Shown: piece by piece, positions 1 through 64,000 of the stretch | Position numbering within the stretch: position 1 is the first letter of the stretch | Layout: each line of letters opens with the position of its first letter | Notes under the pieces: generated by a model | Told to the model about the DNA's origin: nothing | The model's input: only the letters and a program-made list of their open reading frames with translations | Database searches by the model: none | Made by a program: the position numbers and the translations under genes | From: an uncultured Ruminococcus sp. | GTDB taxonomy: Bacteria > Bacillota > Clostridia > Oscillospirales > Acutalibacteraceae | Direction of reading: 5' to 3' | Assembly: GCA_902800065.1 (NCBI GenBank) | Contig: CADCDE010000002.1 | Coordinates: 107,043 to 171,042 of the forward strand | DNA length: 64,000 nt

Positions 1-689
1 GCGGTAGCACTCTTTGATGTGAAATTGCCGGTAATAACGGCACTGCCGCCTTCAATAGCTTTGTTTACATTTGGAGCGGAAAGCAGTTCATCATCCATCC
101 AGATAGAAATTTGCTGACCGACATAATTTGATGTAGCCGTTTTGAATTTTTCCTTGCCTTCTTCATTGAATTCAAGACCTACAACGTATTCCATAGAAGA
201 TGATGAATTGTTAGTTTGCTGATATGTAGCATATGCACGTTTTACATCTTTACCTGTAAGGAGAACCTCACCTGATGATTCCGTACCGCCCTTGAAAGTA
301 AGCTCTGATGTAGAGGCAAGCTCAGCAATAGCAGCATCAGGGTCATAGTCTTTTTCATCGGATTTCCACGGGAAACGAATGGTTATCCTGTCGTGTTCAT
401 AGTCAGGATAAACTTCATAGTCAGTGATGTTCTGACCGACCAGACGGGAGTCAAGTATACCCTTGACATCTTCCATTTGAGTTTCATCAGCGTCAATGCC
501 GTCAGCGGGTGCAAAAACCGCCTCAACACCGCCGTTGATGTCGATGCCCCATCGAATATCGTTGATACCTTTGATATATGTGACATCAAAGTCACCGTTT
601 TCACCGTATACACCGAACATAGATGTATATGCCAAAGCGAGTATCAGAACAAATACGATGAAGAACACCGGTTTGCCAATTTTTTTCAT
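1..689 (-). CDS. secD: Protein translocase subunit SecD/SecDF, N-terminal part (gene runs off left edge)
   Basis: The frame is open to the window edge, so it is absent from the ORF track. ATG at 687-689 lies 6 nt after GGAGGA. An N-terminal TM (MKKIGKPVFFIVFVLILALAY) is followed by a periplasmic head with ISIWMDDELLSAPNVNKAIEGGSAVITGNF, typical of SecD. Confidence 0.7.
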   Translation of the reverse strand, partial: MKKIGKPVFFIVFVLILALAYTSMFGVYGENGDFDVTYIKGINDIRWGIDINGGVEAVFAPADGIDADETQMEDVKGILDSRLVGQNITDYEVYPDYEHDRITIRFPWKSDEKDYDPDAAIAELASTSELTFKGGTESSGEVLLTGKDVKRAYATYQQTNNSSSSMEYVVGLEFNEEGKEKFKTATSNYVGQQISIWMDDELLSAPNVNKAIEGGSAVITGNFTSKSAT

Positions 690-966
690 ACGGTATCCTC
701 CAATATGTTTATATTAGTGTTAGTCCGTTTATCGTCAAACGAACATATCAAGATTAATTATATATATTTTGTCTATAAAAGTCAAATATTTTTTAATTAA
801 ATATGTCAAAAGTTTTTTGAAAATGAAATATAAAAAGGATAAATATTCATAAAAGTATGCTGTTTGGATATTTTAAAATAAAAATGCACAAAAAATTAAC
901 TGAATTTTTGTAAAAAATCAAAGAGCCGGACTTCTGATAAAAAGCCCGGCTGATATTATGGATAAA

Positions 967-2226
967 TTATTTTACAAGTTTTTCAAGAGCAGCGATTTTC
1001 ACGCATACACAGAAGACATTCATAGCTGTTTCAAGTTCATCAATAGGCGGATAAGTAGGAGCAACACGGATATTGCTGTCTTTGGGGTCGTTGCCGTAGG
1101 GATAGGTAGCACCTGCACCTGTGAGGACAACACCTGCTTCCTTGCACAGAGCAACAACTCTTTTTGCACAGCCGTCCATTACATCAACGCTTACAAAATA
1201 ACCACCGTTAGGTTTAGTCCACTGAGCAATGCCAAGTTCACCGAGTTCTCTTTCAAGAGTATCTGTCACCATATTGAAACGGGGCTGCAAAACAGCTTTA
1301 TGTTTCTGCATATGGGAGAGTACACCGTCAAGGTTTTTGAAGTAGTTCACATGGCGGAGCATATTCAATTTGTCATAGCCGATAGTCTGGAAATTGTAGC
1401 GTTTTTTGAGGAGTGCAAGGTTATTTTCGGAAGCTGCAAGAGCAGCGACACCTGCACCTGGGAAGGTTATCTTTGAAGTTGAGCAGAACTCAAAAGCCAT
1501 ATCCTCATTGCCGTTCTTTTTAAGTTCGTCAAATATATTAAGGAGAGTATCGGGAGTATCGCTTACATCATGGATAATATACGCATTGTCCCACATTATT
1601 CTGAAATCCTTTGCGGCAGGTTTAAGAGCAGCAAAACGTCTTACTGTTTCATCTGAATAAGTAATTCCCTGGGGATTTGAATATTTAGGCACACACCAAA
1701 TGCCTTTTATTGAACTGTCCTCGCTGACAAGTTTTTCTATCATGTCCATATCGGGACCTGCTGCTGTCATTGGAACGGTTATCATCTCTATATTGAAATA
1801 TTGTGTAATTCCAAAGTGTCTGTCATAGCCAGGAACAGGGCAGAGGAATTTCAGTTTTCCCTGATTGCACCATACATTTTCCATCATGCAGGCAATGGTA
1901 TCGAACATCATGTTAAGGCTTGAATTGCCGCCCACCATAACATTTTTTGCATCTACACCGAGAATATCAGCAAAAAGCTGTCTTGCTTCGATTATACCTT
2001 CAAGCCCGCCATAGTTACGGCAATCGGGACAGTCTGAGGTTTTGAAATTTGTTTCGGGAGTGAGAGCATAGAGTAAATCATTTGAAATATCAAGCTGAGC
2101 AGAACCGGGCTTGCCTCTTGCCATATTGAGGGAAAGTCCCTGAGCCTTGTAATTTTCATAATAGCCTTGGAGTTTTTCAAGCTCCTTACTGAGAGTATTT
2201 TTGTCCATAGAAGCATAATTTGGCAT
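967..2226 (-). CDS. PLP-dependent aminotransferase (class I/II fold)
   Basis: Start moved to MPNYASMDK (GGAGGA RBS upstream). Motifs: LNMARGKPG, NYGGLEGI, and the STSKITFPGAG Schiff-base lysine context. Confidence 0.8.
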   Translation of the reverse strand: MPNYASMDKNTLSKELEKLQGYYENYKAQGLSLNMARGKPGSAQLDISNDLLYALTPETNFKTSDCPDCRNYGGLEGIIEARQLFADILGVDAKNVMVGGNSSLNMMFDTIACMMENVWCNQGKLKFLCPVPGYDRHFGITQYFNIEMITVPMTAAGPDMDMIEKLVSEDSSIKGIWCVPKYSNPQGITYSDETVRRFAALKPAAKDFRIMWDNAYIIHDVSDTPDTLLNIFDELKKNGNEDMAFEFCSTSKITFPGAGVAALAASENNLALLKKRYNFQTIGYDKLNMLRHVNYFKNLDGVLSHMQKHKAVLQPRFNMVTDTLERELGELGIAQWTKPNGGYFVSVDVMDGCAKRVVALCKEAGVVLTGAGATYPYGNDPKDSNIRVAPTYPPIDELETAMNVFCVCVKIAALEKLVK

Positions 2227-2434
2227 TGTAAAAGTCCTCCTAAAAAATAATGCAAAAATCAATTAAAAAACCTACATTATTCTAATATATACCGTCTGAA
2301 AATGCAAGTTAATTTTTCAAAACTTGCAAAATTCATTGTTTTAACAAATATTCGGTAATAAAGTGACAAATTTTTGATACATAATTCCCAATGAAAAGGC
2401 ATAATTGTTTGTAACATGGTTTTGAGAGCGGAGA

Positions 2435-2788
2435 GTGGAGAAATTGGGATTCAGAAAAGGAATCATTATAATGGTATGTTTTTTTATTGCAATTATGACA
2501 TCATCATGCAGACAAGCACCGCCCATGTATGCAAAGGATGAGATAATTTCTTATCAATGGCAGATAAAGGATGTGTCAGGGGAAAATAAAGGTACTGTCT
2601 CATTTTCTGACGGAAAAATAAAAATATCGGATAAAAATTTGAATTTCAGTGAGGATTGTATGATAGAAGATGACAGGATAATTATAAATTCAAATGATTA
2701 CGGTGTTATCATATTGAATTACAAAATGCACGGTGATATTCTTGAATTGGAATATTTCGGTAAAAAAATAACCCTAAACAAAAAATAA
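2435..2788 (+). CDS. Small lipoprotein, unknown function
   Basis: Signal peptide with a lipobox-like FFIAIMTSSC. The start codon (GTG 2435, or TTG 2444) is uncertain. Confidence 0.45.
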   Translation: MEKLGFRKGIIIMVCFFIAIMTSSCRQAPPMYAKDEIISYQWQIKDVSGENKGTVSFSDGKIKISDKNLNFSEDCMIEDDRIIINSNDYGVIILNYKMHGDILELEYFGKKITLNKK

Positions 2789-2959
2789 ATCTCTTGTTAG
2801 TGCAAAATATACGAATTTTAAATTGTAAATTTGTAATAAATACAAGTCAAAAAGCAGTTTATTTTATCAGGCGGAAATGATATAATTAAAAGGAATACAG
2901 CAGTGTCTTTCAAAGACAAATCCAACTGCTGATTATTAAGAGAAGGAGACAGAAATTCT

Positions 2960-5900
2960 ATGAACACTAAAAGAATTTCCAAAAGTGTCGTAGCTGTCGT
3001 TCTCACAATGATAATGGCATTGAGCTGTTTTGTTATGCCGGGTATCGTAAATGCGGCTGAAACAACAACGGTAAATATCCACTATCTTCGTGATGACGGA
3101 GCATACGGTGACTGGGATGTGTGGGCATGGGCAGACGGACTTGAGGGTGCCGGCTATGCTTTCACAGACAGTGGTGATGCAGATGGTGCAGTAGCTACCA
3201 TTACTATCACAGAAGCTACTCCAAGCCTTGGCTTTATCGTAAGAAAGCCCGACTGGAGTGCAAAGGATCCTGACGGTGACCGCTCGGTTGACCTCAGTTC
3301 AGTAGTTTCAGGTACAGTTGATGTATACTGCGTTGCAGGCTCAGAGCTTGACGATTATACAGTAAACTATGACAATGCTGTTCAGGGCCTTAAGGTAAAA
3401 AGTGCAAAGGCAGTTTCAAAAACAGAGATTAGTTTTGATTTCACTATGATTCCTGCCGAAGAAGTAAGCATATTCGATTTTGCGGTTCTGAACCCTCTCG
3501 GAAATGCACTTCAGATGAAAAAGCTCTCTTATTCAGACGGTTCAACAGCCGGTGTGATAGAGCTTTATGATGAACTGGACTATGCAAAGGAATACAGCCT
3601 TGAATTCAGAGGCGTAAAGGTTTCTATTGCACTTCCCGATTATTTTTCAAGCGAGGAATTTGAAGAAGCTTACACATACACAGGTGATGACCTTGGTGTA
3701 ACATTCTCAGGTGATTCTGTTAATTTCCGTGTATGGGCTCCTACAGCCGAAAAAGTTGAAATTAACATCTATGCAGATGGCAACGGCGGAGATGCTGAGC
3801 TTACAGCAGAAATGCAGAAAGATGTAAAAGGTACATGGGTATTTACTGCAAGCAGTGATCTCAAAGGCAAATACTATACCTACAACGCATATTTTGAAGG
3901 CAAAACAAACATGGATATCGTTGACCCCTATGCAAAATCAGTAGGCGTAAACGGTAAAAGAGGTATGATACTTGACCTCGATTCAACCGATCCTGATGGT
4001 TGGAGCAGTGATTCAAGACATACTTATGAAAATCTTACAGATATGGAAATATACGAAGTACACGTAAGAGATTTCTCTGTAAGTGCGGACAGTGGTATTT
4101 CCGAGGCAAACAAGGGCAAGTATCTTGCATTCACGGAAAGAGGAACAACTGTCAACAATGAAGGCTTTACTCCTACAGGCGTTGACCACCTTGTTGACCT
4201 CGGTGTTACATCAGTACACATTCTTCCGTCTTATGACTACGGTTCGGTAGATGAGACAAAGCTCACAACAAAAGCTCAGTACAACTGGGGTTACGATCCC
4301 GTAAACTACAATGCACCCGAAGGCTCTTATTCAACAGATCCTTATCACGGTGAAGTAAGAGTAAACGAATACAAGCAGATGGTAAAAGGCTTGCATGATG
4401 CAGGTCTGGGCGTTATCATGGACGTTGTTTACAACCATACATATAACACTAACTACTGCTTCAATCAGCTCGTTCCGGGATATTTCTACCGTCCCGGTCA
4501 GAATACATCAGGCTGCGGCAATGATGTAGCTTCCGAGCGTTCAATGGTAAGCAAATTCATCGTTGACTCAGTAAGATACTGGGCAGACGAATATCACCTT
4601 GATGGTTTCCGTTTCGACCTCATGGGTATCCTTGATGTCAATACAATGAATGCTGTCCGTGCAGCACTTGATGAGATTGATCCGACCATCGTTATCTACG
4701 GCGAAGGCTGGAACATGGGTTCAGTTCCTACAAAGAACGTTCCTATGGCTAACTACACAAATGCTTCTCTTACACCGGGTATCGCATATTTCAGTGATAC
4801 TATCCGTGACATGGTAAAGGGCAGCGTATTTGACGCAGCGGAAAAAGGCTATGTAAACGGCGAAACAAAGCACTACAAGGCTATTGTAAACACTGTACAG
4901 TACACAAAGAAATGGTGTCCGTCACCTGAACAGATAATCAACTATGCGGACTGTCACGACAACCTCACATTGTGGGATAAGATTCGTTCATCAAACGGTG
5001 ATGACAGTGAAGAAGACCAGATTCGTCAGAACAACCTGGCAGCAGCTATCATTCAGACAGCTCAGGGTATCCCGTTCATGATGAGCGGTGAGGAATTCCT
5101 CCGTACAAAGACAAAAGCAGACGGAACTTATGAGCATAACAGCTATGCTTCACCCGATTCCGTAAACGAACTCACTTATTCAAGACTCGAAGATTATTCA
5201 AATGTATATGACTATTACAAAGGTCTTATCGAATTCCGTAAGGCTCACCCCGCACTCAGAATGACAAGTGCAGAGGATGTTGAATCTACATTCACATCAC
5301 TCAATGATACAAATGCCGAAAAGGGCGTTGCTGTATATTCCATCAAGGGCGGTGTAAACGGTGAAGAAGCTGAGGAAATTGTTGTTATATACAATCCTCT
5401 CTCAACTGACACTGTTGTAACACTCCCCGAAGGTGAATGGGATGTATATGTAAATGACCAGTTTGCAAGTGCAGATTGGGTGCTTGATACTGTATCAGGC
5501 ACTGTAACAGTACCGAGAATTTCCGCAATGGTACTTGTAAAAGGCTATACACCTGACATTCCGCTTCCGTTTGATGTTAAATACGGTATCGTAGGCAGCA
5601 TGACAGACTGGGGACAGAAATCCGACTATCCGATGATTGAACTGTCAGGCTTCAAAGATATGCTCAAGGAATTTGCAGAATCTTTTGGTGTTGATGTAAA
5701 TGATGCAGAATTCAATGAAAGTGACCTTGATGTAATCAACGGTCTCCACTGCGGTGCAACAGATGTCCTTGAACCCGGTGATTATGAATTCAAAGTACGT
5801 GCATACAATGACAGCACATGGAGCGAAAGCTACGGTGTTTATGAACCTGATTATGACCGTACAAACAACAGTCAGACCAATGTTAAAGTTACTTTGACAG

Positions 5901-6394
5901 AACCGTCTGTTATAATCGTTCTTCTTGATACAAGCGGTGAAGATGAAATGCTTTGGCCTGTAACATATACGGTTGTACCTCAGACTGTAATAGACAATAC
6001 TCCCGAGGATTACAAGCCTGATTTTGTATTCACAGGCAAGGAAGGTACAGAGCCGAAGGTTCTTGAACTTATAAATAACATGAATGTGCCTTCAAAGCCT
6101 TCTGATGATCCGTCACAGACTTCTGAAACTCCTCAGACATCTCAGACCTCTGAAACATCCCAGACTTCACAGACTTCCGAGACATCACAGACTTCACAGA
6201 ATTCTGAGACTTCACAGACTTCTCAGCAGACAACTCAGACTTCACAGACAAGCAATACAACAAACAACAGCACAACAGGTACTCCTGTAAGCACAGGTGA
6301 CAATACAAATGTATTTGCTATATTTGCAATAGCAATGGCTGCTGGTCTTGTATCACTCAGTCTCTACAAGTCATTGAGAAGAAAAGAAAGATAA
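2960..6394 (+). CDS. Cell-surface type I pullulanase (GH13) with N-terminal pullulanase-associated/CBM modules, extra C-terminal CBM-like module, S/T-rich stalk and C-terminal anchor
   Basis: GGAGA RBS and a signal peptide. YNWGYDPVNY signature and GH13 regions VIMDVVYNHT, GFRFDLMG, YGEGWN, YADCHDN. The C-terminus has a TM plus a RRKER tail. Confidence 0.9.
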   Translation: MNTKRISKSVVAVVLTMIMALSCFVMPGIVNAAETTTVNIHYLRDDGAYGDWDVWAWADGLEGAGYAFTDSGDADGAVATITITEATPSLGFIVRKPDWSAKDPDGDRSVDLSSVVSGTVDVYCVAGSELDDYTVNYDNAVQGLKVKSAKAVSKTEISFDFTMIPAEEVSIFDFAVLNPLGNALQMKKLSYSDGSTAGVIELYDELDYAKEYSLEFRGVKVSIALPDYFSSEEFEEAYTYTGDDLGVTFSGDSVNFRVWAPTAEKVEINIYADGNGGDAELTAEMQKDVKGTWVFTASSDLKGKYYTYNAYFEGKTNMDIVDPYAKSVGVNGKRGMILDLDSTDPDGWSSDSRHTYENLTDMEIYEVHVRDFSVSADSGISEANKGKYLAFTERGTTVNNEGFTPTGVDHLVDLGVTSVHILPSYDYGSVDETKLTTKAQYNWGYDPVNYNAPEGSYSTDPYHGEVRVNEYKQMVKGLHDAGLGVIMDVVYNHTYNTNYCFNQLVPGYFYRPGQNTSGCGNDVASERSMVSKFIVDSVRYWADEYHLDGFRFDLMGILDVNTMNAVRAALDEIDPTIVIYGEGWNMGSVPTKNVPMANYTNASLTPGIAYFSDTIRDMVKGSVFDAAEKGYVNGETKHYKAIVNTVQYTKKWCPSPEQIINYADCHDNLTLWDKIRSSNGDDSEEDQIRQNNLAAAIIQTAQGIPFMMSGEEFLRTKTKADGTYEHNSYASPDSVNELTYSRLEDYSNVYDYYKGLIEFRKAHPALRMTSAEDVESTFTSLNDTNAEKGVAVYSIKGGVNGEEAEEIVVIYNPLSTDTVVTLPEGEWDVYVNDQFASADWVLDTVSGTVTVPRISAMVLVKGYTPDIPLPFDVKYGIVGSMTDWGQKSDYPMIELSGFKDMLKEFAESFGVDVNDAEFNESDLDVINGLHCGATDVLEPGDYEFKVRAYNDSTWSESYGVYEPDYDRTNNSQTNVKVTLTEPSVIIVLLDTSGEDEMLWPVTYTVVPQTVIDNTPEDYKPDFVFTGKEGTEPKVLELINNMNVPSKPSDDPSQTSETPQTSQTSETSQTSQTSETSQTSQNSETSQTSQQTTQTSQTSNTTNNSTTGTPVSTGDNTNVFAIFAIAMAAGLVSLSLYKSLRRKER
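6113..6250 (+). repeat. In-frame tandem repeat of 9-nt units (tca cag act / tct gaa aca) encoding (SQT/SET)n linker
   Basis: Direct reading gives SQTSETPQTSQTSETSQTSQTSETSQTSQNSETSQTSQQTTQTSQT. Confidence 0.9.
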
Positions 6395-6423
6395 TTTTAT
6401 CTGATTTTCCGACAAAAAATAAA

Positions 6424-6461
6424 ATCTCCCAAAAGCGTAGTACTTTTGGGGGATTTTTTTG
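6424..6461 (+). terminator. Rho-independent terminator after pullulanase
   Basis: atctcccaaaag / cttttgggggat 12-bp stem (1 mismatch) followed by a T7 run. Confidence 0.8.
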
Positions 6462-6560
6462 TCTTTTTGCAAGAAATTTAATAATTGACTGTTAATTTAA
6501 GAATCAATGTGCTATAATGTAATGAGCATTAAAAGATTAGGAATAAGAGGGATTTTTTAT

Positions 6561-8381
6561 ATGGATAAGAGAGAAAATTTAAGGAATATAGCAATAATAG
6601 CCCACGTTGACCACGGTAAAACTACACTTGTTGACCAACTGCTTTTGCAGAGCGGTATATTCAGGGCAAATGAGGCTGTTGCGGAACGTGTTATGGACTC
6701 CAATGATCTTGAAAGGGAAAGAGGAATAACCATCCTTTCAAAAAATACTGCTGTTATGTACAAGGATACTAAGATAAATATAGTGGATACTCCAGGTCAT
6801 GCTGATTTTGGTGGTGAAGTTGAAAGAATACTGATGATGGTAGACGGTGTATTGCTTTTGGTAGATGCGTTTGAGGGCTGTATGCCACAGACAAGATTCG
6901 TTCTCAAAAAGGCTCTTGCACTCGGTAAAAAACCTCTCGTTGTAGTAAATAAGATAGACCGTCCCGGAGCAAGACCTGAGGAAGTCGTTGATGAAGTCCT
7001 TGACCTGTTCATAGAGCTCGGTGCAGACGAGGAACAGCTTGAATTTCCCGTTGTATATGCTTCGGGCAGGGCAGGCTATGCTTCACTTGATCCCCATGTC
7101 CAGGGAACTGATATGAAACCGCTGTTTGAAAAGATAATTGAGGAGATACCTGCACCTCAGGGTGATATGAATGGTCCTTTGCAGCTTTTGTTCTCGAATA
7201 TAGACTATGATGAATATGTCGGCAGGATAGGCATAGGCAGAGTAGAAAGAGGAAGCTGCAAGGTCGGTCAGAATATCACACTCTGTCATAATGACGGAAG
7301 CAGGAAAAATGCCAAAATAACAAAGCTGTATCAGTTTGAAGGCTTGAAAAGAGTTGAAAGCGAAACTGCAAGTCTCGGAGATATAGTTGCAGTTTCAGGC
7401 ATAACAGACCTTAATATCGGTGAAACAGCGTGTGACCCCGAACATCAGGAGCCTTTGCCCTTCGTCAAGATAGATGAACCGACAGTTTCAATGCTTTTCA
7501 TGGTAAATAACAGTCCGTTTGCGGGCAGAGAAGGCAAATATGTTACCTCGAGAAATATCCGTGCAAGACTTTTCAAAGAAGTGGAAACCAATGTTGCAAT
7601 GAGAGTAGAAGAAACGGATTCTGCTGATACCTTCAAGGTATCGGGCAGAGGTGAGCTGCATCTGTCAATTCTTATCGAAACAATGAGAAGACAAAACTAT
7701 GAATTTCAGGTATCAAGACCGAAAGTAATAATGAAAGAAGTCAACGGAAGGCTTCAGGAACCAATGGAATTACTTATGATAGAAGTACCGGATAATTATG
7801 TCGGTGCAATAATGGAAAAGCTCGGCTCAAGAAAAGCCGAATTGATAAACATGGGTACAAGAGAATCAGGCGTTACTCATATAGAATTCCGTATACCGTC
7901 AAGGGGACTTATGGGATACCGTCCCGAATTTATGACGGATACAAACGGAAACGGTATAATGAATCACATTTTTGACGGATACGAGGATTATAAAGGCGAG
8001 ATACAGTCCCGTACACAGGGTTCGCTCATAGCACATGAGACAGGCGAAAGTACAGGATATGGCTTGTTTGCGGCTCAGGACAGAGGAAGACTTTTCATAG
8101 GTCCCGGTGTTGAGGTGTATGAGGGAATGATAGTGGGTGCAAATCCAAAAAATGAGGATATGGTCGTGAATGTCTGCAAGAAAAAGCACGTTACAAATAC
8201 CCGTGCGGCAGGCTCTGACGAGGCACTCAAGCTGACACCGCCTACTATACTCAGTCTTGAACAATCACTTGAATTCATCAATGATGACGAATTGGTCGAA
8301 GTTACCCCGAAATCTATCCGTATGCGAAAAATGATTCTCAATAAGGAGCAGCGTCTTAAAGCCCAGAGCAGGGGAGGCTGA
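6561..8381 (+). CDS. typA: Translational GTPase TypA/BipA
   Basis: NIAIIAHVDHGKTTLVD, DTPGHADFGGEVER and NKIDR G-motifs, with full-length EF-G-like architecture. Start moved to MDKREN. Confidence 0.92.
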   Translation: MDKRENLRNIAIIAHVDHGKTTLVDQLLLQSGIFRANEAVAERVMDSNDLERERGITILSKNTAVMYKDTKINIVDTPGHADFGGEVERILMMVDGVLLLVDAFEGCMPQTRFVLKKALALGKKPLVVVNKIDRPGARPEEVVDEVLDLFIELGADEEQLEFPVVYASGRAGYASLDPHVQGTDMKPLFEKIIEEIPAPQGDMNGPLQLLFSNIDYDEYVGRIGIGRVERGSCKVGQNITLCHNDGSRKNAKITKLYQFEGLKRVESETASLGDIVAVSGITDLNIGETACDPEHQEPLPFVKIDEPTVSMLFMVNNSPFAGREGKYVTSRNIRARLFKEVETNVAMRVEETDSADTFKVSGRGELHLSILIETMRRQNYEFQVSRPKVIMKEVNGRLQEPMELLMIEVPDNYVGAIMEKLGSRKAELINMGTRESGVTHIEFRIPSRGLMGYRPEFMTDTNGNGIMNHIFDGYEDYKGEIQSRTQGSLIAHETGESTGYGLFAAQDRGRLFIGPGVEVYEGMIVGANPKNEDMVVNVCKKKHVTNTRAAGSDEALKLTPPTILSLEQSLEFINDDELVEVTPKSIRMRKMILNKEQRLKAQSRGG

Positions 8382-8384
8382 TGT

Positions 8385-9251
8385 ATGAATTATGTGATAC
8401 TTGATCTTGAATGGAACGGGAATTACAGCAGAAAATTCGGCGGTTATATCAATGAGATAATCGAATTCGGAGCAATAAAGCTTGACGAAAATATGCAGAT
8501 AATCGGACAGTTCTCAACTCTTGTAAGACCTGACCTTACTCAGAAGCTCAGTTCAAGAGTAAAAGATCTTACATCATTGACCAATGATGAATTAAAGCGT
8601 GGTAATCCGTTTCCATATGCGTACAGCAAGTTCAAGAAGTTTGCAAAGAATTGTGTTATAATGTCATGGAGTACAAGCGATATAGTGACTCTTATCTCGA
8701 ATTGTCAGTATTATCTTAAAAACGATGGAGTGGACTTTATAAAAAAATATGTCGATCTTCAGCTTTACTGTCAGGAAATGATGGGGATAGGCAGTAAAAA
8801 TCAGATAGGTCTTGTGGCAGCTGCTGAAACGCTTGGATTGAATGTTGATGATATACCTCATCACAGGGCTGTCGGAGACTGTATCGTGTCTGCAAAATGC
8901 CTTCAGAAGCTGTATTCCAAGGGTGCAATGAAGGCATATATACAGAATATAGAATGCGGAGGATTTTTTGATAATCTTGAGTCGCATACATCCTATATCT
9001 ATAATATTGACAATCCCCTGATAGATAAAAGTCTTATGACAATAAACTGTAATCTCTGTGGAGCAAGGGCAGATATTAAAGAGCCTTGGGAACAGAAAAA
9101 TAAATCGTTTTATTCATATTTTGAATGTCCCGAATGTCATAACAGCTTCAGGGCAAAAATACAGTTCAGAAAAAAGCAGAATAAATTGATACCTGTAAAA
9201 AAATTATCTGTTCCGAATCTCGATGATGAAACAGAAAAAACAGAAGTCTGA
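8385..9251 (+). CDS. DEDDh 3'-5' exonuclease (KapD/ERI-1-like) with C-terminal CxxC...CxxC zinc ribbon
   Basis: ILDLEWNG, EIIEFGA and HHRAVGDC exo motifs. C-terminal CNLCG...CPECH. Starts 3 nt after the typA stop. Confidence 0.7.
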   Translation: MNYVILDLEWNGNYSRKFGGYINEIIEFGAIKLDENMQIIGQFSTLVRPDLTQKLSSRVKDLTSLTNDELKRGNPFPYAYSKFKKFAKNCVIMSWSTSDIVTLISNCQYYLKNDGVDFIKKYVDLQLYCQEMMGIGSKNQIGLVAAAETLGLNVDDIPHHRAVGDCIVSAKCLQKLYSKGAMKAYIQNIECGGFFDNLESHTSYIYNIDNPLIDKSLMTINCNLCGARADIKEPWEQKNKSFYSYFECPECHNSFRAKIQFRKKQNKLIPVKKLSVPNLDDETEKTEV

Positions 9252-9267
9252 ATAACTCGGACTTCTG
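9241..9267. terminator. Bidirectional hairpin between convergent exonuclease gene and ribU
   Basis: cagaagtc / gacttctg stem with T-rich tracts on both strands. Confidence 0.5.
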
Positions 9268-9282
9268 TTTCTTTGTTTGGAT

Positions 9283-9927
9283 TTATTTGTCGGCTTTTTG
9301 TTTTTTATTTAAATTGTCATTCATTTTTACGAATATATTTGACAGTGGCTTGTAAATGAGAATTGTTACTATTGCACAGATAATACCCTTGACGAAAGTA
9401 AAAGGAAAATTGAATATCAAAAGGGATTTTATAATATTGTCTGATGCGGGCAGGATAGCCATATATGCTTTGACGATAGGTTCTGAGGAACCTTTGAAAA
9501 GAACAACAGCATAAGCAGGATATACAATAAAATAGTTTATTGCAACGCTGAATGCCGCCATAGCCAAAGCACCTATGATGCAGGCAATGAGAGCGGTTTT
9601 CTTTGTTTTATTGTGTTTATATATGATTCCGGCAGTAAACGCAAAGACAGCTCCCATAAGAAAATTAGCCAATTCGCCTATACCGGCAGAATTTCCGAAA
9701 GGAAGATGAATAAGGTTTTTCAAAAGACAGATAATAACTCCGTATAAAGGACTTATGACAAAAGCACCTATAAGTTCGGGAATGTCCGAGAAATCAAGTT
9801 TAATAAAGGGCGGCATGATTGGGATAGGAAATTCAATATACTGCAAAACAACGGCAACGGCTGTAAGCATGGCAGTAATGGCGATTTTCGTGGTATTGCT
9901 CTTGTTTCTTGATGATTGATTTGTCAT
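9283..9927 (-). CDS. ribU: ECF-transporter S component, riboflavin transporter RibU/FmnP type
   Basis: Multi-TM protein with IAITAMLTAVAVVLQYIEFPIP...LDFSDIPELIGAF, sitting directly downstream of an FMN riboswitch. Start moved to MTNQSS (GGAGG RBS). Confidence 0.8.
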   Translation of the reverse strand: MTNQSSRNKSNTTKIAITAMLTAVAVVLQYIEFPIPIMPPFIKLDFSDIPELIGAFVISPLYGVIICLLKNLIHLPFGNSAGIGELANFLMGAVFAFTAGIIYKHNKTKKTALIACIIGALAMAAFSVAINYFIVYPAYAVVLFKGSSEPIVKAYMAILPASDNIIKSLLIFNFPFTFVKGIICAIVTILIYKPLSNIFVKMNDNLNKKQKADK

Positions 9928-9963
9928 AAAAAGACCTCCAAATAATAAATTTTCGGCTGTCAA

Positions 9964-9991
9964 CAAAAAAGCCCTTGCAAAAAAGCAGGGC
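9964..9991 (-). terminator. Attenuator terminator (expression platform) of FMN riboswitch
   Basis: Minus strand reads GCCCTGC-TTTTTT-GCAAGGGC followed by TTTTTTG. Confidence 0.65.
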
Positions 9992-10020
9992 ATGAATCAT
10001 ACATGAAATGTATAAAAATA

Positions 10021-10133
10021 TCTTCTTTCATCCGGACTATACCGTCGGCATCGGAATCTCACCGATTCAGCAGAAAAAAATTCTGTTAGCGGGCTTTGAC
10101 CGCCGGTGGGGACTTGCACCCCGCCCTGAAGAC
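10021..10133 (-). promoter_or_regulatory. FMN (RFN) riboswitch aptamer
   Basis: Minus strand reads CUUCAGGGCGGGGUGCAAGUCCCCACCGGCGGU...GCCGACGGUAUAGUCCGGAUGAAAGAAGA. This matches the conserved RFN 5' and 3' cores. Confidence 0.9.
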
Positions 10134-10156
10134 AGCACAATATTTAATTCGACAGT

Positions 10157-10185
10157 ATTATAACACTATATATATTATATGTCAA
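10157..10185 (-). promoter_or_regulatory. SigmaA-type promoter for FMN riboswitch-ribU
   Basis: Minus strand TTGACA (10180-10185), 17 nt spacer, TATAAT (10157-10162). Confidence 0.6.
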
Positions 10186-10203
10186 GAGATTTTTTATTTG
10201 AAT

Positions 10204-10334
10204 CACGGAAATCAAGTTTCTCCAAAAGAAAAATAAAATTATGTCATCCTGAGCGAAAGCGAAGGATCTTTGTCACAAAAGTATCACGAAGACAAAGAAT
10301 CGGGATGCTTATATTTTAAAAATTGATTTCCGTG
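10204..10334. repeat. Composite MITE-like element: 12-bp perfect terminal inverted repeat enclosing a REP-like hairpin
   Basis: cacggaaatcaa (10204-10215) pairs with ttgatttccgtg (10323-10334). The inner GTCATCCTGAGCGAAAGCGAAGGATCT (10243-10269) has a degenerate inverted partner reaching about 10308. Confidence 0.6.
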
Positions 10335-10344
10335 TATTTGAATG

Positions 10345-10373
10345 TTGATTTTGAAGTGAATATGGTTTATAAT
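10345..10373 (+). promoter_or_regulatory. SigmaA-type promoter for nudF operon
   Basis: TTGATT, 17 nt spacer, TATAAT. Confidence 0.5.
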
Positions 10374-10408
10374 TGACATATCGTTAATTTTTTGGGGGAT
10401 TATTAAAG

Positions 10409-10972
10409 ATGAGGCTTTTTGAAAAAATGGTTGAAAAAAAGGATATATTTGAAGGAAAGGTTATCCATGTGACGCTTGAAAAGGCTGAATTGCCTGACGG
10501 TACAACGGCAATGCGTGAGGTAGTCGGACATCCCGGCGGAGTATGTGTTTCAGCGTTGACTGAGGACAATGAATTGCTGTTTGTAAGACAGTTCCGTTAT
10601 CCGTATAAGGAGGTTTTACTTGAATTGCCTGCGGGTAAGCTCGAAAAGGGACAGAATCCCCTTGAAAACGGCAAGAGAGAGCTTCTTGAGGAAACGGGAG
10701 CAATAGGAAAAGAATATATGACATTGGGACAGGTATATCCCACACCGGGATACTGCGGAGAGATAATACACCTGTATTTCTGTAAGATAGACAGATTTGA
10801 GCAACAGAGGCTTGATGAAGGTGAATTTCTGAATGTTGAGAGGATACCGCTGAGTAAAGCCGTTGAAATGGTGCTTAATAATGAAATAGCTGATGCAAAG
10901 ACTCAGATAGCTGTATTGAAAACAGCTATGCTTTTCAGGAAACTTACAGGCAAAGACGGTGATACTATATGA
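10409..10972 (+). CDS. nudF: ADP-ribose pyrophosphatase (Nudix hydrolase)
   Basis: Nudix box GKLEKGQNPLENGKRELLEETG, GGGGGA RBS. Confidence 0.8.
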   Translation: MRLFEKMVEKKDIFEGKVIHVTLEKAELPDGTTAMREVVGHPGGVCVSALTEDNELLFVRQFRYPYKEVLLELPAGKLEKGQNPLENGKRELLEETGAIGKEYMTLGQVYPTPGYCGEIIHLYFCKIDRFEQQRLDEGEFLNVERIPLSKAVEMVLNNEIADAKTQIAVLKTAMLFRKLTGKDGDTI

Positions 10973-11316
10973 TAAACCCGATAGTTATAATAATAACCAT
11001 ATCCATAGTATTGTCCGTTTTGGTGATATGTGTCATAAATAAGCCGAAAAGACCGATAATAACAGGAACGGTAATATTTGTGCTGATATGCTATGTGATA
11101 ATGACATTTATTTTGGATAACGCTATCACAGGTATGCAGGTCGGTGATATTAACGGTTTTATTTCGTTTTTGGTGATGAGCGATTCACCAAGCTATGAAG
11201 CACTGTCAGACTCTTTCAGGACATTTATGACTATTGATATATCACTGATAATCGCTGCATTGGCAACATTTTTCAGTGAGATGCTTCTTATATTGAGAAA
11301 GGATTATCAGAAGTGA
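10969..11316 (+). CDS. Small integral membrane protein, unknown function
   Basis: Three or four hydrophobic segments. The ATGA overlap with the nudF stop suggests translational coupling. Confidence 0.5.
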   Translation: MINPIVIIITISIVLSVLVICVINKPKRPIITGTVIFVLICYVIMTFILDNAITGMQVGDINGFISFLVMSDSPSYEALSDSFRTFMTIDISLIIAALATFFSEMLLILRKDYQK

Positions 11317-12413
11317 TGGGAGATATAGGAGTATATATACATATCCCGTTCTGCAGGAGAAAATGTCCGTACTGTGATTTTTATTCCGTGGGATTTTCCG
11401 AGGAAAAGGCTGATATATATACCGAAAAGCTGTGTCAGGTAACGGATATATTCGGTGAAAGGCTCAAAAGTCGGGCAGATACACTGTATTTTGGCGGAGG
11501 AACACCGAGCATAATTGGAGCTGACAGGATATGCAGGATAGTTCAGAAAGTCAGAAATGCCTTTCAGCTTGCGGAAAATGCCGAGATAACCGTTGAAGTT
11601 AATCCCGAAAAACAGGATATTGATTTCGATAAAATGCGTTGTGCAGGAGTGAACCGTCTGTCAATAGGATTACAGTCTGCCAATGATGAGGAACTGAGAC
11701 TTCTTGGAAGGCTTCATAATGTTTCACAGGCTGAACAGTGCATAGACAAGGCTAAAAGAGCAGGATTTGATAATATATCCCTTGACCTGATGATAGCGAC
11801 TCCTATGCAGACAAGGGAAAGTCTTGAAAAGTCCATAGAATTTTGTGCAGAGAGAGAGGTACAGCATATATCGGCATATATACTGAAAATAGAGGAGAAT
11901 ACACCTTATTATAAAATGCGTGACCGTCTTGATATATGTGATGATGACGAACAGGCGGAAATGTATTTGTATGCTGTTGATAAGCTCAAAGAATACGGAT
12001 ATTATCAGTATGAAATATCCAATTTCTGCAAAAAGGGCTTTAAAAGCAGGCATAATTTAAAATATTGGCATGATAAGGAATATATTGGTATAGGACCATC
12101 GGCACATTCTTTTATTAACGGAGAAAGATTTTTTTTCGGACGTTCTTTTGAAGATTTTTACAGTATGAAAATCCAAAGTGACGGACAAGGAGGAAGCATT
12201 GATGAATTTATCATGCTTGCATTGAGATTGTCCGAGGGATTAAGAAACGATTTGTTTAAACTGAGATTTGGAATGGATATTCCTGAAAGATATATATTAA
12301 ATGTAAAGAGATTTGAAAAAATGGGATTGCTGTATATTGATGAAGCAGGTGTCATACTGACACCGCAGGGATTTCTTGTATCAAACTATATAATTTCCGA
12401 AATATTGGGATAA
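11313..12413 (+). CDS. hemW: Radical SAM heme chaperone HemW (HemN-like, oxygen-independent coproporphyrinogen oxidase family)
   Basis: YIHIPFCRRKCPYCDF CxxxCxxC motif, GGGTPS, and typical length. Confidence 0.85.
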   Translation: MMGDIGVYIHIPFCRRKCPYCDFYSVGFSEEKADIYTEKLCQVTDIFGERLKSRADTLYFGGGTPSIIGADRICRIVQKVRNAFQLAENAEITVEVNPEKQDIDFDKMRCAGVNRLSIGLQSANDEELRLLGRLHNVSQAEQCIDKAKRAGFDNISLDLMIATPMQTRESLEKSIEFCAEREVQHISAYILKIEENTPYYKMRDRLDICDDDEQAEMYLYAVDKLKEYGYYQYEISNFCKKGFKSRHNLKYWHDKEYIGIGPSAHSFINGERFFFGRSFEDFYSMKIQSDGQGGSIDEFIMLALRLSEGLRNDLFKLRFGMDIPERYILNVKRFEKMGLLYIDEAGVILTPQGFLVSNYIISEILG

Positions 12414-12419
12414 ACACTT

Positions 12420-12445
12420 GTCATTCCGAGCAAAGCGAGGAATCT
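12420..12445 (+). repeat. REP-like 26-nt repeat copy
   Basis: GTCATTCCGAGCAAAGCGAGGAATCT, 7 nt after the hemW stop. Confidence 0.85.
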
Positions 12446-12471
12446 GCCTAAAAGCAATTATATAATAAAAA

Positions 12472-12507
12472 AATCGGGCTGTTTTTTTGAACAGTCCGAT
12501 TTTTTTC
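12472..12507 (+). terminator. Rho-independent terminator after hemW
   Basis: aatcgggctgtt / aacagtccgatt stem followed by a T7 run. Confidence 0.8.
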
Positions 12508-12537
12508 CGTCATCAGCTTACTTCATATACAAAAATA

Positions 12538-13176
12538 TTACCAATTTACATAAACATCAAGAGTTATATTGTCACCGCATCCGCAGTCATAGACTTTGCC
12601 GTCCTTGCCGAAAGGAGTTGAAACAACAGTGCCTTTGTCGAGGAAATCGCTTGCAAGGCATATATAGTCGTTTTCATCGCATACATAGCCGTTGTAATCG
12701 GTGTGTCTGCCGGGGATATCAAGACCGCCTCCTGGGAGAACCTGCTCACTGTAATAAGTCCATCTGTAATCGCCCCAGAATTCCTCGCCGTTGAAACGGA
12801 AGTCACTTGCAGAGATTATTTCATCAGTATAAGTATATTCATCATAGTCATTGTCATAAACAACGTCTTCAATATCTTCTTCGTAGTAGCTTTCATCTTC
12901 GTCTTCATAATCGCTTGTAAGATAGTATGAGAACATATAGTATACAGAGCCGTTATATAAAACTTCGCTCCAGCCGTTATTGAGTTCCTGTATCTGCTGG
13001 ATAGCTGTGCCAGGAGAAACAACGTCTATAATTGCAGCATCAAGGGAGGGGGCTTCTCTAACTCTGAGATAATCTGTTGTATAAACTACACTGTAAGCTG
13101 AAGCATAGCAGGTAGGGAGAACAGAAGCGATAACGCCAGCGGAAACAACACCAAATATTTTACCAAAATTTTTCAT
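12538..13176 (-). CDS. Secreted SH3b-domain protein with C-terminal 3D/DPBB-like cell-wall domain
   Basis: Signal peptide MKNFGKIFGVVSAGVIASV. SH3_3-like YLRVREAPSLDAAIIDVV...GWSEVLYNG. C-terminal ICLASDFLDKGTVV...VYDCGCGDNITLDVYV. Confidence 0.6.
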   Translation of the reverse strand: MKNFGKIFGVVSAGVIASVLPTCYASAYSVVYTTDYLRVREAPSLDAAIIDVVSPGTAIQQIQELNNGWSEVLYNGSVYYMFSYYLTSDYEDEDESYYEEDIEDVVYDNDYDEYTYTDEIISASDFRFNGEEFWGDYRWTYYSEQVLPGGGLDIPGRHTDYNGYVCDENDYICLASDFLDKGTVVSTPFGKDGKVYDCGCGDNITLDVYVNW

Positions 13177-13521
13177 TTGAAAAATCCTCCTTAAAATAAG
13201 CACTTAAAATAGTGTGCTGTATATATCTATCTTTTTTATTTCTTGCAACGGGATATATCTTATACGATTTTGAATCATTTGTCAAGTGTTTTGTTACAAT
13301 TTTGTAATCTTGATTAAAAAACGATAATATAATTTGAATTTTTTATAAAAAAATAGCTTTTTTAACAATAATTACAGTCCAAAAATCGACACAATTCATC
13401 AAAAATAACGGTATTGAAATTGTGAGATAACAATTTTGTTACAAAGGACAAAATTCGTTATTTTAATTGTATATAAAGTGATATAAATAATATCAGACGA
13501 TTTGTTTGGAGGGACAGTAAA

Positions 13522-13962
13522 TTGACATTATATGGGAAGAAATCAATAAAAGTGTATCAGACATTATGCAGTGTTCTGAAAAGAAATGATATAATCTATG
13601 AATGTGATGAAAATAACTTATGTGTAAGATGCAGTATAAGCGGAAAAGAAAAGGATTTCAGGATGATATTCGTGATAGAACCGTCAAAGATGCTGATATC
13701 ACTGTATGTTCCGATAGAAATTGATTCCGGGCTGAGAAACGTATCTGACCTTGCATTTGCGTTGTGTGTTATAAACGATACGCTTTCAGACGGTCATTTT
13801 TGCTTTGACAGGAGAAATACAGGCGTATATTTCAAAATGACATCGAGCTTTTATAATTCTATCCTGAGTGAATCCATATTTGAATATATGCTGTCGGTAG
13901 CGGCTGAAAAAACAGATGAATATTATTTGAAAATAAATGAATTGGTGTCGTTATGGAAGTGA
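13522..13962 (+). CDS. YbjN-like (T3SS-chaperone-fold) cytosolic protein, unknown function
   Basis: TTG start 8 nt after GGAGGG. The overall pattern (ISLYVPIEI...INDTLSDGHFCFD...VYFKMTS) resembles the YbjN family. This is a judgement by eye only. Confidence 0.4.
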   Translation: MTLYGKKSIKVYQTLCSVLKRNDIIYECDENNLCVRCSISGKEKDFRMIFVIEPSKMLISLYVPIEIDSGLRNVSDLAFALCVINDTLSDGHFCFDRRNTGVYFKMTSSFYNSILSESIFEYMLSVAAEKTDEYYLKINELVSLWK

Positions 13963-13994
13963 TAATATAGAAAACAGGGGCATATTATTTTATT

Positions 13995-14822
13995 GTGATA
14001 AGGGGGAGAGGCAATTTGTATCTGATATTCAAAAGAAGAACGATAATTACAGTCATATCGGGTATTCTGATACTATGTGTATGCTGTGTGATAGTATCGG
14101 GGATAACTGCCAATAATGCTGTTATGACAGGCACGGATGTTAACTGGGGATTGAGCTTCAATTCATCCAACGGTATACCGACAGGCAATGCAACGGCTGA
14201 AAAGCTGAAATTATCAGATGCCTATTATATAGGTGATGTTTCGCAGAAAAAGATATATCTTACATTTGACGCAGGCTATGAAAACGGCTATACGGAAAAT
14301 ATACTTGATGTTCTGAAGAAGCACAATGTAAAAGCAACATTTTTTCTTGTGGGGAATTTCATCGAGACTGCTCCCGAATTAGTCAAAAGAATGGTAAATG
14401 AAGGTCATACAGTGGGAAACCATACAATGACTCATCCTGATATGTCCTCAATATCTGATATAGAGGCTTTTAAGAAAGAAGTAGGGGGCTTGGAGAGTTT
14501 ATATAAAGAGGTCACGGGCAAGGATATGTTGAAGATATACCGCCCTCCGCAGGGAAAATACAGTGAAGAAAATCTGAAAATGGCACAAAGTATGGGATAT
14601 AAAACGGTATTCTGGAGCCTTGCATATGTTGACTGGTACAATGATGCTCAGCCTACAAGGGAACAGGCATTTGATAAATTACTTCCTCGTATTCATAACG
14701 GAGCGATAGTTTTACTTCACAGTACATCAAAGACTAACAGTGAGATACTTGATGAACTGCTTTCAAAATGGGAGGATATGGGGTATGAATTGTCTCCTAT
14801 AACAGAGCTTATAAAAAAATAA
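13995..14822 (+). CDS. pdaA: Polysaccharide deacetylase, PdaA-like (delta-lactam-biosynthetic de-N-acetylase type)
   Basis: IYLTFDAGYENGYT, ATFFLVGNF and GHTVGNHTMTHPDM NodB motifs, with an N-terminal TM. The start may instead be TTG 14016, after GGGGGAGAGG. Confidence 0.75.
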   Translation: MIRGRGNLYLIFKRRTIITVISGILILCVCCVIVSGITANNAVMTGTDVNWGLSFNSSNGIPTGNATAEKLKLSDAYYIGDVSQKKIYLTFDAGYENGYTENILDVLKKHNVKATFFLVGNFIETAPELVKRMVNEGHTVGNHTMTHPDMSSISDIEAFKKEVGGLESLYKEVTGKDMLKIYRPPQGKYSEENLKMAQSMGYKTVFWSLAYVDWYNDAQPTREQAFDKLLPRIHNGAIVLLHSTSKTNSEILDELLSKWEDMGYELSPITELIKK

Positions 14823-14875
14823 TTGACAATATGAAAATATTATGATATATTTATACTAAAAATTTATTATTGGAA

Positions 14876-14909
14876 AATATCGGCTGAATATGATTTAGCC
14901 GATATTTTT
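14876..14909 (+). terminator. Rho-independent terminator after pdaA
   Basis: aatatcggct / agccgatatt stem followed by a T run. Confidence 0.7.
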
Positions 14910-14990
14910 ATAAACAACAAAGAGATTGAAATTTTTTCGGGAATATTGTATAATTATCGAAGATAATTAAAAATAAAGGCGGAATAATTC

Positions 14991-15683
14991 ATGGAAAAGA
15001 TAAAAGAAAAATTAGCAATACCCACAGTACAGATAATAATATTTGCGGTAATAATAATAACAGGATTATCTTTGATATTTATTACAGCACAAAATGACAA
15101 TAAACGAAATACTCCCGACATGAGAGATCCGAGAGCTTCTGCAGTTGTAACGGGTGTTACTGTAATGTCCTCTGAAAATGCGGAATATTATAATGCAATA
15201 GTTGATTTTGAAGGAACAGACGGTAATATGTACAGGAATATAGCGATATATAATATTCCGTTCAAGGTTGCTGTAGGTGACAGTCTGAATATAAAATATG
15301 ATGCCTCTCAGCCCAATATATGTTCCGTAGTAGACGATCCTGCTGTTTCATACAGCATAACTTCATATGTTTTTTTGTCGGCAGTAGTTCTTGTGGGAAT
15401 ATTGGGATTTGGTGCCGCAGTAAGACGCTCTCATTTGAAAGAAATAAGAGAGAATGTTTCAGAAAGAAATGCCACAAGGGAAGAAATTGATAAAGTAAAG
15501 GAGGGATATGGAAGCTATGACGGAACAGGGAAACCTAACCCTGATGCCGCACCGTTTTCAGATAAGATCGACTATAACAAGATATATGATGAAAATCGTG
15601 GAGTGATGGATTCATATTTTGATCCGACAGCCCTTTATTCCGGTTATAGTGAAGATGATGGTTCGGAAGACAATAATTTTTAG
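14991..15683 (+). CDS. DUF3592-like membrane protein (TM, beta-rich domain, TM) with acidic C-terminal tail
   Basis: The TM...VTGVTVMS...YNAIVDFEGTDGNMY...VGDSLNIKYDASQP...TM topology resembles DUF3592. Confidence 0.5.
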   Translation: MEKIKEKLAIPTVQIIIFAVIIITGLSLIFITAQNDNKRNTPDMRDPRASAVVTGVTVMSSENAEYYNAIVDFEGTDGNMYRNIAIYNIPFKVAVGDSLNIKYDASQPNICSVVDDPAVSYSITSYVFLSAVVLVGILGFGAAVRRSHLKEIRENVSERNATREEIDKVKEGYGSYDGTGKPNPDAAPFSDKIDYNKIYDENRGVMDSYFDPTALYSGYSEDDGSEDNNF

Positions 15684-15701
15684 GAAAGAAGTTGTTTCTA
15701 A

Positions 15702-17156
15702 ATGAAAAGATCGTTAAAAATTTCGGCAATATTACTGATAATTATTTTATGTTTTACCGGCTGCAACATGAGTGTTGAAAACAATGCACCGATACAGGAC
15801 AGTACACAGACAGTACATGAAAGCTCAGGCAAAAAAAGCGAAAATTCAAGTGCAAATTCAGGTATTAAAGAAAACAGTTCCAAAAATGAAGATATACAAA
15901 GTTCAGTTGTAAAAGAATCTGAAGGACAGTCTGAAATAAGTTATGTTTCAAGCCAGATTTCAGAAAATGAATCCAGTGAAGAATCGGAGGCGGAAAGCAG
16001 TATCGAAGAAAGTTCCGATGAGGTTGTTTCTGAAAAATCCGATATACAAAGCAGTATAGAGGAATCATCAGATGAGCCCGAAAAGATTTTTGATGAATCA
16101 ATGGTGTATGAGCTGGATAAGAAATATTTCGTTCAGGAACTTGATGAACAACTTTATAATTTTTTCATCAAGATGTATTGTTCAGTCATATATTTTGATG
16201 AAGGGGTGCATTTTGAAGATGAAATACCTTCAGAATCACTCGATACTATGATGTTTCTGCTGAATTATGACTGTCCCGAGCTGATACAGCTCAATGGCGA
16301 TTATTCTCCGATATATACTGACGAGGAATGTAAGACCGTTTCAGGTGTTTATTTCACTTATAATATGAGTGAGGAAAAATATAATGAGTGTATGGAAGCT
16401 CTCAAGCTCTTTTTTGAGAATCTGAAAGTAGATATAAGTGAAAAAAGCGATATCGAAAAAGAAAAATATGTCTATGACATGATCTTCTCTAAATGTATTT
16501 ATGATGAAAAAGATGGCTATTCGGGAACAGTCTATGGAACTCTTATAAATCATAAGGGAAGATGTGAGGGAATATCCAAATCCTTCATGTGGTGCATGAG
16601 AGAATTGGGCATTGAATGTATGTGTGTTTCAGGAATGCCAAAGTGGGAGACAGATTCTGTATATGCAGGTCATTCATGGAATATAATAAAAATAAACGGA
16701 AAATACTATAATCTCGATCTTACCATAGATAATATGAAATTAAATGACAATCAGGTTAATTATCCAAATTACGGATTTTTTAACGTTAATGATGAGTTCA
16801 ATGACAAATCTCATGCAATTTCGGGATTTTATAGGGAAATAGGCTTGCCTGAATGTAAGAGTGACAAGGCAAATTACCATAAAATGAACGGTCTTATTGT
16901 TCATTCAGGTGACGATATCAAAGAACAGCTTATGGAAATATTTGAAAAGAATCTTATTGACAATAAGATAGATAATCTTTCGATAAAGTTTGAAAATCTT
17001 TCGGTTCTGAATAAAGCAAGTGTTCATATGCAAGAATGGGTAAAGGAATTTTTGAATTCAGAGAACATAGACTATAACAGCGTATGCGATGAAATATGTC
17101 AGACTATAACGGTCTATGCCGAGGTTTTAGGGGAAGAGGTCGAAGAATTAAGTTGA
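15702..17156 (+). CDS. Lipoprotein with S/E-rich linker and transglutaminase-like cysteine protease domain
   Basis: Lipobox LCFTGC. Transglutaminase-core-like GRCEGISKSFMWCMRELGIE...GHSWNIIKINGKYYNLDLT (Cys-His-Asp). Confidence 0.7.
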   Translation: MKRSLKISAILLIIILCFTGCNMSVENNAPIQDSTQTVHESSGKKSENSSANSGIKENSSKNEDIQSSVVKESEGQSEISYVSSQISENESSEESEAESSIEESSDEVVSEKSDIQSSIEESSDEPEKIFDESMVYELDKKYFVQELDEQLYNFFIKMYCSVIYFDEGVHFEDEIPSESLDTMMFLLNYDCPELIQLNGDYSPIYTDEECKTVSGVYFTYNMSEEKYNECMEALKLFFENLKVDISEKSDIEKEKYVYDMIFSKCIYDEKDGYSGTVYGTLINHKGRCEGISKSFMWCMRELGIECMCVSGMPKWETDSVYAGHSWNIIKINGKYYNLDLTIDNMKLNDNQVNYPNYGFFNVNDEFNDKSHAISGFYREIGLPECKSDKANYHKMNGLIVHSGDDIKEQLMEIFEKNLIDNKIDNLSIKFENLSVLNKASVHMQEWVKEFLNSENIDYNSVCDEICQTITVYAEVLGEEVEELS

Positions 17157-17185
17157 AAAGGAAAATTTCTCTCGAAAGAATAGGA

Positions 17186-17809
17186 ATGAGAGGTAGTATA
17201 ATACTTATAATAATAGCATCTATACTGCTTTCAATAGGTATAATCGTTCAGGTGAACAACGCAAAATTACCTGAAAAAGCCGTTGTATGCACTGCCACTA
17301 TAACAGGCTTCAATGAGGTTGAGGCGTCAGATATAAAATCGACTACAACTTTGGTTGAGTATACTTATAATAATAAAAAATATGAAAATATAACATTGAG
17401 ACAGTATGAGGGTTCGTGGAAAATCGGTGATACAATAAAAATATATGTCAGTGAAGAAAATCCGGAGGTTATATGGACAAATGCTATGAAATATCATGGT
17501 GCAATGATAATATTTTTGTCAGTGCCTTTCTGGACAATAGGCATATATAAAATAGTGCAGTTCAAAAGATATAAAAAAATAGAAGATGACGAAAGAGATA
17601 CGGATACAGAGGAAGAAATAAAATATAAACGTTCATCTTTTATAATACCGCTTGCAGCAGGTATTCCTTTTACTGTTTTCGGACTTTTTCTGAGGGCTAT
17701 GGAAAATAATTCCGTTCTTGCTCTTGTGATAATAATAATGGGCGGAAGTGCTGTCATAGTCGGCATAATATCACTGATGAATTTTATTAATTTAAAATTA
17801 AAAAAATAA
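17186..17809 (+). CDS. DUF3592-like membrane protein
   Basis: TM, then TATITGFNEV...LVEYTYNNKKYENI...IGDTIKIYVSEENP, then TMs. Start moved to MRGSIILII. Confidence 0.55.
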   Translation: MRGSIILIIIASILLSIGIIVQVNNAKLPEKAVVCTATITGFNEVEASDIKSTTTLVEYTYNNKKYENITLRQYEGSWKIGDTIKIYVSEENPEVIWTNAMKYHGAMIIFLSVPFWTIGIYKIVQFKRYKKIEDDERDTDTEEEIKYKRSSFIIPLAAGIPFTVFGLFLRAMENNSVLALVIIIMGGSAVIVGIISLMNFINLKLKK

Positions 17810-17819
17810 TATTTTATGC

Positions 17820-17847
17820 TTGACACAGAGAAAAAAACAGTTATAAT
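17820..17847 (+). promoter_or_regulatory. SigmaA-type promoter of alaS leader
   Basis: TTGACA (17820-17825), 16 nt spacer, TATAAT (17842-17847). Confidence 0.7.
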
Positions 17848-17859
17848 ATTACTTATAAT

Positions 17860-18190
17860 AATATTCATGCTGAGATGAGAAAAAGAGCAGAACCGTTGAC
17901 ACAGAGAGAAGACCGTTCTTGGTGCAAGGTCTTTTCAAAAGGCTGCTTGGGCTGACTCGGAGCATTTGCGGCAAACCGCAACGTACAGGCTGCGTTAAAG
18001 CTGTGAATGAGTGGCATTTTATACTATATAGTTGCTCTATGTCATTCCGAGCAAGGCGAGGAATCTTTTAAGAATCTTTCGTTATTTTGTGTTTCAGAAT
18101 GATAAAAGTAATGTTTACTGTAAAATGCAATTTGGGTGGTAACACGGAATTTTTCGTCCCATAAAAAAGACGAAATTTCCGTGATTTTTT
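17860..18190 (+). promoter_or_regulatory. T-box riboswitch leader (Ala specifier) of alaS
   Basis: GAUGAGA/AGAGA stem I elements and a distal GGUGCAA loop. GCU followed by a purine at 17942-17945 sits in the specifier-loop context. T-box core AAUUUGGGUGGUAACACGG at 18129-18147. Terminator acggaatttttcgtc/gacgaaatttccgt plus T6 at 18143-18190. Confidence 0.85.
18041..18104 (+). repeat. REP-like palindromic element inside T-box leader
   Basis: GTCATTCCGAGCAAGGCGAGGAATCT plus a degenerate inverted arm (...gaatctttcgtt...cagaatgat). Confidence 0.8.
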
Positions 18191-18230
18191 ATTTCAGCAG
18201 AAAAATTTAAAGAGAAAAGGTGACAAGAAA

Positions 18231-20855
18231 ATGAAATGGACAGGACTTAATGAATTGAGGGAGAAATATTTGTCTTTCTTTGAATCAAAGGGACATCTTA
18301 GACTGCCGAGCTTTCCGCTTATCCCGAAAAATGACAACAGCTTACTGCTGATAAATTCGGGAATGGCTCCAATGAAAAAATATTTCACAGGTGAGGTAAC
18401 TCCTCCAAGAAAGCGTGTAACAACTTGTCAGAAGTGTATTCGTACACCTGATATTGAAAGAGTAGGTATAACAGCCCGTCACGGTACTTTCTTTGAAATG
18501 CTCGGCAATTTCTCATTTGGTGATTACTTCAAGCATGAGGCTACTGCATGGGCATGGGAATTCTGCACAAAAGAGCTTGAATTGCCAGTTGACAAAATAT
18601 GGGTATCTATCTATGAAAATGATGATGAAGCATTCGATATATGGACAAAGGAAGTAGGAGTATCTCCCGACAGAATAGTAAGACTCGGCAAAGAGGATAA
18701 TTTCTGGGAGCATGGTGAAGGTCCCTGCGGACCTTGTTCGGAATTGTATTTCGACAGAGGCGAAAAATACGGCTGCGGAAAACCCACCTGTAAAGTAGGC
18801 TGTGACTGCGACAGATATGTTGAATTCTGGAACAATGTATTCACTCAGTTCGATAATGACGGTCACAACAATTATACTCCCCTTGACCATCCTAATATTG
18901 ATACCGGTATGGGACTTGAAAGACTTGCTTGTATCATGCAGGGCGTGGATAATTTGTTCTTGGTTGATACAGTGCAGAATATTATGGGTAAAATTTCCGA
19001 ATTAGTCGGTGTAAAATACGGTGACAGTGAAAAGACCGATATTTCATTGAGAGTTATCACAGACCATATCAGAAGCACTACATTTATGATAGGTGACGGA
19101 GTAAGACCTTCCAATGAGGGCAGAGGATATGTATTGAGAAGACTTCTCCGCCGTGCGGCACGTCACGGAAGACTTCTCGGAATAACAGAACCGTTCTTGT
19201 ATAAGGTCGTAGATACAGTCGTACAGGAAAATCCCGCATATCCTGAACTTTCGGAAAAGCGTGACTGGATAGTCAAGGTTATAAAGAATGAGGAAGACAG
19301 CTTTTCAAAGACTCTCAATCAGGGCTTTGAGATGCTTGAATCAATAATAGCAAAATCCGAAATAAACAGAATTTCAGGTGAAGACGCTTTCAGACTCAAT
19401 GATACATTCGGATTCCCTGTTGATTTGCTCAAAGAGGTTGCAGCCGAAAAGGGCATGACTGTTGACATGGAGAAATATGAGGAACTGCTCAGGGAGCAGA
19501 AAAAGAGAGCAAGAGATGCCCGCAAAAATGCAGGAGCAGAGGCTTGGTTAAGTGATGCGGTTGATTTTGGCAATGTTGAAAAGACAAAATTTGTCGGATA
19601 TACAGACCTTACAGCAGATGCAAAAATCCTTGCCGTTATCAATGACGGTGAAAAAGTTGAGTTTGCAGGTACAGGCGATGAAGTTATAATTGTTCTTGAC
19701 ATCACTCCTTTCTATGCAGAGAGCGGCGGTCAGGTCGGTGATATCGGCACAATTACTACCGAAACTGCCAAAGTTGAAGTTAAAGATACAGTAAAAGACA
19801 ATAACGGCATTTATATGCACAGATGTATTGTAACAGAGGGTGCATTTGAAAACGGTGACAGTGCAAAGGCAGAAGTAAATTATGAAAAGCGTTATGCAAC
19901 TATGCGTAATCATACAGCGGCACATCTTTTGCAGGCAGCTTTGAGAAAGGTTCTCGGAACTCACGTTGAACAGGCAGGACAGCTTGTAACGTCAGATAAG
20001 CTGAGATTCGACTTCACGCATTTTTCAGCACTTACAGACAGTGAACTTAAAGAAATAGAAAAACTTGTCAATGATGAGATATTCAAGGGTATAGACGTAG
20101 TTACAAAAGAAATGCCCATTGAAGAAGCTAAAAAACTCGGTGCAATGGCATTGTTCGGTGAAAAATATGGTGATGTCGTAAGAGTTGTAATGATAGACGA
20201 ATTTTCAAAGGAATTCTGCGGCGGTACTCACATAGAAAATACGGCTAAAATAGGTTTGTTCAGAATACTCAGTGAGGGTTCTGTTGCATCAGGCGTAAGA
20301 AGAATAGAGGCAGCAACAGGCAGAGGTGTCCTTGAAATACTCGACAATTATTCAAATATCATTTCCGATTCAATGAAAGCCGTAAAAGCAACAAATATGA
20401 ACAATCTCAAATCCGTTTGTGAGCATACTGCAAATGAGCTTAAAGAAAAAGACAAGGAAATTGAAAGACTTACTTCAAAGCTCGTTGCATTGAGTATAGA
20501 CAGCCTTGTAAAGAGTGCCGAAAGTGTAAACGGTGTGAAGATAGTTAAGGGCGAATTTACGGCAAATGCAGGAACTCTCAAGATAATGCTTGACAGGGTG
20601 CTTGAATTGGAGCCTGAAGCAGTAGCTGTATTGTTCGGCAAAGACGGTGACAAGGGAAATATAGCTGTTGCGTGTGGTAAGGAAGCACTCAAAAAGGGCG
20701 GACATTCAGGAAAAATAATCAAAGAAGTAGCTGCACTTGTTAACGGTAAGGGCGGCGGTAAGCCTGAAAGAGCAATGGCAGGTGTCGGAGATGTTTCAAA
20801 GATAGGCTCTGCACTTGAAAAAGTTGATGAAATAATTTTAGGATTTATAAAATAA
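18231..20855 (+). CDS. alaS: Alanine--tRNA ligase
   Basis: 874 aa. FFESKGH, class II motifs, the HTAAHLL editing-domain motif and a C-terminal DHHA1-like GGGKPERA. Confidence 0.97.
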   Translation: MKWTGLNELREKYLSFFESKGHLRLPSFPLIPKNDNSLLLINSGMAPMKKYFTGEVTPPRKRVTTCQKCIRTPDIERVGITARHGTFFEMLGNFSFGDYFKHEATAWAWEFCTKELELPVDKIWVSIYENDDEAFDIWTKEVGVSPDRIVRLGKEDNFWEHGEGPCGPCSELYFDRGEKYGCGKPTCKVGCDCDRYVEFWNNVFTQFDNDGHNNYTPLDHPNIDTGMGLERLACIMQGVDNLFLVDTVQNIMGKISELVGVKYGDSEKTDISLRVITDHIRSTTFMIGDGVRPSNEGRGYVLRRLLRRAARHGRLLGITEPFLYKVVDTVVQENPAYPELSEKRDWIVKVIKNEEDSFSKTLNQGFEMLESIIAKSEINRISGEDAFRLNDTFGFPVDLLKEVAAEKGMTVDMEKYEELLREQKKRARDARKNAGAEAWLSDAVDFGNVEKTKFVGYTDLTADAKILAVINDGEKVEFAGTGDEVIIVLDITPFYAESGGQVGDIGTITTETAKVEVKDTVKDNNGIYMHRCIVTEGAFENGDSAKAEVNYEKRYATMRNHTAAHLLQAALRKVLGTHVEQAGQLVTSDKLRFDFTHFSALTDSELKEIEKLVNDEIFKGIDVVTKEMPIEEAKKLGAMALFGEKYGDVVRVVMIDEFSKEFCGGTHIENTAKIGLFRILSEGSVASGVRRIEAATGRGVLEILDNYSNIISDSMKAVKATNMNNLKSVCEHTANELKEKDKEIERLTSKLVALSIDSLVKSAESVNGVKIVKGEFTANAGTLKIMLDRVLELEPEAVAVLFGKDGDKGNIAVACGKEALKKGGHSGKIIKEVAALVNGKGGGKPERAMAGVGDVSKIGSALEKVDEIILGFIK

Positions 20856-20986
20856 AAAGCTGTCAGCATAATATATTTTATGCGTTATGATAAAAATTGT
20901 ATCTGTCGGTATTTATGATATTGACAGATACGATTTTTTGTGTTAAAAATAAAGTTAGAAGTGCAAAGTATGAGGAGGTAAAAATT

Positions 20987-22300
20987 ATGAAAAATCTTTT
21001 TAAAATCATGTGTGTACTTCTTGCTGTTATGATAGGTGCAAGTGTATCAATTACGGTCAATGCCGAAACGGTTGCGGAAGTCGTTACGCAGGCAACAGCG
21101 ACTTCAAAGGATATAAATACATCAAAGATAAGCACAAATTCTGTTACATTCGGATATTCCGTGACACTCACGGCAATGTCAAAGGGACTTGATACAAAGA
21201 AATGCAAATATGCATTTTTTTATAAGTATGAAGACGAAAGCTGGACAACCATACAAGGCTACAGTACACAAACAGAGGTCAACTGGAAGCCCGAAAAAAT
21301 CGGACAGTATGAAGTATGTATAAAAATACTGTGCGATTCAAAGGTATATAAGAAATACTTTAATATTCTTGTCAGTGAGGAGCTTGTAAATCTGTCTTTG
21401 GTAAGCTCTTCGCATATAAAAACGGGAGATGCAGTTACTCTCAATGCCAGAGCATCCGGAGGTTTACCGGGATATACATTCGCATATTACTGCAAAAGGG
21501 CTTACAGTGACTGGTGGACTATCCTCAATGACTACAAGGAAGCAACGTCAGTTCAGTGGAAGCCGTCCGAAAGCGGAGAATATGATATCTGTATCAAAGT
21601 AAAGGACAGCTTTGACCAAATAAGCGAAAAATATTTTACTCTGACAGTAGAAAATGAAGGGGTAAAAATTCCTTCGGAATTTTATATTGACTTAAAAGCA
21701 CCTGTTTCAGCACCGTATCAGTGGAGTTTTGATATTTCTGACAATGAAGTTATACAGTTTTCAGAAAAAGAGGAATACAGGAGTATGAGCGTACTTGATT
21801 CTTCGGTCACATTGAGATATTATTTTAAAGCTGTAAAAACGGGTGAATCCGAGATAAATATGAAATATGAGTCATACAGCGGAAAGGTATATAATATAAG
21901 CTATAAGATAACCGTTGATAGGCATTTGAATTATACGGTTGAGGATTCCAATGGAACGTATTTTTCAGGGGATATTCCTGAAATAAAGCAGGTCAAAAGA
22001 CCGTTTGAAGTAAATATGGAGCTTGCCCCGAAGGGTTATAGCTGGAAATGTGATATAAGCAACAGTAATGTTATAGAGCTTTCGGGCACAGAGAAGGTAT
22101 ACAGGCAGACCTTTACATTCAATGCACTTCGTAAGGGCTTTGCAACGATAACGCTGTCATGTTCTTCACCGTCAGATACAAATATAATATATCAGCTTAT
22201 ATATAACGTAAGTATAGATGATGATATGAATATAAATGTGGATTCGTATGACGGCTGTTATATATCTGATTACTGGATACCGCAGATAGAGCTTCTGTAA
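20987..22300 (+). CDS. Secreted protein with two Y_Y_Y-like Ig repeats and two chagasin/I42-like repeats (tentative)
   Basis: AGGAGG RBS and signal peptide MKNLFKIMCVLLAVMIGASVSITVNA. Internal duplications: KYAFFYKYEDESWTTIQGY...WKPEKIGQYEVCIKI versus YTFAYYCKRAYSDWWTILNDY...WKPSESGEYDICIKV. Confidence 0.5.
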   Translation: MKNLFKIMCVLLAVMIGASVSITVNAETVAEVVTQATATSKDINTSKISTNSVTFGYSVTLTAMSKGLDTKKCKYAFFYKYEDESWTTIQGYSTQTEVNWKPEKIGQYEVCIKILCDSKVYKKYFNILVSEELVNLSLVSSSHIKTGDAVTLNARASGGLPGYTFAYYCKRAYSDWWTILNDYKEATSVQWKPSESGEYDICIKVKDSFDQISEKYFTLTVENEGVKIPSEFYIDLKAPVSAPYQWSFDISDNEVIQFSEKEEYRSMSVLDSSVTLRYYFKAVKTGESEINMKYESYSGKVYNISYKITVDRHLNYTVEDSNGTYFSGDIPEIKQVKRPFEVNMELAPKGYSWKCDISNSNVIELSGTEKVYRQTFTFNALRKGFATITLSCSSPSDTNIIYQLIYNVSIDDDMNINVDSYDGCYISDYWIPQIELL

Positions 22301-22307
22301 AAAAATT

Positions 22308-22343
22308 ATCCTCTTGGAGCAAAATGCTTCAAGAGGATTTTTG
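22308..22343. terminator. Bidirectional terminator between convergent genes
   Basis: atcctcttg / caagaggat stem flanked by an A run and a T run. Confidence 0.7.
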
Positions 22344-22350
22344 ATTATTT

Positions 22351-22376
22351 GTCATTCCGAACGAAGTGAGGAATCT
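22351..22376 (+). repeat. REP-like 26-nt repeat copy
   Basis: GTCATTCCGAACGAAGTGAGGAATCT. Confidence 0.85.
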
Positions 22377-22383
22377 TTAAATG

Positions 22384-23340
22384 TTAAGAAAAATAAACGG
22401 TTTCTTCCTCGGGCTTCTGAGCAGGTGAAGCGTCTTTTATAAAGAACATCGGACCTACTTCATTGCCGAACATAGGGTCACGGACAGCCTTTATATCAGC
22501 GGTGATATTTTGCCAACTTTTGTTTGCGAGAGTGGAAGCCTTGTCCCACTTGCAGAGAAAGCCTACATAGCGTATATCCTCGACACAGCAGGTCATGGCG
22601 AAACGTCCGCCGACAAATGTATCATTTCCCATACGGGGACTTCTTGCAATGAGAGCCTTGAATTTGATTGTCTTACCGTCATAATTTTGAGGTTTGTCCA
22701 TAGCATCCATATAAAGCAGACCGAAATCAGTGTCTTTTACTTCTATTACATCAGCATTGATATCAAATGGGAGAGGATCGACTATATCATCTTCTTCAAC
22801 AGAGCCGTCAGTACGTTCATATATGATAGCAGAACGGCGGTTTATTGCACGGACGATTTTATGAAGATTCATTTTGTCGATACTGTCGGAATATCTGTTG
22901 AAGGCAACGAGTTCCGTGACATTTATCTTGTCATAGACAAGCTGACGCATATTGCTGTTGTACATTTCAAAGGTATTTGAGTCAGCCATCATCATTATCT
23001 GATATATCTGCCAGTTCTGAGGGAGAGCCTTGCCGAGAGTATCAAGGAGCCACATACCATTGTATTCGACCATAACTCTTTCAGCACGGGATTTTTTAAG
23101 TGCATTTTCGAGGAAAGCCGTTGTAAGCTGTTCCTGATCTTCAACTGTGACGATTGTGACATTTTTACCGCCTCTGTATTTGGAGGTATCAAGCTCTGTT
23201 TCGCCTTCTTCACAGAGGATGACAAGAGTTTTGTCACCGTTCTGGAAACGTGTATCACAGAGGGTATCGTGGATGAATTTTGTTTTACCGCTGTCAAGGA
23301 ATCCTAAAAAGAGATAGACTGGGATAGGTTTTTTTGGCAT
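22384..23340 (-). CDS. G3E/CobW-like P-loop domain fused to DUF1980-like C-terminal domain (MTCC motif)
   Basis: P-loop LGFLDSGKT, but no CxCC motif. The C-terminus GGRFAMTCCVEDIRYVGFLC resembles the CCxxD motif of the DUF1980/TIGR03943 family. Start moved to MPKKPIP. Confidence 0.6.
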   Translation of the reverse strand: MPKKPIPVYLFLGFLDSGKTKFIHDTLCDTRFQNGDKTLVILCEEGETELDTSKYRGGKNVTIVTVEDQEQLTTAFLENALKKSRAERVMVEYNGMWLLDTLGKALPQNWQIYQIMMMADSNTFEMYNSNMRQLVYDKINVTELVAFNRYSDSIDKMNLHKIVRAINRRSAIIYERTDGSVEEDDIVDPLPFDINADVIEVKDTDFGLLYMDAMDKPQNYDGKTIKFKALIARSPRMGNDTFVGGRFAMTCCVEDIRYVGFLCKWDKASTLANKSWQNITADIKAVRDPMFGNEVGPMFFIKDASPAQKPEEETVYFS

Positions 23341-23354
23341 TTGATTCACTCCAA

Positions 23355-24377
23355 TCAAGCAAGTTTAAAGAGCTTTTCAAGCTCTGATTCATTGAGCTTT
23401 GAGCCGATAACGCAGATCCTTCCTGTATAGTCTGCCGAACCTGTGCGGACATCTGATTCTTCGGGGACAAAGTCGTAGTGTATCCATGAACCGTCAACAG
23501 CAGGAACAATGCCTTTTGCACGGAGAACAAGACCATATTTTTCAGAATCGGAAAGGGCATTGAGTATGTCTGCAATTTCTTCTTTTGTATATTTTCTTGC
23601 AGTTTCCTTGCCCCAGCTTGTGAATACTTCATCAGCATGGTGGTGATGATGGTGATGATGTTCATGGTCGTGTTCACATTCGTGGTCATGGTCATGATGA
23701 TGGTGATGATGGCACTCGCATTCGGGATCGTCACATTCATCTTCATCATGTATGTCATTTACTGTGAGCAATGCTTTTCCTTCTGTTGCAGAGAGTATCT
23801 GTTCGCCCGTGATATCGTCCCAGGGAGTTGTAACGATAGCAGCCTTTTGATTATGCTCACGGAGAAGCTCAAGCACAGCATGGAGTTTTTCATCGGATAT
23901 ATTCTGAGTTCTGCTGAGAATTATAGTGCTTGCACTTTCTATCTGATTGTTGTAGAACTCGCCGAAGTTTTTCATATATACCTTGCATTTTGAAGCGTCT
24001 GCAACGGTAACAAAGCTGTTGAGCTGAACTTCATCACTTGCAACAGTTTTAACCGCATTGATAACATCGGAGAGCTTTCCGACACCTGAGGGTTCTATAA
24101 TAATTCTGTCGGGGTGATATTCGTCAAGAACTTTTGAAAGGGCAGTTCTGAAATCGCCTACAAGTGAACAGCAGATACAGCCTGAATTCATTTCGTTTAT
24201 TTTGATTCCTGCTTCCTTGAGGAAACCGCCGTCAATGCCTATTTCACCAAATTCATTTTCGATAAGAACGAGCTGTTCATTCTTGTAGCCTTCTTTGATA
24301 AGTTTTTTGATAAGAGTAGTTTTTCCGGCACCGAGAAAGCCTGAAAAAATATCGATTTTAGTCATAGAAAAATGCAC
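23355..24377 (-). CDS. COG0523/CobW-family G3E GTPase metallochaperone with His/Cys-rich insert
   Basis: GFLGAGKTTLI P-loop, the GCICCSL metal-binding CxCC motif, and the His-rich stretch DECDDPECECHHHHHHDHDHECEHDHEHHHHHHHH (nt 23634-23752). Confidence 0.88.
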   Translation of the reverse strand: MHFSMTKIDIFSGFLGAGKTTLIKKLIKEGYKNEQLVLIENEFGEIGIDGGFLKEAGIKINEMNSGCICCSLVGDFRTALSKVLDEYHPDRIIIEPSGVGKLSDVINAVKTVASDEVQLNSFVTVADASKCKVYMKNFGEFYNNQIESASTIILSRTQNISDEKLHAVLELLREHNQKAAIVTTPWDDITGEQILSATEGKALLTVNDIHDEDECDDPECECHHHHHHDHDHECEHDHEHHHHHHHHADEVFTSWGKETARKYTKEEIADILNALSDSEKYGLVLRAKGIVPAVDGSWIHYDFVPEESDVRTGSADYTGRICVIGSKLNESELEKLFKLA

Positions 24378-24441
24378 TCCTTTTAAAATTTTTATTCCGT
24401 GAAATATTATACACCATAATTACCGAAAATTCAAATTTTTT

Positions 24442-25638
24442 TTATGAAACCGTATCTTCAAAAATGAAGTCGGCTATTTTTTTTCTGAAAGAGTTCCAGT
24501 CATATATAACGATACATTCAAGACCGTCACCGTTTATCCAGATTCTGTCATAGTAGAAATCTATACCGAAATTTGAGAGATTAGGGGCGGATTCGGAAAC
24601 AATGGGATATTTGAGATAAGTTGTGATATTTGAAGCAAGTTTTGTTATCTCAGAGGTTTTGAGATTAGTAGTTATCATGGGACCTATTTCATAGATGACG
24701 GACATAACGGTAGCAAAGTCGCAGTTTTTGAGACGGTTTATCAGGATACTGATAACATTACGCTGACGCAGGGTACGCACATGGTCATCACCGCTGCATA
24801 TGCCGTCCTGACCACGATTTCGTGCGTGCCAGAGAGCCTGTCTGCCGTTGAGATGGATATTCGTAACATAGTCACCATTTTCGTTTTCATAGAACTGGAA
24901 CTGGCTTATATCTATTTCATTTCGGGTATCGACCTGGTTATTTGTCCAGCTCTGCCAGTTGATATAATCAATTTCTTCTTCTGTAAGCTCGATATCTATA
25001 CCGCCAAGAGTATCAATGATTTTTTTGAAGCTCTTAAAATCGACAACTGCATATCTGTCGATTTTGATACCGTAGTTACGCTGGACAGCCTGTACAGCAA
25101 GGCTTGCACCGCCGTAATAGAATGAGGCGTTTATTTTATTGTTTTCATATTGAGGTATTTCGACATAGGTGTCACGCATGATAGAGAGCAGTTTTAATTT
25201 TTTGTGTCGTGTGTCTATCGAAAAGAGTATCATTGTGTCTGATTGACCGCTGACCTGACCTTTTCTCGTATCCGCACCGAAAAGCATGATATTGAGTATC
25301 ATCGGATCATTCAAAAGAGTACCGCTGTAGGCGTTTACTTTATCGTCATTGATGTTGCTGGATGAATTTTTTGTTTCGCTGTCGATATTCTCATAATTCA
25401 CACGGCTTAAGAATGCATAGGCTACAAGGCAGGCTGATCCTGACAATATCATTATGGCACTCATAGCAATGGCAATAAAATTGAACAGGAAATATTTGGT
25501 TGAAGTTCTTTTTTTTCTGCTTTTGGAATTTATGTTTTTTTGAGGTCGTGGATTTCTCCGATAGTCATTTTGTGTATCGTTCTGTTTGTAGGGATTGTAA
25601 AAATACACTTCTTCTTTTTGATCATTATTTTCGGTCAT
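24442..25638 (-). CDS. LytR-CpsA-Psr (LCP) family cell-wall glycopolymer transferase
   Basis: N-terminal TM, then LFGADTRKGQVSGQSDTMILFSID...LSIMRDTYV...AVVDFKSFKKIIDTLGGIDI. Confidence 0.85.
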   Translation of the reverse strand: MTENNDQKEEVYFYNPYKQNDTQNDYRRNPRPQKNINSKSRKKRTSTKYFLFNFIAIAMSAIMILSGSACLVAYAFLSRVNYENIDSETKNSSSNINDDKVNAYSGTLLNDPMILNIMLFGADTRKGQVSGQSDTMILFSIDTRHKKLKLLSIMRDTYVEIPQYENNKINASFYYGGASLAVQAVQRNYGIKIDRYAVVDFKSFKKIIDTLGGIDIELTEEEIDYINWQSWTNNQVDTRNEIDISQFQFYENENGDYVTNIHLNGRQALWHARNRGQDGICSGDDHVRTLRQRNVISILINRLKNCDFATVMSVIYEIGPMITTNLKTSEITKLASNITTYLKYPIVSESAPNLSNFGIDFYYDRIWINGDGLECIVIYDWNSFRKKIADFIFEDTVS

Positions 25639-25902
25639 AGCGGAACATCTCCTTATAAAGAATCGTCTGAGAATTATTATATATCAAAAATACTGAATTA
25701 TCAAATAAAAAACGAAAAAATGTCGTGATAAATATTTTCAGTAGAAAAATCTGGTATAATATAGTAAAAATTGACAGTTGATGCAAGTAATAGTGTAGAA
25801 TAATCTATTATAAAAAAAATCAAATTATTATAGTAATGTAGATTTTTTAAAAAATATGTGGTACAATAAAAGGAGTTTTAAAAAACAGAGGAGGAAAATA
25901 AA

Positions 25903-28632
25903 ATGTCAAAGCATGGAACACCGCTTGGTGTCCAAAAGAAAAATTATTATCTGAGGGCATTTTTATGGGGTTTGTGTCTTGCAACCCTGATATTTTTGCC
26001 GTGGGTAATATTAAACAAGGGATATTTCTTTTTTTACGGGGATTTCAATGTACAGCAGATACCATTTTATCAGATGATACATGATTCTGTACTCAAGGGA
26101 AATATAGGCTGGAGCTATACGACTGATCTCGGTGCAAATATCATAGGCTCATACAGCTTTTATATGTTCGGAAGCCCGTTTTTCTGGATAACAATGCTGT
26201 TTCCGAGCAGAGTAGTGCCGTTTCTTATGGCTCCGCTGCTCATACTCAAGATAGCTCTTGCAACGCTTGCAGGATATACGTTTCTGAGAAGATATCTGAA
26301 GAATCAGAATTATGCTATAATAGGAGCATTGCTGTATGCGTTTTCGGGCTTCAGTATCTATAATATATTCTTCAACCATTTTCATGAAGCAATGATAACA
26401 TTTCCGTTCATGCTTGCGGCAGTTGATGAATTCGTATATGAAAAGAAAAAGGGCTGTATGGCATTGGCAGTGTTTGCATCTGCATTCGTAAATTATTATT
26501 TCTTTGCAGGACAGGCAGTATTTGTTTTCATATATTGGGTAGTAAGAATGAATACGGGCAGTTTCAGGATGAGTATAAAGGAATTTCTGAGATTTGCCCT
26601 TGAAGTAATAACAGGATTCCTGTGTGCAGGTATAATACTTGTACCGTCAATATATGCCGTTATACAGAATTCAAGGCTGAATAATTTCCCGAATGGCTGG
26701 GGAGCAGTAGTTTATACAAGTGAACAGAGATATATACATATAATACAGTCATTTCTGTTTCCGCCGGATATGCCTGCCTATGCTAATTTCACTCCCGATT
26801 CAAATGCAAAATGGGCATCAGTTGCAGGATGGCTGCCGCTGTTCAGTATGGTCGGAGTATTCTCCTTCTATAAGCTGAAAACGCACAGATGGTTAAGACT
26901 GTTTATACCGATACTGTATCTGATGGCATTCATACCGATATTCAACTGCCTGTTCCAGCTTCTTAACGCTGCATATTATGCAAGATGGTTCTATATGCTG
27001 ACACTCATGCTTTCGCTTGCAACAGTGATATGTCTTGATAATGCCGAAACGGATTATCAGGGCGGACTCAAAATAACATTTGCGGCAACATTGCTCATAA
27101 CCTGTCTCATCGGTCTTATGCCGTCGACCTCGACTGATACGAAGGGAGTAAAAACGACTGTCTATGGCATAGAAAAATATCCCGACAGATTCTGGATATG
27201 GGTAGGTCTGGCATTTGTGGGACTTATAATGCTTACGATAGCACTCAATTTCAGGCATACCAAAAAAGCCTTTCCGAGAATGATAGCTATAATGCTTTCT
27301 GCTATGATAGTATTGTACGGAAATGTACTTGTCGGAGTAGGCGTAGTAAATTCAAGCTATAAATATGATTATATAAAGAACTATGCAATAAACAACAGAA
27401 ACGAGTTTAAAGAACTGAAAGATTTAAAGAATGTCCGTTCAGATTTCTACAATGAGTTGGACAATATGGGAATGTTCTGGCAGATACCGACTATACAGGC
27501 ATTTCATAGCGTCGTGCCTGGTTCGGTAATGGATTACTACAAATCTGTCGGAGTTGAAAGAAATGTCGCTTCAAGACCTGATACGGAAGTTTATGCAATA
27601 AGGAGTTTCCTTTCATGCAAGTATCTCTTTGATAATAAGACTGATTCCAAGGATTTTGCAGGCAGTGCAGGAACAACAAAGATGCCGGGCTGGAAATTCC
27701 TGAAATCCAAGAAGGGCTATAATATATATGAGAATGAATATTATATACCGTATGGATTTACCTATGACACTTATGTAACAACGGATGAATATGATAGCTG
27801 TACAGAAAAGAACAGAAGTCATCTGATGCTGAAATCAATTGTTCTTACAAAGGAACAGGCAGAGAAATATAAAGATATATTAAAGCATGATGACCAGATA
27901 GATTCATACAGATATACTCAGGTGGAATATTTCAATGCCTGCAACGAAAGAAAAAAGCTCGTATGCAGCTCCGTGAAATTCGAGAACAATAAATTTACAG
28001 CTAAAATAAAAACAGGAAATACAGGTGAGCTTGTATTCTTCAGTATACCGTATGAGAATGGCTGGAGTGCGACAGTCAACGGAAAAGATGTTGCTATCGA
28101 GAAGGTCAATGTCGGATTCATGGCAGTTGCTGTACCTGCAAATACAGCCTCAACTATCGTATTTAAATACAAAACTCCCGGACTGATGCTCGGAGCAGGA
28201 ATAAGTGCAATAGGCATAGTAATATTCGTATTGTATATGGTGCTGTACAGACCGTCAAGGAAGCGTGAGGAATATGGTATACTGTTGTTTGATGATATGA
28301 GCGATGATTACTTTGATGATGTCATAAACAGCAAATTTGAGAAGGCACCTAAAAAAGAAAAATTAAAGAAGGAAAAAGTCAAAAATAAGAAAATTGACGA
28401 TAAAAAAGAAAATAAGCCTGCCGAGGATAATGAAAATGCTCCCGAAACGCTTATCAAACAGCAGTTCAAAGAGAATGAACAGATGAATGATGCAGATGTA
28501 GGAAAGCTGTTCGGTGATGGGGAGACTGAATCAAGTTCTGAAAAAAAATCAGACGAAAATTCAGAAGAAAAACCTGATGAGGCTCCTGCAGAGGAAGAAA
28601 ATTCTGAGACAAATAAAGGAAAAAGAATATAA
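25903..28632 (+). CDS. YfhO-family polytopic membrane protein (glycopolymer glycosyltransferase-like) with K/E-rich tail
   Basis: GGAGGA RBS. YFFFYGDFNVQQIPFY, more than 10 TMs, a C-terminal extracytoplasmic domain, a final TM and a charged tail of about 120 aa. Confidence 0.8.
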   Translation: MSKHGTPLGVQKKNYYLRAFLWGLCLATLIFLPWVILNKGYFFFYGDFNVQQIPFYQMIHDSVLKGNIGWSYTTDLGANIIGSYSFYMFGSPFFWITMLFPSRVVPFLMAPLLILKIALATLAGYTFLRRYLKNQNYAIIGALLYAFSGFSIYNIFFNHFHEAMITFPFMLAAVDEFVYEKKKGCMALAVFASAFVNYYFFAGQAVFVFIYWVVRMNTGSFRMSIKEFLRFALEVITGFLCAGIILVPSIYAVIQNSRLNNFPNGWGAVVYTSEQRYIHIIQSFLFPPDMPAYANFTPDSNAKWASVAGWLPLFSMVGVFSFYKLKTHRWLRLFIPILYLMAFIPIFNCLFQLLNAAYYARWFYMLTLMLSLATVICLDNAETDYQGGLKITFAATLLITCLIGLMPSTSTDTKGVKTTVYGIEKYPDRFWIWVGLAFVGLIMLTIALNFRHTKKAFPRMIAIMLSAMIVLYGNVLVGVGVVNSSYKYDYIKNYAINNRNEFKELKDLKNVRSDFYNELDNMGMFWQIPTIQAFHSVVPGSVMDYYKSVGVERNVASRPDTEVYAIRSFLSCKYLFDNKTDSKDFAGSAGTTKMPGWKFLKSKKGYNIYENEYYIPYGFTYDTYVTTDEYDSCTEKNRSHLMLKSIVLTKEQAEKYKDILKHDDQIDSYRYTQVEYFNACNERKKLVCSSVKFENNKFTAKIKTGNTGELVFFSIPYENGWSATVNGKDVAIEKVNVGFMAVAVPANTASTIVFKYKTPGLMLGAGISAIGIVIFVLYMVLYRPSRKREEYGILLFDDMSDDYFDDVINSKFEKAPKKEKLKKEKVKNKKIDDKKENKPAEDNENAPETLIKQQFKENEQMNDADVGKLFGDGETESSSEKKSDENSEEKPDEAPAEEENSETNKGKRI

Positions 28633-28646
28633 AAATGTGTAACGGG

Positions 28647-28700
28647 TTGAAAATGGGAAATTTTTTAAGAATGATTTTCCATTTTCAATTTTCCGTTTAA
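28647..28700 (+). terminator. Terminator after yfhO-like gene
   Basis: ttgaaaatgggaaa / tttccattttcaa stem followed by T-rich sequence. Confidence 0.6.
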
Positions 28701-28794
28701 GGTTTTTTGAAACAGAAGTGGTTGAATACAGTAAATATTATATATCGGAGTGAATATTTATATTTAATTACATGAAAGGGCAGTGATATATATA

Positions 28795-30072
28795 ATGTTT
28801 TTCGGAGAGAAAATACTTGAATATAAAGAGGATATACTGAAAGACCTTAATGAACTTATCAAAATAAAGTCTGTCTCGGCGAATGACAAAGAAAGTGCAT
28901 CAAATGCATTGAAATGGATATTGTCAAGGGCTGAAGGTATGGGATTCAGGACTAAGAATATACAGGGAATAGCAGGTCATGCCGAATACGGTGAAGGTGA
29001 AGGACTTGCAGGAGTACTTGCTCATGTGGATGTAGTGCCTGCAGGTGACGGCTGGAGTACGGAGCCTTATGCACTGACCGAAAAGGACGGCAGATTATAC
29101 GGCAGAGGCATCGTTGATGACAAAGGTCCTGCAATAATAGCCCTGTATTGTCTGAAGGCAATGAAAGATAATGGTATTATTCCAAACAGGAGAATAAGAG
29201 TCATATTCGGGGCAGGCGAAGAAATAGGCATGAATGATATGGAAACATATTTTGAAAGTGAAGAAATGCCTGATATGGCATTCACGCCTGATTCCGAGTA
29301 CGGTATATGTAATTGTGAGAAAGGTATACTGCAGATAGAGATATCATCAGAGAATAGTGAAGACATATATCTTAAGAGATTTCATGCAGGAAGTGCGGTG
29401 AATGCAGTACCGTCAAGTGCAGAGGCATTCGTTGACCGTGAATTCAATGCAGTAGGCAGAGCCTCACATGGTTCAACGCCTGAGCTTGGAGTCAATGCAG
29501 CGGCAAATCTGATAAAGACACTTGCTGATATATACGGATATCCGTCACTCGGAAAGCTGTGTGAATTTCTCGGAAAAGAGATAGGCTCGGAAACTGACGG
29601 AAATACATTGGGGATAGCCTGTGAGGATGAACAGTCGGGCAGACTGACAGTCAATCTCGGAAAAATAGATATAGACGAAAATACAGCCCATGCATTTATT
29701 GATATAAGATATCCCGTAACTGCAGATTTTACGGAGATACTAAAAAAAATAGGTGCAAAGGCAGCCCCATATCTGTTGAAGGTGGGTGTATATAACCATG
29801 AGATGCCTTTGCAGGTAAGTGAGGATATGCCGGTGATAGATATTTTGAAGAAGTCGTATAAAACGGTAACAGGCGAGGATGCGAAAATATATTCGACAGG
29901 CGGGGGGACATATGCACGAACACTCAGAAACAGGGGTGTAGCCTTTGGTCCTGTATTTGAGGGAGATACGAGTAATATACATGACGTTGACGAGAGCATG
30001 GACAAAGAAAATTTCTTCAGACACGCTCAGATATGCCTTGAAGCAATGTACGGATTTGCAGAATTGAAATAA
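28795..30072 (+). CDS. pepV: M20-family dipeptidase (PepV/Sapep-like)
   Basis: HVDVVPAGDGWSTEPY and GRGIVDDKGPAI motifs. The start (ATG 28795 versus GTG 28783) is uncertain. Confidence 0.8.
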   Translation: MFFGEKILEYKEDILKDLNELIKIKSVSANDKESASNALKWILSRAEGMGFRTKNIQGIAGHAEYGEGEGLAGVLAHVDVVPAGDGWSTEPYALTEKDGRLYGRGIVDDKGPAIIALYCLKAMKDNGIIPNRRIRVIFGAGEEIGMNDMETYFESEEMPDMAFTPDSEYGICNCEKGILQIEISSENSEDIYLKRFHAGSAVNAVPSSAEAFVDREFNAVGRASHGSTPELGVNAAANLIKTLADIYGYPSLGKLCEFLGKEIGSETDGNTLGIACEDEQSGRLTVNLGKIDIDENTAHAFIDIRYPVTADFTEILKKIGAKAAPYLLKVGVYNHEMPLQVSEDMPVIDILKKSYKTVTGEDAKIYSTGGGTYARTLRNRGVAFGPVFEGDTSNIHDVDESMDKENFFRHAQICLEAMYGFAELK

Positions 30073-30113
30073 AAACTATAAATGAGCAAATCTGAAAAAT
30101 GCACAAACAACCT

Positions 30114-30170
30114 GTCATTCCGAGCGTAGCGAGGAATCTTAAAAAGATCCTTCACTTCGTTCAGGATGAC
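30114..30170. repeat. Complete REP-like palindromic pair (two 26-nt arms in inverted orientation)
   Basis: GTCATTCCGAGCGTAGCGAGGAATCT, then taaaaa, then AGATCCTTCACTTCGTTCAGGATGAC. Confidence 0.9.
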
Positions 30171-30240
30171 AAAACGTGACGTTTTGTTGTGCATAATCAT
30201 AAATAATTTGTAAATTTGCTAATTTATAGTTAAAAAACAA

Positions 30241-30280
30241 CAAAGACGGCTGTTTTGATACAGTCGTCTTTGCTGTTTTT
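30241..30280. terminator. Hairpin terminator in convergent intergenic region
   Basis: caaagacggctgt / acagtcgtctttg stem with T-rich flanks on both strands. Confidence 0.65.
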
Positions 30281-30419
30281 GTGGAGTTGCTTTTTATGAA
30301 GAAGAATGGCGTAAGCAAATTTATTTTTAACACGCTTATATTATAACAGCAGAATGTTAATAAATTATGAATTACGGTTAAAACCATTGAAAAATAATAC
30401 TTAAAAAATTTCAATAAAA

Positions 30420-30458
30420 CAGCCGACACTTTTAATAAAAGTATCGGCTGAATTTTTT
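30420..30458. terminator. Bidirectional terminator downstream of P-type ATPase gene
   Basis: cagccgacactttt / aaaagtatcggctg stem with T runs on both strands. Confidence 0.7.
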
Positions 30459-30477
30459 ATGGTATTTTAACTAAAAG

Positions 30478-33195
30478 TTATTTTTTGTTAATTGCATTTG
30501 AGATAGCTTTTCTGATAAGGTCAACAGGGATAATTGAAAGTGAGAGAACAACAACCATTACCCATTCCATAACGTTCAAGCCGTAGCAGTTGAATATTTC
30601 ACCGCCAATATATGTAAGACCTACCTGAATAAGAACGATAAGCCCCATGATTCTGAAATAGTTGGGATTTTCGCCAATGTGTTCAAATACATTGATTTTT
30701 TCTGTTCTGACGTTAAGTGAATTGCATACGGATATGAGAATGAAGAAAGCAAAGTATGCTGTCAAGAGATACTTGAATGTAGGTTGACCGTTGTCTGTAT
30801 CTCTTACCAAGCTCCAGCTCCATATTGGGCTTGAAGTCCAAACCTGTGAGATAAGAACGAAGAAGCTGCAGAGGAATATCCAGATAGTTGAAACTGTGAG
30901 CTGTCCCTTCATAGCCTTGCTTACAATGCTTTCGTCACGGCGTTTGGGCTGTTCTTTCATGTAACGCTTGAGAGCCGGTTCACCGCCGAGTGCAAGTGCA
31001 GCGAGAGTATCCATTACAAGATTTACCCAAAGGATTTGAGTGATGGTGAGCGGATTTGAAAGACTGAGCAAAGGCATGATAAATGAGATAAGAACGGCTG
31101 AAATGTTGATTGAAAGCTGGAAGGTGATGAATTTTCTGATGTTGTTGAAGATAGTTCTGCCGTAGAGGATAGCCTTTGCGATAGAGTTGAAGTTGTCATC
31201 GAGGATAACGATGTCACTTGCTTCCTTAGCGACTTCCGTACCGCCGCCCATAGCAAAGCCGACATCAGCTTTTTTGAGAGCAGGGGAGTCGTTTACACCG
31301 TCACCTGTCATGCCGACAACAAGGTTAAGTTCCTGAGAGAGTCTTACAAGACGGCTCTTGTCGGTAGGCAGTGCACGGGCAATAACACGGATTTTTGGTA
31401 TTTGCTTTTTAACTTCTTCATCACTCATTTTAGCGAGTTCGGAAGATGTGAGAACTACATCATCATCAGAAGTAAGCAAGCCTGCATCTTTTGCGATAGC
31501 AACAGCAGTTTCCTTACGGTCACCTGTTATCATTACTACCTGAACGCCTGCATCATGTACTTCTGCAATAGCAGTAACTGATTCCGGTCTTACCTCGTCA
31601 CGGATACCTATAACACCTATAAGTGTCCAGTCACCTTCGGGGAGAGAATCGCTTGTAAGAGCAGTGTCGGAAGTAGCGACAGCAAGTACACGAATAGCTC
31701 TGTTTGCAAGTTCATCTATTTTTTCATTGAGAACCTTGCTGTCAAATTTAGCCTTGTTGCCATTTTCGTCATAGTAATATTTACAGTTCTGAATGAGCTT
31801 TTCAGGAGCACCCTTGATAAGAGTGATATTTTTAGATGTACCAATCTTACCCTCGACGGTTGTAGCACTGTATTTGTTGGTCGAGTTGAAGGGAACTGAA
31901 TAAACAGATTTAACATCGGGATATTTGTCCTCAGCGTGAGCAACGAACTGAAGAACAGCTCTTTCAGTCGGGTTACCGCCGACTACCTTCAGTGTATCGC
32001 CTGAGCCTGTAATAACAGCATTTGTATTGTGTTTGAGAGCAAGAGCGAGCATTTCGCCTGCCTTGCCTTTGATTTCTTCAAAATTCTTGGCTTCTTTGCC
32101 TGTACCGTCAAGGAAATTAACAGCTTCAAGTTTACCCTTTGTGATAGTACCTGTTTTATCGCTGAAAAGGATGTTAAGGCTTCCTGCAGTCTCGATACCT
32201 GTTACCTTACGTACAAGGACATTGTCGTTGAGCATTTTCTTCATGTTCATTGAAGAAACTATTGCAATCATAAGGGGCAGACCTTCGGGGACAGCCATAA
32301 CTATTACAACGACTGCGAACATGAGGGCATGGAGAAGGTCTGTAAATATTGTGATAAGTAAATCGGGGTTTGAGAAATATGCACCGATACCACCGTCAAA
32401 GAAGAACATTGACTTTATCATGTAAGCGATAGCGATAGCAACACCGCCTATGTAACCGAATTTGCTGATAGCATCTGCCAACTTTGAAAGTTTTACCTGA
32501 AGCGGAGATTCTCTGTCATCATCAATTTGAAGCTCTTTTGCGATCTGACCGTAAACGGACTTGTCACCGACAGTAGTAACTTCCATTACAGCGTTGCCCG
32601 AACATACGACAGCACCTCTGAATACTTTGTATTCATTGAGGAAATCGAGTTCTTCATTTTCGTCATTCTTGTAGCCTTCGGGAACAGCGATTTTTTTAGC
32701 TTCCTTGCTTTCACCGTTGAGAACGGACTGGTCAACAGCTAAATTACCGTCAACTATGATACCATCGGCAGGAATTTTGTCACCGCTCTGAAGAAGTACA
32801 CAGTCACCTACAACTATATCATTTATAGCGATCTCTGCAATTTCACCATTACGATAAACCTTACATTTGATGAGAGATGCTTCCTCCTGGAGTTTCTGGA
32901 AAGCGTTTTCATTGTTGTACTCTGAGAAGGTTGAAACGAAGGTTGCGATAAGAACGGCAGCAGCTATACCGACAGCCTCATACCATTCAGTGTCACCGAT
33001 ACCTGCGAACTGATGCAGGAGCCAGAAGATAACATTAAGCACCAATGCAACGAGGAGTATCTTTATCATGGGATCTCCGAAATTTTCGAGGAGCTTCTGC
33101 CAGAAAGATTCTCGTGCCTGTTCGGTGAGTCGGTTGTCGCCGTATTTTTCTTTGGATTGGGCGACTTGTTCGTCAGTGAGTCCGAAGTTTTTCAT
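30478..33195 (-). CDS. Calcium-type (P2) cation-translocating P-type ATPase
   Basis: FSDKTGTITKG phosphorylation motif, MITGDRKETA, GMTGDGVNDSPALKKADVGFAMG, PEGLP in TM4, and 10-TM architecture. Confidence 0.9.
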   Translation of the reverse strand: MKNFGLTDEQVAQSKEKYGDNRLTEQARESFWQKLLENFGDPMIKILLVALVLNVIFWLLHQFAGIGDTEWYEAVGIAAAVLIATFVSTFSEYNNENAFQKLQEEASLIKCKVYRNGEIAEIAINDIVVGDCVLLQSGDKIPADGIIVDGNLAVDQSVLNGESKEAKKIAVPEGYKNDENEELDFLNEYKVFRGAVVCSGNAVMEVTTVGDKSVYGQIAKELQIDDDRESPLQVKLSKLADAISKFGYIGGVAIAIAYMIKSMFFFDGGIGAYFSNPDLLITIFTDLLHALMFAVVVIVMAVPEGLPLMIAIVSSMNMKKMLNDNVLVRKVTGIETAGSLNILFSDKTGTITKGKLEAVNFLDGTGKEAKNFEEIKGKAGEMLALALKHNTNAVITGSGDTLKVVGGNPTERAVLQFVAHAEDKYPDVKSVYSVPFNSTNKYSATTVEGKIGTSKNITLIKGAPEKLIQNCKYYYDENGNKAKFDSKVLNEKIDELANRAIRVLAVATSDTALTSDSLPEGDWTLIGVIGIRDEVRPESVTAIAEVHDAGVQVVMITGDRKETAVAIAKDAGLLTSDDDVVLTSSELAKMSDEEVKKQIPKIRVIARALPTDKSRLVRLSQELNLVVGMTGDGVNDSPALKKADVGFAMGGGTEVAKEASDIVILDDNFNSIAKAILYGRTIFNNIRKFITFQLSINISAVLISFIMPLLSLSNPLTITQILWVNLVMDTLAALALGGEPALKRYMKEQPKRRDESIVSKAMKGQLTVSTIWIFLCSFFVLISQVWTSSPIWSWSLVRDTDNGQPTFKYLLTAYFAFFILISVCNSLNVRTEKINVFEHIGENPNYFRIMGLIVLIQVGLTYIGGEIFNCYGLNVMEWVMVVVLSLSIIPVDLIRKAISNAINKK

Positions 33196-33415
33196 TGTTT
33201 ATTAATCTCCAATTCTTTAAAAAATTTGTGTTTTTTTTAACAAGAACACTATTATTATTTTACAATTTCTTTTGAAAACCGTCAAGTAATAATATAACGA
33301 TAATATGTAGAAAAAAGTCGTAAAAATTTGACTTTTTTACAAAACAAAAAGACAAAGTAACTCTCAGATTATAAAAATTACTTTGTCCTTAATAATATGT
33401 ACTTTTCTGTTCAGG

Positions 33416-33808
33416 TCATTCATCATCAGAAATGAACTTTTTGGCGGTGTTCATAACTTCTTTTCTCTGCTTAGGAGTGAGGTTTCTTACCACGAAAAGA
33501 AGTTCAACTTCATACTTTGTAGTAGCGTGAGTGCGGTATTTGAGACCTTCCTCCTCATCAGCAGCACCTGAATGGATATCGGCAATGGCATCCTCAAGTT
33601 CCTCCTCGACACCCTGAAGCAAAGCGGTATAGCTGACATTGAATACCTTTGCGATTTTGATAAGAGTGTTTATATCAGGTTTTGTTTTGCCTGTCTCATA
33701 GTATGTGTAGGTAGAACGCTCGATCTTAAGACGGTCAGCTACCTGTTGTTGAGTAAGACCACATTCATGTCTGTAATATTTGAGCCAATAAGAGATCATA
33801 CTGTACAT
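33416..33808 (-). CDS. XRE-family helix-turn-helix transcriptional regulator
   Basis: LTQQQVADRLKIERSTYTYYETGKTKPDINTLIKIAKVFNVS. Start moved to MYSMIS after GGGGG. Confidence 0.75.
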   Translation of the reverse strand: MYSMISYWLKYYRHECGLTQQQVADRLKIERSTYTYYETGKTKPDINTLIKIAKVFNVSYTALLQGVEEELEDAIADIHSGAADEEEGLKYRTHATTKYEVELLFVVRNLTPKQRKEVMNTAKKFISDDE

Positions 33809-34175
33809 TTTTGGAATACCCCCTATATAAAATTTGATAAAACATATTCTATCGCACCTATTATATAACACTTTTTTAAAAATGTCATCACTTTTCGATA
33901 AAAGTTAATATTTAAGAGCAAATTTCTGATATATGCACAAAAAACAGCAGGTTTATTTGTGCATAATTTTACGAAAAAATGACAGAAAAAAATAATTAAA
34001 CGTAAAAAAATGTCTTATTAAAGGCAATTTTTAGAATTGATTACGAGGAACAGGACTTATGGAATAAATAAAAAATAGTCACAAATGAATTGTGATTAGG
34101 AAACTCTTTGATATTTCAGATGTGAAAAACCTATAAATTTATGGTAATAATTACCATAAATTTATCTCGAAATAT

Positions 34176-34514
34176 TCAACTGCAGTAATCCTCGATAAGT
34201 CTTTTCAGTGCTTTTTTATCATCGACATGAATACCTTTTTCGAGTGATTTTATATCAGCAGCAGGAAGTGTATTTACATAGACATCACTTATATAAAAAG
34301 GTATATCGTTTCCTGCTTCAAATGCTGCGACCTTTTTTTCGTATACGGAAAGAAAATATCCTGCTGCGGCTTTTTCGCTGTTTGAAGCCTGTGATATTTG
34401 TGATTCCAAAATAGGCTGTTCCGGGGCTGCATTTGCATTATCAGAACGGTATGATGATGTTATGATTATACATATAAACAAAATTATCCCTGTTATTGCC
34501 AATAAATTTTTCAT
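34176..34514 (-). CDS. Small secreted/membrane-anchored protein (BofC-N-like fold suspected)
   Basis: AAGGAGA RBS and an N-terminal TM. GYFLSVYEKKVAAFEAG...LPAADIKSLEKGIHV...LKRLIEDYCS resembles BofC N-domain-type small sporulation proteins. The resemblance is weak. Confidence 0.4.
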   Translation of the reverse strand: MKNLLAITGIILFICIIITSSYRSDNANAAPEQPILESQISQASNSEKAAAGYFLSVYEKKVAAFEAGNDIPFYISDVYVNTLPAADIKSLEKGIHVDDKKALKRLIEDYCS

Positions 34515-34726
34515 GTATAGCATCTCCTTTAAGATTATTTTTAGGAATTATCACATATTTATTCATAACTTAAAGGAATTTTTTTGATAAAATCATAGAT
34601 ATTTTTAAGCAGGTTTTTATTTTCAAAAAAAATTATTCCATTTTGAAGAAATTATGTTATAATATTAGAGGTAATTTTGAAAATATGCTTGGAAGTATAA
34701 TTTTATCAGGGAGGTTTTTGGAAAAC

Positions 34727-36997
34727 ATGAGAAAAACAGACATCAGCAAATACAAAGATGAAGCTGCACCGTCTATACCGTCACTTATATGGTCAGGTGT
34801 AGGAAGTGTGTTTTCGTTTTTCGGAAGGGTATTTTTTACAGTTCTGCTGGCTGTTTTGGTGACGGGTATAGTTATAGGTCTGTCCATGCTTTTTTATATC
34901 ATGGGCATAGCAAATGAACCGCTTGAAATCAATCTTGACAGGGTGACTCTGAATCAGACAAGTAAAATTTATATTCAGGATTATGACACCAAGGAATGGA
35001 AAGAGGATAAACAGCTCTATTCAACAGAAAACAGAGTCTGGGTAAGCTACAAGGATATCCCGAAAACTATGATAAATGCACAGATCGCTATTGAAGACAA
35101 GAGATTTTGGACACATCCCGGTGTTGACCTCAGAAGAACGGGCGGTGCAATAGTCAGCCTTGCAACAGGAAGTTCACAGTTCGGTGGCTCAACTATAACT
35201 CAGCAGCTTATCAAAAATCTGACTGATGACAACGAAAACAGTATCAACCGTAAATTCAGGGAAATTTTCCGTGCATTGAAGCTAGAAAAGGCTTATTCAA
35301 AGGACGATATAATAGAAACATATCTTAATCTTGTCAACTACGGAAGCGGCTGCAACGGAGTGCAGTCCGCAGCAAATCTGTACTTTAATAAGGATATCCA
35401 GGATTGTGATGTAGTTGAATGTGCGGCTATTGCAGGTATTACACAGAATCCATATGCATTTGATCCGCTGACCTATCCCGAAAATAATAAAAAGCGTAGA
35501 AATACAGTTCTTTGGGAAATGATGGATCAGGGCATGATAACCTATCAGGAATACGTTGATGCAAGAATAGAATCCGAAAATCTGAAATTTGTCGGATATA
35601 TAGTAGATTCAGATGATGAGGATGATGTCGGCTGGGGTTGGTATGATGACAGACTTTTCAGAGATGTAACACAGTCGCTCCAGAAGGAATTCCATATAAC
35701 TGCATCTGAAGCAGAGGATATGATATACAGTCAGGGACTGAGCATATACAGTGCAATAGACACAAGGGCTCAGGAAATAGCTGAAAGACATTTACATGAA
35801 TGGGAAACTCCTACCGATCCTACACTACAGGTGGCTTATGTAATGATGGACTTTGACGGAAGAATAAGAGCTACAGTCGGAGGAAGGCAAGAACATGACG
35901 GCAGACTCCTTTGGGATATATGCAGTCAGTCGGCACTTCAGCCCGGTTCAACTATCAAGCCCTTGTCATCATATACAATAGCACTCAATAAGAAACTGAT
36001 AAATTACAGTTCTCTTGTATCAGACCGTCCTGACTATCAGTGGGATATGGTAGACGGCTATTATGTATCAGGTCCTTCAAACTGGTATAACTCATACTAC
36101 GGTGATATTACCGTCACAAGAGCATTGAATCTTTCGACAAACGCAACGGCAGTTTCACTCATCAATGAAATGGGACTTGACACAAGCTATAAGTTCCTTA
36201 CAGAAAAGCTCCATTTCAAGCACCTTGATCCCGAAAAGGACAGCGAAAACAAAGCAGGTCTTTCAATAGGCGGTTTCTACGGAGGAACGACTATCGAGGA
36301 AATGACGTGCGGATATCAGATATTCTGCAACGGCGGATTTTGTTATGAGCCGTATACTTTCTACTATGTAACAGACCATGAAGGAAATGTCATTCTCGAT
36401 AACCGTGACAGAGGTAAGCCTGACCGTGCAATATCAACAGAAACTTCCACTATAATGAACAGACTTCTTCACGATGTCGTAAACTCAGGCGGTGAAGCAC
36501 TCGGATACAGAGCAAAGATAGACGGCTGGGATATAATCGGCAAGACGGGTACAACAGATTATGCCTATGATAACTGGTTCATGGGAGCATCACCTTATAC
36601 AGTGGCAGGTATCTGGACAGGTCACGATATACATTCAAGTATCGCTATAAACGAACAGAGTAAAGTTCATGTTCTCTGGAAGGACATCATGCAGGAATTC
36701 CTTGAGGACAAGGAACACAAGGAATTTGAGCTTGGCGGAGAGGTCGAACAGCACAACTTCATCAAATCAAGCGGACTTCTTACAAATGCCCGTGCAGGTA
36801 GTCAGGTCGGTACAGGTTATTATACAAGTGACAATATGCCTGGATGGACAAACTATGATCCGTATTATACACCGTCAAACAACAATAATAACAATAATAA
36901 TTATGATGATGACGACGATGATGATGACGACGATGATGATGACGACGATGATGATGACGATGACGACGACGGCGGCGATGATGACGATGATGAATAA
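34727..36997 (+). CDS. Class A penicillin-binding protein (PBP1A: GT51 transglycosylase + transpeptidase) with poly-Asn/poly-Asp tail
   Basis: GT51 motifs IAIEDKRFWTHPGVD, GGSTITQQL and RKFRE. Transpeptidase motifs STIKP, SNW(SxN-like) and KTGTT. Confidence 0.9.
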   Translation: MRKTDISKYKDEAAPSIPSLIWSGVGSVFSFFGRVFFTVLLAVLVTGIVIGLSMLFYIMGIANEPLEINLDRVTLNQTSKIYIQDYDTKEWKEDKQLYSTENRVWVSYKDIPKTMINAQIAIEDKRFWTHPGVDLRRTGGAIVSLATGSSQFGGSTITQQLIKNLTDDNENSINRKFREIFRALKLEKAYSKDDIIETYLNLVNYGSGCNGVQSAANLYFNKDIQDCDVVECAAIAGITQNPYAFDPLTYPENNKKRRNTVLWEMMDQGMITYQEYVDARIESENLKFVGYIVDSDDEDDVGWGWYDDRLFRDVTQSLQKEFHITASEAEDMIYSQGLSIYSAIDTRAQEIAERHLHEWETPTDPTLQVAYVMMDFDGRIRATVGGRQEHDGRLLWDICSQSALQPGSTIKPLSSYTIALNKKLINYSSLVSDRPDYQWDMVDGYYVSGPSNWYNSYYGDITVTRALNLSTNATAVSLINEMGLDTSYKFLTEKLHFKHLDPEKDSENKAGLSIGGFYGGTTIEEMTCGYQIFCNGGFCYEPYTFYYVTDHEGNVILDNRDRGKPDRAISTETSTIMNRLLHDVVNSGGEALGYRAKIDGWDIIGKTGTTDYAYDNWFMGASPYTVAGIWTGHDIHSSIAINEQSKVHVLWKDIMQEFLEDKEHKEFELGGEVEQHNFIKSSGLLTNARAGSQVGTGYYTSDNMPGWTNYDPYYTPSNNNNNNNNYDDDDDDDDDDDDDDDDDDDDDDGGDDDDDE
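36878..36994 (+). repeat. In-frame low-complexity codon repeat: 8 Asn, Tyr, about 22 Asp (gat gat gat gac gac period), GG, 5 Asp, Glu
   Basis: Counted codon by codon from 36878 to the stop at 36995-36997. Confidence 0.95.
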
Positions 36998-37077
36998 AAA
37001 TTCGTTTATTGAAAAAATGATATAAAAAATAATTATGCATTATGAATTATGCATTGAAAAGAGGGAGTTTAAATTTT

Positions 37078-38325
37078 ATGGTACAGGTTGCAGTAATGGG
37101 ACACGGTGTTGTGGGTTCAGGTGTTGTCGAAGTACTTTCACAGCACGTTGAAAGCATAGCCAAAAGGGCAAAGGAAGAAATCAGTATAAAATATATACTT
37201 GATATAAGAGATTTTCCCGACAGTCCTTTTGCAGATAAGTTCACAAAGAATTTTGAAGATATAGTAAATGATGATGAAGTCAAGGTGGTTGCCGAGGTAA
37301 TGGGCGGTGTAAATCCGGCTTATGAGTTTACAAAGAGATGTCTGCTGAAAGGCAAGAGCGTTGTTACTTCAAACAAGGAGCTTGTAGCGACAAAGGGTGC
37401 AGAGCTTATTAAAATAGCCAAGGAAAATAATGCCAATTATCTCTTTGAGGCAAGCGTTGGCGGAGGTATTCCGATAATAAGACCAATAAGTCAGTGTCTT
37501 GCGGCAAATGATGTAATAGAAATAGCAGGTATACTCAACGGTACAACTAATTTTATCCTTACAAAGATGATAAGGGAAAATATGTCCTTTGATGATGCTC
37601 TTAAAATGGCACAGCAGTTGGGCTATGCAGAGAAAGATCCTACAGCTGATGTCGAGGGACATGATGCCTGCAGAAAAATATGTATACTTGCATCATTGAC
37701 TTACGGCAAGCACGTTTATCCTGAATTCGTGCATACGAAAGGTATCACAAAAATTGCTCTTGAGGATGTTGCCTATGCTGCATCATGGGGCGGTGTGATA
37801 AAGCTTATCGGACAGGTAAAAAAGCTCGATGATGACAAACTCGATATAACAGTAGAGCCTATGTTTATAGAAAAAAACAGTCAGCTTGCAAATGTTGATG
37901 ATGTATTCAACGGTATTCTCGTAAGAGGAGATTCAACGGGTGATGTTGTATTCTACGGCAAGGGTGCAGGCAAGCTCCCCACAGCAAGTGCAGTTGTTGC
38001 AGATATAATCGACTGTGTAAAGCACCTCAAGGCAAGAAAATATCTTTATTGGTCAGACAGTACTGATAGTATCGTAAAGCCGTATGAGGAAACATCATAT
38101 CCTGTTTATATAAGACTGGAAAGTGCGATTGACAAGCAGACGTTGACAGAAAAAATCAAAGCACTGTTCGGAGAAGTAAAATTCCTTGCAAAAGCAAATG
38201 CACCCGAAAATGAATATTCATTCGTTACAGGTGAAATGGTCGTTGCAGAACAGCAGAATGCCATTGATGAGCTTGAAAAAAATGGCATCAAAATATTGTC
38301 AGTAATCCGAATTTCGGATCTGTAA
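37078..38325 (+). CDS. hom: Homoserine dehydrogenase
   Basis: VAVMGHGVVGSGV NAD-binding fold, GILNGTTNFILT, GYAEKDPTADVEG, and a C-terminal ACT-like domain. Confidence 0.9.
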   Translation: MVQVAVMGHGVVGSGVVEVLSQHVESIAKRAKEEISIKYILDIRDFPDSPFADKFTKNFEDIVNDDEVKVVAEVMGGVNPAYEFTKRCLLKGKSVVTSNKELVATKGAELIKIAKENNANYLFEASVGGGIPIIRPISQCLAANDVIEIAGILNGTTNFILTKMIRENMSFDDALKMAQQLGYAEKDPTADVEGHDACRKICILASLTYGKHVYPEFVHTKGITKIALEDVAYAASWGGVIKLIGQVKKLDDDKLDITVEPMFIEKNSQLANVDDVFNGILVRGDSTGDVVFYGKGAGKLPTASAVVADIIDCVKHLKARKYLYWSDSTDSIVKPYEETSYPVYIRLESAIDKQTLTEKIKALFGEVKFLAKANAPENEYSFVTGEMVVAEQQNAIDELEKNGIKILSVIRISDL

Positions 38326-38355
38326 TAAAAAATTAAACTTAATGGGGGAGAAAAA

Positions 38356-39564
38356 ATGAGCTTAATTGTACAAAAATTCGGTGGAAGTTCCGTGGCAAAC
38401 GCTGAAAGGGTATTCAATGTTGCGAACATTGTAACGGATACCTACAAAAAAGGCAATAAGGTCGTTGTAGTAGTATCCGCACAGGGCGACACAACTGATG
38501 ACCTTATCGACAAGGCTAACGAAATAAATCCGAATGCTTCAAAGCGTGAAAAGGATATGCTCCTTGCAGCAGGTGAACAGATATCTATCGCACTGCTTGC
38601 AATGGCTATCGAAAAACTCGGCTATCCTGTTGTATCGCTTCTTGGATGGCAGGCAGGTTTCCAGACAACATCCGCATATACTTCAGCAAGAATAAAAAGA
38701 GTTAAGACGGACAGAATCGAAAAGGAACTTGACAAAAATAATATTGTCATAGTCGCAGGCTTTCAGGGTGTAAACCGCTATGAAGACGTTACTACTCTCG
38801 GCAGAGGCGGTTCCGATACAAGTGCCGTGGCTATCGCTGCAGCAATGCACGCCGATCTTTGTCAGATATACACAGACGTAGAGGGCGTTTATACGGCTGA
38901 TCCGAGAAAAGTAAAAAATGCTGAGAAACTCAAATATATTTCTTATGATGAGATGCTCGAGCTTGCAACACTCGGTGCACAGGTACTCAATAACAGAAGC
39001 GTTGAAATGGCAAAAAAATATAATATCGAACTCGAAGTGCTTTCAAGTCTTACGAGAGCACCGGGAACTATTGTCAAGGAGGCAGCAAAAATGGAAAAAA
39101 TGTTGATAAGCGGTGTAGCAAAGGATACTAATGTAGCAAGAATATCAGTAGTAGGTGTACCGGATGTTCCCGGTCTTGCATTCAAGATGTTCTCAAAGCT
39201 TTCTTCAAAAAATATCAATGTCGATATCATCCTTCAGTCCATCGGTCGTGACGGTACAAAGGATATCTCTTTCACAGTAGCAAAGGACAACATGAAGGAA
39301 GCTGTTGAAGCTATGGAGGAATATATATCCGTAGTAGGCGGCAAATCTGTATCCGCTGATGACAAGGTAGCAAAGGTATCTATCGTTGGTGCAGGTATGG
39401 AAAGCCATGCAGGCGTTGCTACAAAAATGTTCGAGGCTCTCTATGATGCACAGATAAATATTCGCATGATTTCAACAAGCGAAATAAAAGTATCTGTTCT
39501 TATTGATGAAAAAGATGCTGACGCTGCAGTAAGTGCTATCCATGCAAAATTCTTTGATAATTGA
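38356..39564 (+). CDS. lysC: Aspartate kinase
   Basis: IVQKFGGSSV, LGRGGSDTSAVA and two C-terminal ACT repeats. Confidence 0.92.
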   Translation: MSLIVQKFGGSSVANAERVFNVANIVTDTYKKGNKVVVVVSAQGDTTDDLIDKANEINPNASKREKDMLLAAGEQISIALLAMAIEKLGYPVVSLLGWQAGFQTTSAYTSARIKRVKTDRIEKELDKNNIVIVAGFQGVNRYEDVTTLGRGGSDTSAVAIAAAMHADLCQIYTDVEGVYTADPRKVKNAEKLKYISYDEMLELATLGAQVLNNRSVEMAKKYNIELEVLSSLTRAPGTIVKEAAKMEKMLISGVAKDTNVARISVVGVPDVPGLAFKMFSKLSSKNINVDIILQSIGRDGTKDISFTVAKDNMKEAVEAMEEYISVVGGKSVSADDKVAKVSIVGAGMESHAGVATKMFEALYDAQINIRMISTSEIKVSVLIDEKDADAAVSAIHAKFFDN

Positions 39565-39576
39565 TGAAAATAATGC

Positions 39577-39605
39577 TTGCATAAGCGTTTGATTTGTGTT
39601 ATAAT
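39577..39605 (+). promoter_or_regulatory. SigmaA-type promoter (extended -10) of rplS
   Basis: TTGCAT, 17 nt spacer, TGtTATAAT. Confidence 0.6.
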
Positions 39606-39742
39606 ATTTAAGTCTTTTGGATACCGTCACTTGTGATGGGGTTCATGTCGGCTAATAAATAATGCCGTATTTTGAAACGGGCAGTCCTCTGCTTTTATAT
39701 ATGAAGCAAGAATGTCTGAATAACAAGGAGGATTTTTTAAAA
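39606..39742 (+). promoter_or_regulatory. Structured 5' leader of rplS (possible L19 autoregulatory leader)
   Basis: Leader of about 135 nt with hairpins ccgtcac/gtgatgg and gccgt/acgggc. An L19 leader is known in low-GC Gram-positives, but I did not verify the motif. Confidence 0.3.
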
Positions 39743-40093
39743 ATGGACGCATTGAAGAAAATTGCAGAAGGCTCTCTTAAATCACAGGAAAATATGCCGA
39801 AATTTGAAGTGGGTGACACTGTAAAAATTGGTGTAAATATCCGTGAGGGCGACAAGGAAAGAGTACAGATGTTCGAGGGAACCGTTATTGCCAAAAAGGG
39901 CAGCGGTGTTGCAGAAACCTTCACAGTACGCCGTGTATCATACGGTGTTGGTGTTGAAAGAGTATTTCCGATACATTCCCCGAATGTAGTATCTGTTCAG
40001 GTAGTCAGAAAAGGCCGTGTTCGCAGAAGCAAGCTCTACTATCTTCGTAACAGAGTTGGTAAGGCTGCCAAGGTCAAGGAACAGATCAGATAA
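39743..40093 (+). CDS. rplS: 50S ribosomal protein L19
   Basis: [48 protein letters not shown]...FTVRR. Confidence 0.97.
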
Positions 40094-40177
40094 TCATCTT
40101 TGTAAAGAAAGAGGGACAAGACCATGTTTTGTCCCTTTTTTGTTACTATTTTGGGGAAGAAGTGATTTGACAACAAT

Positions 40178-40729
40178 ATGAGCAGAAGATTTAAAGACAA
40201 TAAAGATAAGGCTATTTTATTGAGAAATTCTTTCCAGTGGTTGTATATGGTCATATGGTTATTATTTCTGTTTGTATTTATGTTCGGTGTGATTTTCAGA
40301 GTAGTGTCGTTCAAGGTAACAAGAGAAAGCGGAAGCACTATGAATATCAGCGTAATAGTGTCACAGCTTGACCGCTCGCTTGATGTTGGTGATGAAGTGG
40401 CAGCTTTTTCGGGCAAAAGCAATTTTGTCGGTGAAATAGCGGCTTTTGCGGGTGATGAAATAACTCTTGGAACAGGAAAAAGCAGCTTGGTTGACTGTCT
40501 TGTATATAAAAAACAGGGTTTCTTTTCACTCGATGAACTCGGTGAAGTGATAAAAGATAAGAAAGTGCCCGAAAACTGTGTTCTTGTACTGAGAGACGTT
40601 ATACCCGAATACGGGTATCTTCGTGTCGGTGAGATAATAGAAGACGATCATATAATAGGCAGAGCGGAATGTATAGTTTATCCGTTCAATATGATAGGAA
40701 AATCCGTAAGTGAAATGATTGATATCTGA
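40178..40729 (+). CDS. S26 signal-peptidase-I-like paralogue lacking the Ser/Lys catalytic dyad (pseudopeptidase)
   Basis: N-terminal TM. It aligns by eye with the adjacent LepB: SGSTM versus SGTSM, FVGEIAAFAGDEI versus IIKRVIALGGQRL, VLRDV versus VMGDNR. The RBS is weak. Confidence 0.55.
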   Translation: MSRRFKDNKDKAILLRNSFQWLYMVIWLLFLFVFMFGVIFRVVSFKVTRESGSTMNISVIVSQLDRSLDVGDEVAAFSGKSNFVGEIAAFAGDEITLGTGKSSLVDCLVYKKQGFFSLDELGEVIKDKKVPENCVLVLRDVIPEYGYLRVGEIIEDDHIIGRAECIVYPFNMIGKSVSEMIDI

Positions 40730-40775
40730 TATATCGCCGAAAGTAAGCTTTATGAAATGAAAGGATGTTTTTGAT

Positions 40776-41396
40776 ATGGAAGAAAAAGAGAAAAATAAAG
40801 TTGCCGTGCATAAAGCAGTGATAACTGCCGAAGAAAAAGACAAGAATCTGACAGTTACAGAGCTTTTGTTTGAATGGGCCGGTGCAGTGTTTGTATCAAT
40901 AATTATAGTAATGCTTATACTTACATTTTTTGCAAGGCAGGTTACAGTAAGCGGAACATCTATGACAGATACGCTTCAGAATGGTGACAAGCTCATGGTG
41001 AACAGCTTCATGTATACCCCAAAAAACGGAGATATAGTTGTGATAAGTCATGGAAACCGTTACAGTGAACCGATAATCAAAAGAGTTATAGCCCTGGGCG
41101 GACAGAGACTTGATATAAATTATGATACGGGTGAGGTCACCGTTGACGGCGTTATATTGGAGGAAAATTATATCAAGGGCAAGACCAAACAGCTTTCAAA
41201 TTCAATATCCCTTGAGGCATACAATAATATTATCCCTGAAGGCTATGTCTTTGTCATGGGAGACAACAGAGAGGGTTCTCTCGACAGCAGAAGCAAGGAA
41301 ATCGGATTGATACCTGTAGATAATATAATAGGCAAAGCTGAATGGAGGATAATGCCCTTCGATAAATTCGGAACCGTATATTACAATATGAAATAA
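40776..41396 (+). CDS. lepB: Signal peptidase I
   Basis: VSGTSMTDTL (catalytic Ser), IIKRVIALGG (catalytic Lys), GDNREGSLDSR. Confidence 0.92.
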   Translation: MEEKEKNKVAVHKAVITAEEKDKNLTVTELLFEWAGAVFVSIIIVMLILTFFARQVTVSGTSMTDTLQNGDKLMVNSFMYTPKNGDIVVISHGNRYSEPIIKRVIALGGQRLDINYDTGEVTVDGVILEENYIKGKTKQLSNSISLEAYNNIIPEGYVFVMGDNREGSLDSRSKEIGLIPVDNIIGKAEWRIMPFDKFGTVYYNMK

Positions 41397-41410
41397 AGGA
41401 GTATTTGGAT

Positions 41411-42298
41411 ATGGAGGAATTGAAATCAATACAATGGTATCCCGGTCACATGACAAGGACTAAACGAAAAATAGAATCACAGCTTAAACTTATAGATGCA
41501 GTTGCCATTATACTTGATGCAAGAGTTCCGTATTCAAGCTGTAATCCTGACCTGAGAAGTATAATAAACAACAAGCCGAGAATGGTCGTTCTCAATAAGT
41601 CTGATATGGCAGATTCCAATGAAACCAAAAAATGGATAAAGCTCTTTAAAGAAAAGGGCATACCTGCTGTTTCACTTGACTGCAAGAGCGGTCGAGGACT
41701 GAATATGTTTATACCGACGGTTAAAGAGCTTCTTGCTGACAAGATAAAGTCATGGGAAGAAAAGGGCATGACGGGTAGGACTATAAAAGTAATGGTCGTT
41801 GGGATACCCAATGTCGGAAAGTCATCTTTTATAAACAGAATGGCAAAACAGAACCGTGCAAAGGTCGAGGACAGACCAGGTGTTACAAGGGGAAATCAGT
41901 GGTTCACGATAGGAAAGGGCTTTGATTTGCTCGATACTCCCGGAGTATTGTGGCACAGATTTGATGATAAGCAGGTCGGAGAAAAATTGGCATATATCGG
42001 CTCGATAAAAGACGAGATACTTGATACAGAGCATCTTGCAGGAAGGCTTTTGGAATATCTCAGGGATAATAATACCGAACAGCTTTGTGCAAGATATAAA
42101 CTGATTCCGGAAGATATATCAGGCTTGGAGGGCTATGATATACTTGAGCTTGTCGGAAAAAAAAGAGGTATGCTGATATCCGGCGGGGAGATAAATACAG
42201 AGAGAGCGGCACTGACAGTTCTTGATGAATTCAGGAGTGCAACTCTTGGAAAAATAACTCTTGATAAAACGGAGGACTGTACTGATGTCAAAATCTGA
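41411..42298 (+). CDS. rbgA: Ribosome biogenesis GTPase A (YlqF/RbgA)
   Basis: IQWYPGHM, circularly permuted G motifs (NKSDM then [13 protein letters not shown]). Confidence 0.92.
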
Positions 42299-42932
42299 GA
42301 AAGAAAATATAGATATGCTTGCTTATGAAAAAGGCTATATTTCACAGGGATTCAAAATGATATGCGGAGTTGACGAGGCAGGCAGAGGACCTCTTGCAGG
42401 TCCGGTGTGTGCGGCAGCGGTGATATTTCCCGAAGGACTGATAATAGACGGAGTGAACGATTCAAAAAAACTTTCCGAAAAGAAAAGGGAAAAGCTGTTT
42501 GACAAGATAAAAGAGGAAGCTCTGAGCTACAGCATAGCCTATGCAAGTGTCGAGGAAATAGAAAAATTAAACATACTCAATGCAGCGATGCTTGCAATGA
42601 AAAGGGCAGTCGAAGGACTGGACATAAAACCTGATATGATACTCGTTGACGGAAATAAAGAGCCTGATATTAAGGATATAGACTGCACGGCAATAGTAAA
42701 AGGAGATGCACTTTCACATAGTATAGCAGCAGCTTCTATTCTTGCAAAGGTCAGCCGTGACAGACTTATGAATGAGATGGCTAAAAAATATCCCGAATAC
42801 GGATTCGATAAACATAAAGGCTACGGAACAAAACTGCACCGTGAGAAAATTCTCGAACACGGTATCTGTGAGATACACCGTCCGTCATTCCTGAAAAAGC
42901 TGCTTGGAGAGAATGATGATAAGATACAGTGA
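42285..42932 (+). CDS. rnhB: Ribonuclease HII
   Basis: [19 protein letters not shown] and GDAL...AAASILAK motifs. GGAGG RBS; overlaps the rbgA stop. Confidence 0.92.
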
Positions 42933-43275
42933 CTATATCGGAGATATGGGTGAAGAAAAAGCATTGGAATTTCTCATTAAAAAGGGCTATGAATTTGTCG
43001 ATAAAAATTATCATTCAAGATACGGTGAGATAGATATAATAGTCAAAGACAAGGACTATATAGTGTTTGTAGAGGTAAAGACAAGAAAAAAGGGTTCACT
43101 TGCAAGACCTTCTGAATTTGTTGACACCTGTAAGCAGAAGCGTATCTTAAAGACAGCAAAGATATATTTATCCGGAAATCTGACAGATTTACAGCCGAGA
43201 TTTGATGTTATAGAAGTGACTTATAAAGGAAATGAATTTGAGATAGAGCATATTGAAAATGCGTTTGGAGAATAA
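42913..43275 (+). CDS. yraN: YraN-family (UPF0102) endonuclease-like protein
   Basis: [30 protein letters not shown]....VFVEVKTR. The exact start (42904/42913/42916) is uncertain. Confidence 0.75.
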
Positions 43276-43278
43276 TAA

Positions 43279-43701
43279 ATGGGATTTGAATTGAGAGAAT
43301 ATACAGATTTAAATGAAGATGAAAAGAAAATTCGTCAGAGTGTTTTTGTCGATGAACAGAAATTTGAGCTTGAATTTGATGATACAGACAATAAAGCAAT
43401 GCACTATGTCATGTATGACGGAGAAACTGCAATAGGCTGCTGTCGGGCATATTTTGAGGATGATCCCAGGCACTGGCATATCGGCAGGATAGCCGTCATA
43501 CCAGAAATGCGTGGCATGGGTATAGGCTTCAAAATAGTCTCGGAGGCAGAGTCATACATAAAAAAATACGGTGCGGAAAAGATATCGCTTTCGGCACAGC
43601 TCAGGGCAAAGGGATTTTATGAGAAATTGGGATATAAGGCTGAGGGCGAGATATATTATGATGAGTATTGCGAACATATTTGTATGGTGAAATTATTGTG
43701 A
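43279..43701 (+). CDS. GNAT-family N-acetyltransferase
   Basis: IGRIAVIPEMRGMGIGFKIV acetyl-CoA binding motif. Confidence 0.75.
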   Translation: MGFELREYTDLNEDEKKIRQSVFVDEQKFELEFDDTDNKAMHYVMYDGETAIGCCRAYFEDDPRHWHIGRIAVIPEMRGMGIGFKIVSEAESYIKKYGAEKISLSAQLRAKGFYEKLGYKAEGEIYYDEYCEHICMVKLL

Positions 43702-43708
43702 TATAAGG

Positions 43709-43740
43709 GAATCGGAATTATATATTTCGATTCTTTTTTT
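43709..43740 (+). terminator. Weak terminator after GNAT gene
   Basis: gaatcg / cgattc stem followed by a T7 run. Confidence 0.45.
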
Positions 43741-43754
43741 AAACTGTCAGTTTA

Positions 43755-43783
43755 TTGATGTGATTTGATAATAGGATTATAAT
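43755..43783 (+). promoter_or_regulatory. SigmaA-type promoter of the three-gene T4CP-like operon
   Basis: TTGATG, 17 nt spacer, TATAAT, followed by a GAGGGAGGG RBS before ATG 43812. Confidence 0.6.
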
Positions 43784-43811
43784 AGTATCATGATGAGGGA
43801 GGGAAATATAT

Positions 43812-44543
43812 ATGACGGAAAGAGAAAAGGAATTCCGACAGGCAGCAAGACAGGTCATTCTCATACTCGACAACTTTGAGGCTGACAAGGACAGAGTAGA
43901 CAAGGAAGTCATGGACATATTGAAGAAAAATATGGATATGTCACTCAAATGGACTTATAATAAAAACAAAAGTTTATCCGAACAGTCAGGGATATTATCT
44001 GCAACATACACTCTCCTTAACTTTTTGCTGAGACATTATATTTTTCCAAAAAGGGAGGGAGGAAACAAATTAGAAAGAGATAAACTTGAGAAATTGAAAG
44101 AAATGTTGGATCGCAGCGGAGACAACAAGACCAATGGGATAAAATTTCGTGGAAAAAAGAGAATATACGAAGATCTTTTGAATAAAGAAAATATGAACAG
44201 ATACAGTGAATATTATGAATATTCAGACAGAGACAGGCTGTATAAAAAGATATTTAAAAATACCGAAAGCGAGGAAGATAGTGACAGATATTTATTGATG
44301 CTGAAGCGTAGTAAGTACAAAAGAATGATAAGTGAAAATTCGGATGAGCAGGAGCTGTCCGGTGAATCTCAAGGATTTGAAGATAAATATGGCGGAATAG
44401 ACAAATATCATGAGCTGTTGGACAGAAGAAAATTTTATGAAGATATGATACAGATGCGTAAAAGATATGATGGCGGTGAGTCATTGGATTTTATGGAATG
44501 GCTCAGGGAAAAATACAGGGTTTTTTATGAGAAAGGAAAGTGA
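43812..44543 (+). CDS. Highly charged (K/E/R/D/Y-rich) hypothetical protein, operon gene A
   Basis: Strong RBS. 243 aa with no recognisable motif, no TM and no signal peptide. Confidence 0.6.
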   Translation: MTEREKEFRQAARQVILILDNFEADKDRVDKEVMDILKKNMDMSLKWTYNKNKSLSEQSGILSATYTLLNFLLRHYIFPKREGGNKLERDKLEKLKEMLDRSGDNKTNGIKFRGKKRIYEDLLNKENMNRYSEYYEYSDRDRLYKKIFKNTESEEDSDRYLLMLKRSKYKRMISENSDEQELSGESQGFEDKYGGIDKYHELLDRRKFYEDMIQMRKRYDGGESLDFMEWLREKYRVFYEKGK

Positions 44544-44549
44544 ACAGGT

Positions 44550-46022
44550 ATGATAAGACATTCAATGGAAGAAAACAGATTCGCAACAAGGGAAGAATTT
44601 TTACAGGGACTCCACAGGGAAAAAATGGGCGAGCTTACATCAATGTCAGGTGTACCGCTTTACAATCATAACGGTGAGGTATACACCGACACGACCGACA
44701 GCCATACTCTTATATTCGGAAATACGGGTACAAAGAAAACAAGAAATTTCTGCATACCGTCAGTCTATTCGATAGGTGCTTCAGGTGAATCAATGATAAT
44801 AACCGATCCGAAGGGCGAGATATACAAGAATACATCAGGATTTCTTGCCAATCAGGGTTATGATATACAGGTACTCAATTTCAGAGATACCGAGTACAGT
44901 ATACGCTGGAATCCGCTCGAGATACCATATAATTATTACAAAAACGGAGCAAAGGACAAAGCTATAGAAATGATAACCGACTTTGCAATACAGCTCAAGG
45001 CTCCCGTACACAGTGACAAGGATGTTTACTGGGAAAATCAGGCAGTAGATATGTTTGTCGGATTGGTGCTTATAGTATTTGAATGTGAGAAGGAGGCAAG
45101 CAAGGTCAATCTCAAGAGTGTACAGGGACTGAGAATGTATCTTGATGTCAGCGGAAAGGGCAGTGAGCAGGAGGTATTCTGGGATCTGTACAATACCTTC
45201 CCCGAAAACAGCGTTATCAGATACAAATTGGGAACTCTTTATTCACTCAGGAATACAGAGAAGACCTTCTCAAGCATAGTCAGTGTGTTTGACGGAATGA
45301 TGAGTATGTTCCTTTTCAATGACAGGATAATGTCGATGCTTTCTGCATCGGATATAGATATAAGAGAGCTTGGAGACAGAAAAACGGCATTCTATATTAT
45401 AATACCTGATGAGAAAACGACCTTCCATTTCCTTGTCAGCGTGTTCGTCAAGCAGTGCTATGAATGTCTGATAAGCAGTGCCCATAAGAATTCAAACGGA
45501 CAGATAAAGATAAGAATGAATTTTGTACTTGATGAATTCTCGAATTTCCCGAAAATATCAGATATGCCTGCAATGATATCGGCTGCAAGAAGCAGAAATA
45601 TCAGATTTATACTTATAGTACAGAGCAAACAGCAGCTTACATCAATGTACGGCGGAGATGCCGAGACCATCAAATCAAACTGCCGCAACTGGATATTCCT
45701 TGCCTGCAGGGAGATAGGACTCCTTGACGAGATATCAAGCCTTTGCGGCAGTGTCTATACAAGCGATAAGGGCGAGGTACCGCTCCTTAACATAACACAG
45801 CTTCAGAGCCTGAAAATAGGCTGGACAGATAGTCAGGCACTTATCCTCAGAACAGGTGTAAGACCTTACATAACAAATGTCAAGGATTTCTCCGTATATC
45901 CGCAGTCAGGATATCCATTTGTGAGATACAAAAAGAAGCCCATGAAGGATGTAGAGACCTTTTCTGCAGTAAAATATATGTATGACTTTGTTGATTCAAA
46001 GTTAAAGAAAGGCGGAAGATAA
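44550..46022 (+). CDS. Soluble VirD4/TraG/TraD-type coupling-protein-like ATPase, operon gene B
   Basis: Walker A LIFGNTGTKKTRN (44718-44741), ITDPKGEIY, Walker B-like FVLDEFSNF, and SAARSRNIRFILIVQSKQQL (TraG-D_C-like). No N-terminal TM. Confidence 0.8.
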   Translation: MIRHSMEENRFATREEFLQGLHREKMGELTSMSGVPLYNHNGEVYTDTTDSHTLIFGNTGTKKTRNFCIPSVYSIGASGESMIITDPKGEIYKNTSGFLANQGYDIQVLNFRDTEYSIRWNPLEIPYNYYKNGAKDKAIEMITDFAIQLKAPVHSDKDVYWENQAVDMFVGLVLIVFECEKEASKVNLKSVQGLRMYLDVSGKGSEQEVFWDLYNTFPENSVIRYKLGTLYSLRNTEKTFSSIVSVFDGMMSMFLFNDRIMSMLSASDIDIRELGDRKTAFYIIIPDEKTTFHFLVSVFVKQCYECLISSAHKNSNGQIKIRMNFVLDEFSNFPKISDMPAMISAARSRNIRFILIVQSKQQLTSMYGGDAETIKSNCRNWIFLACREIGLLDEISSLCGSVYTSDKGEVPLLNITQLQSLKIGWTDSQALILRTGVRPYITNVKDFSVYPQSGYPFVRYKKKPMKDVETFSAVKYMYDFVDSKLKKGGR

Positions 46023-46023
46023 A

Positions 46024-46890
46024 ATGTTTGAAGGCATATCAAAAGAGATGATGAAGGTATTTGAACACAGCCTTGACAGCAAGGCAATTTTGAATCTTTC
46101 ACCTGTATACCTGTTTTCACTTGACGGTGTCAGCGATGAGTATATAACCGAAAATCTCAAGGAACTCCTTATAGATTTTGAAAAAAAAGAGATTTTTTTG
46201 GCAAACAACGATGATATCATATATCTGAATCAGGAATATGGTACAGCAAGCTATGAGATAACAGAGAATCTCGGATTATCCGACGAGTGCGGAAAGTTCA
46301 AGAAAACGCTTGACCAGTGGCTGACCGAGATAAATCTGAAGTGTTATGTGTCACAGGGAATAGTTCTTATAAAAATAAATGAAACAGAAGGTATATCATC
46401 AAAGTCAGTATGGTGGAAAAGGCTGATTGCCAATATAAACCGTTTCAAAAAGGACTATCTGTTCATGATACAGACAGATACAGAGAACTTTGACAAGGTA
46501 TATGATTTTATCAATAGTGAGATATTTTGTCAGAAGCTGGTTATAGAGTCACCGAACAGCGAAAAATATTTTGATATTTTTATCCGTAATCTCGATAAAT
46601 ATAAACTGAGTCTCGACAGTCAGGGCAGAAAGAAGCTCAAGAAAATCATTCTTGCAAATATTGACAGTCTTGATACAAAGAGATTCATCAAATGGGAGCA
46701 GGAAATCATCTGGAAATATATGGTCAATTTCGATGGGGAATCAAAGAAAGAGGAATTCATGTGGTATGAAAGACAGAATACAGAGGAAAACGACGTATTA
46801 AGGACTGTTTTGCCATGTGAATATATAAATGATGACGGATTGAAAGAAACAACTTCATCTGGCAAAGAATTGACAAGATTAGGCTTCTGA
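46024..46890 (+). CDS. Hypothetical protein, possible degenerate SpoVK/CbbX-type AAA+ domain (P-loop lost), operon gene C
   Basis: ATG lies 1 nt after the gene B stop. The by-eye alignment to the SpoVK core places LFSLDGVSDEY at GNPGTGKT, GIVLIKINETEG at GGILFIDEAY, and YLFMIQTDTENFDKVYDFINSEIFCQKLVIESP at the sensor region. Confidence 0.5.
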   Translation: MFEGISKEMMKVFEHSLDSKAILNLSPVYLFSLDGVSDEYITENLKELLIDFEKKEIFLANNDDIIYLNQEYGTASYEITENLGLSDECGKFKKTLDQWLTEINLKCYVSQGIVLIKINETEGISSKSVWWKRLIANINRFKKDYLFMIQTDTENFDKVYDFINSEIFCQKLVIESPNSEKYFDIFIRNLDKYKLSLDSQGRKKLKKIILANIDSLDTKRFIKWEQEIIWKYMVNFDGESKKEEFMWYERQNTEENDVLRTVLPCEYINDDGLKETTSSGKELTRLGF

Positions 46891-46896
46891 CAAAAA

Positions 46897-46934
46897 ATAG
46901 GGCTTTCAGTTACAGCAGTGACTGAAAGTCCTAT
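46897..46934. terminator. Bidirectional terminator between operon gene C and convergent metF
   Basis: atagggctttcagt / actgaaagtcctat 14-bp stem (one G-U pair) flanked by an A6 run and a T-rich run. Confidence 0.8.
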
Positions 46935-46940
46935 TTGTAT

Positions 46941-47831
46941 TTATCTGTTGAAATCCTTTCCCAAAATGTCGGAAAGATTATCTTTTATAGCCTTGGCAAC
47001 ATCAGGCTTGTTCATGGAATACACATGGACATTTGTTACGCCGTTTGCGTAGAGGTCGATTATCTGATCGGTTGCATATGCGATTCCTGCCTGTTTCATT
47101 GAAGATGGATCCTGACCGAAATAGTCCACAAGGCTTTTGAAACGCTGAGGCATGAACGAACCGGAGAGTTTTATTGCACGTTCCACCTGAGAGGCGTTTG
47201 TAATAGGCATTATTCCGGGGATTACAGGTACAGTTACACCTGCCTCACGCAGCTTATACATGAAGTTGAAAAACAGATTATTGTCAAATATCATCTGAGT
47301 TGTAAGAAAATCTGCACCTGCATCGACCTTTTCTTTCAGATGAAGGATATCTTCCTTCTGATTTCTGCTTTCGGGATGTATCTCAGGATAGCAGGCTGCA
47401 CCTATACAGAATTCATCTGAATATTCCTTAAGTTCTCTTATAAGCTGAACAGCATAGCAATAGTCCCATTGTGAGCGGTCTGTCTGTTCAAGCTCGGGGG
47501 TAAGGTCACCACGCAGAGCCATGATATTTTTTATACCTGCTTCACTGAGAGCCTTTATCTGTTCATGTACAGTTTCTTTGCTTGACGATACACAGGTAAG
47601 ATGAGCCAGAGTAGGCACACCGAATTTTTCCTTTATATTTTTGGCGATATCAAGTGTAAACTTGCTTGTACCGCCTCCTGCACCGTAGGTTACGCTCATG
47701 AATGAAGGACGATAGCCTGCAATTTCCTCGGTTGCAGCTTTCACACTTTCAAAGCCTGTTTCTCTTTTAGGCGGAAAGACCTCAAAGGAAAGCGACATAT
47801 TTTTTGTATTCAGTATATCCGTTATTTTCAT
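46941..47831 (-). CDS. metF: Methylenetetrahydrofolate reductase
   Basis: SFEVFPPK, SVTYGAGGGT, HLTC and a MetF-length TIM barrel. GGGAGA RBS. Confidence 0.9.
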   Translation of the reverse strand: MKITDILNTKNMSLSFEVFPPKRETGFESVKAATEEIAGYRPSFMSVTYGAGGGTSKFTLDIAKNIKEKFGVPTLAHLTCVSSSKETVHEQIKALSEAGIKNIMALRGDLTPELEQTDRSQWDYCYAVQLIRELKEYSDEFCIGAACYPEIHPESRNQKEDILHLKEKVDAGADFLTTQMIFDNNLFFNFMYKLREAGVTVPVIPGIMPITNASQVERAIKLSGSFMPQRFKSLVDYFGQDPSSMKQAGIAYATDQIIDLYANGVTNVHVYSMNKPDVAKAIKDNLSDILGKDFNR

Positions 47832-47961
47832 ATAATATTCTCCCTGTTATTTTTTCTTTTTATTATATCATAAATATCCGAAGTATGAAAGTTTTTTTTG
47901 ATATAAATAACGTGAGTTCGATATAACTGAAAAATATTCTGACAATGATGAAATGAAGTAT

Positions 47962-47987
47962 GTCATTCCGAACGCAGTGAGGAATCT
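47962..47987 (+). repeat. REP-like 26-nt repeat copy (with degenerate inverted arm to about 48020)
   Basis: GTCATTCCGAACGCAGTGAGGAATCT. Confidence 0.85.
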
Positions 47988-48196
47988 TCAAAAGATTCTT
48001 CGTTAAATAAAAAACGTGATGCAGTATCTTGAGTATCAAATACTGTATCACGTTTGGCTTTTTTTCTGTTGTATATCTTTTTGTTTTCAGAGCATTTTGT
48101 GACGGGATCGGTCAAACCCCATGTGTTTCTTTTGGCTTTGTTAAGCTCTTTCTGTTTTTTCTTTGAGAGCTTCTCAAAGGGAACAAATTTTTCCAT
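47963..48196 (-). CDS. Small basic protein (MEKFVPFEKLSKKKQKELNKAKRNTWG...), C-terminus read through a terminator and REP
   Basis: GAGGT RBS. The N-terminal roughly 45 aa look like a small conserved clostridial protein (from recollection only). The last roughly 30 codons overlap the hairpin and the repeat. Confidence 0.45.
   Translation of the reverse strand: MEKFVPFEKLSKKKQKELNKAKRNTWGLTDPVTKCSENKKIYNRKKAKRDTVFDTQDTASRFLFNEESFEDSSLRSE
48004..48051 (-). terminator. Rho-independent terminator ending the ABC-exporter/small-gene transcription unit
   Basis: Minus strand CGTGATACAGTAT / ATACTGCATCACG stem followed by TTTTTTATTT. Confidence 0.7.
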
Positions 48197-48271
48197 AAAA
48201 CAATACCTCTTTTCAAAAAATATATTTTGTAAGAGGTATTATAATAATTATTTTATGATTTGTCAAGAGTT

Positions 48272-51200
48272 TTATTCAATACTTTTGAGAGATTCTACCA
48301 TGCTTATTTTGTTCATCTTGAAGTACATTATGAAATTAACGAGCATTGAAAAGGCAAATGTCAGTATGAATCCCCATACATAGCTTACAGGTTTTACTAT
48401 ATTCGGGAACATTACATTGTTCATTTGTATTGATTCAACAATGAAGCCAGTGAACAGTGAGCCTAAGAATAAACCTCCGACTGCACCGAAAAGTGTAAGG
48501 ATTATATTCTCACGGTAGATATAATTAGCCGTCTCAAGACTGTAAAAGCCAAGTACTTTTATAGTAGCAATTTCACGCACTCTTTCGGCTATATTTATAT
48601 TTGTCAGATTGTAGAGGACTACCATTGCCAGAAGACCTGCACAGAATATCATAACGAATGTCACTATATTGAGCGAATCAAGTGTACTCATGATAGCCTC
48701 GACCTGTTCAGAGATGAGCGATACAGTGATGATATCGTCATATTTCATATAGTCGTTTGCAATGTCATGCTGATTGTTTTTATAATTTTCCGTTACAGAT
48801 GTGACAATGACATTGTATTTTATATCATCTCCTGTGATATTTTTATAGAATTCAGGAGTCATATAGATGAAATTACCGGCGTAATTTTCTGTTATACCAG
48901 ATACAGTGCAGTTATAAAAAATTTCGTCTATCTTGATATTTATGGTATCACCTTTTTTTATTTTCAGGACATCGCTCATTCTTTCGTCAATTACAATGGA
49001 ACTATCATCAAGTTCAATGGGAGTATGGGTGAGCCTGTCACGGAGAGTGAACATTCTTTTGAAATCGTCATAGTTTTCGCCGATTACAATTCTTGAATTG
49101 AGTGAGGTGTTTGATTTTTTTGAATTTACATTACTACTGAAGCCCATATATGAAAGCATGGAATTATCGAATCTTTCATCATTTTGAAATTTTGAGATTA
49201 CATCATTTTTTTCTTGTGCAGTTCCTGCTTCTGAAAGGGCATATATCTGTTCATAGTGTGATATATCGACATATTGCAGGTCGCCTATGACGGTTATAGA
49301 ATCACGCAATCCGAATCCTGCCACTATAAGAGCGGTACAGCCTGCAACTCCGATGACTGTCATTAAAAATCTTGCTTTGTATCTGAAAAGATTTCGTGCA
49401 GTTACCTTTGAAGTGAAGCTCATATTTTTCCAGACAGGAGTAATATATTCAAGCATGATTCTTTTACCGGGCTTTGGTGCTTTGGGACGCATAAGCGTTG
49501 CGGGATTGAGTTTAAGGTCTTTGCGACAGGCAATGAATGCCACAAGGCATATGCACATTACCGCAACTATTGATGATACAAAAAAATCCGCCTGTGAAAC
49601 GACAATTTTGGTTTCGGGGAGCATATACATAATGCCGTATGTATCAACGATAATTTTTGGGAGAGTGATAACTCCTAAAAATCCTCCGACAATACATCCT
49701 CCTATTCCGGCAGTACTTCCGTATATGAGATATTTTGAGGATATATCCCTGTCGGAATAACCCAGAGCTTTGAGAGTACCTGTTTCGGTGCGTCTTTCCT
49801 CGACCATTCTCGACATAGTAGTAAGGCATACCAATGAAGCGACTATAAGGAAGAATAATGGGAATACCTTGGCGATATTGTCCACACGCTGTGCATCCTC
49901 GACTAATCCCGAATAACCGGGGTTGTCGTCACGGTCATATATATACCATTCGGCATTGTTCAGCTTGTCTATCTTATCTTGTGCATCGGATAATTCCTTT
50001 TCAGCTTGTGAAAGCTGTTCATTGGCTTCAGTTTTTCCGTTTTCAATTTCCGCTTTTGCAGAGTTTAACTGTTCAAGAGCCTTTTGTTTTTCGGATTCAA
50101 GTTTTTCCCTGCCCTGCTTTATTTTCTTTTCGCCTATTGTAACTTCTGTTTCAAGCATTTTGATATCAAAATTGCTTGATGAAGTTATATTGTTGTATTC
50201 AGCCTGAGTTTCATTGAGTTTCAGTTCAGCACTGTTCAGTTGATTTTTTGCATTTTTAAGTTTTTCGGAAAGAGAGTTTTTTTCATTTTCGAGATTTTGT
50301 TTAGCTTCATTGAACTGCTTTTCAGTATTTTTGAATTCCTGTTCATAGACTGAAAATTCTTCCGACAATTCATTATATTGCTTTTGATATTTTGGGATAT
50401 CCTTCTGATATTCCTGTATTTTGCTTTCAAGCCTTCGAGTATCGAGTCCGAGAGATATCCTTGTTTGTATGGAATTTTGATTTATTTCTGTTTGAGCGTT
50501 CAGAAAATCAATTTTTGATTGCAGAGAATTCAGTTGTTGTTCAAAGAGAGGTTTTGTCTGCTTGTAAAAAATATTGTATTTCTGCTGAAAGTCTTTTTGA
50601 GCGTCATCAAGAGATTTTTGAATATTTTTGATATTGATGTCATATTCAGACTTTAATTTATTGTATTCTGCTGATTTGTTTTCAAATCGGGTTTTGGCGT
50701 AATTTAAATTTTTTTCTGCATTGGAAAGTTTTTGATTATATTCATTTCGGGCATTGATAAGTTCATTTTTGAGTTTGTCAATTTCCTTCTGACCGTCATC
50801 CAATTGCTTTTGTCCTTCGGCAAGTTTTTCATTTAATTCCTTTTCGCCCTTTGAAATTTCTTTTTCACCGTCAGATATTTTTTGCATGACCTCGGATTTT
50901 TTTTCATTGAACTCTTTTTTGGCATCGGATAATTTCTTTTTTGCATCATACAGTGTTTCGGAATTGAAGCGGTCTATGCAGTCAAAGGAAAGTGCTTCAA
51001 GAATGTCGGATTCATCCTGTATCATATTTTTATATTCGTCCGAAAATGCAGAGATATCCGACTGAGAGGCTTTTGTTTTTATGAAGATTTTGGTGTATCT
51101 TTCGGGAATGAATTCCTCAGGTCTTACGATGATGTAAAAGGAAATACTGCCGTTGCCGATATTGGTATTTCCACGGGTATAGGTTACATAAAGCGGAGAA

Positions 51201-51736
51201 TCGGCAATACCGACTATTTTATATTCATTGTTTTTGAGCATACTGTTGTCCTGTGAAGTGAACTTTACAGTATCACCAATCTTTGTACCTGAAAGTTTTG
51301 CATAATAGCTTTCAATAAGACATTCGCCGTCATTTTGTGGAAGTGTGCCTTCCTTTAGCATCGGAGTATTTATATTTGAATTTTTGTCAGAGAGTGCAAT
51401 GATTCTCGCTACATTGTCAACATCACCTTCACTGACTATCATATCCGCCATATAAGAAGGCATTACGGCTTCAACGAAATCGAGTTTTTTTATTGCATCT
51501 ATATCATTGTCATCAAAGCCTATAGTTGAGATAATACTGAAATCCATAAGATTATTGTCGTCAAAGTATCTCTGTGCAGTTTCAAGCATACTCGGACAGG
51601 CTGATTTTACTCCAGTAAAAAATCCCACACTTATTCCTATAATGGCGAATATCGAAATAAAACGTGACTTTGTGCGGGATATTTCCCTGATAATATTTTT
51701 TCTTAATGCTTTCTTTTTATTTCCTTTTTCTTTCAT
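48272..51736 (-). CDS. MacB/FtsX-type ABC permease with duplicated FtsX modules and a coiled-coil insertion of about 330 aa in the first extracytoplasmic domain
   Basis: Two sets of FtsX-like TM bundles (TETGTLKALGYS and REIATIKVLGFY motifs). Residues about 255-590 are heptad-like K/E/Q/N-rich. Confidence 0.85.
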   Translation of the reverse strand: MKEKGNKKKALRKNIIREISRTKSRFISIFAIIGISVGFFTGVKSACPSMLETAQRYFDDNNLMDFSIISTIGFDDNDIDAIKKLDFVEAVMPSYMADMIVSEGDVDNVARIIALSDKNSNINTPMLKEGTLPQNDGECLIESYYAKLSGTKIGDTVKFTSQDNSMLKNNEYKIVGIADSPLYVTYTRGNTNIGNGSISFYIIVRPEEFIPERYTKIFIKTKASQSDISAFSDEYKNMIQDESDILEALSFDCIDRFNSETLYDAKKKLSDAKKEFNEKKSEVMQKISDGEKEISKGEKELNEKLAEGQKQLDDGQKEIDKLKNELINARNEYNQKLSNAEKNLNYAKTRFENKSAEYNKLKSEYDINIKNIQKSLDDAQKDFQQKYNIFYKQTKPLFEQQLNSLQSKIDFLNAQTEINQNSIQTRISLGLDTRRLESKIQEYQKDIPKYQKQYNELSEEFSVYEQEFKNTEKQFNEAKQNLENEKNSLSEKLKNAKNQLNSAELKLNETQAEYNNITSSSNFDIKMLETEVTIGEKKIKQGREKLESEKQKALEQLNSAKAEIENGKTEANEQLSQAEKELSDAQDKIDKLNNAEWYIYDRDDNPGYSGLVEDAQRVDNIAKVFPLFFLIVASLVCLTTMSRMVEERRTETGTLKALGYSDRDISSKYLIYGSTAGIGGCIVGGFLGVITLPKIIVDTYGIMYMLPETKIVVSQADFFVSSIVAVMCICLVAFIACRKDLKLNPATLMRPKAPKPGKRIMLEYITPVWKNMSFTSKVTARNLFRYKARFLMTVIGVAGCTALIVAGFGLRDSITVIGDLQYVDISHYEQIYALSEAGTAQEKNDVISKFQNDERFDNSMLSYMGFSSNVNSKKSNTSLNSRIVIGENYDDFKRMFTLRDRLTHTPIELDDSSIVIDERMSDVLKIKKGDTINIKIDEIFYNCTVSGITENYAGNFIYMTPEFYKNITGDDIKYNVIVTSVTENYKNNQHDIANDYMKYDDIITVSLISEQVEAIMSTLDSLNIVTFVMIFCAGLLAMVVLYNLTNINIAERVREIATIKVLGFYSLETANYIYRENIILTLFGAVGGLFLGSLFTGFIVESIQMNNVMFPNIVKPVSYVWGFILTFAFSMLVNFIMYFKMNKISMVESLKSIE

Positions 51737-51742
51737 TCATCA

Positions 51743-52450
51743 TCACCATTCTATTTGGTCGATAGGAAGTGGATTGGGGTTTATAACATTGCTTATGACC
51801 TTACCGCTACGCATATTTATCACACGGTTAGCCATAGGAGTTATCGCTGAATTGTGAGTTATCAATATGACAGTCATACCATCTTCAATACATTTTGTCT
51901 GCAATAGTTTTAAGATATTTTTGCCTGTATTGTAGTCCAAAGCACCTGTCGGTTCATCACATAAAAGGAGTTTAGGTTTTTTGGCTAAAGCTCGTGCAAT
52001 GGAAACTCTCTGCTGTTCACCGCCGGAAAGCTGTGACGGAAAATTGTTTTTTCTTTCGGAGAGTCCCACACTGTCAAGCACTGCATCAGCATCAAGATGA
52101 TCATTGCATATCTGAGTAGCAAGCTCTACATTTTCTTTAGCTGTGAGATTGGGGATAAGATTGTAGAACTGAAATACAAAGCCAATGTCATACCGCCTGT
52201 ATGAAGCAAGGTCATGTTTGTTGAGATGACTTATATCCTTACCGCCGACAATTATCTTACCCTCGTCACAACTGTCGATACCGCCGAGAATATTCAGGAC
52301 AGTAGTTTTGCCTGCACCGCTGAGTCCCACGACAACTGCAAATTCACCCTCGTCAACGGAAAATGTTACACCATCAGCGGCAGTTATAGTTACCTCACCC
52401 ATTTTATATCGTTTATAAACATTCTCGAATTTTACAAAGTCTTTTGTCAT
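51743..52450 (-). CDS. ABC transporter ATP-binding protein (MacB/LolD-like)
   Basis: GLSGAGKTT Walker [16 protein letters not shown] signature, [12 protein letters not shown] Walker B. Confidence 0.92.
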
Positions 52451-52475
52451 TCTTTTACTTCTAACTCCTCACTTC

Positions 52476-54164
52476 TCACTTTTCATTTTTATCAAGCCAC
52501 TTTGATGCTTTTTTAGCGACTTCTTTCAGAGCGTGTTCGTCAAAGGGAGATTCAAGACCGGCAGTTTCGACAAGTTCCGTGAAAGTCTGTGTGCCTGCTT
52601 TCTTAACGAATTTCATATACTTTTCCCAGGCATCCTTGTGACTGTCCTGCATTATAACCCAGAATTCAAGTGCAACTGTCTGTGCAAGGCAGTAGTCGAT
52701 ATAATAAAAGGGATTTTCGTATATATGGAGCTGTCTTTGCCAGCCCTTGCCCTCACCGTAGAAAGGAGAGCCGTCTAATTTTATCCAGGGCATATAGATA
52801 CCTGTAAGCTCCTTCCAGACATTGTGTCTTTGAATAGGTGTCATAAAGGGATTTTCATATATTATATGCTGAAAATGGTCAACCATAGTGCCGTATGGAA
52901 TAAAAGTTATTGCACCTGCAAGGTGACTGTAACGAAATTTTTTGGAGTCATTGCCGAAAAATTCATTACTGCATTTCCAGCCGAAAAATTCCATTGTCAT
53001 TGAGTGTACTTCACAGGCTTCAAGAGTAGGACTTTGGTTTTCCAATGGAACGATATTTCTTGCAATGTAAAAAGCAAAGGCATGACCTGCTTCATGTGTG
53101 ATTACTTCGACATCATCAGCCGTACCGTTGAAATTGGCGAAAATAAACGGTACTTTGAAATCCGAAAATTGAGTGCAGTAACCGCCTCCTGCTTTATTTT
53201 TCTTGCTGAGATAGTCTATCAGGTCATTTTCATACATCATGTCGATAAATTCGGCGGATTCCTTTGAGAGCTTGTGGTAGAGTTTTTTGCCTGTTTTCAG
53301 GATATCCTTTGGAGAGCCTTGTGGCTTGGGATTGCCGTCACGGAATTTGAGGGCGGCATCTGAAAATGTCAGAGGATATGGCAAATTTGTTCTTTCAGCC
53401 TGTTCACGATAGAGCCTTTCGGCAAGGGGAACAATGTATTTTACAACGGCTTTACGGAATTTTTCTATATCATGTTCATCATAACAGTTTCTGTTCATTT
53501 GAAGATAGCCGAGTTTCACAAAATTTTTATAGCCGAGTTTAAGGGCTTTCTGATGACGGAGATGTACAAGTTTGTCGAATATATCATCAAGTTCATCACC
53601 GTGACTGCTGTAAAATTCAGCTTCCGAGAGCCATGCGGAATGTCTTTGTCCATCATCGACAGACTGTTTATATGGCATAAGCTGAGAGATAGTTTTCTTA
53701 TCACCATCAAAATCTATCTGAGCCGAGGCAATGAGTTTTTGATAAGCCGTTTCAAGCTTGTTGGTTTCCTGAGTTTCGGGTATAATTTCGGGCGAAAAGG
53801 CTTTAAGGAATATTTCGGCATTTTTGAATAAGAGTTTGCCGTATTTTTTTTCGAGCTTGTGACGGAATGTGCTTTCAACGAGGAGTTTTGAAAAACTCTG
53901 CTGTATTTCCGTGAATTCGGGAGATATTTCATCAATGAATTCAACTTCCTTTTCATAGAATTCATCAGAAGTATCTATTGAGTGTCTTGTGTATGCAAGA
54001 CTCATCATTGTATCTACATGGGCAGTCATCTTGTCCCATTCAAGAAAAGCACAGTCAGCCTGTTCAAATGTTTCTGCATTCTGGAAGCGTTTTTTGATAT
54101 CTTCGGCATAAGTTCTTACTTTTTCAATATCAGGTCGTTCATATATCATATCTGCAAATTTCAT
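52476..54164 (-). CDS. pepF: M3-family oligoendopeptidase (PepF-like)
   Basis: HEAGHAF zinc motif and M3B-like length and layout. Confidence 0.85.
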   Translation of the reverse strand: MKFADMIYERPDIEKVRTYAEDIKKRFQNAETFEQADCAFLEWDKMTAHVDTMMSLAYTRHSIDTSDEFYEKEVEFIDEISPEFTEIQQSFSKLLVESTFRHKLEKKYGKLLFKNAEIFLKAFSPEIIPETQETNKLETAYQKLIASAQIDFDGDKKTISQLMPYKQSVDDGQRHSAWLSEAEFYSSHGDELDDIFDKLVHLRHQKALKLGYKNFVKLGYLQMNRNCYDEHDIEKFRKAVVKYIVPLAERLYREQAERTNLPYPLTFSDAALKFRDGNPKPQGSPKDILKTGKKLYHKLSKESAEFIDMMYENDLIDYLSKKNKAGGGYCTQFSDFKVPFIFANFNGTADDVEVITHEAGHAFAFYIARNIVPLENQSPTLEACEVHSMTMEFFGWKCSNEFFGNDSKKFRYSHLAGAITFIPYGTMVDHFQHIIYENPFMTPIQRHNVWKELTGIYMPWIKLDGSPFYGEGKGWQRQLHIYENPFYYIDYCLAQTVALEFWVIMQDSHKDAWEKYMKFVKKAGTQTFTELVETAGLESPFDEHALKEVAKKASKWLDKNEK

Positions 54165-54235
54165 TATAATTTCCTCCTTGGAATAAAATCAATTTAATTG
54201 TACAACACACAAAATAAAAAATCAATCGAAAATGT

Positions 54236-54271
54236 ATAAAAAATTCCCTGACAAATATTATTTGTCAGGGA
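54236..54271 (-). terminator. Terminator after BI-1 gene
   Basis: tccctgacaaat / atttgtcaggga perfect 12-bp stem, followed on the minus strand by AATTTTTT. Confidence 0.75.
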
Positions 54272-54294
54272 AAGCATGAATATCGGTGAATAAA

Positions 54295-55056
54295 TTATTT
54301 GTTTCTTGCAAAAAGACGAAGTATATAAAGGAAAAGGTTGATGAAATCGAGATAAAGCTCAAGAGCAATGTTGATGGATGCTTTTTTGAGCATCTCGCCG
54401 TCACCGCTGAAATACTGATAGCCTTTTTTGATTTTCTGAGTGTCATAAGCGGTAAAGCCTACAAAGATAACTATACCGAGAAGGCTTATTCCAAGGTCAA
54501 GTGCAGGCATACGGAAGAATATTCCCAACAATGCGAATATAATAAGAACAAAAAGACCGATAAGTAAAATGGGGCGGAGTTTTGTCAAATCACGCTTTGT
54601 AACAATGCCGTAGATCGAGAAAGCACCGAAAAGTAAAGCTGTTGCAGCGAATGCCCATATAGCCTTGTCAGCACCTGCAAAAATAAGTGATGGAGCCAAA
54701 TTTATACCGTTCAGGAAAGAATATACAAGAAAAAGTATCATACTTACATTTGACGGAAGTTTATAAATGAAAAATCCGAGAGCAATAACCATTACAAGTT
54801 CAAGAATAATACTTACGATATAAACGGGGAAAAACTGTACGAGCAACACAGGATTTGCATAAATCACACTTTGGATAACAAATGCAAGGACAAAAGTAAT
54901 TGCAAGACCTGCAGCCATCCAGCCGTAAACACGTCTGCTGAAATCTGCCAATGAAACGCCCGAAGCACTTCGGGTATTTACGCCATAGCCATTGTAACTG
55001 CCATAATTATCATAACCGTTATCATAGCTGTTGTTATTATAATCATTTCTGTTCAT
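54295..55056 (-). CDS. Bax inhibitor-1/YccA-family membrane protein
   Basis: Seven TMs, FTAYDTQKIKK and a C-terminal ALELYLDFINLFLYILRLF. The N-terminus is N/Y/G-rich. Confidence 0.85.
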   Translation of the reverse strand: MNRNDYNNNSYDNGYDNYGSYNGYGVNTRSASGVSLADFSRRVYGWMAAGLAITFVLAFVIQSVIYANPVLLVQFFPVYIVSIILELVMVIALGFFIYKLPSNVSMILFLVYSFLNGINLAPSLIFAGADKAIWAFAATALLFGAFSIYGIVTKRDLTKLRPILLIGLFVLIIFALLGIFFRMPALDLGISLLGIVIFVGFTAYDTQKIKKGYQYFSGDGEMLKKASINIALELYLDFINLFLYILRLFARNK

Positions 55057-55257
55057 AAAAGCCCTTCCTTCTGTGAAAATTAAAAGATACTTATATTATA
55101 TACCTTATCTGCCATTAATAATACATCAATTTTAAATCAAAGTCAACAGATATAAGACAGATTTTTTGCTTCAAAAAGTCGGAAAAATCCGACTTTTTGA
55201 AAGTTATTTTTAGATTATAATTATCGTAATAAAATGTTTTGAAATGGGTGGTATTTT

Positions 55258-55764
55258 ATGAAATGTTCATATCTGTCCAAAGGTGCAAGAATATTCTTGA
55301 TATTATTTACAGTGTTTTTTACAACAGGTTGTCTGTTTGAATTGTTGGTTGTGAAAGATATGCTGATATTATCGGGGCTTTTGTTTATACTGATAATATC
55401 GTTTACAGCTTTAATCCTTGATGTAAAAACTTTTATTTTTATAGATGAAAATGGAGTGACAATTTCAAAGCCGTTTCAGAAGAATATATTTTTTGAATGG
55501 AAAGATGTGAAATTTACTGCGAGATATTCTTTTAATGCAGGAAGAAGTGGTATATGGGGAATAATATTTTCACTTGGCATAAATGAATATGACATCAAAG
55601 ATAAATTCAAATACAGTGAACTTTCCATGAATACAGAAAAATCAGGTGAGCTTTATACAATTACAGGCTATTCGGAGAAGCTTTGGAAGGCTGTCGAAAA
55701 ATATGCTCCATATAGTAAGCTTGTGAAAAGAGAACTGAGATATGAAGATTTTTGGGGTGAATAA
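55258..55764 (+). CDS. Small membrane protein (two N-terminal TMs, PH-like soluble domain?), unknown function
   Basis: GGGTGG RBS and hydrophobic N-terminal segments. Confidence 0.45.
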   Translation: MKCSYLSKGARIFLILFTVFFTTGCLFELLVVKDMLILSGLLFILIISFTALILDVKTFIFIDENGVTISKPFQKNIFFEWKDVKFTARYSFNAGRSGIWGIIFSLGINEYDIKDKFKYSELSMNTEKSGELYTITGYSEKLWKAVEKYAPYSKLVKRELRYEDFWGE

Positions 55765-55827
55765 AAAATAAGATGTGTGTCAAAAATATTGCCTGTGGAA
55801 TATATTAAAAGCAGGAGGCGATATTTT

Positions 55828-57666
55828 TTGTGCGGAATAGCAGGTTGGTTTGATAAGAGAGTTAAATTTGAAGAACAGTCAAAAATTATAGATGATATGA
55901 GTAAGACTCTCGAAAGGCGTGGACCTGATGATGGGGGAGTATATATAAATTCACCTGTTTGTCTCATACACAGGCGATTGGCTGTCATAGATCCCGAAAA
56001 CGGCAGACAGCCTATGATTAAAAAACATAATAACAGGACTTGTTCGATAGCCTATAACGGAGAGTTATACAATACATCTGAGATAAGAGATGAGCTTATT
56101 TCAAACGGGTATGTATTTGATACAAAGACCGATACGGAAGTTGTGTTGGCATCATATATGTGTTGGGGAGATAAATGTGTTGAGAAATTAAACGGAATAT
56201 TTGCATTTGCCGTTTATGACGAGGAAAAAAGAACACTTTTTCTTGCCCGTGACAGGATAGGCGTGAAACCGTTGTTTTTCTATGAGTATGACAATGGATT
56301 GTTATTCGGCTCGGAAATAAAGGCACTTTTGGCAAATCCCATTGTAAAGCCTGTTGTAGATGAACAGGGCTTGATGGAATTATTCTTTGTATCACCCGGA
56401 AGAACTCTCGGACAGGGTATCTACAAAAATGTCAAGGAGCTTTTACCAGGAGAATGTGCCTTTTATGACGGAGATAGAATTTCCCGAAGAAGATATTTTA
56501 CGCTCAAGGCAAGGGAACATAATTCCGATATTAAACAGAGTATGAATGAAGTGCGGGAATTGTTGGTGGATGCCGTTGAAAGACAGTTGATATCAGATGT
56601 ACCGCTGTGTTGTTTTTTGTCTGGGGGACTGGATTCAAGCATAATTTCATATATAGCTTCGGAGTATAATAAAAGAAACGGTTTGAAGCCGATAGATACC
56701 TATTCTGTGGATTATGTCGATAATGCGAAGTATTTTCAGAAAAGTCTGTTTCAGCCGACACCTGACAGTGAATTTATCGGAATAATGGTCGATGCCATTT
56801 CATCGAATCATCATAATGTAGTGATAGATAATACGGATTTGTTTTATGCACTTGAAAAAGCCGTTGATGCAAGGGATTTTCCAGGAATGGTAGATGTTGA
56901 CAGTTCACTTTTGTTATTTTGCGGAAAAATAAAGGAAGATTTCACAGTTGGACTTTCGGGAGAATGTGCCGATGAATTATTCGGTGGATACCCTTGGTAT
57001 CATAATAAAGATATATTGTTTGAGGATTGTTTTCCTTGGTCGAGGTCGCTTGATATAAGAAGAAGTATATTGAAAAAGGGATTTTTGCCTAAAGGTGAAG
57101 CGTATGTCCGTGAAAAATATCTTGATACCTGCCGAAATACCGATAAATTGCCGACAGATTCAGAACTTGACTCACGAATGAGAGAAATGTTTTCACTGAA
57201 TTTTTATTGGTTCATGCAGACGCTTTTGGACAGAAAAGACAGGATGAGTATGTATAACGGTCTTGAGGTGAGAGTGCCGTTCTGTGATTACAGAATAGCG
57301 GAATATGCCTATAATTTGCCTTGGGATATAAAAGCACTTAATGGCAGGGAAAAAGGGATTGTCAGAGAAGCGTTCAGGGGATACCTGCCCGACAGTATCA
57401 TTGACAGAAAGAAAAGTCCATATCCCAAAACGCATAATCCTTTGTATTTTAAATTGTGTGCTGATAAAGTCACAGAAATATTATCGGATAAAAAATCTCC
57501 ATTATATGAAATTCTCGATAAAGACGGAGTACAGGCAATAATAGACTATCCTGATAAAATTTCATCTCCGTGGTACGGTCAGTTGATGAAAGCTCCTCAG
57601 ATACTTGCATATATAATACAGCTTCATTATTGGTTTGAGAAAAATAATGTTTTGATTGAGATTTAA
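55828..57666 (+). CDS. asnB: Asparagine synthase (glutamine-hydrolysing)
   Basis: TTG start 9 nt after AGGAGG places the catalytic Cys at position 2 (fM-CGIAGWF). SGGLDSS PP-loop. The ORF-track start at 55777 was rejected. Confidence 0.9.
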   Translation: MCGIAGWFDKRVKFEEQSKIIDDMSKTLERRGPDDGGVYINSPVCLIHRRLAVIDPENGRQPMIKKHNNRTCSIAYNGELYNTSEIRDELISNGYVFDTKTDTEVVLASYMCWGDKCVEKLNGIFAFAVYDEEKRTLFLARDRIGVKPLFFYEYDNGLLFGSEIKALLANPIVKPVVDEQGLMELFFVSPGRTLGQGIYKNVKELLPGECAFYDGDRISRRRYFTLKAREHNSDIKQSMNEVRELLVDAVERQLISDVPLCCFLSGGLDSSIISYIASEYNKRNGLKPIDTYSVDYVDNAKYFQKSLFQPTPDSEFIGIMVDAISSNHHNVVIDNTDLFYALEKAVDARDFPGMVDVDSSLLLFCGKIKEDFTVGLSGECADELFGGYPWYHNKDILFEDCFPWSRSLDIRRSILKKGFLPKGEAYVREKYLDTCRNTDKLPTDSELDSRMREMFSLNFYWFMQTLLDRKDRMSMYNGLEVRVPFCDYRIAEYAYNLPWDIKALNGREKGIVREAFRGYLPDSIIDRKKSPYPKTHNPLYFKLCADKVTEILSDKKSPLYEILDKDGVQAIIDYPDKISSPWYGQLMKAPQILAYIIQLHYWFEKNNVLIEI

Positions 57667-57670
57667 TATA

Positions 57671-57716
57671 AAAAAAGCACCGTTCTGCCGTGATGAATTG
57701 CAGAGCGGTGTTTGAT
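57671..57716. terminator. Bidirectional terminator between asnB and convergent PPIase gene
   Basis: caccgttctg / cagagcggtg stem flanked by an A6 run and T-rich sequence. Confidence 0.7.
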
Positions 57717-57719
57717 ATT

Positions 57720-58400
57720 TTATGTTCTTATTTTTATTGAATTGATGACAGGCTGTTTTTCTTTTTCGATAGTACCGTTGTTGTCTATGGGTTCGGCTTC
57801 CTCGCATATTTTATCCACTACTGACATACCGTCTGTGACATAGCCGAAACAAGCATACTGACCGTCAAGATGAGGAGATGTTTGATGTACGATGAAGAAC
57901 TGAGAGCTTGCACTGTCCATTGAATAAGAAGCCCTTGCCATTGATATAGCCCCTCTTGTATGCAGAAGTGGATTTTCAACGCCGTTTGCAGAAAATTCGC
58001 CCTTTATTGTATTTTCAGAGCCGCCGTTTCCTGTTCCTTCGGGATCTCCACCCTGCATCATAAAGTCCTTCATGATTCTGTGGAATGTCAGACCGTCATA
58101 GAAGCCCATGTTTGCAAGAGCAACGAAATTTGCACAGGTTATCGGGGCAGATTTCTGATCGAGCTTTACTATTATTTTGCCATAGTCTTTGATGTCGATG
58201 TCAGCGAAATAAACCGTATCAGGATCAAGCGGAGTGGGGTCATAAGTTTCTTTTTTTGGTGCTTCGGCTGAACTTTCGGTACTTGTTGCGGCAGTTGTTG
58301 ACGTTTGAGTGCTGCTGTCATTGCAGCCTGTCAAAACGGCTGATGTTAAAATTCCTGCAAGAACAGCTACTGCGAGAATTTTTACAAAACCTTTTTTCAT
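57720..58400 (-). CDS. Cyclophilin-type peptidyl-prolyl isomerase, lipoprotein
   Basis: Lipobox LTGC. FHRIMKDFMMQGGDP and SMARAS...SQFFI cyclophilin motifs. Confidence 0.9.
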   Translation of the reverse strand: MKKGFVKILAVAVLAGILTSAVLTGCNDSSTQTSTTAATSTESSAEAPKKETYDPTPLDPDTVYFADIDIKDYGKIIVKLDQKSAPITCANFVALANMGFYDGLTFHRIMKDFMMQGGDPEGTGNGGSENTIKGEFSANGVENPLLHTRGAISMARASYSMDSASSQFFIVHQTSPHLDGQYACFGYVTDGMSVVDKICEEAEPIDNNGTIEKEKQPVINSIKIRT

Positions 58401-58456
58401 TTTATCATATTCCTTTCAGAAAAAATATTTACCTGTATATAATACCACAAAATCTA

Positions 58457-58490
58457 AGGCTATGCAAATATTTTATTATTTGCATAGCCT
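58457..58490 (-). terminator. Hairpin downstream of vWA lipoprotein gene
   Basis: aggctatgcaaata / tatttgcatagcct perfect 14-bp stem. The T tract is modest. Confidence 0.5.
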
Positions 58491-58497
58491 GTAAATA

Positions 58498-60549
58498 TTA
58501 CGTTAAGAACAAAGGTTCATCAATAACTGCTTTTGTGATACCATTACCGTCAAGATAAACGATAGTACCTCCTCCGAGAACTTCGTTGACAAAGAAATAT
58601 ACTTTCCACATATCTGTTTCATCATCATAAAAAACTTCTACAACGTCATAAGGCTTATCTACTTCGGTTTTTGCCCTTGAAACAACGTCTGTCATATCAC
58701 CTTCAGCTGTATTGACAAAGCCGTCTGTTTTGGCATATTTCATATTTTCGTCATTGAAAGAGAACGTTCCTGTTTCGACATTTCCTGGTAAAGTCTTAAT
58801 TTTTGGCTGTTTTATGTAGCCTATATTGTATTTGTCAAGGTCGGATAATGTTATTTTGCCGTTTCGGAGTGCGGATTCGGCAGTTTCAGTTGAGTTGTCA
58901 GAGTATTTTACGATAACATATTTACTTTTGATACTTCCATAATAATATTCATTTTCATCATCTTCAAAGAATTTTTCAAGAGCTGCATCTGTTGATATTT
59001 GTTCTGTAACAGTTCTGTCGATTATTTCGGATACATTTATTTCCTGTGATGATTCAGAAGACTGTTCAGACGGTTCTGAGGGTGTTTTTATTTCGCCCTG
59101 CTTGTATTCGTTTATGGTACGGATGATTATATCATAGAGTTTTTCGACCTTGTATTCGCCGATGATAGGCTCAAGGTGAGATGAACCGATACCTGAATCG
59201 TCAGTCAGAAAGATGTATGTACCGCCTGTCATAATAGCCGCACATCTTCCGAAAAGTTCGGTATCCCTGTCACTGTTTGATGAAACAACGGGGATTATTC
59301 TTATACCCTTTTCAGCGGCTTTTTCAATGGCACTTTCAAGAATTTGCGATTTGTTGTCATGAGGAGGTGCGTCAAATATCATGAACATCAGCTTAACGCT
59401 TTCATCAGTCCAGCCGCCGTCATTAATGGTTTCATCAAGGATTTCTGCGACAGCTTCGGGTAAGTCACCGCCGCCCGAGGCATATTCACTGTTGAGTTTT
59501 TTGTTTATTTCCTCAATATTGCTTGAAAAAGGATAGCGTTTTGTAGTGTAATCATCATATTCATCACGGTAGAAATTTATGGAAAATCTTGTATTGTCAG
59601 TTCCTACTTCATTGGCGATAGCTGTAAATTCGCTTTGGAGGAATGAGAGTTCATCGCCCATTGAGCCTGTTGTATCAACGACAAACATGATTTCTGTTTT
59701 CTCGTAATTTTTGCTGTCACCCTCAAATATTACAGTGATATCATTGTTTTGAACTTTAATATTTGTCTGCTGGTCATTGGTGGATTTTTTGGGGGTAACG
59801 GATTGTTTTTGAGTTTGCCCCTGACTTTCCACTTCGATGCTTGATATTTGGTCGCCCTTGAAAAGATATGCAACACCGTTTTTGTCGGTAACGGCACTCC
59901 ATACAAGATTGCCTTTTTCGTAGAAGCCTCTGACAGCTGCATTGACAACGGGCAAAGAATCCTTTGTTTTTACGGTAACTGCAATACGATTTGTCGGATT
60001 AAGTCCGTACTGAGAGGGGATAGTTATTTTGTCATTGTTGACGAGATTTGTAAAGAAGCCCCAGTTATTGTTGTCATTCCATATACCTGCTGTAAGTAAT
60101 CCTGGTTGCGGTTGCTTATATTCATAGTCATAAAATTCATCATCAACTATGCCGTAAACATCTTCATAACCCGGTGCAGGGGCAGTGTCTGCTATTGTGG
60201 CAGGAGCTTCGGCTGCAGGGGCTTCAGCAGCAATGTCATAATCACCAGCGAAAGCGGTAATTCCGTCTGTTGCAGTTGTTGCAGCTTCTTTTTTTGCACC
60301 GTCAGCCACAGCACCAAAAAAAGCATCATATGTATCGGAAAAACTGTTACGCTCGTTTTCAGGTCTTTTTACAGCGTTGATTTTCGGCACCAATTCACCG
60401 TTGTTGTCTGCATTTGTCCAAGTGTCATCTTTGGATACATTTGATGGTTCTGTGGATACCGTGAAAAGTTCTCCGCTGTCGTTGCATCCTGCTGCTGTCA
60501 TTGTCATTATAAGAGCTGCCATTAAACATATAAATTTTTTAGATTTCAT
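58498..60549 (-). CDS. Lipoprotein with von Willebrand factor type A domain
   Basis: GGAGG RBS and lipobox TAAGC. MIDAS-like FVVDTTGSMGDEL. Start moved to MKSKKF. Confidence 0.7.
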   Translation of the reverse strand: MKSKKFICLMAALIMTMTAAGCNDSGELFTVSTEPSNVSKDDTWTNADNNGELVPKINAVKRPENERNSFSDTYDAFFGAVADGAKKEAATTATDGITAFAGDYDIAAEAPAAEAPATIADTAPAPGYEDVYGIVDDEFYDYEYKQPQPGLLTAGIWNDNNNWGFFTNLVNNDKITIPSQYGLNPTNRIAVTVKTKDSLPVVNAAVRGFYEKGNLVWSAVTDKNGVAYLFKGDQISSIEVESQGQTQKQSVTPKKSTNDQQTNIKVQNNDITVIFEGDSKNYEKTEIMFVVDTTGSMGDELSFLQSEFTAIANEVGTDNTRFSINFYRDEYDDYTTKRYPFSSNIEEINKKLNSEYASGGGDLPEAVAEILDETINDGGWTDESVKLMFMIFDAPPHDNKSQILESAIEKAAEKGIRIIPVVSSNSDRDTELFGRCAAIMTGGTYIFLTDDSGIGSSHLEPIIGEYKVEKLYDIIIRTINEYKQGEIKTPSEPSEQSSESSQEINVSEIIDRTVTEQISTDAALEKFFEDDENEYYYGSIKSKYVIVKYSDNSTETAESALRNGKITLSDLDKYNIGYIKQPKIKTLPGNVETGTFSFNDENMKYAKTDGFVNTAEGDMTDVVSRAKTEVDKPYDVVEVFYDDETDMWKVYFFVNEVLGGGTIVYLDGNGITKAVIDEPLFLT

Positions 60550-60679
60550 GTTGAAAACCTCCTTTTGACTATAAAGTACCGACACAAGATTATTTGTTAC
60601 ATGGATTTCTAAAAAAATTAAAAAAACTGTCCGAACTTTTTGAAAGTCCGAACAGTCTGGGATTTTTGTAAAGATAGGA

Positions 60680-61066
60680 TTATTTCTTTTTAAATATCTT
60701 TGAAAGGATAACAACGGCACCGACAGTGGCAGCAACAGCAACAGCAACCTTTGCTATTTTCTTTGCAGTTGAACAGCAGCAGCATTCCTCATCGTCATCA
60801 TCACATTCAAATTCTTCGTATTCTTCAAATTCGTCTGTTTCATCATCTGTTTCAGATTTTTCTTCAGCAGGAGCTTCCTCTTTAGGTTCTTCTGTTTTAG
60901 TTTCCTCTGTTTTTACTTCTTCTGCTTTTGTTTCTTCTGAGACAGGTTCTTCTGCTTTTACTTCTTCAACTTTTGCTTCTTCTGTTTTTGCTTCTTCAAT
61001 GGCAGGTGATGATACTTCAATGTTATCTGTAGCAGGGGTTGTTTTCTCATTATTTTTTTTGCTCAT
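60680..61066 (-). CDS. Tail-anchored E/K-rich repeat protein with CCCC motif
   Basis: GGAGAG RBS. (EE[AV]K[AT])n repeats, acidic DDETDEFEEYEEFECDDDDEE, CCCC, and one C-terminal TM plus KKK. Confidence 0.5.
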   Translation of the reverse strand: MSKKNNEKTTPATDNIEVSSPAIEEAKTEEAKVEEVKAEEPVSEETKAEEVKTEETKTEEPKEEAPAEEKSETDDETDEFEEYEEFECDDDDEECCCCSTAKKIAKVAVAVAATVGAVVILSKIFKKK

Positions 61067-61190
61067 AATATTAACTCTCCTTTTAATTTTTTACTGAAAT
61101 AAATAGAATTATAACATATAAATGTTACGAATATATTAATAAAATTGGATTTTATGACAAATTTAACAAATTGTCTAAAAAATGTTTTTT

Positions 61191-61703
61191 TCAGCAGCCG
61201 CATTTGTGTATATGACAGCCGTATTTCTCGAAGTCAGCGATATTTTTTTTGAGCAGCTCCGAGAAATTCAATATAATAGTGTTTTCTGAATTTACAAATC
61301 CGTATTTTTTGAAAAGACCGATACCATGCCCGTCAGTGTTGAGAAGAATTTCAGAAACACCGTTTTCCTTGGCTTCGTCAATGAGCATATAGAGCATGGT
61401 TGAAGCTATGCCTTGCTTACGGAAGTCTTTTTTTGTATAGAGATTCATAAGATAACAGCGTTTATTGGTCTGGCACGAGGATGTTGGAAGGGCATTGAAA
61501 TAGCACATGGTTGCACAGCCGATAATATTTTCATCATTATAAGCAAGCATTGTTGAATGATTTGCTGTTTTGAAAAAATCCTCTGTGCTTTTGATGAAGG
61601 ATTCAGTGAAGCTGTAGTTATTATCTGATTCTCCGAGCATTTCCATACGGATATTTAGCATATCCTGTAAATTTTGTTCATTGGCTTTGAATATCTTTAT
61701 CAT
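61191..61703 (-). CDS. GNAT-family N-acetyltransferase
   Basis: YLMNLYTKKDFRKQGIASTML acetyl-CoA motif. Confidence 0.75.
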   Translation of the reverse strand: MIKIFKANEQNLQDMLNIRMEMLGESDNNYSFTESFIKSTEDFFKTANHSTMLAYNDENIIGCATMCYFNALPTSSCQTNKRCYLMNLYTKKDFRKQGIASTMLYMLIDEAKENGVSEILLNTDGHGIGLFKKYGFVNSENTIILNFSELLKKNIADFEKYGCHIHKCGC

Positions 61704-61721
61704 AGAATATGTTCCTCATTT

Positions 61722-62366
61722 TCAGGCATTTTTGATAGCTGCAACGGCAGCAGCAGTATCCTGTGCCTTAAATACTCCTGTTCCGGATACGCAGACATCA
61801 ACACCGGCTTTTGAAGCTGTCGGGGCGGTTTTTTCGGATATTCCGCCGTCGACCTCGATAAGAACATTCAGATTTCTTCTTGCACATTCTTTTTTAATAG
61901 CTGTTACCTTTGGCATCATGTCAGCCATGAATGACTGTCCGCCGAAGCCGGGTTCAACTGTCATGACAAGTATCATATAGACCTTGTCGAGATAGGGAAA
62001 GACATCCTCGGCAGGAGTGTTTGGTTTTATGACAAGACCGGGTTTTATATTTCTTGATTTTATTTTGTCGATGGTCATAAGGATATCAGACATTGATTCA
62101 ATATGGAAGGTTATGATATCTGCTCCTGCATCTGCAAAGGCATCTATGTAGTCCAAAGGATAGTCTATCATAAGATGTACGTCAAACGGTAGCTTTGTGT
62201 ATGGTCTGACAGCCGATACAATAGCCGGACCGATGGTGAGATTGGGTACAAAGTGTCCGTCCATGACATCAAGATGTATCCAGTCAGCTCCTGCTCTGTC
62301 AACTTTTTTAATTTCCTCTCCCATGTTTGCAAAATCGCAGGAAAGAAGTGATGGTGCAACTTTCAT
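61722..62366 (-). CDS. rpe: Ribulose-phosphate 3-epimerase
   Basis: APSLLSCDF, HLDVMDGHFVPN, MTVEPGFGGQ, VDGGI. Confidence 0.93.
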   Translation of the reverse strand: MKVAPSLLSCDFANMGEEIKKVDRAGADWIHLDVMDGHFVPNLTIGPAIVSAVRPYTKLPFDVHLMIDYPLDYIDAFADAGADIITFHIESMSDILMTIDKIKSRNIKPGLVIKPNTPAEDVFPYLDKVYMILVMTVEPGFGGQSFMADMMPKVTAIKKECARRNLNVLIEVDGGISEKTAPTASKAGVDVCVSGTGVFKAQDTAAAVAAIKNA

Positions 62367-62383
62367 TTTTTTATCCCTTTTCT

Positions 62384-64000
62384 TTATTTATTTTTTACAA
62401 GTGACGCTGTCACTGTTACTATTGCCCAAAAGACGATATATATAAGTATTTCGATGCTTCCGAGTTTCTGGAAGCCTGACACGAAGGATATCAGTGTAAA
62501 TACAACAGTTCCGAATATGATGCTTGCAAGCTGAAGCAGCCTGGCTATCATTATGGAGGATTTCATTTTTATGCAGCCCGAAACGGCTCTTGCAAATGAT
62601 GACAGCTTGCCTTTAGTTACAAGGTATGCCCTTGACTGTTCATCAATTGATGAAATGACATCATTGCATATGCTTCCGAGACCTGTCGGCAGAACAGTGA
62701 CACATCTTTCAAAAAGACCGAATTTTTTAGCGATTTTTTCCTTTGTGATGTGAGGATCAATTGTTCTGACTATAAGGCTGACGCCTGTTGATTCAAGCTC
62801 ACGGAGTTCTGCAGCGATTTTTTTGTCGGTCTTGTATGAAAGCACGAACATTACTACTAATTCTCCGTTTATTGAAATATAGGTTATTTCACAGCCTGTT
62901 TTAAGATATTTTTCTTCAAGCTCTTTCTTTGGGACTTTTATATTATGTGTCTCAAGTAGGGTTCTGTTTCCGATAAGTATTCTCTGTTTATTTGCCCATG
63001 CAATAAGACCTTTATCGTCCTCATATACGATGCTGTCTACCTTGGGCAGCTTTTCAGGAGAGCAGCGTATCATATTTTCAAATATATAGCCCATTGTGCC
63101 ATTAACTGCATACATTACAGCCGCACCGGCCTGCATGGCATCATTTATCTTGCTCTGACGGAAAATTTTCATTCCGCTAAGTGTTACTGTACCTGCCGGA
63201 TAGAGCTGAGAGGCATCTATCATAATGGAGTTTGTGTCGCAGAATTGCTGTACTGCGTCGTATCCTGAGACCATTGCATCTACATTGAGAGTACTTCTGC
63301 AAAGCATTTTCATGGGTATATTCAGGACTATAAGACACATCATGGGAGTACCCACGCAGGCGGTCAGTGCAATGGAGGTTATGCCGCCGGCAAAATTCAT
63401 TGTCATAAGACCGTAAGCTGTTCCGAGTATCAGAGCAATAGCCGTTGTCACCGGAGCAATCTTTGAAGCGAGTATCTCACTTGGATCGGGTGCATATGAA
63501 AGTCTCAGAAAATTGCTCATAAATTTTGAGCGTTTCATATATGCGATTATAGTATTTTTTGAAGGAAATTCGCTGGTCATTTTTTCTGCATTTTTTATAT
63601 CTGTATATATTTTTCCTGCATATTTCTGTGAGGGTTTGGCAAGGAATTTGAAGTTGTCGAGTGTACGGGTAATTATAAGGAGTTTTCCAAGATCGTTGCA
63701 AAGCAGTGCTATAACAGCAATGGGGACATATATATGATATGTTCCGTCAATGAAAACGTGAGGGGTAAAAATAGCTGTTATAGACTGTATACCCACTGTA
63801 AGGGCAGTGACTGCGGCAGCGGTATCCGAATTAGCCTTGAAGTGTCTCAGCGGCATAAGACCGTTGATGATGGTCTTGTGTTCGGTTGTGACTGCGACAC
63901 AGAATAATGCAAAGGATATGATGGCGAAAAAAAGCCAACCTGTACGCATTGCCTCGGAGAAAAGATTTGAAAATTGTGCAACAGAGGCAGCTATTACTGA
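62384..64000 (-). CDS. P1B-type P-type-ATPase homologue with degenerate catalytic motifs (partial; frame open to right edge)
   Basis: The TM region plus P/N-domain-like core aligns by eye with CopA/ZntA-type pumps. However, DKTGT is IDASQ, TGD is TID, and GDGxND is GLGSICND. Confidence 0.5.
   Translation of the reverse strand, partial: SVIAASVAQFSNLFSEAMRTGWLFFAIISFALFCVAVTTEHKTIINGLMPLRHFKANSDTAAAVTALTVGIQSITAIFTPHVFIDGTYHIYVPIAVIALLCNDLGKLLIITRTLDNFKFLAKPSQKYAGKIYTDIKNAEKMTSEFPSKNTIIAYMKRSKFMSNFLRLSYAPDPSEILASKIAPVTTAIALILGTAYGLMTMNFAGGITSIALTACVGTPMMCLIVLNIPMKMLCRSTLNVDAMVSGYDAVQQFCDTNSIMIDASQLYPAGTVTLSGMKIFRQSKINDAMQAGAAVMYAVNGTMGYIFENMIRCSPEKLPKVDSIVYEDDKGLIAWANKQRILIGNRTLLETHNIKVPKKELEEKYLKTGCEITYISINGELVVMFVLSYKTDKKIAAELRELESTGVSLIVRTIDPHITKEKIAKKFGLFERCVTVLPTGLGSICNDVISSIDEQSRAYLVTKGKLSSFARAVSGCIKMKSSIMIARLLQLASIIFGTVVFTLISFVSGFQKLGSIEILIYIVFWAIVTVTASLVKNK

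Follow-up and report, generated by a model that had tools for sequence, protein, structure and literature searches.

Type IV coupling proteins of the VirD4/TraG/TrwB type contain a nucleotide-binding domain, an all-alpha domain, and a TraG-D_C region, the last two of which serve in substrate recognition. Other ATPases of the FtsK-HerA superfamily have accessory roles; in the HerA defense systems (Sir2-HerA and DUF4297-HerA), a hexameric member and a partner form an accessory module outside of the ancestral role, and in type VII secretion the AAA+ accessory protein EccA accompanies the FtsK-superfamily ATPase EccC. The Clp ATPases dock onto ClpP through an [LIV]-G-[FL] tripeptide, which in ClpX and ClpA sits in a loop exposed at the surface of a catalytically active AAA+ ring. 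The linear plasmid pELF2 codes for a VirD4/FtsK-type ATPase without transmembrane domains (TraD). TraD is reported to be indispensable for transfer, and its predicted binding partner is a neighboring protein with a cryptic ATPase domain, TraC, which presumably tethers it to the membrane (PMC13492992). The three-gene operon described here, A-B-C, is compared with these and is located in a 64,000-nucleotide stretch of DNA from an uncultured rumen Ruminococcus sp. of the Clostridia (the window). Its composition was not found in the profile libraries or the literature searched, as the preliminary description had supposed, and the B-C gene pair appears to be undescribed.

Organization and surroundings of the A-B-C operon

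Genes A (243 aa; 43812 to 44543), B (490 aa; 44550 to 46022), and C (288 aa; 46024 to 46890) are all on the + strand, and the ORF coordinates give intergenic gaps of 6 nt (A/B) and 1 nt (B/C), just as first reported. A sigma-70-type promoter-like site, TTGATG-17-TATAAT (43755 to 43783, +), has 10 of 12 matches, and a ribosome-binding site, GAGGGAGGG (43795 to 43803, +), is 8 nt ahead of the gene A ATG. Promoter-like sites are frequent in the surrounding AT-rich DNA (24 found versus 15.6 expected), so the sigma-A-like promoter originally proposed for the unit is plausible but not proven. The upstream unit, which runs from rplS to the GNAT gene, possibly ends in an intrinsic terminator, tentatively placed at 43709 to 43740 (+; GAATCG, a 13-nt loop, CGATTC, and seven T's). 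This hairpin was read by eye, as the scanner allowed loops of no more than 8 nt and did not report it for that reason. The closing terminator corresponds to a terminator-like hairpin (46895 to 46936; stem, 19 bp) between C and the convergent metF, and is common to both.

The housekeeping context claimed initially agrees with the Pfam labels on a same-species contig, where the upstream flank contains homoserine dehydrogenase, aspartokinase, rplS, lepB, rbgA, rnhB, yraN, and GNAT genes and the downstream flank contains metF and a MacB/FtsX-type permease gene. A limited query set drawn from one real conjugation cluster identified no ORF in the 64-kb window resembling a relaxase, VirB4, VirB6/TrbL, or a tyrosine recombinase. 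There are no tRNA genes in the window, the repeats around the unit are just short chance repeats, and no compositional break was found at it. The window also contains no conflict gene and no ClpP gene adjoining the operon. Type VII secretion genes are absent, and the resemblance of B-C to the EccA-EccC pair is an analogy only.

Predicted properties of the three proteins

From its sequence, B is predicted to be a soluble ATPase that descends from type IV coupling proteins and has lost their membrane anchor. It passes the Pfam family thresholds, matching T4SS-DNA_transf (PF02534) at 4.4e-46, TraG-D_C (PF12696) at 4.8e-22, and TrwB_AAD_bind (PF10412) at 5.9e-15, and scores 273 bits against NCBIfam NF045973 (cutoff, 250), the "CD1115 family" of Firmicutes, which NCBIfam names a conjugal transfer protein; the sole solved structure reached from B by sequence is TrwB. 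These significant matches bear out the original assignment of B as a coupling-protein-type P-loop ATPase. B is organized similarly to type IV coupling proteins, keeping the nucleotide-binding and all-alpha domains, the TraG-D_C region, and a Walker B motif (L327-D-E-F330; 45528 to 45539, +) in which L327, D328, E329, and F330 are invariant in the alignment of B relatives, as are the motifs RSRN-x-R (347 to 352) and VQS-x-x-QL (357 to 363). However, B differs from them in having no N-terminal transmembrane anchor (maximum 19-residue hydropathy, 1.36), and the same measure is 1.7 or below in all C-paired relatives versus 2.7 to 3.3 in T4SS-linked relatives. True coupling proteins also lack the C-like partner that always accompanies B, and B shows no linkage to a relaxase, VirB4, or VirB6 at any locus.

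A second departure is the P-loop, G57-N-T-G-T-K-K-T-R65 (44718 to 44744, +), which has the clade form G-x-T-G-x-K-K-T-R with Lys replacing the canonical Gly; residues G57, T59, G60, K62, K63, T64, and R65 are invariant in the alignment. This K-K form is present in 29 of 30 anchorless relatives, whereas the canonical Walker A, G-x-x-G-x-G-K-[ST], is kept by the plasmid coupling protein and by relatives with an anchor. With hydrolysis possibly impaired by the Lys-for-Gly change, B may act as a switch and not as a motor. The loss of the anchor and the clade-specific P-loop are additions to the first reading of B.

The AlphaFold model of C has an AAA+ fold, with an alpha-beta-alpha base and a helical lid (pLDDT, 85; pTM, 0.77), and Foldseek matches it to RFC subunits, CbbX, PCH-2, Vps4, and spastin (probability 1.0, E of ∼1e-5) with modest TM-scores of 0.37 to 0.46. 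Alignment and model agree that no Walker A (GxxxxGK[ST]), Walker B (hhhhDE), or arginine finger is conserved in the C family. The only invariant residues are P27 and W230, with Y29, L30, W99, G287, and F288 nearly invariant, and neither a Gly-Lys nor an acidic pair is conserved following strands 1 and 3. The earlier view of C as an AAA+ shell with a destroyed P-loop is therefore well founded, and we infer from the model that C is a noncatalytic partner of B. C superposes on RFC clamp-loader subunits and CbbX, but it differs from these and from other CbbX/SpoVK/EccA-type AAA+ proteins in being a single domain without Walker motifs or arginine finger and in having an [ILV]-G-[FL] tail. This tail is the most persistent feature of the family, for which 1.84 billion proteins yielded 36 representative clusters; both C subfamilies have it, as does the C terminus of a C-like-AAA fusion. 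Here it is an L-G-F tripeptide (46879 to 46887, +), a putative docking motif according to the C alignment and the structure model, in a flexible, low-confidence region (pLDDT of <50 at residues 277 to 284). The tripeptide resembles the ClpP-docking element of ClpX, ClpA, and ClpC, but its place is different: C, an inactive AAA+-like protein, has it on the C-terminal tail, and the ATPase of the pair, B, has a RecA/FtsK-type fold.

A is rich in charged residues (42%) and contains 17 tyrosines; profile searches (Pfam, NCBIfam, PADLOC, and PHROG) yielded no recognizable family, in keeping with its initial description as a highly charged protein without a recognized motif. In its alignment, an N-domain (approximately residues 1 to 100) and a C-terminal motif, GGESLDFMEWLREKY-x-VF, are conserved, and the charged middle varies; the model is all helical (AlphaFold pLDDT, 47). 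The N-domain aligns with a further family, F3, with an hhalign probability of 77% (E of 2e-5), and A homologues form only 11 clusters among 5.8 billion proteins. No membrane segment is found in A, B, or C, and none of the three has a recognizable effector, nuclease, or toxin domain. In PADLOC-DB 2.0, A and C have no match and B has a weak match to mad8 (1e-6), for which the MADS preprint gives no domain description. The similarity to mad8 and to the HerA systems, an FtsK-HerA superfamily ATPase encoded with a partner, is at the superfamily level only, and the trio differs from HerA systems in lacking a Sir2 or nuclease effector.

Distribution, selection, and neighborhoods of relatives

Synteny comparisons show that this species and its sister are fixed for the trio: every same-species contig has it, and the sister species has it at the same site. 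It is absent from 48 loci in more distant relatives, where the lepB-rbgA-rnhB-yraN block is retained. B and C have dN/dS values of 0.046 and 0.073, and A has 0.25, compared with 0.045 to 0.22 for the flanking housekeeping genes, and the low values for B (∼0.05) and C (∼0.07) exclude decay. The A, B, and C families are rare and patchy; the anchorless B clade spans several Clostridia families, and the genomic position of B-C differs in nearly every genome. The B-C pair is also present in Izemoplasmatales MAGs, and because these bacteria are taken as nonsporulating, this argues against a role in sporulation, a suggestion made at the outset for which there is no support.

A C-like gene abuts B in 27 of 27 loci examined, in either order, and the two genes often overlap or are 1 to 20 nt apart. 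An A-like gene recurs beside B-C in three further genomes, and the co-occurrence of the trio thus extends beyond this genome; by sequence comparison, A is a variable, fast-evolving third part and the B-C pair the conserved core. Approximately 17 of the 27 loci, this one included, are in plain housekeeping surroundings. There are no T4SS families among 140 neighbors at 25 of the relatives' loci, and no relaxase or integrase was found beside any B-C relative, so that none of these relatives sits within a T4SS or ICE region, as could have been feared. As controls, VirB4-type ATPases adjoin 9 of 16 membrane-anchored cousins, which also have cell-wall hydrolases beside them, and a named member of the coupling-protein family sits between a MobP3 relaxase and TrbL/PrgI/VirB4 genes. 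Together with the contents of the window, these neighborhoods agree with the preliminary description that this is not a conjugative element.

The neighbors at other loci include ClpP paralogues in four (L010, L014, L071, and L004), where the ClpP start is 1 to 13 nt past, or overlaps, the ATPase stop; these ClpPs look active and are translationally coupled to anchorless VirD4-like genes. A CARF-PD-(D/E)xK nuclease is present in three loci and once overlaps B by 4 nt. Multi-AAA proteins (PF00004 plus AAA_lid_6) with a C-like N-terminal domain adjoin B in two loci (L017 and L042), SpoVK-type AAA+ proteins are among the neighbors elsewhere, and other neighbors code for RyR domains, tandem YbjN-like proteins, HSP70, and an FtsH-like protein. 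DO-GTPase/GAP1, NADAR, and RNA-repair genes are near some B-C loci, and the GTPase-HSP70 conflict systems are read in light of earlier work (PMC7159879). The recurrence of ClpP, CARF nucleases, HSP70, SpoVK-type AAA+ proteins, and GTPase systems suggests an accessory protein-handling or conflict module.

Possible roles and origins of the operon

We tentatively favor an interpretation in which A-B-C is an acquired and functional operon whose coupling-protein ATPase now acts without a T4SS, with an accessory conflict role (anti-mobile-element or anti-phage) or a role in regulated proteolysis being likeliest, and not conjugation. The lineage would have acquired the operon, and B would form a ring in the cytoplasm, like its relatives, and engage a macromolecular substrate via the all-alpha domain, powered by nucleotide binding or hydrolysis. 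C would be a noncatalytic adaptor whose tail docks either to B itself or to an effector, for example ClpP, and A would give specificity or regulation. The module could then pass its target to an effector, which in other genomes may be the same-operon ClpP, the CARF-PD-(D/E)xK nuclease, or a SpoVK/FtsH-type AAA+ protein; in this genome it would need to be a host enzyme. For the anti-phage or anti-plasmid role suggested initially, the support comes only from conflict-type neighbors in other genomes. The lack of PADLOC matches to A and C, the lack of a conflict gene in the window, the ∼17 of 27 housekeeping loci, the lack of an effector domain in the trio, and the possible effect of the P-loop change on hydrolysis count against the interpretation favored here.

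A more specific proposal, which we consider unlikely, is that B-C is a ClpP-activating machine in which an FtsK-fold ring replaces the AAA+ unfoldase, the C tails dock ClpP, A is a rapidly evolving specificity factor, and invader proteins are destroyed. If so, the B ring would have a RecA/FtsK fold of conjugative coupling-protein origin with C as a dead AAA+-like subunit, and the substrate-recognition domain of a coupling protein would be reused to capture relaxase-DNA complexes or phage proteins. The ClpP link, here as in the favored interpretation, consists of four loci and a three-residue motif, placed unlike in ClpX/ClpA.

Explanations invoking mobile elements fare worse. It is improbable that the trio is a minimal, unorthodox DNA transfer apparatus modeled on pELF2 or on Streptomyces TraB, although pELF2 provides a precedent (PMC13492992) and B retains the all-alpha domain and TraG-D_C region with which coupling proteins recognize substrates. 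Compared by described features, pELF2 TraD-TraC and B-C share a soluble VirD4/FtsK-type ATPase encoded beside a partner with a degenerate or cryptic ATPase-like domain, but the partner in pELF carries a pair of membrane helices, and its gene is in a transfer operon on the plasmid together with that of a VirB6 analogue. In the present operon, there is no membrane-bound component; the locus is chromosomal and fixed, without integrase or flanking repeats; analogues of VirB4 and VirB6, relaxases, and origin-like repeats were found neither in the window nor beside any relative; and among 72,556 plasmids C has no match and the best match of B has 31% identity. That the trio is what remains of a decaying plasmid transfer region or integrated conjugative element is very hard to credit. 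The B family is otherwise conjugative, as the NCBIfam name reflects, and its plasmid relatives are in transfer clusters, but the three ORFs are intact, there is no other transfer gene, integrase, repeat, or compositional anomaly, and the anchor loss, P-loop change, and C partner are common to a clade of several Clostridia families. The selection analysis (dN/dS of 0.046 for B and 0.073 for C) contradicts this reading. A phage-borne origin, as prophage cargo or an anti-defense gene set, is similarly far-fetched. Two relatives are in same-strand arrays with NADAR, ADP-ribosylglycohydrolase, RNA ligase and kinase, and nucleotidyltransferase genes, and such NADAR/RNA ligase arrays resemble phage counter-defense cargo. 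However, none of 35 IMG/VR contigs with a B-like gene has a C-like gene, and the best viral B-like proteins there have 36% identity and are membrane anchored. B has at most 31% identity among the 25 matches listed from 50,697 phage records, with every match below 60%; PHROG matches of the trio are insignificant or not reproducible; and phage structural genes were seen at no B-C locus.

Rather less likely than our preferred reading, but well ahead of those involving mobile elements, is a physiological host cytoplasmic machine, acting either in proteostasis or regulated proteolysis with the housekeeping ClpP or as a DNA motor for chromosome processing or development. Against it are the absence of the trio from 48 relatives' loci with the same housekeeping block, the very small and patchy families, the changes of position in nearly every genome, the fast evolution of A, and the CARF nucleases and GTPase conflict systems at some loci; for sporulation in particular, the Izemoplasmatales pairs also weigh against it. 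In its favor are the many loci with ordinary metabolic or housekeeping neighbors and the recurrent chaperone- and protease-type partners (ClpP, HSP70, SpoVK/FtsH-like AAA+, and YbjN-like proteins). The strong sigma-A-type promoter-like site, the fixation in the species with the same site in its sister, and purifying selection matching that on the neighboring housekeeping genes fit a physiological role equally well.

The three-gene unit and its history

The unit is composed of three plus-strand genes, A (43812-44543; 243 aa), B (44550-46022; 490 aa), which codes for the VirD4/TraG-like ATPase, and C (46024-46890; 288 aa), with gaps of 6 nt between A and B and 1 nt between B and C, and a ribosome-binding site (GAGGGAGGG) located 8 nt 5' of A. 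A TTGATG-17-TATAAT site (43755-43783) is plausible, rather than compelling, as the promoter of the trio because such matches are common in AT-rich DNA (24 found here, versus 15.6 expected), and a hairpin with a 19-bp stem (46895-46936) between C and the convergent metF closes the unit. The ORF coordinates, the promoter-like site, and the hairpin thus confirm the preliminary description of a three-gene unit with a promoter-like site, small gaps, and a terminator. Its claim that relaxase, VirB4, and recombinase genes are absent also holds, in that no ORF in the window resembles a relaxase, VirB4, TrbL/VirB6, or tyrosine recombinase when queried with the proteins of one genuine conjugation cluster. 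There are no tRNA genes in the window and no meaningful repeats flanking the unit, and its base composition is continuous with that of the flanks.

A sister species carries the trio with this same left junction and other genes downstream, and served as the reference for dN/dS. B is 92% identical in amino acid sequence with a dN/dS of 0.046, C is 83% identical (0.073), and A is 57% identical (0.25), compared with 78-98% identity (0.045-0.22) for the flanking housekeeping genes. An identical GNAT gene is followed by the trio in seven of the eight places shown, the eighth ending just past GNAT, and metF is 3' of the trio wherever a contig with the same GNAT gene extends far enough. None of A, B, or C is present in 48 loci of distant relatives that keep lepB-rbgA-rnhB-yraN (RnhB 61-76% identical, with at least 4.5 kb of downstream sequence). 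From the dN/dS values, the constant presence beside the identical GNAT gene, and the absence from these 48 loci, we conclude that the trio is functional and was acquired in this lineage, and is neither a remnant nor a member of the conserved block. The proposal that it is the decayed remnant of an ICE is contradicted by this selection analysis, and carriage as phage cargo is unsupported. A phage origin was rejected because INPHARED and IMG/VR yielded only distant, membrane-anchored relatives without a C-like gene; among phage records, the matches to B that are listed do not exceed 31% identity and every match is below 60%, and the best of 35 B-like loci in IMG/VR is 36% identical and anchored, with a C-like gene in none of the 35. 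A plasmid origin was likewise rejected, as C has no plasmid match and B matches plasmids at 31% or less.

The GNAT acetyltransferase gene (43279-43701), just 5' of the trio, is also absent from the 48 distant loci and may have arrived together with the trio or have entered a variable site shared with it. Between this gene and A are a possible terminator, with a hairpin and T-run read from the sequence 3' of the gene, and the promoter-like site. Elsewhere in the block, the rplS-lepB interval (40178-40729) contains a single ORF of unknown function in the window and in most same-species contigs (160 aa as called in locus L090), which is replaced by a 200-aa ORF and an extra signal-peptidase paralogue in locus L091 (2303-3472) and in the sister species (L002, 3503-4672). 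This is a small indel polymorphism within the "conserved" block. On the minus strand at 48272-51736 is a gene coding for a 1,154-aa MacB/FtsX-type permease, in which a very long K/E/Q/N-rich coiled-coil insertion separates the two FtsX halves.

An anchor-less clade of coupling-protein ATPases

B matches the Pfam family T4SS-DNA_transf (4.4e-46), as well as TraG-D_C and TrwB_AAD_bind, and passes the cutoff for the NCBIfam Firmicutes "CD1115" VirD4-like family (273 bits, cutoff 250); TrwB is the only solved structure detectably related to it by sequence. In an alignment of relatives at 41-69% identity, the Walker B (LDEF), RSRN-x-R, and VQS-x-x-QL motifs are invariant, as is an unusual P-loop, G-x-T-G-x-K-K-T-R, and B has no hydrophobic segment. 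Because the P-loop is altered, B could be either a motor or a switch, judging from its sequence. Inheritance of the K-K P-loop from Firmicutes coupling proteins was rejected, as the K-K form is specific to the anchor-less clade. The Menshen system is unrelated, its ATPase being of the ABC type, and mad8 of MADS is only a weak match, described in a preprint without domain information, for which a superfamily-level likeness is retained.

Species-representative genomes were scanned with the B alignment, and 80 of more than 582 stretches encoding a B relative were retrieved; these fall into two classes. Class 1, from several families of Clostridia and from Izemoplasmatales, contains ATPases of 490-780 aa that lack a membrane anchor (hydropathy of 1.7 or less); 29 of the 30 sequences have the K-K P-loop. 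In 27 of 27 class 1 loci, counting those from metagenome assemblies, B is directly adjoined by a C-like gene, and the two genes frequently overlap or are spaced by 1-20 nt; members of the close C subfamily are either downstream or upstream of B, whereas those of the distant subfamily are always upstream. In contrast, class 2 ATPases, from uncultured Bacilli, are 700-960 aa long with a strongly hydrophobic N terminus (2.7-3.3) and a canonical P-loop (G-x-x-G-x-G-K-[ST]), and they have no C-like neighbor. VirB4-type ATPases are present in 9 of 16 class 2 loci, along with SpoIID, CHAP, and M23 wall hydrolases (95 neighbors annotated), and these neighborhoods are real Gram-positive T4SS clusters, whereas the same batch annotation found no T4SS families among 140 neighbors of 25 class 1 loci. 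The closest named plasmid relative of B (31% identity, 648 aa) is anchored and is flanked by a MobP3 relaxase gene on one side and by TrbL, PrgI, VirB4-like, and NlpC/P60 genes on the other. By these contrasts in anchor, P-loop, C neighbor, and T4SS neighbors, the window B is assigned by sequence to a clade whose defining features are anchor loss, a P-loop with Lys in place of Gly, and obligatory pairing with C.

Several contigs labeled as Bacteroides or Muribaculaceae MAGs (L016, L023, L031, L039, L040, and others) carry Firmicutes-type coupling proteins and are probably mis-binned or horizontally transferred elements. In two Clostridia MAGs (L018, 11447-12304; L025, 11450-12310), B is located between two ORFs of about 285 aa, of which the upstream one is C-like; for the downstream ORF (family F21), no similarity to C or to any Pfam or PHROG family could be detected, and it may be a further diverged partner.

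Proteins C and A

Searches of Pfam, NCBIfam, PADLOC, and PDB sequences gave no match to C, and a profile search run exhaustively against 1.84 billion representatives recovers a small family of 36 clusters, all of about 265-290 aa. A confident structure model (pLDDT 85, pTM 0.77; 30-sequence alignment) matches AAA+ proteins, including RFC small subunits, CbbX, PCH-2, Vps4, and spastin (E about 1e-5, probability 1.0, TM-score 0.37-0.46), and the C alignment contains no conserved Walker A, Walker B, or arginine finger. Nearly invariant residues are P27, Y29, L30, W99, W230, and the terminal G287-F288. A match to Crass_capsid (E 0.007) was below the cutoff and is treated as chance. The tail, in a region of low model confidence, carries an [ILV]-G-[FL] motif that is kept in both C subfamilies and is usually preceded by basic residues; it is I-G-L in L010, a locus with ClpP in the operon. 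A tripeptide of this type is the element that docks ClpX, ClpA, and ClpC onto ClpP, and coupling proteins read C-terminal signals of their substrates, so by analogy the C tail could dock onto ClpP or onto B.

A is rich in charged residues (42%) and has few relatives (11 clusters only). Its N-domain (about 100 aa) and a C-terminal motif are conserved, whereas the charged middle varies; its model is helical and of low confidence (pLDDT 47). A match to phrog_10491 (PHROG, E 0.032) was judged to be chance, as it does not recur with other members of the A family or with A-like proteins. An A-like ORF family adjoins B-C in three retrieved loci (L004, L087, and L089) and aligns with the A N-domain over 95 columns (hhalign probability 77%, E 2e-5), and the order of the A-like, B, and C genes is permuted among genomes.

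Gene neighborhoods and possible roles

B and C make up a constrained accessory core that is joined by an A-like third part and does not depend on T4SS. The anatomy of the system is clear, and we infer its function from gene neighborhoods alone. About 10 of 27 loci have protein-handling or conflict-type neighbors, and the rest, including the window, are among ordinary genes. ClpP paralogues whose catalytic motifs are intact begin 1-13 nt past the stop codon of the anchor-less ATPase or overlap it (L010, L014, and L071), and HSP70-like genes are present in L005 and L042. Other protein-handling neighbors are multi-AAA proteins of the SpoVK/CbbX/EccA type with a C-like N terminus, one of which terminates in ...KIGF, an AAA_2+AAA+M41 protein, tandem YbjN-like genes, and Sel1 or TPR proteins. 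Among conflict-type neighbors, three loci have CARF-PD-(D/E)xK nucleases, with a 4-nt overlap with B in one of them, RyR domains are adjacent or fused to B, and DO-GTPase/GAP1 systems, NADAR, ADP-ribosylglycohydrolase, and RNA ligase plus kinase are near some B-C loci.

In the proposed model, B would be a cytoplasmic nucleotide-driven ring, C a non-catalytic adaptor, and A the source of specificity, in a module that would deliver a macromolecular target to an effector. Conflict or regulated proteolysis would be its most likely role. A physiological role in proteostasis or DNA handling is a plausible alternative. A minimal DNA-transfer device in the style of pELF2 TraC/TraD (PMC13492992) is unlikely because none of A, B, or C is membrane bound and there is no plasmid link. 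A sporulation role, floated earlier, was rejected: one relative is 6 kb from spoIIAA-spoIIAB-sigF, but there is no pattern across loci, and the pair is also present in MAGs of Izemoplasmatales, which are not known to sporulate.

The B-C pair is not described in Pfam, NCBIfam, PADLOC 2.0, or PHROGs, and our search of the literature on orphan or soluble coupling proteins with AAA+, ClpP, CARF, or defense found no paper describing it. It unites a coupling-protein ATPase that is employed outside secretion with a partner whose family is absent from Pfam. The role usually ascribed to coupling proteins is that of membrane gatekeepers in type IV secretion. In this clade the anchor is lost, the P-loop is altered, and a dead-AAA+ partner with a docking-type tail is obligatory; constraint is strong, and secretion genes are never adjacent. 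Together these features would mean that the ATPase family has been turned to a cytoplasmic task. The clade offers a compact two-gene core that is directly testable. Its operon partners in other genomes, ClpP, CARF nucleases, and chaperone-type ATPases, raise the hypothesis of a new route to ClpP-dependent proteolysis or, alternatively, of a new defense module recognizing the signals that conjugative systems use, and either outcome would bear on bacterial immunity as well as on secretion and proteolysis.

The richest version of the system is the packed operon at L010 (3652-12733), in the order C-like, B-like, ClpP, an Xre-type HTH (96 aa), a CARF-PD-(D/E)xK nuclease, two YbjN-like genes, and a 1,140-aa AAA_2+AAA+Peptidase_M41 protein. 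GTPase/HSP70 "DO-GTPase" and GAP1-type conflict systems adjoin B-C pairs at L005 (813-4402 and 13683-17624) and L087 (1-5300), where B-C is also beside NADase_transloc surface proteins (in which this domain is joined to PASTA or SLH); both NADase_transloc and Sel1 proteins are seen repeatedly, at independent loci. GTPase-HSP70 systems have been described, with no mention of a VirD4-like partner (PMC7159879). L004, a Lachnospiraceae MAG contig, contains a second, different anchor-less VirD4-like gene (418 aa) with a canonical P-loop, GSSGCGKT, followed 12 nt later by a ClpP paralogue (3218-5062 for the pairing) and located 5 kb upstream of B-C, as well as ADP-ribosylglycohydrolase, nucleotidyltransferase, and HD_4 genes. 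This VirD4-like plus ClpP pairing may be a separate module in its own right.
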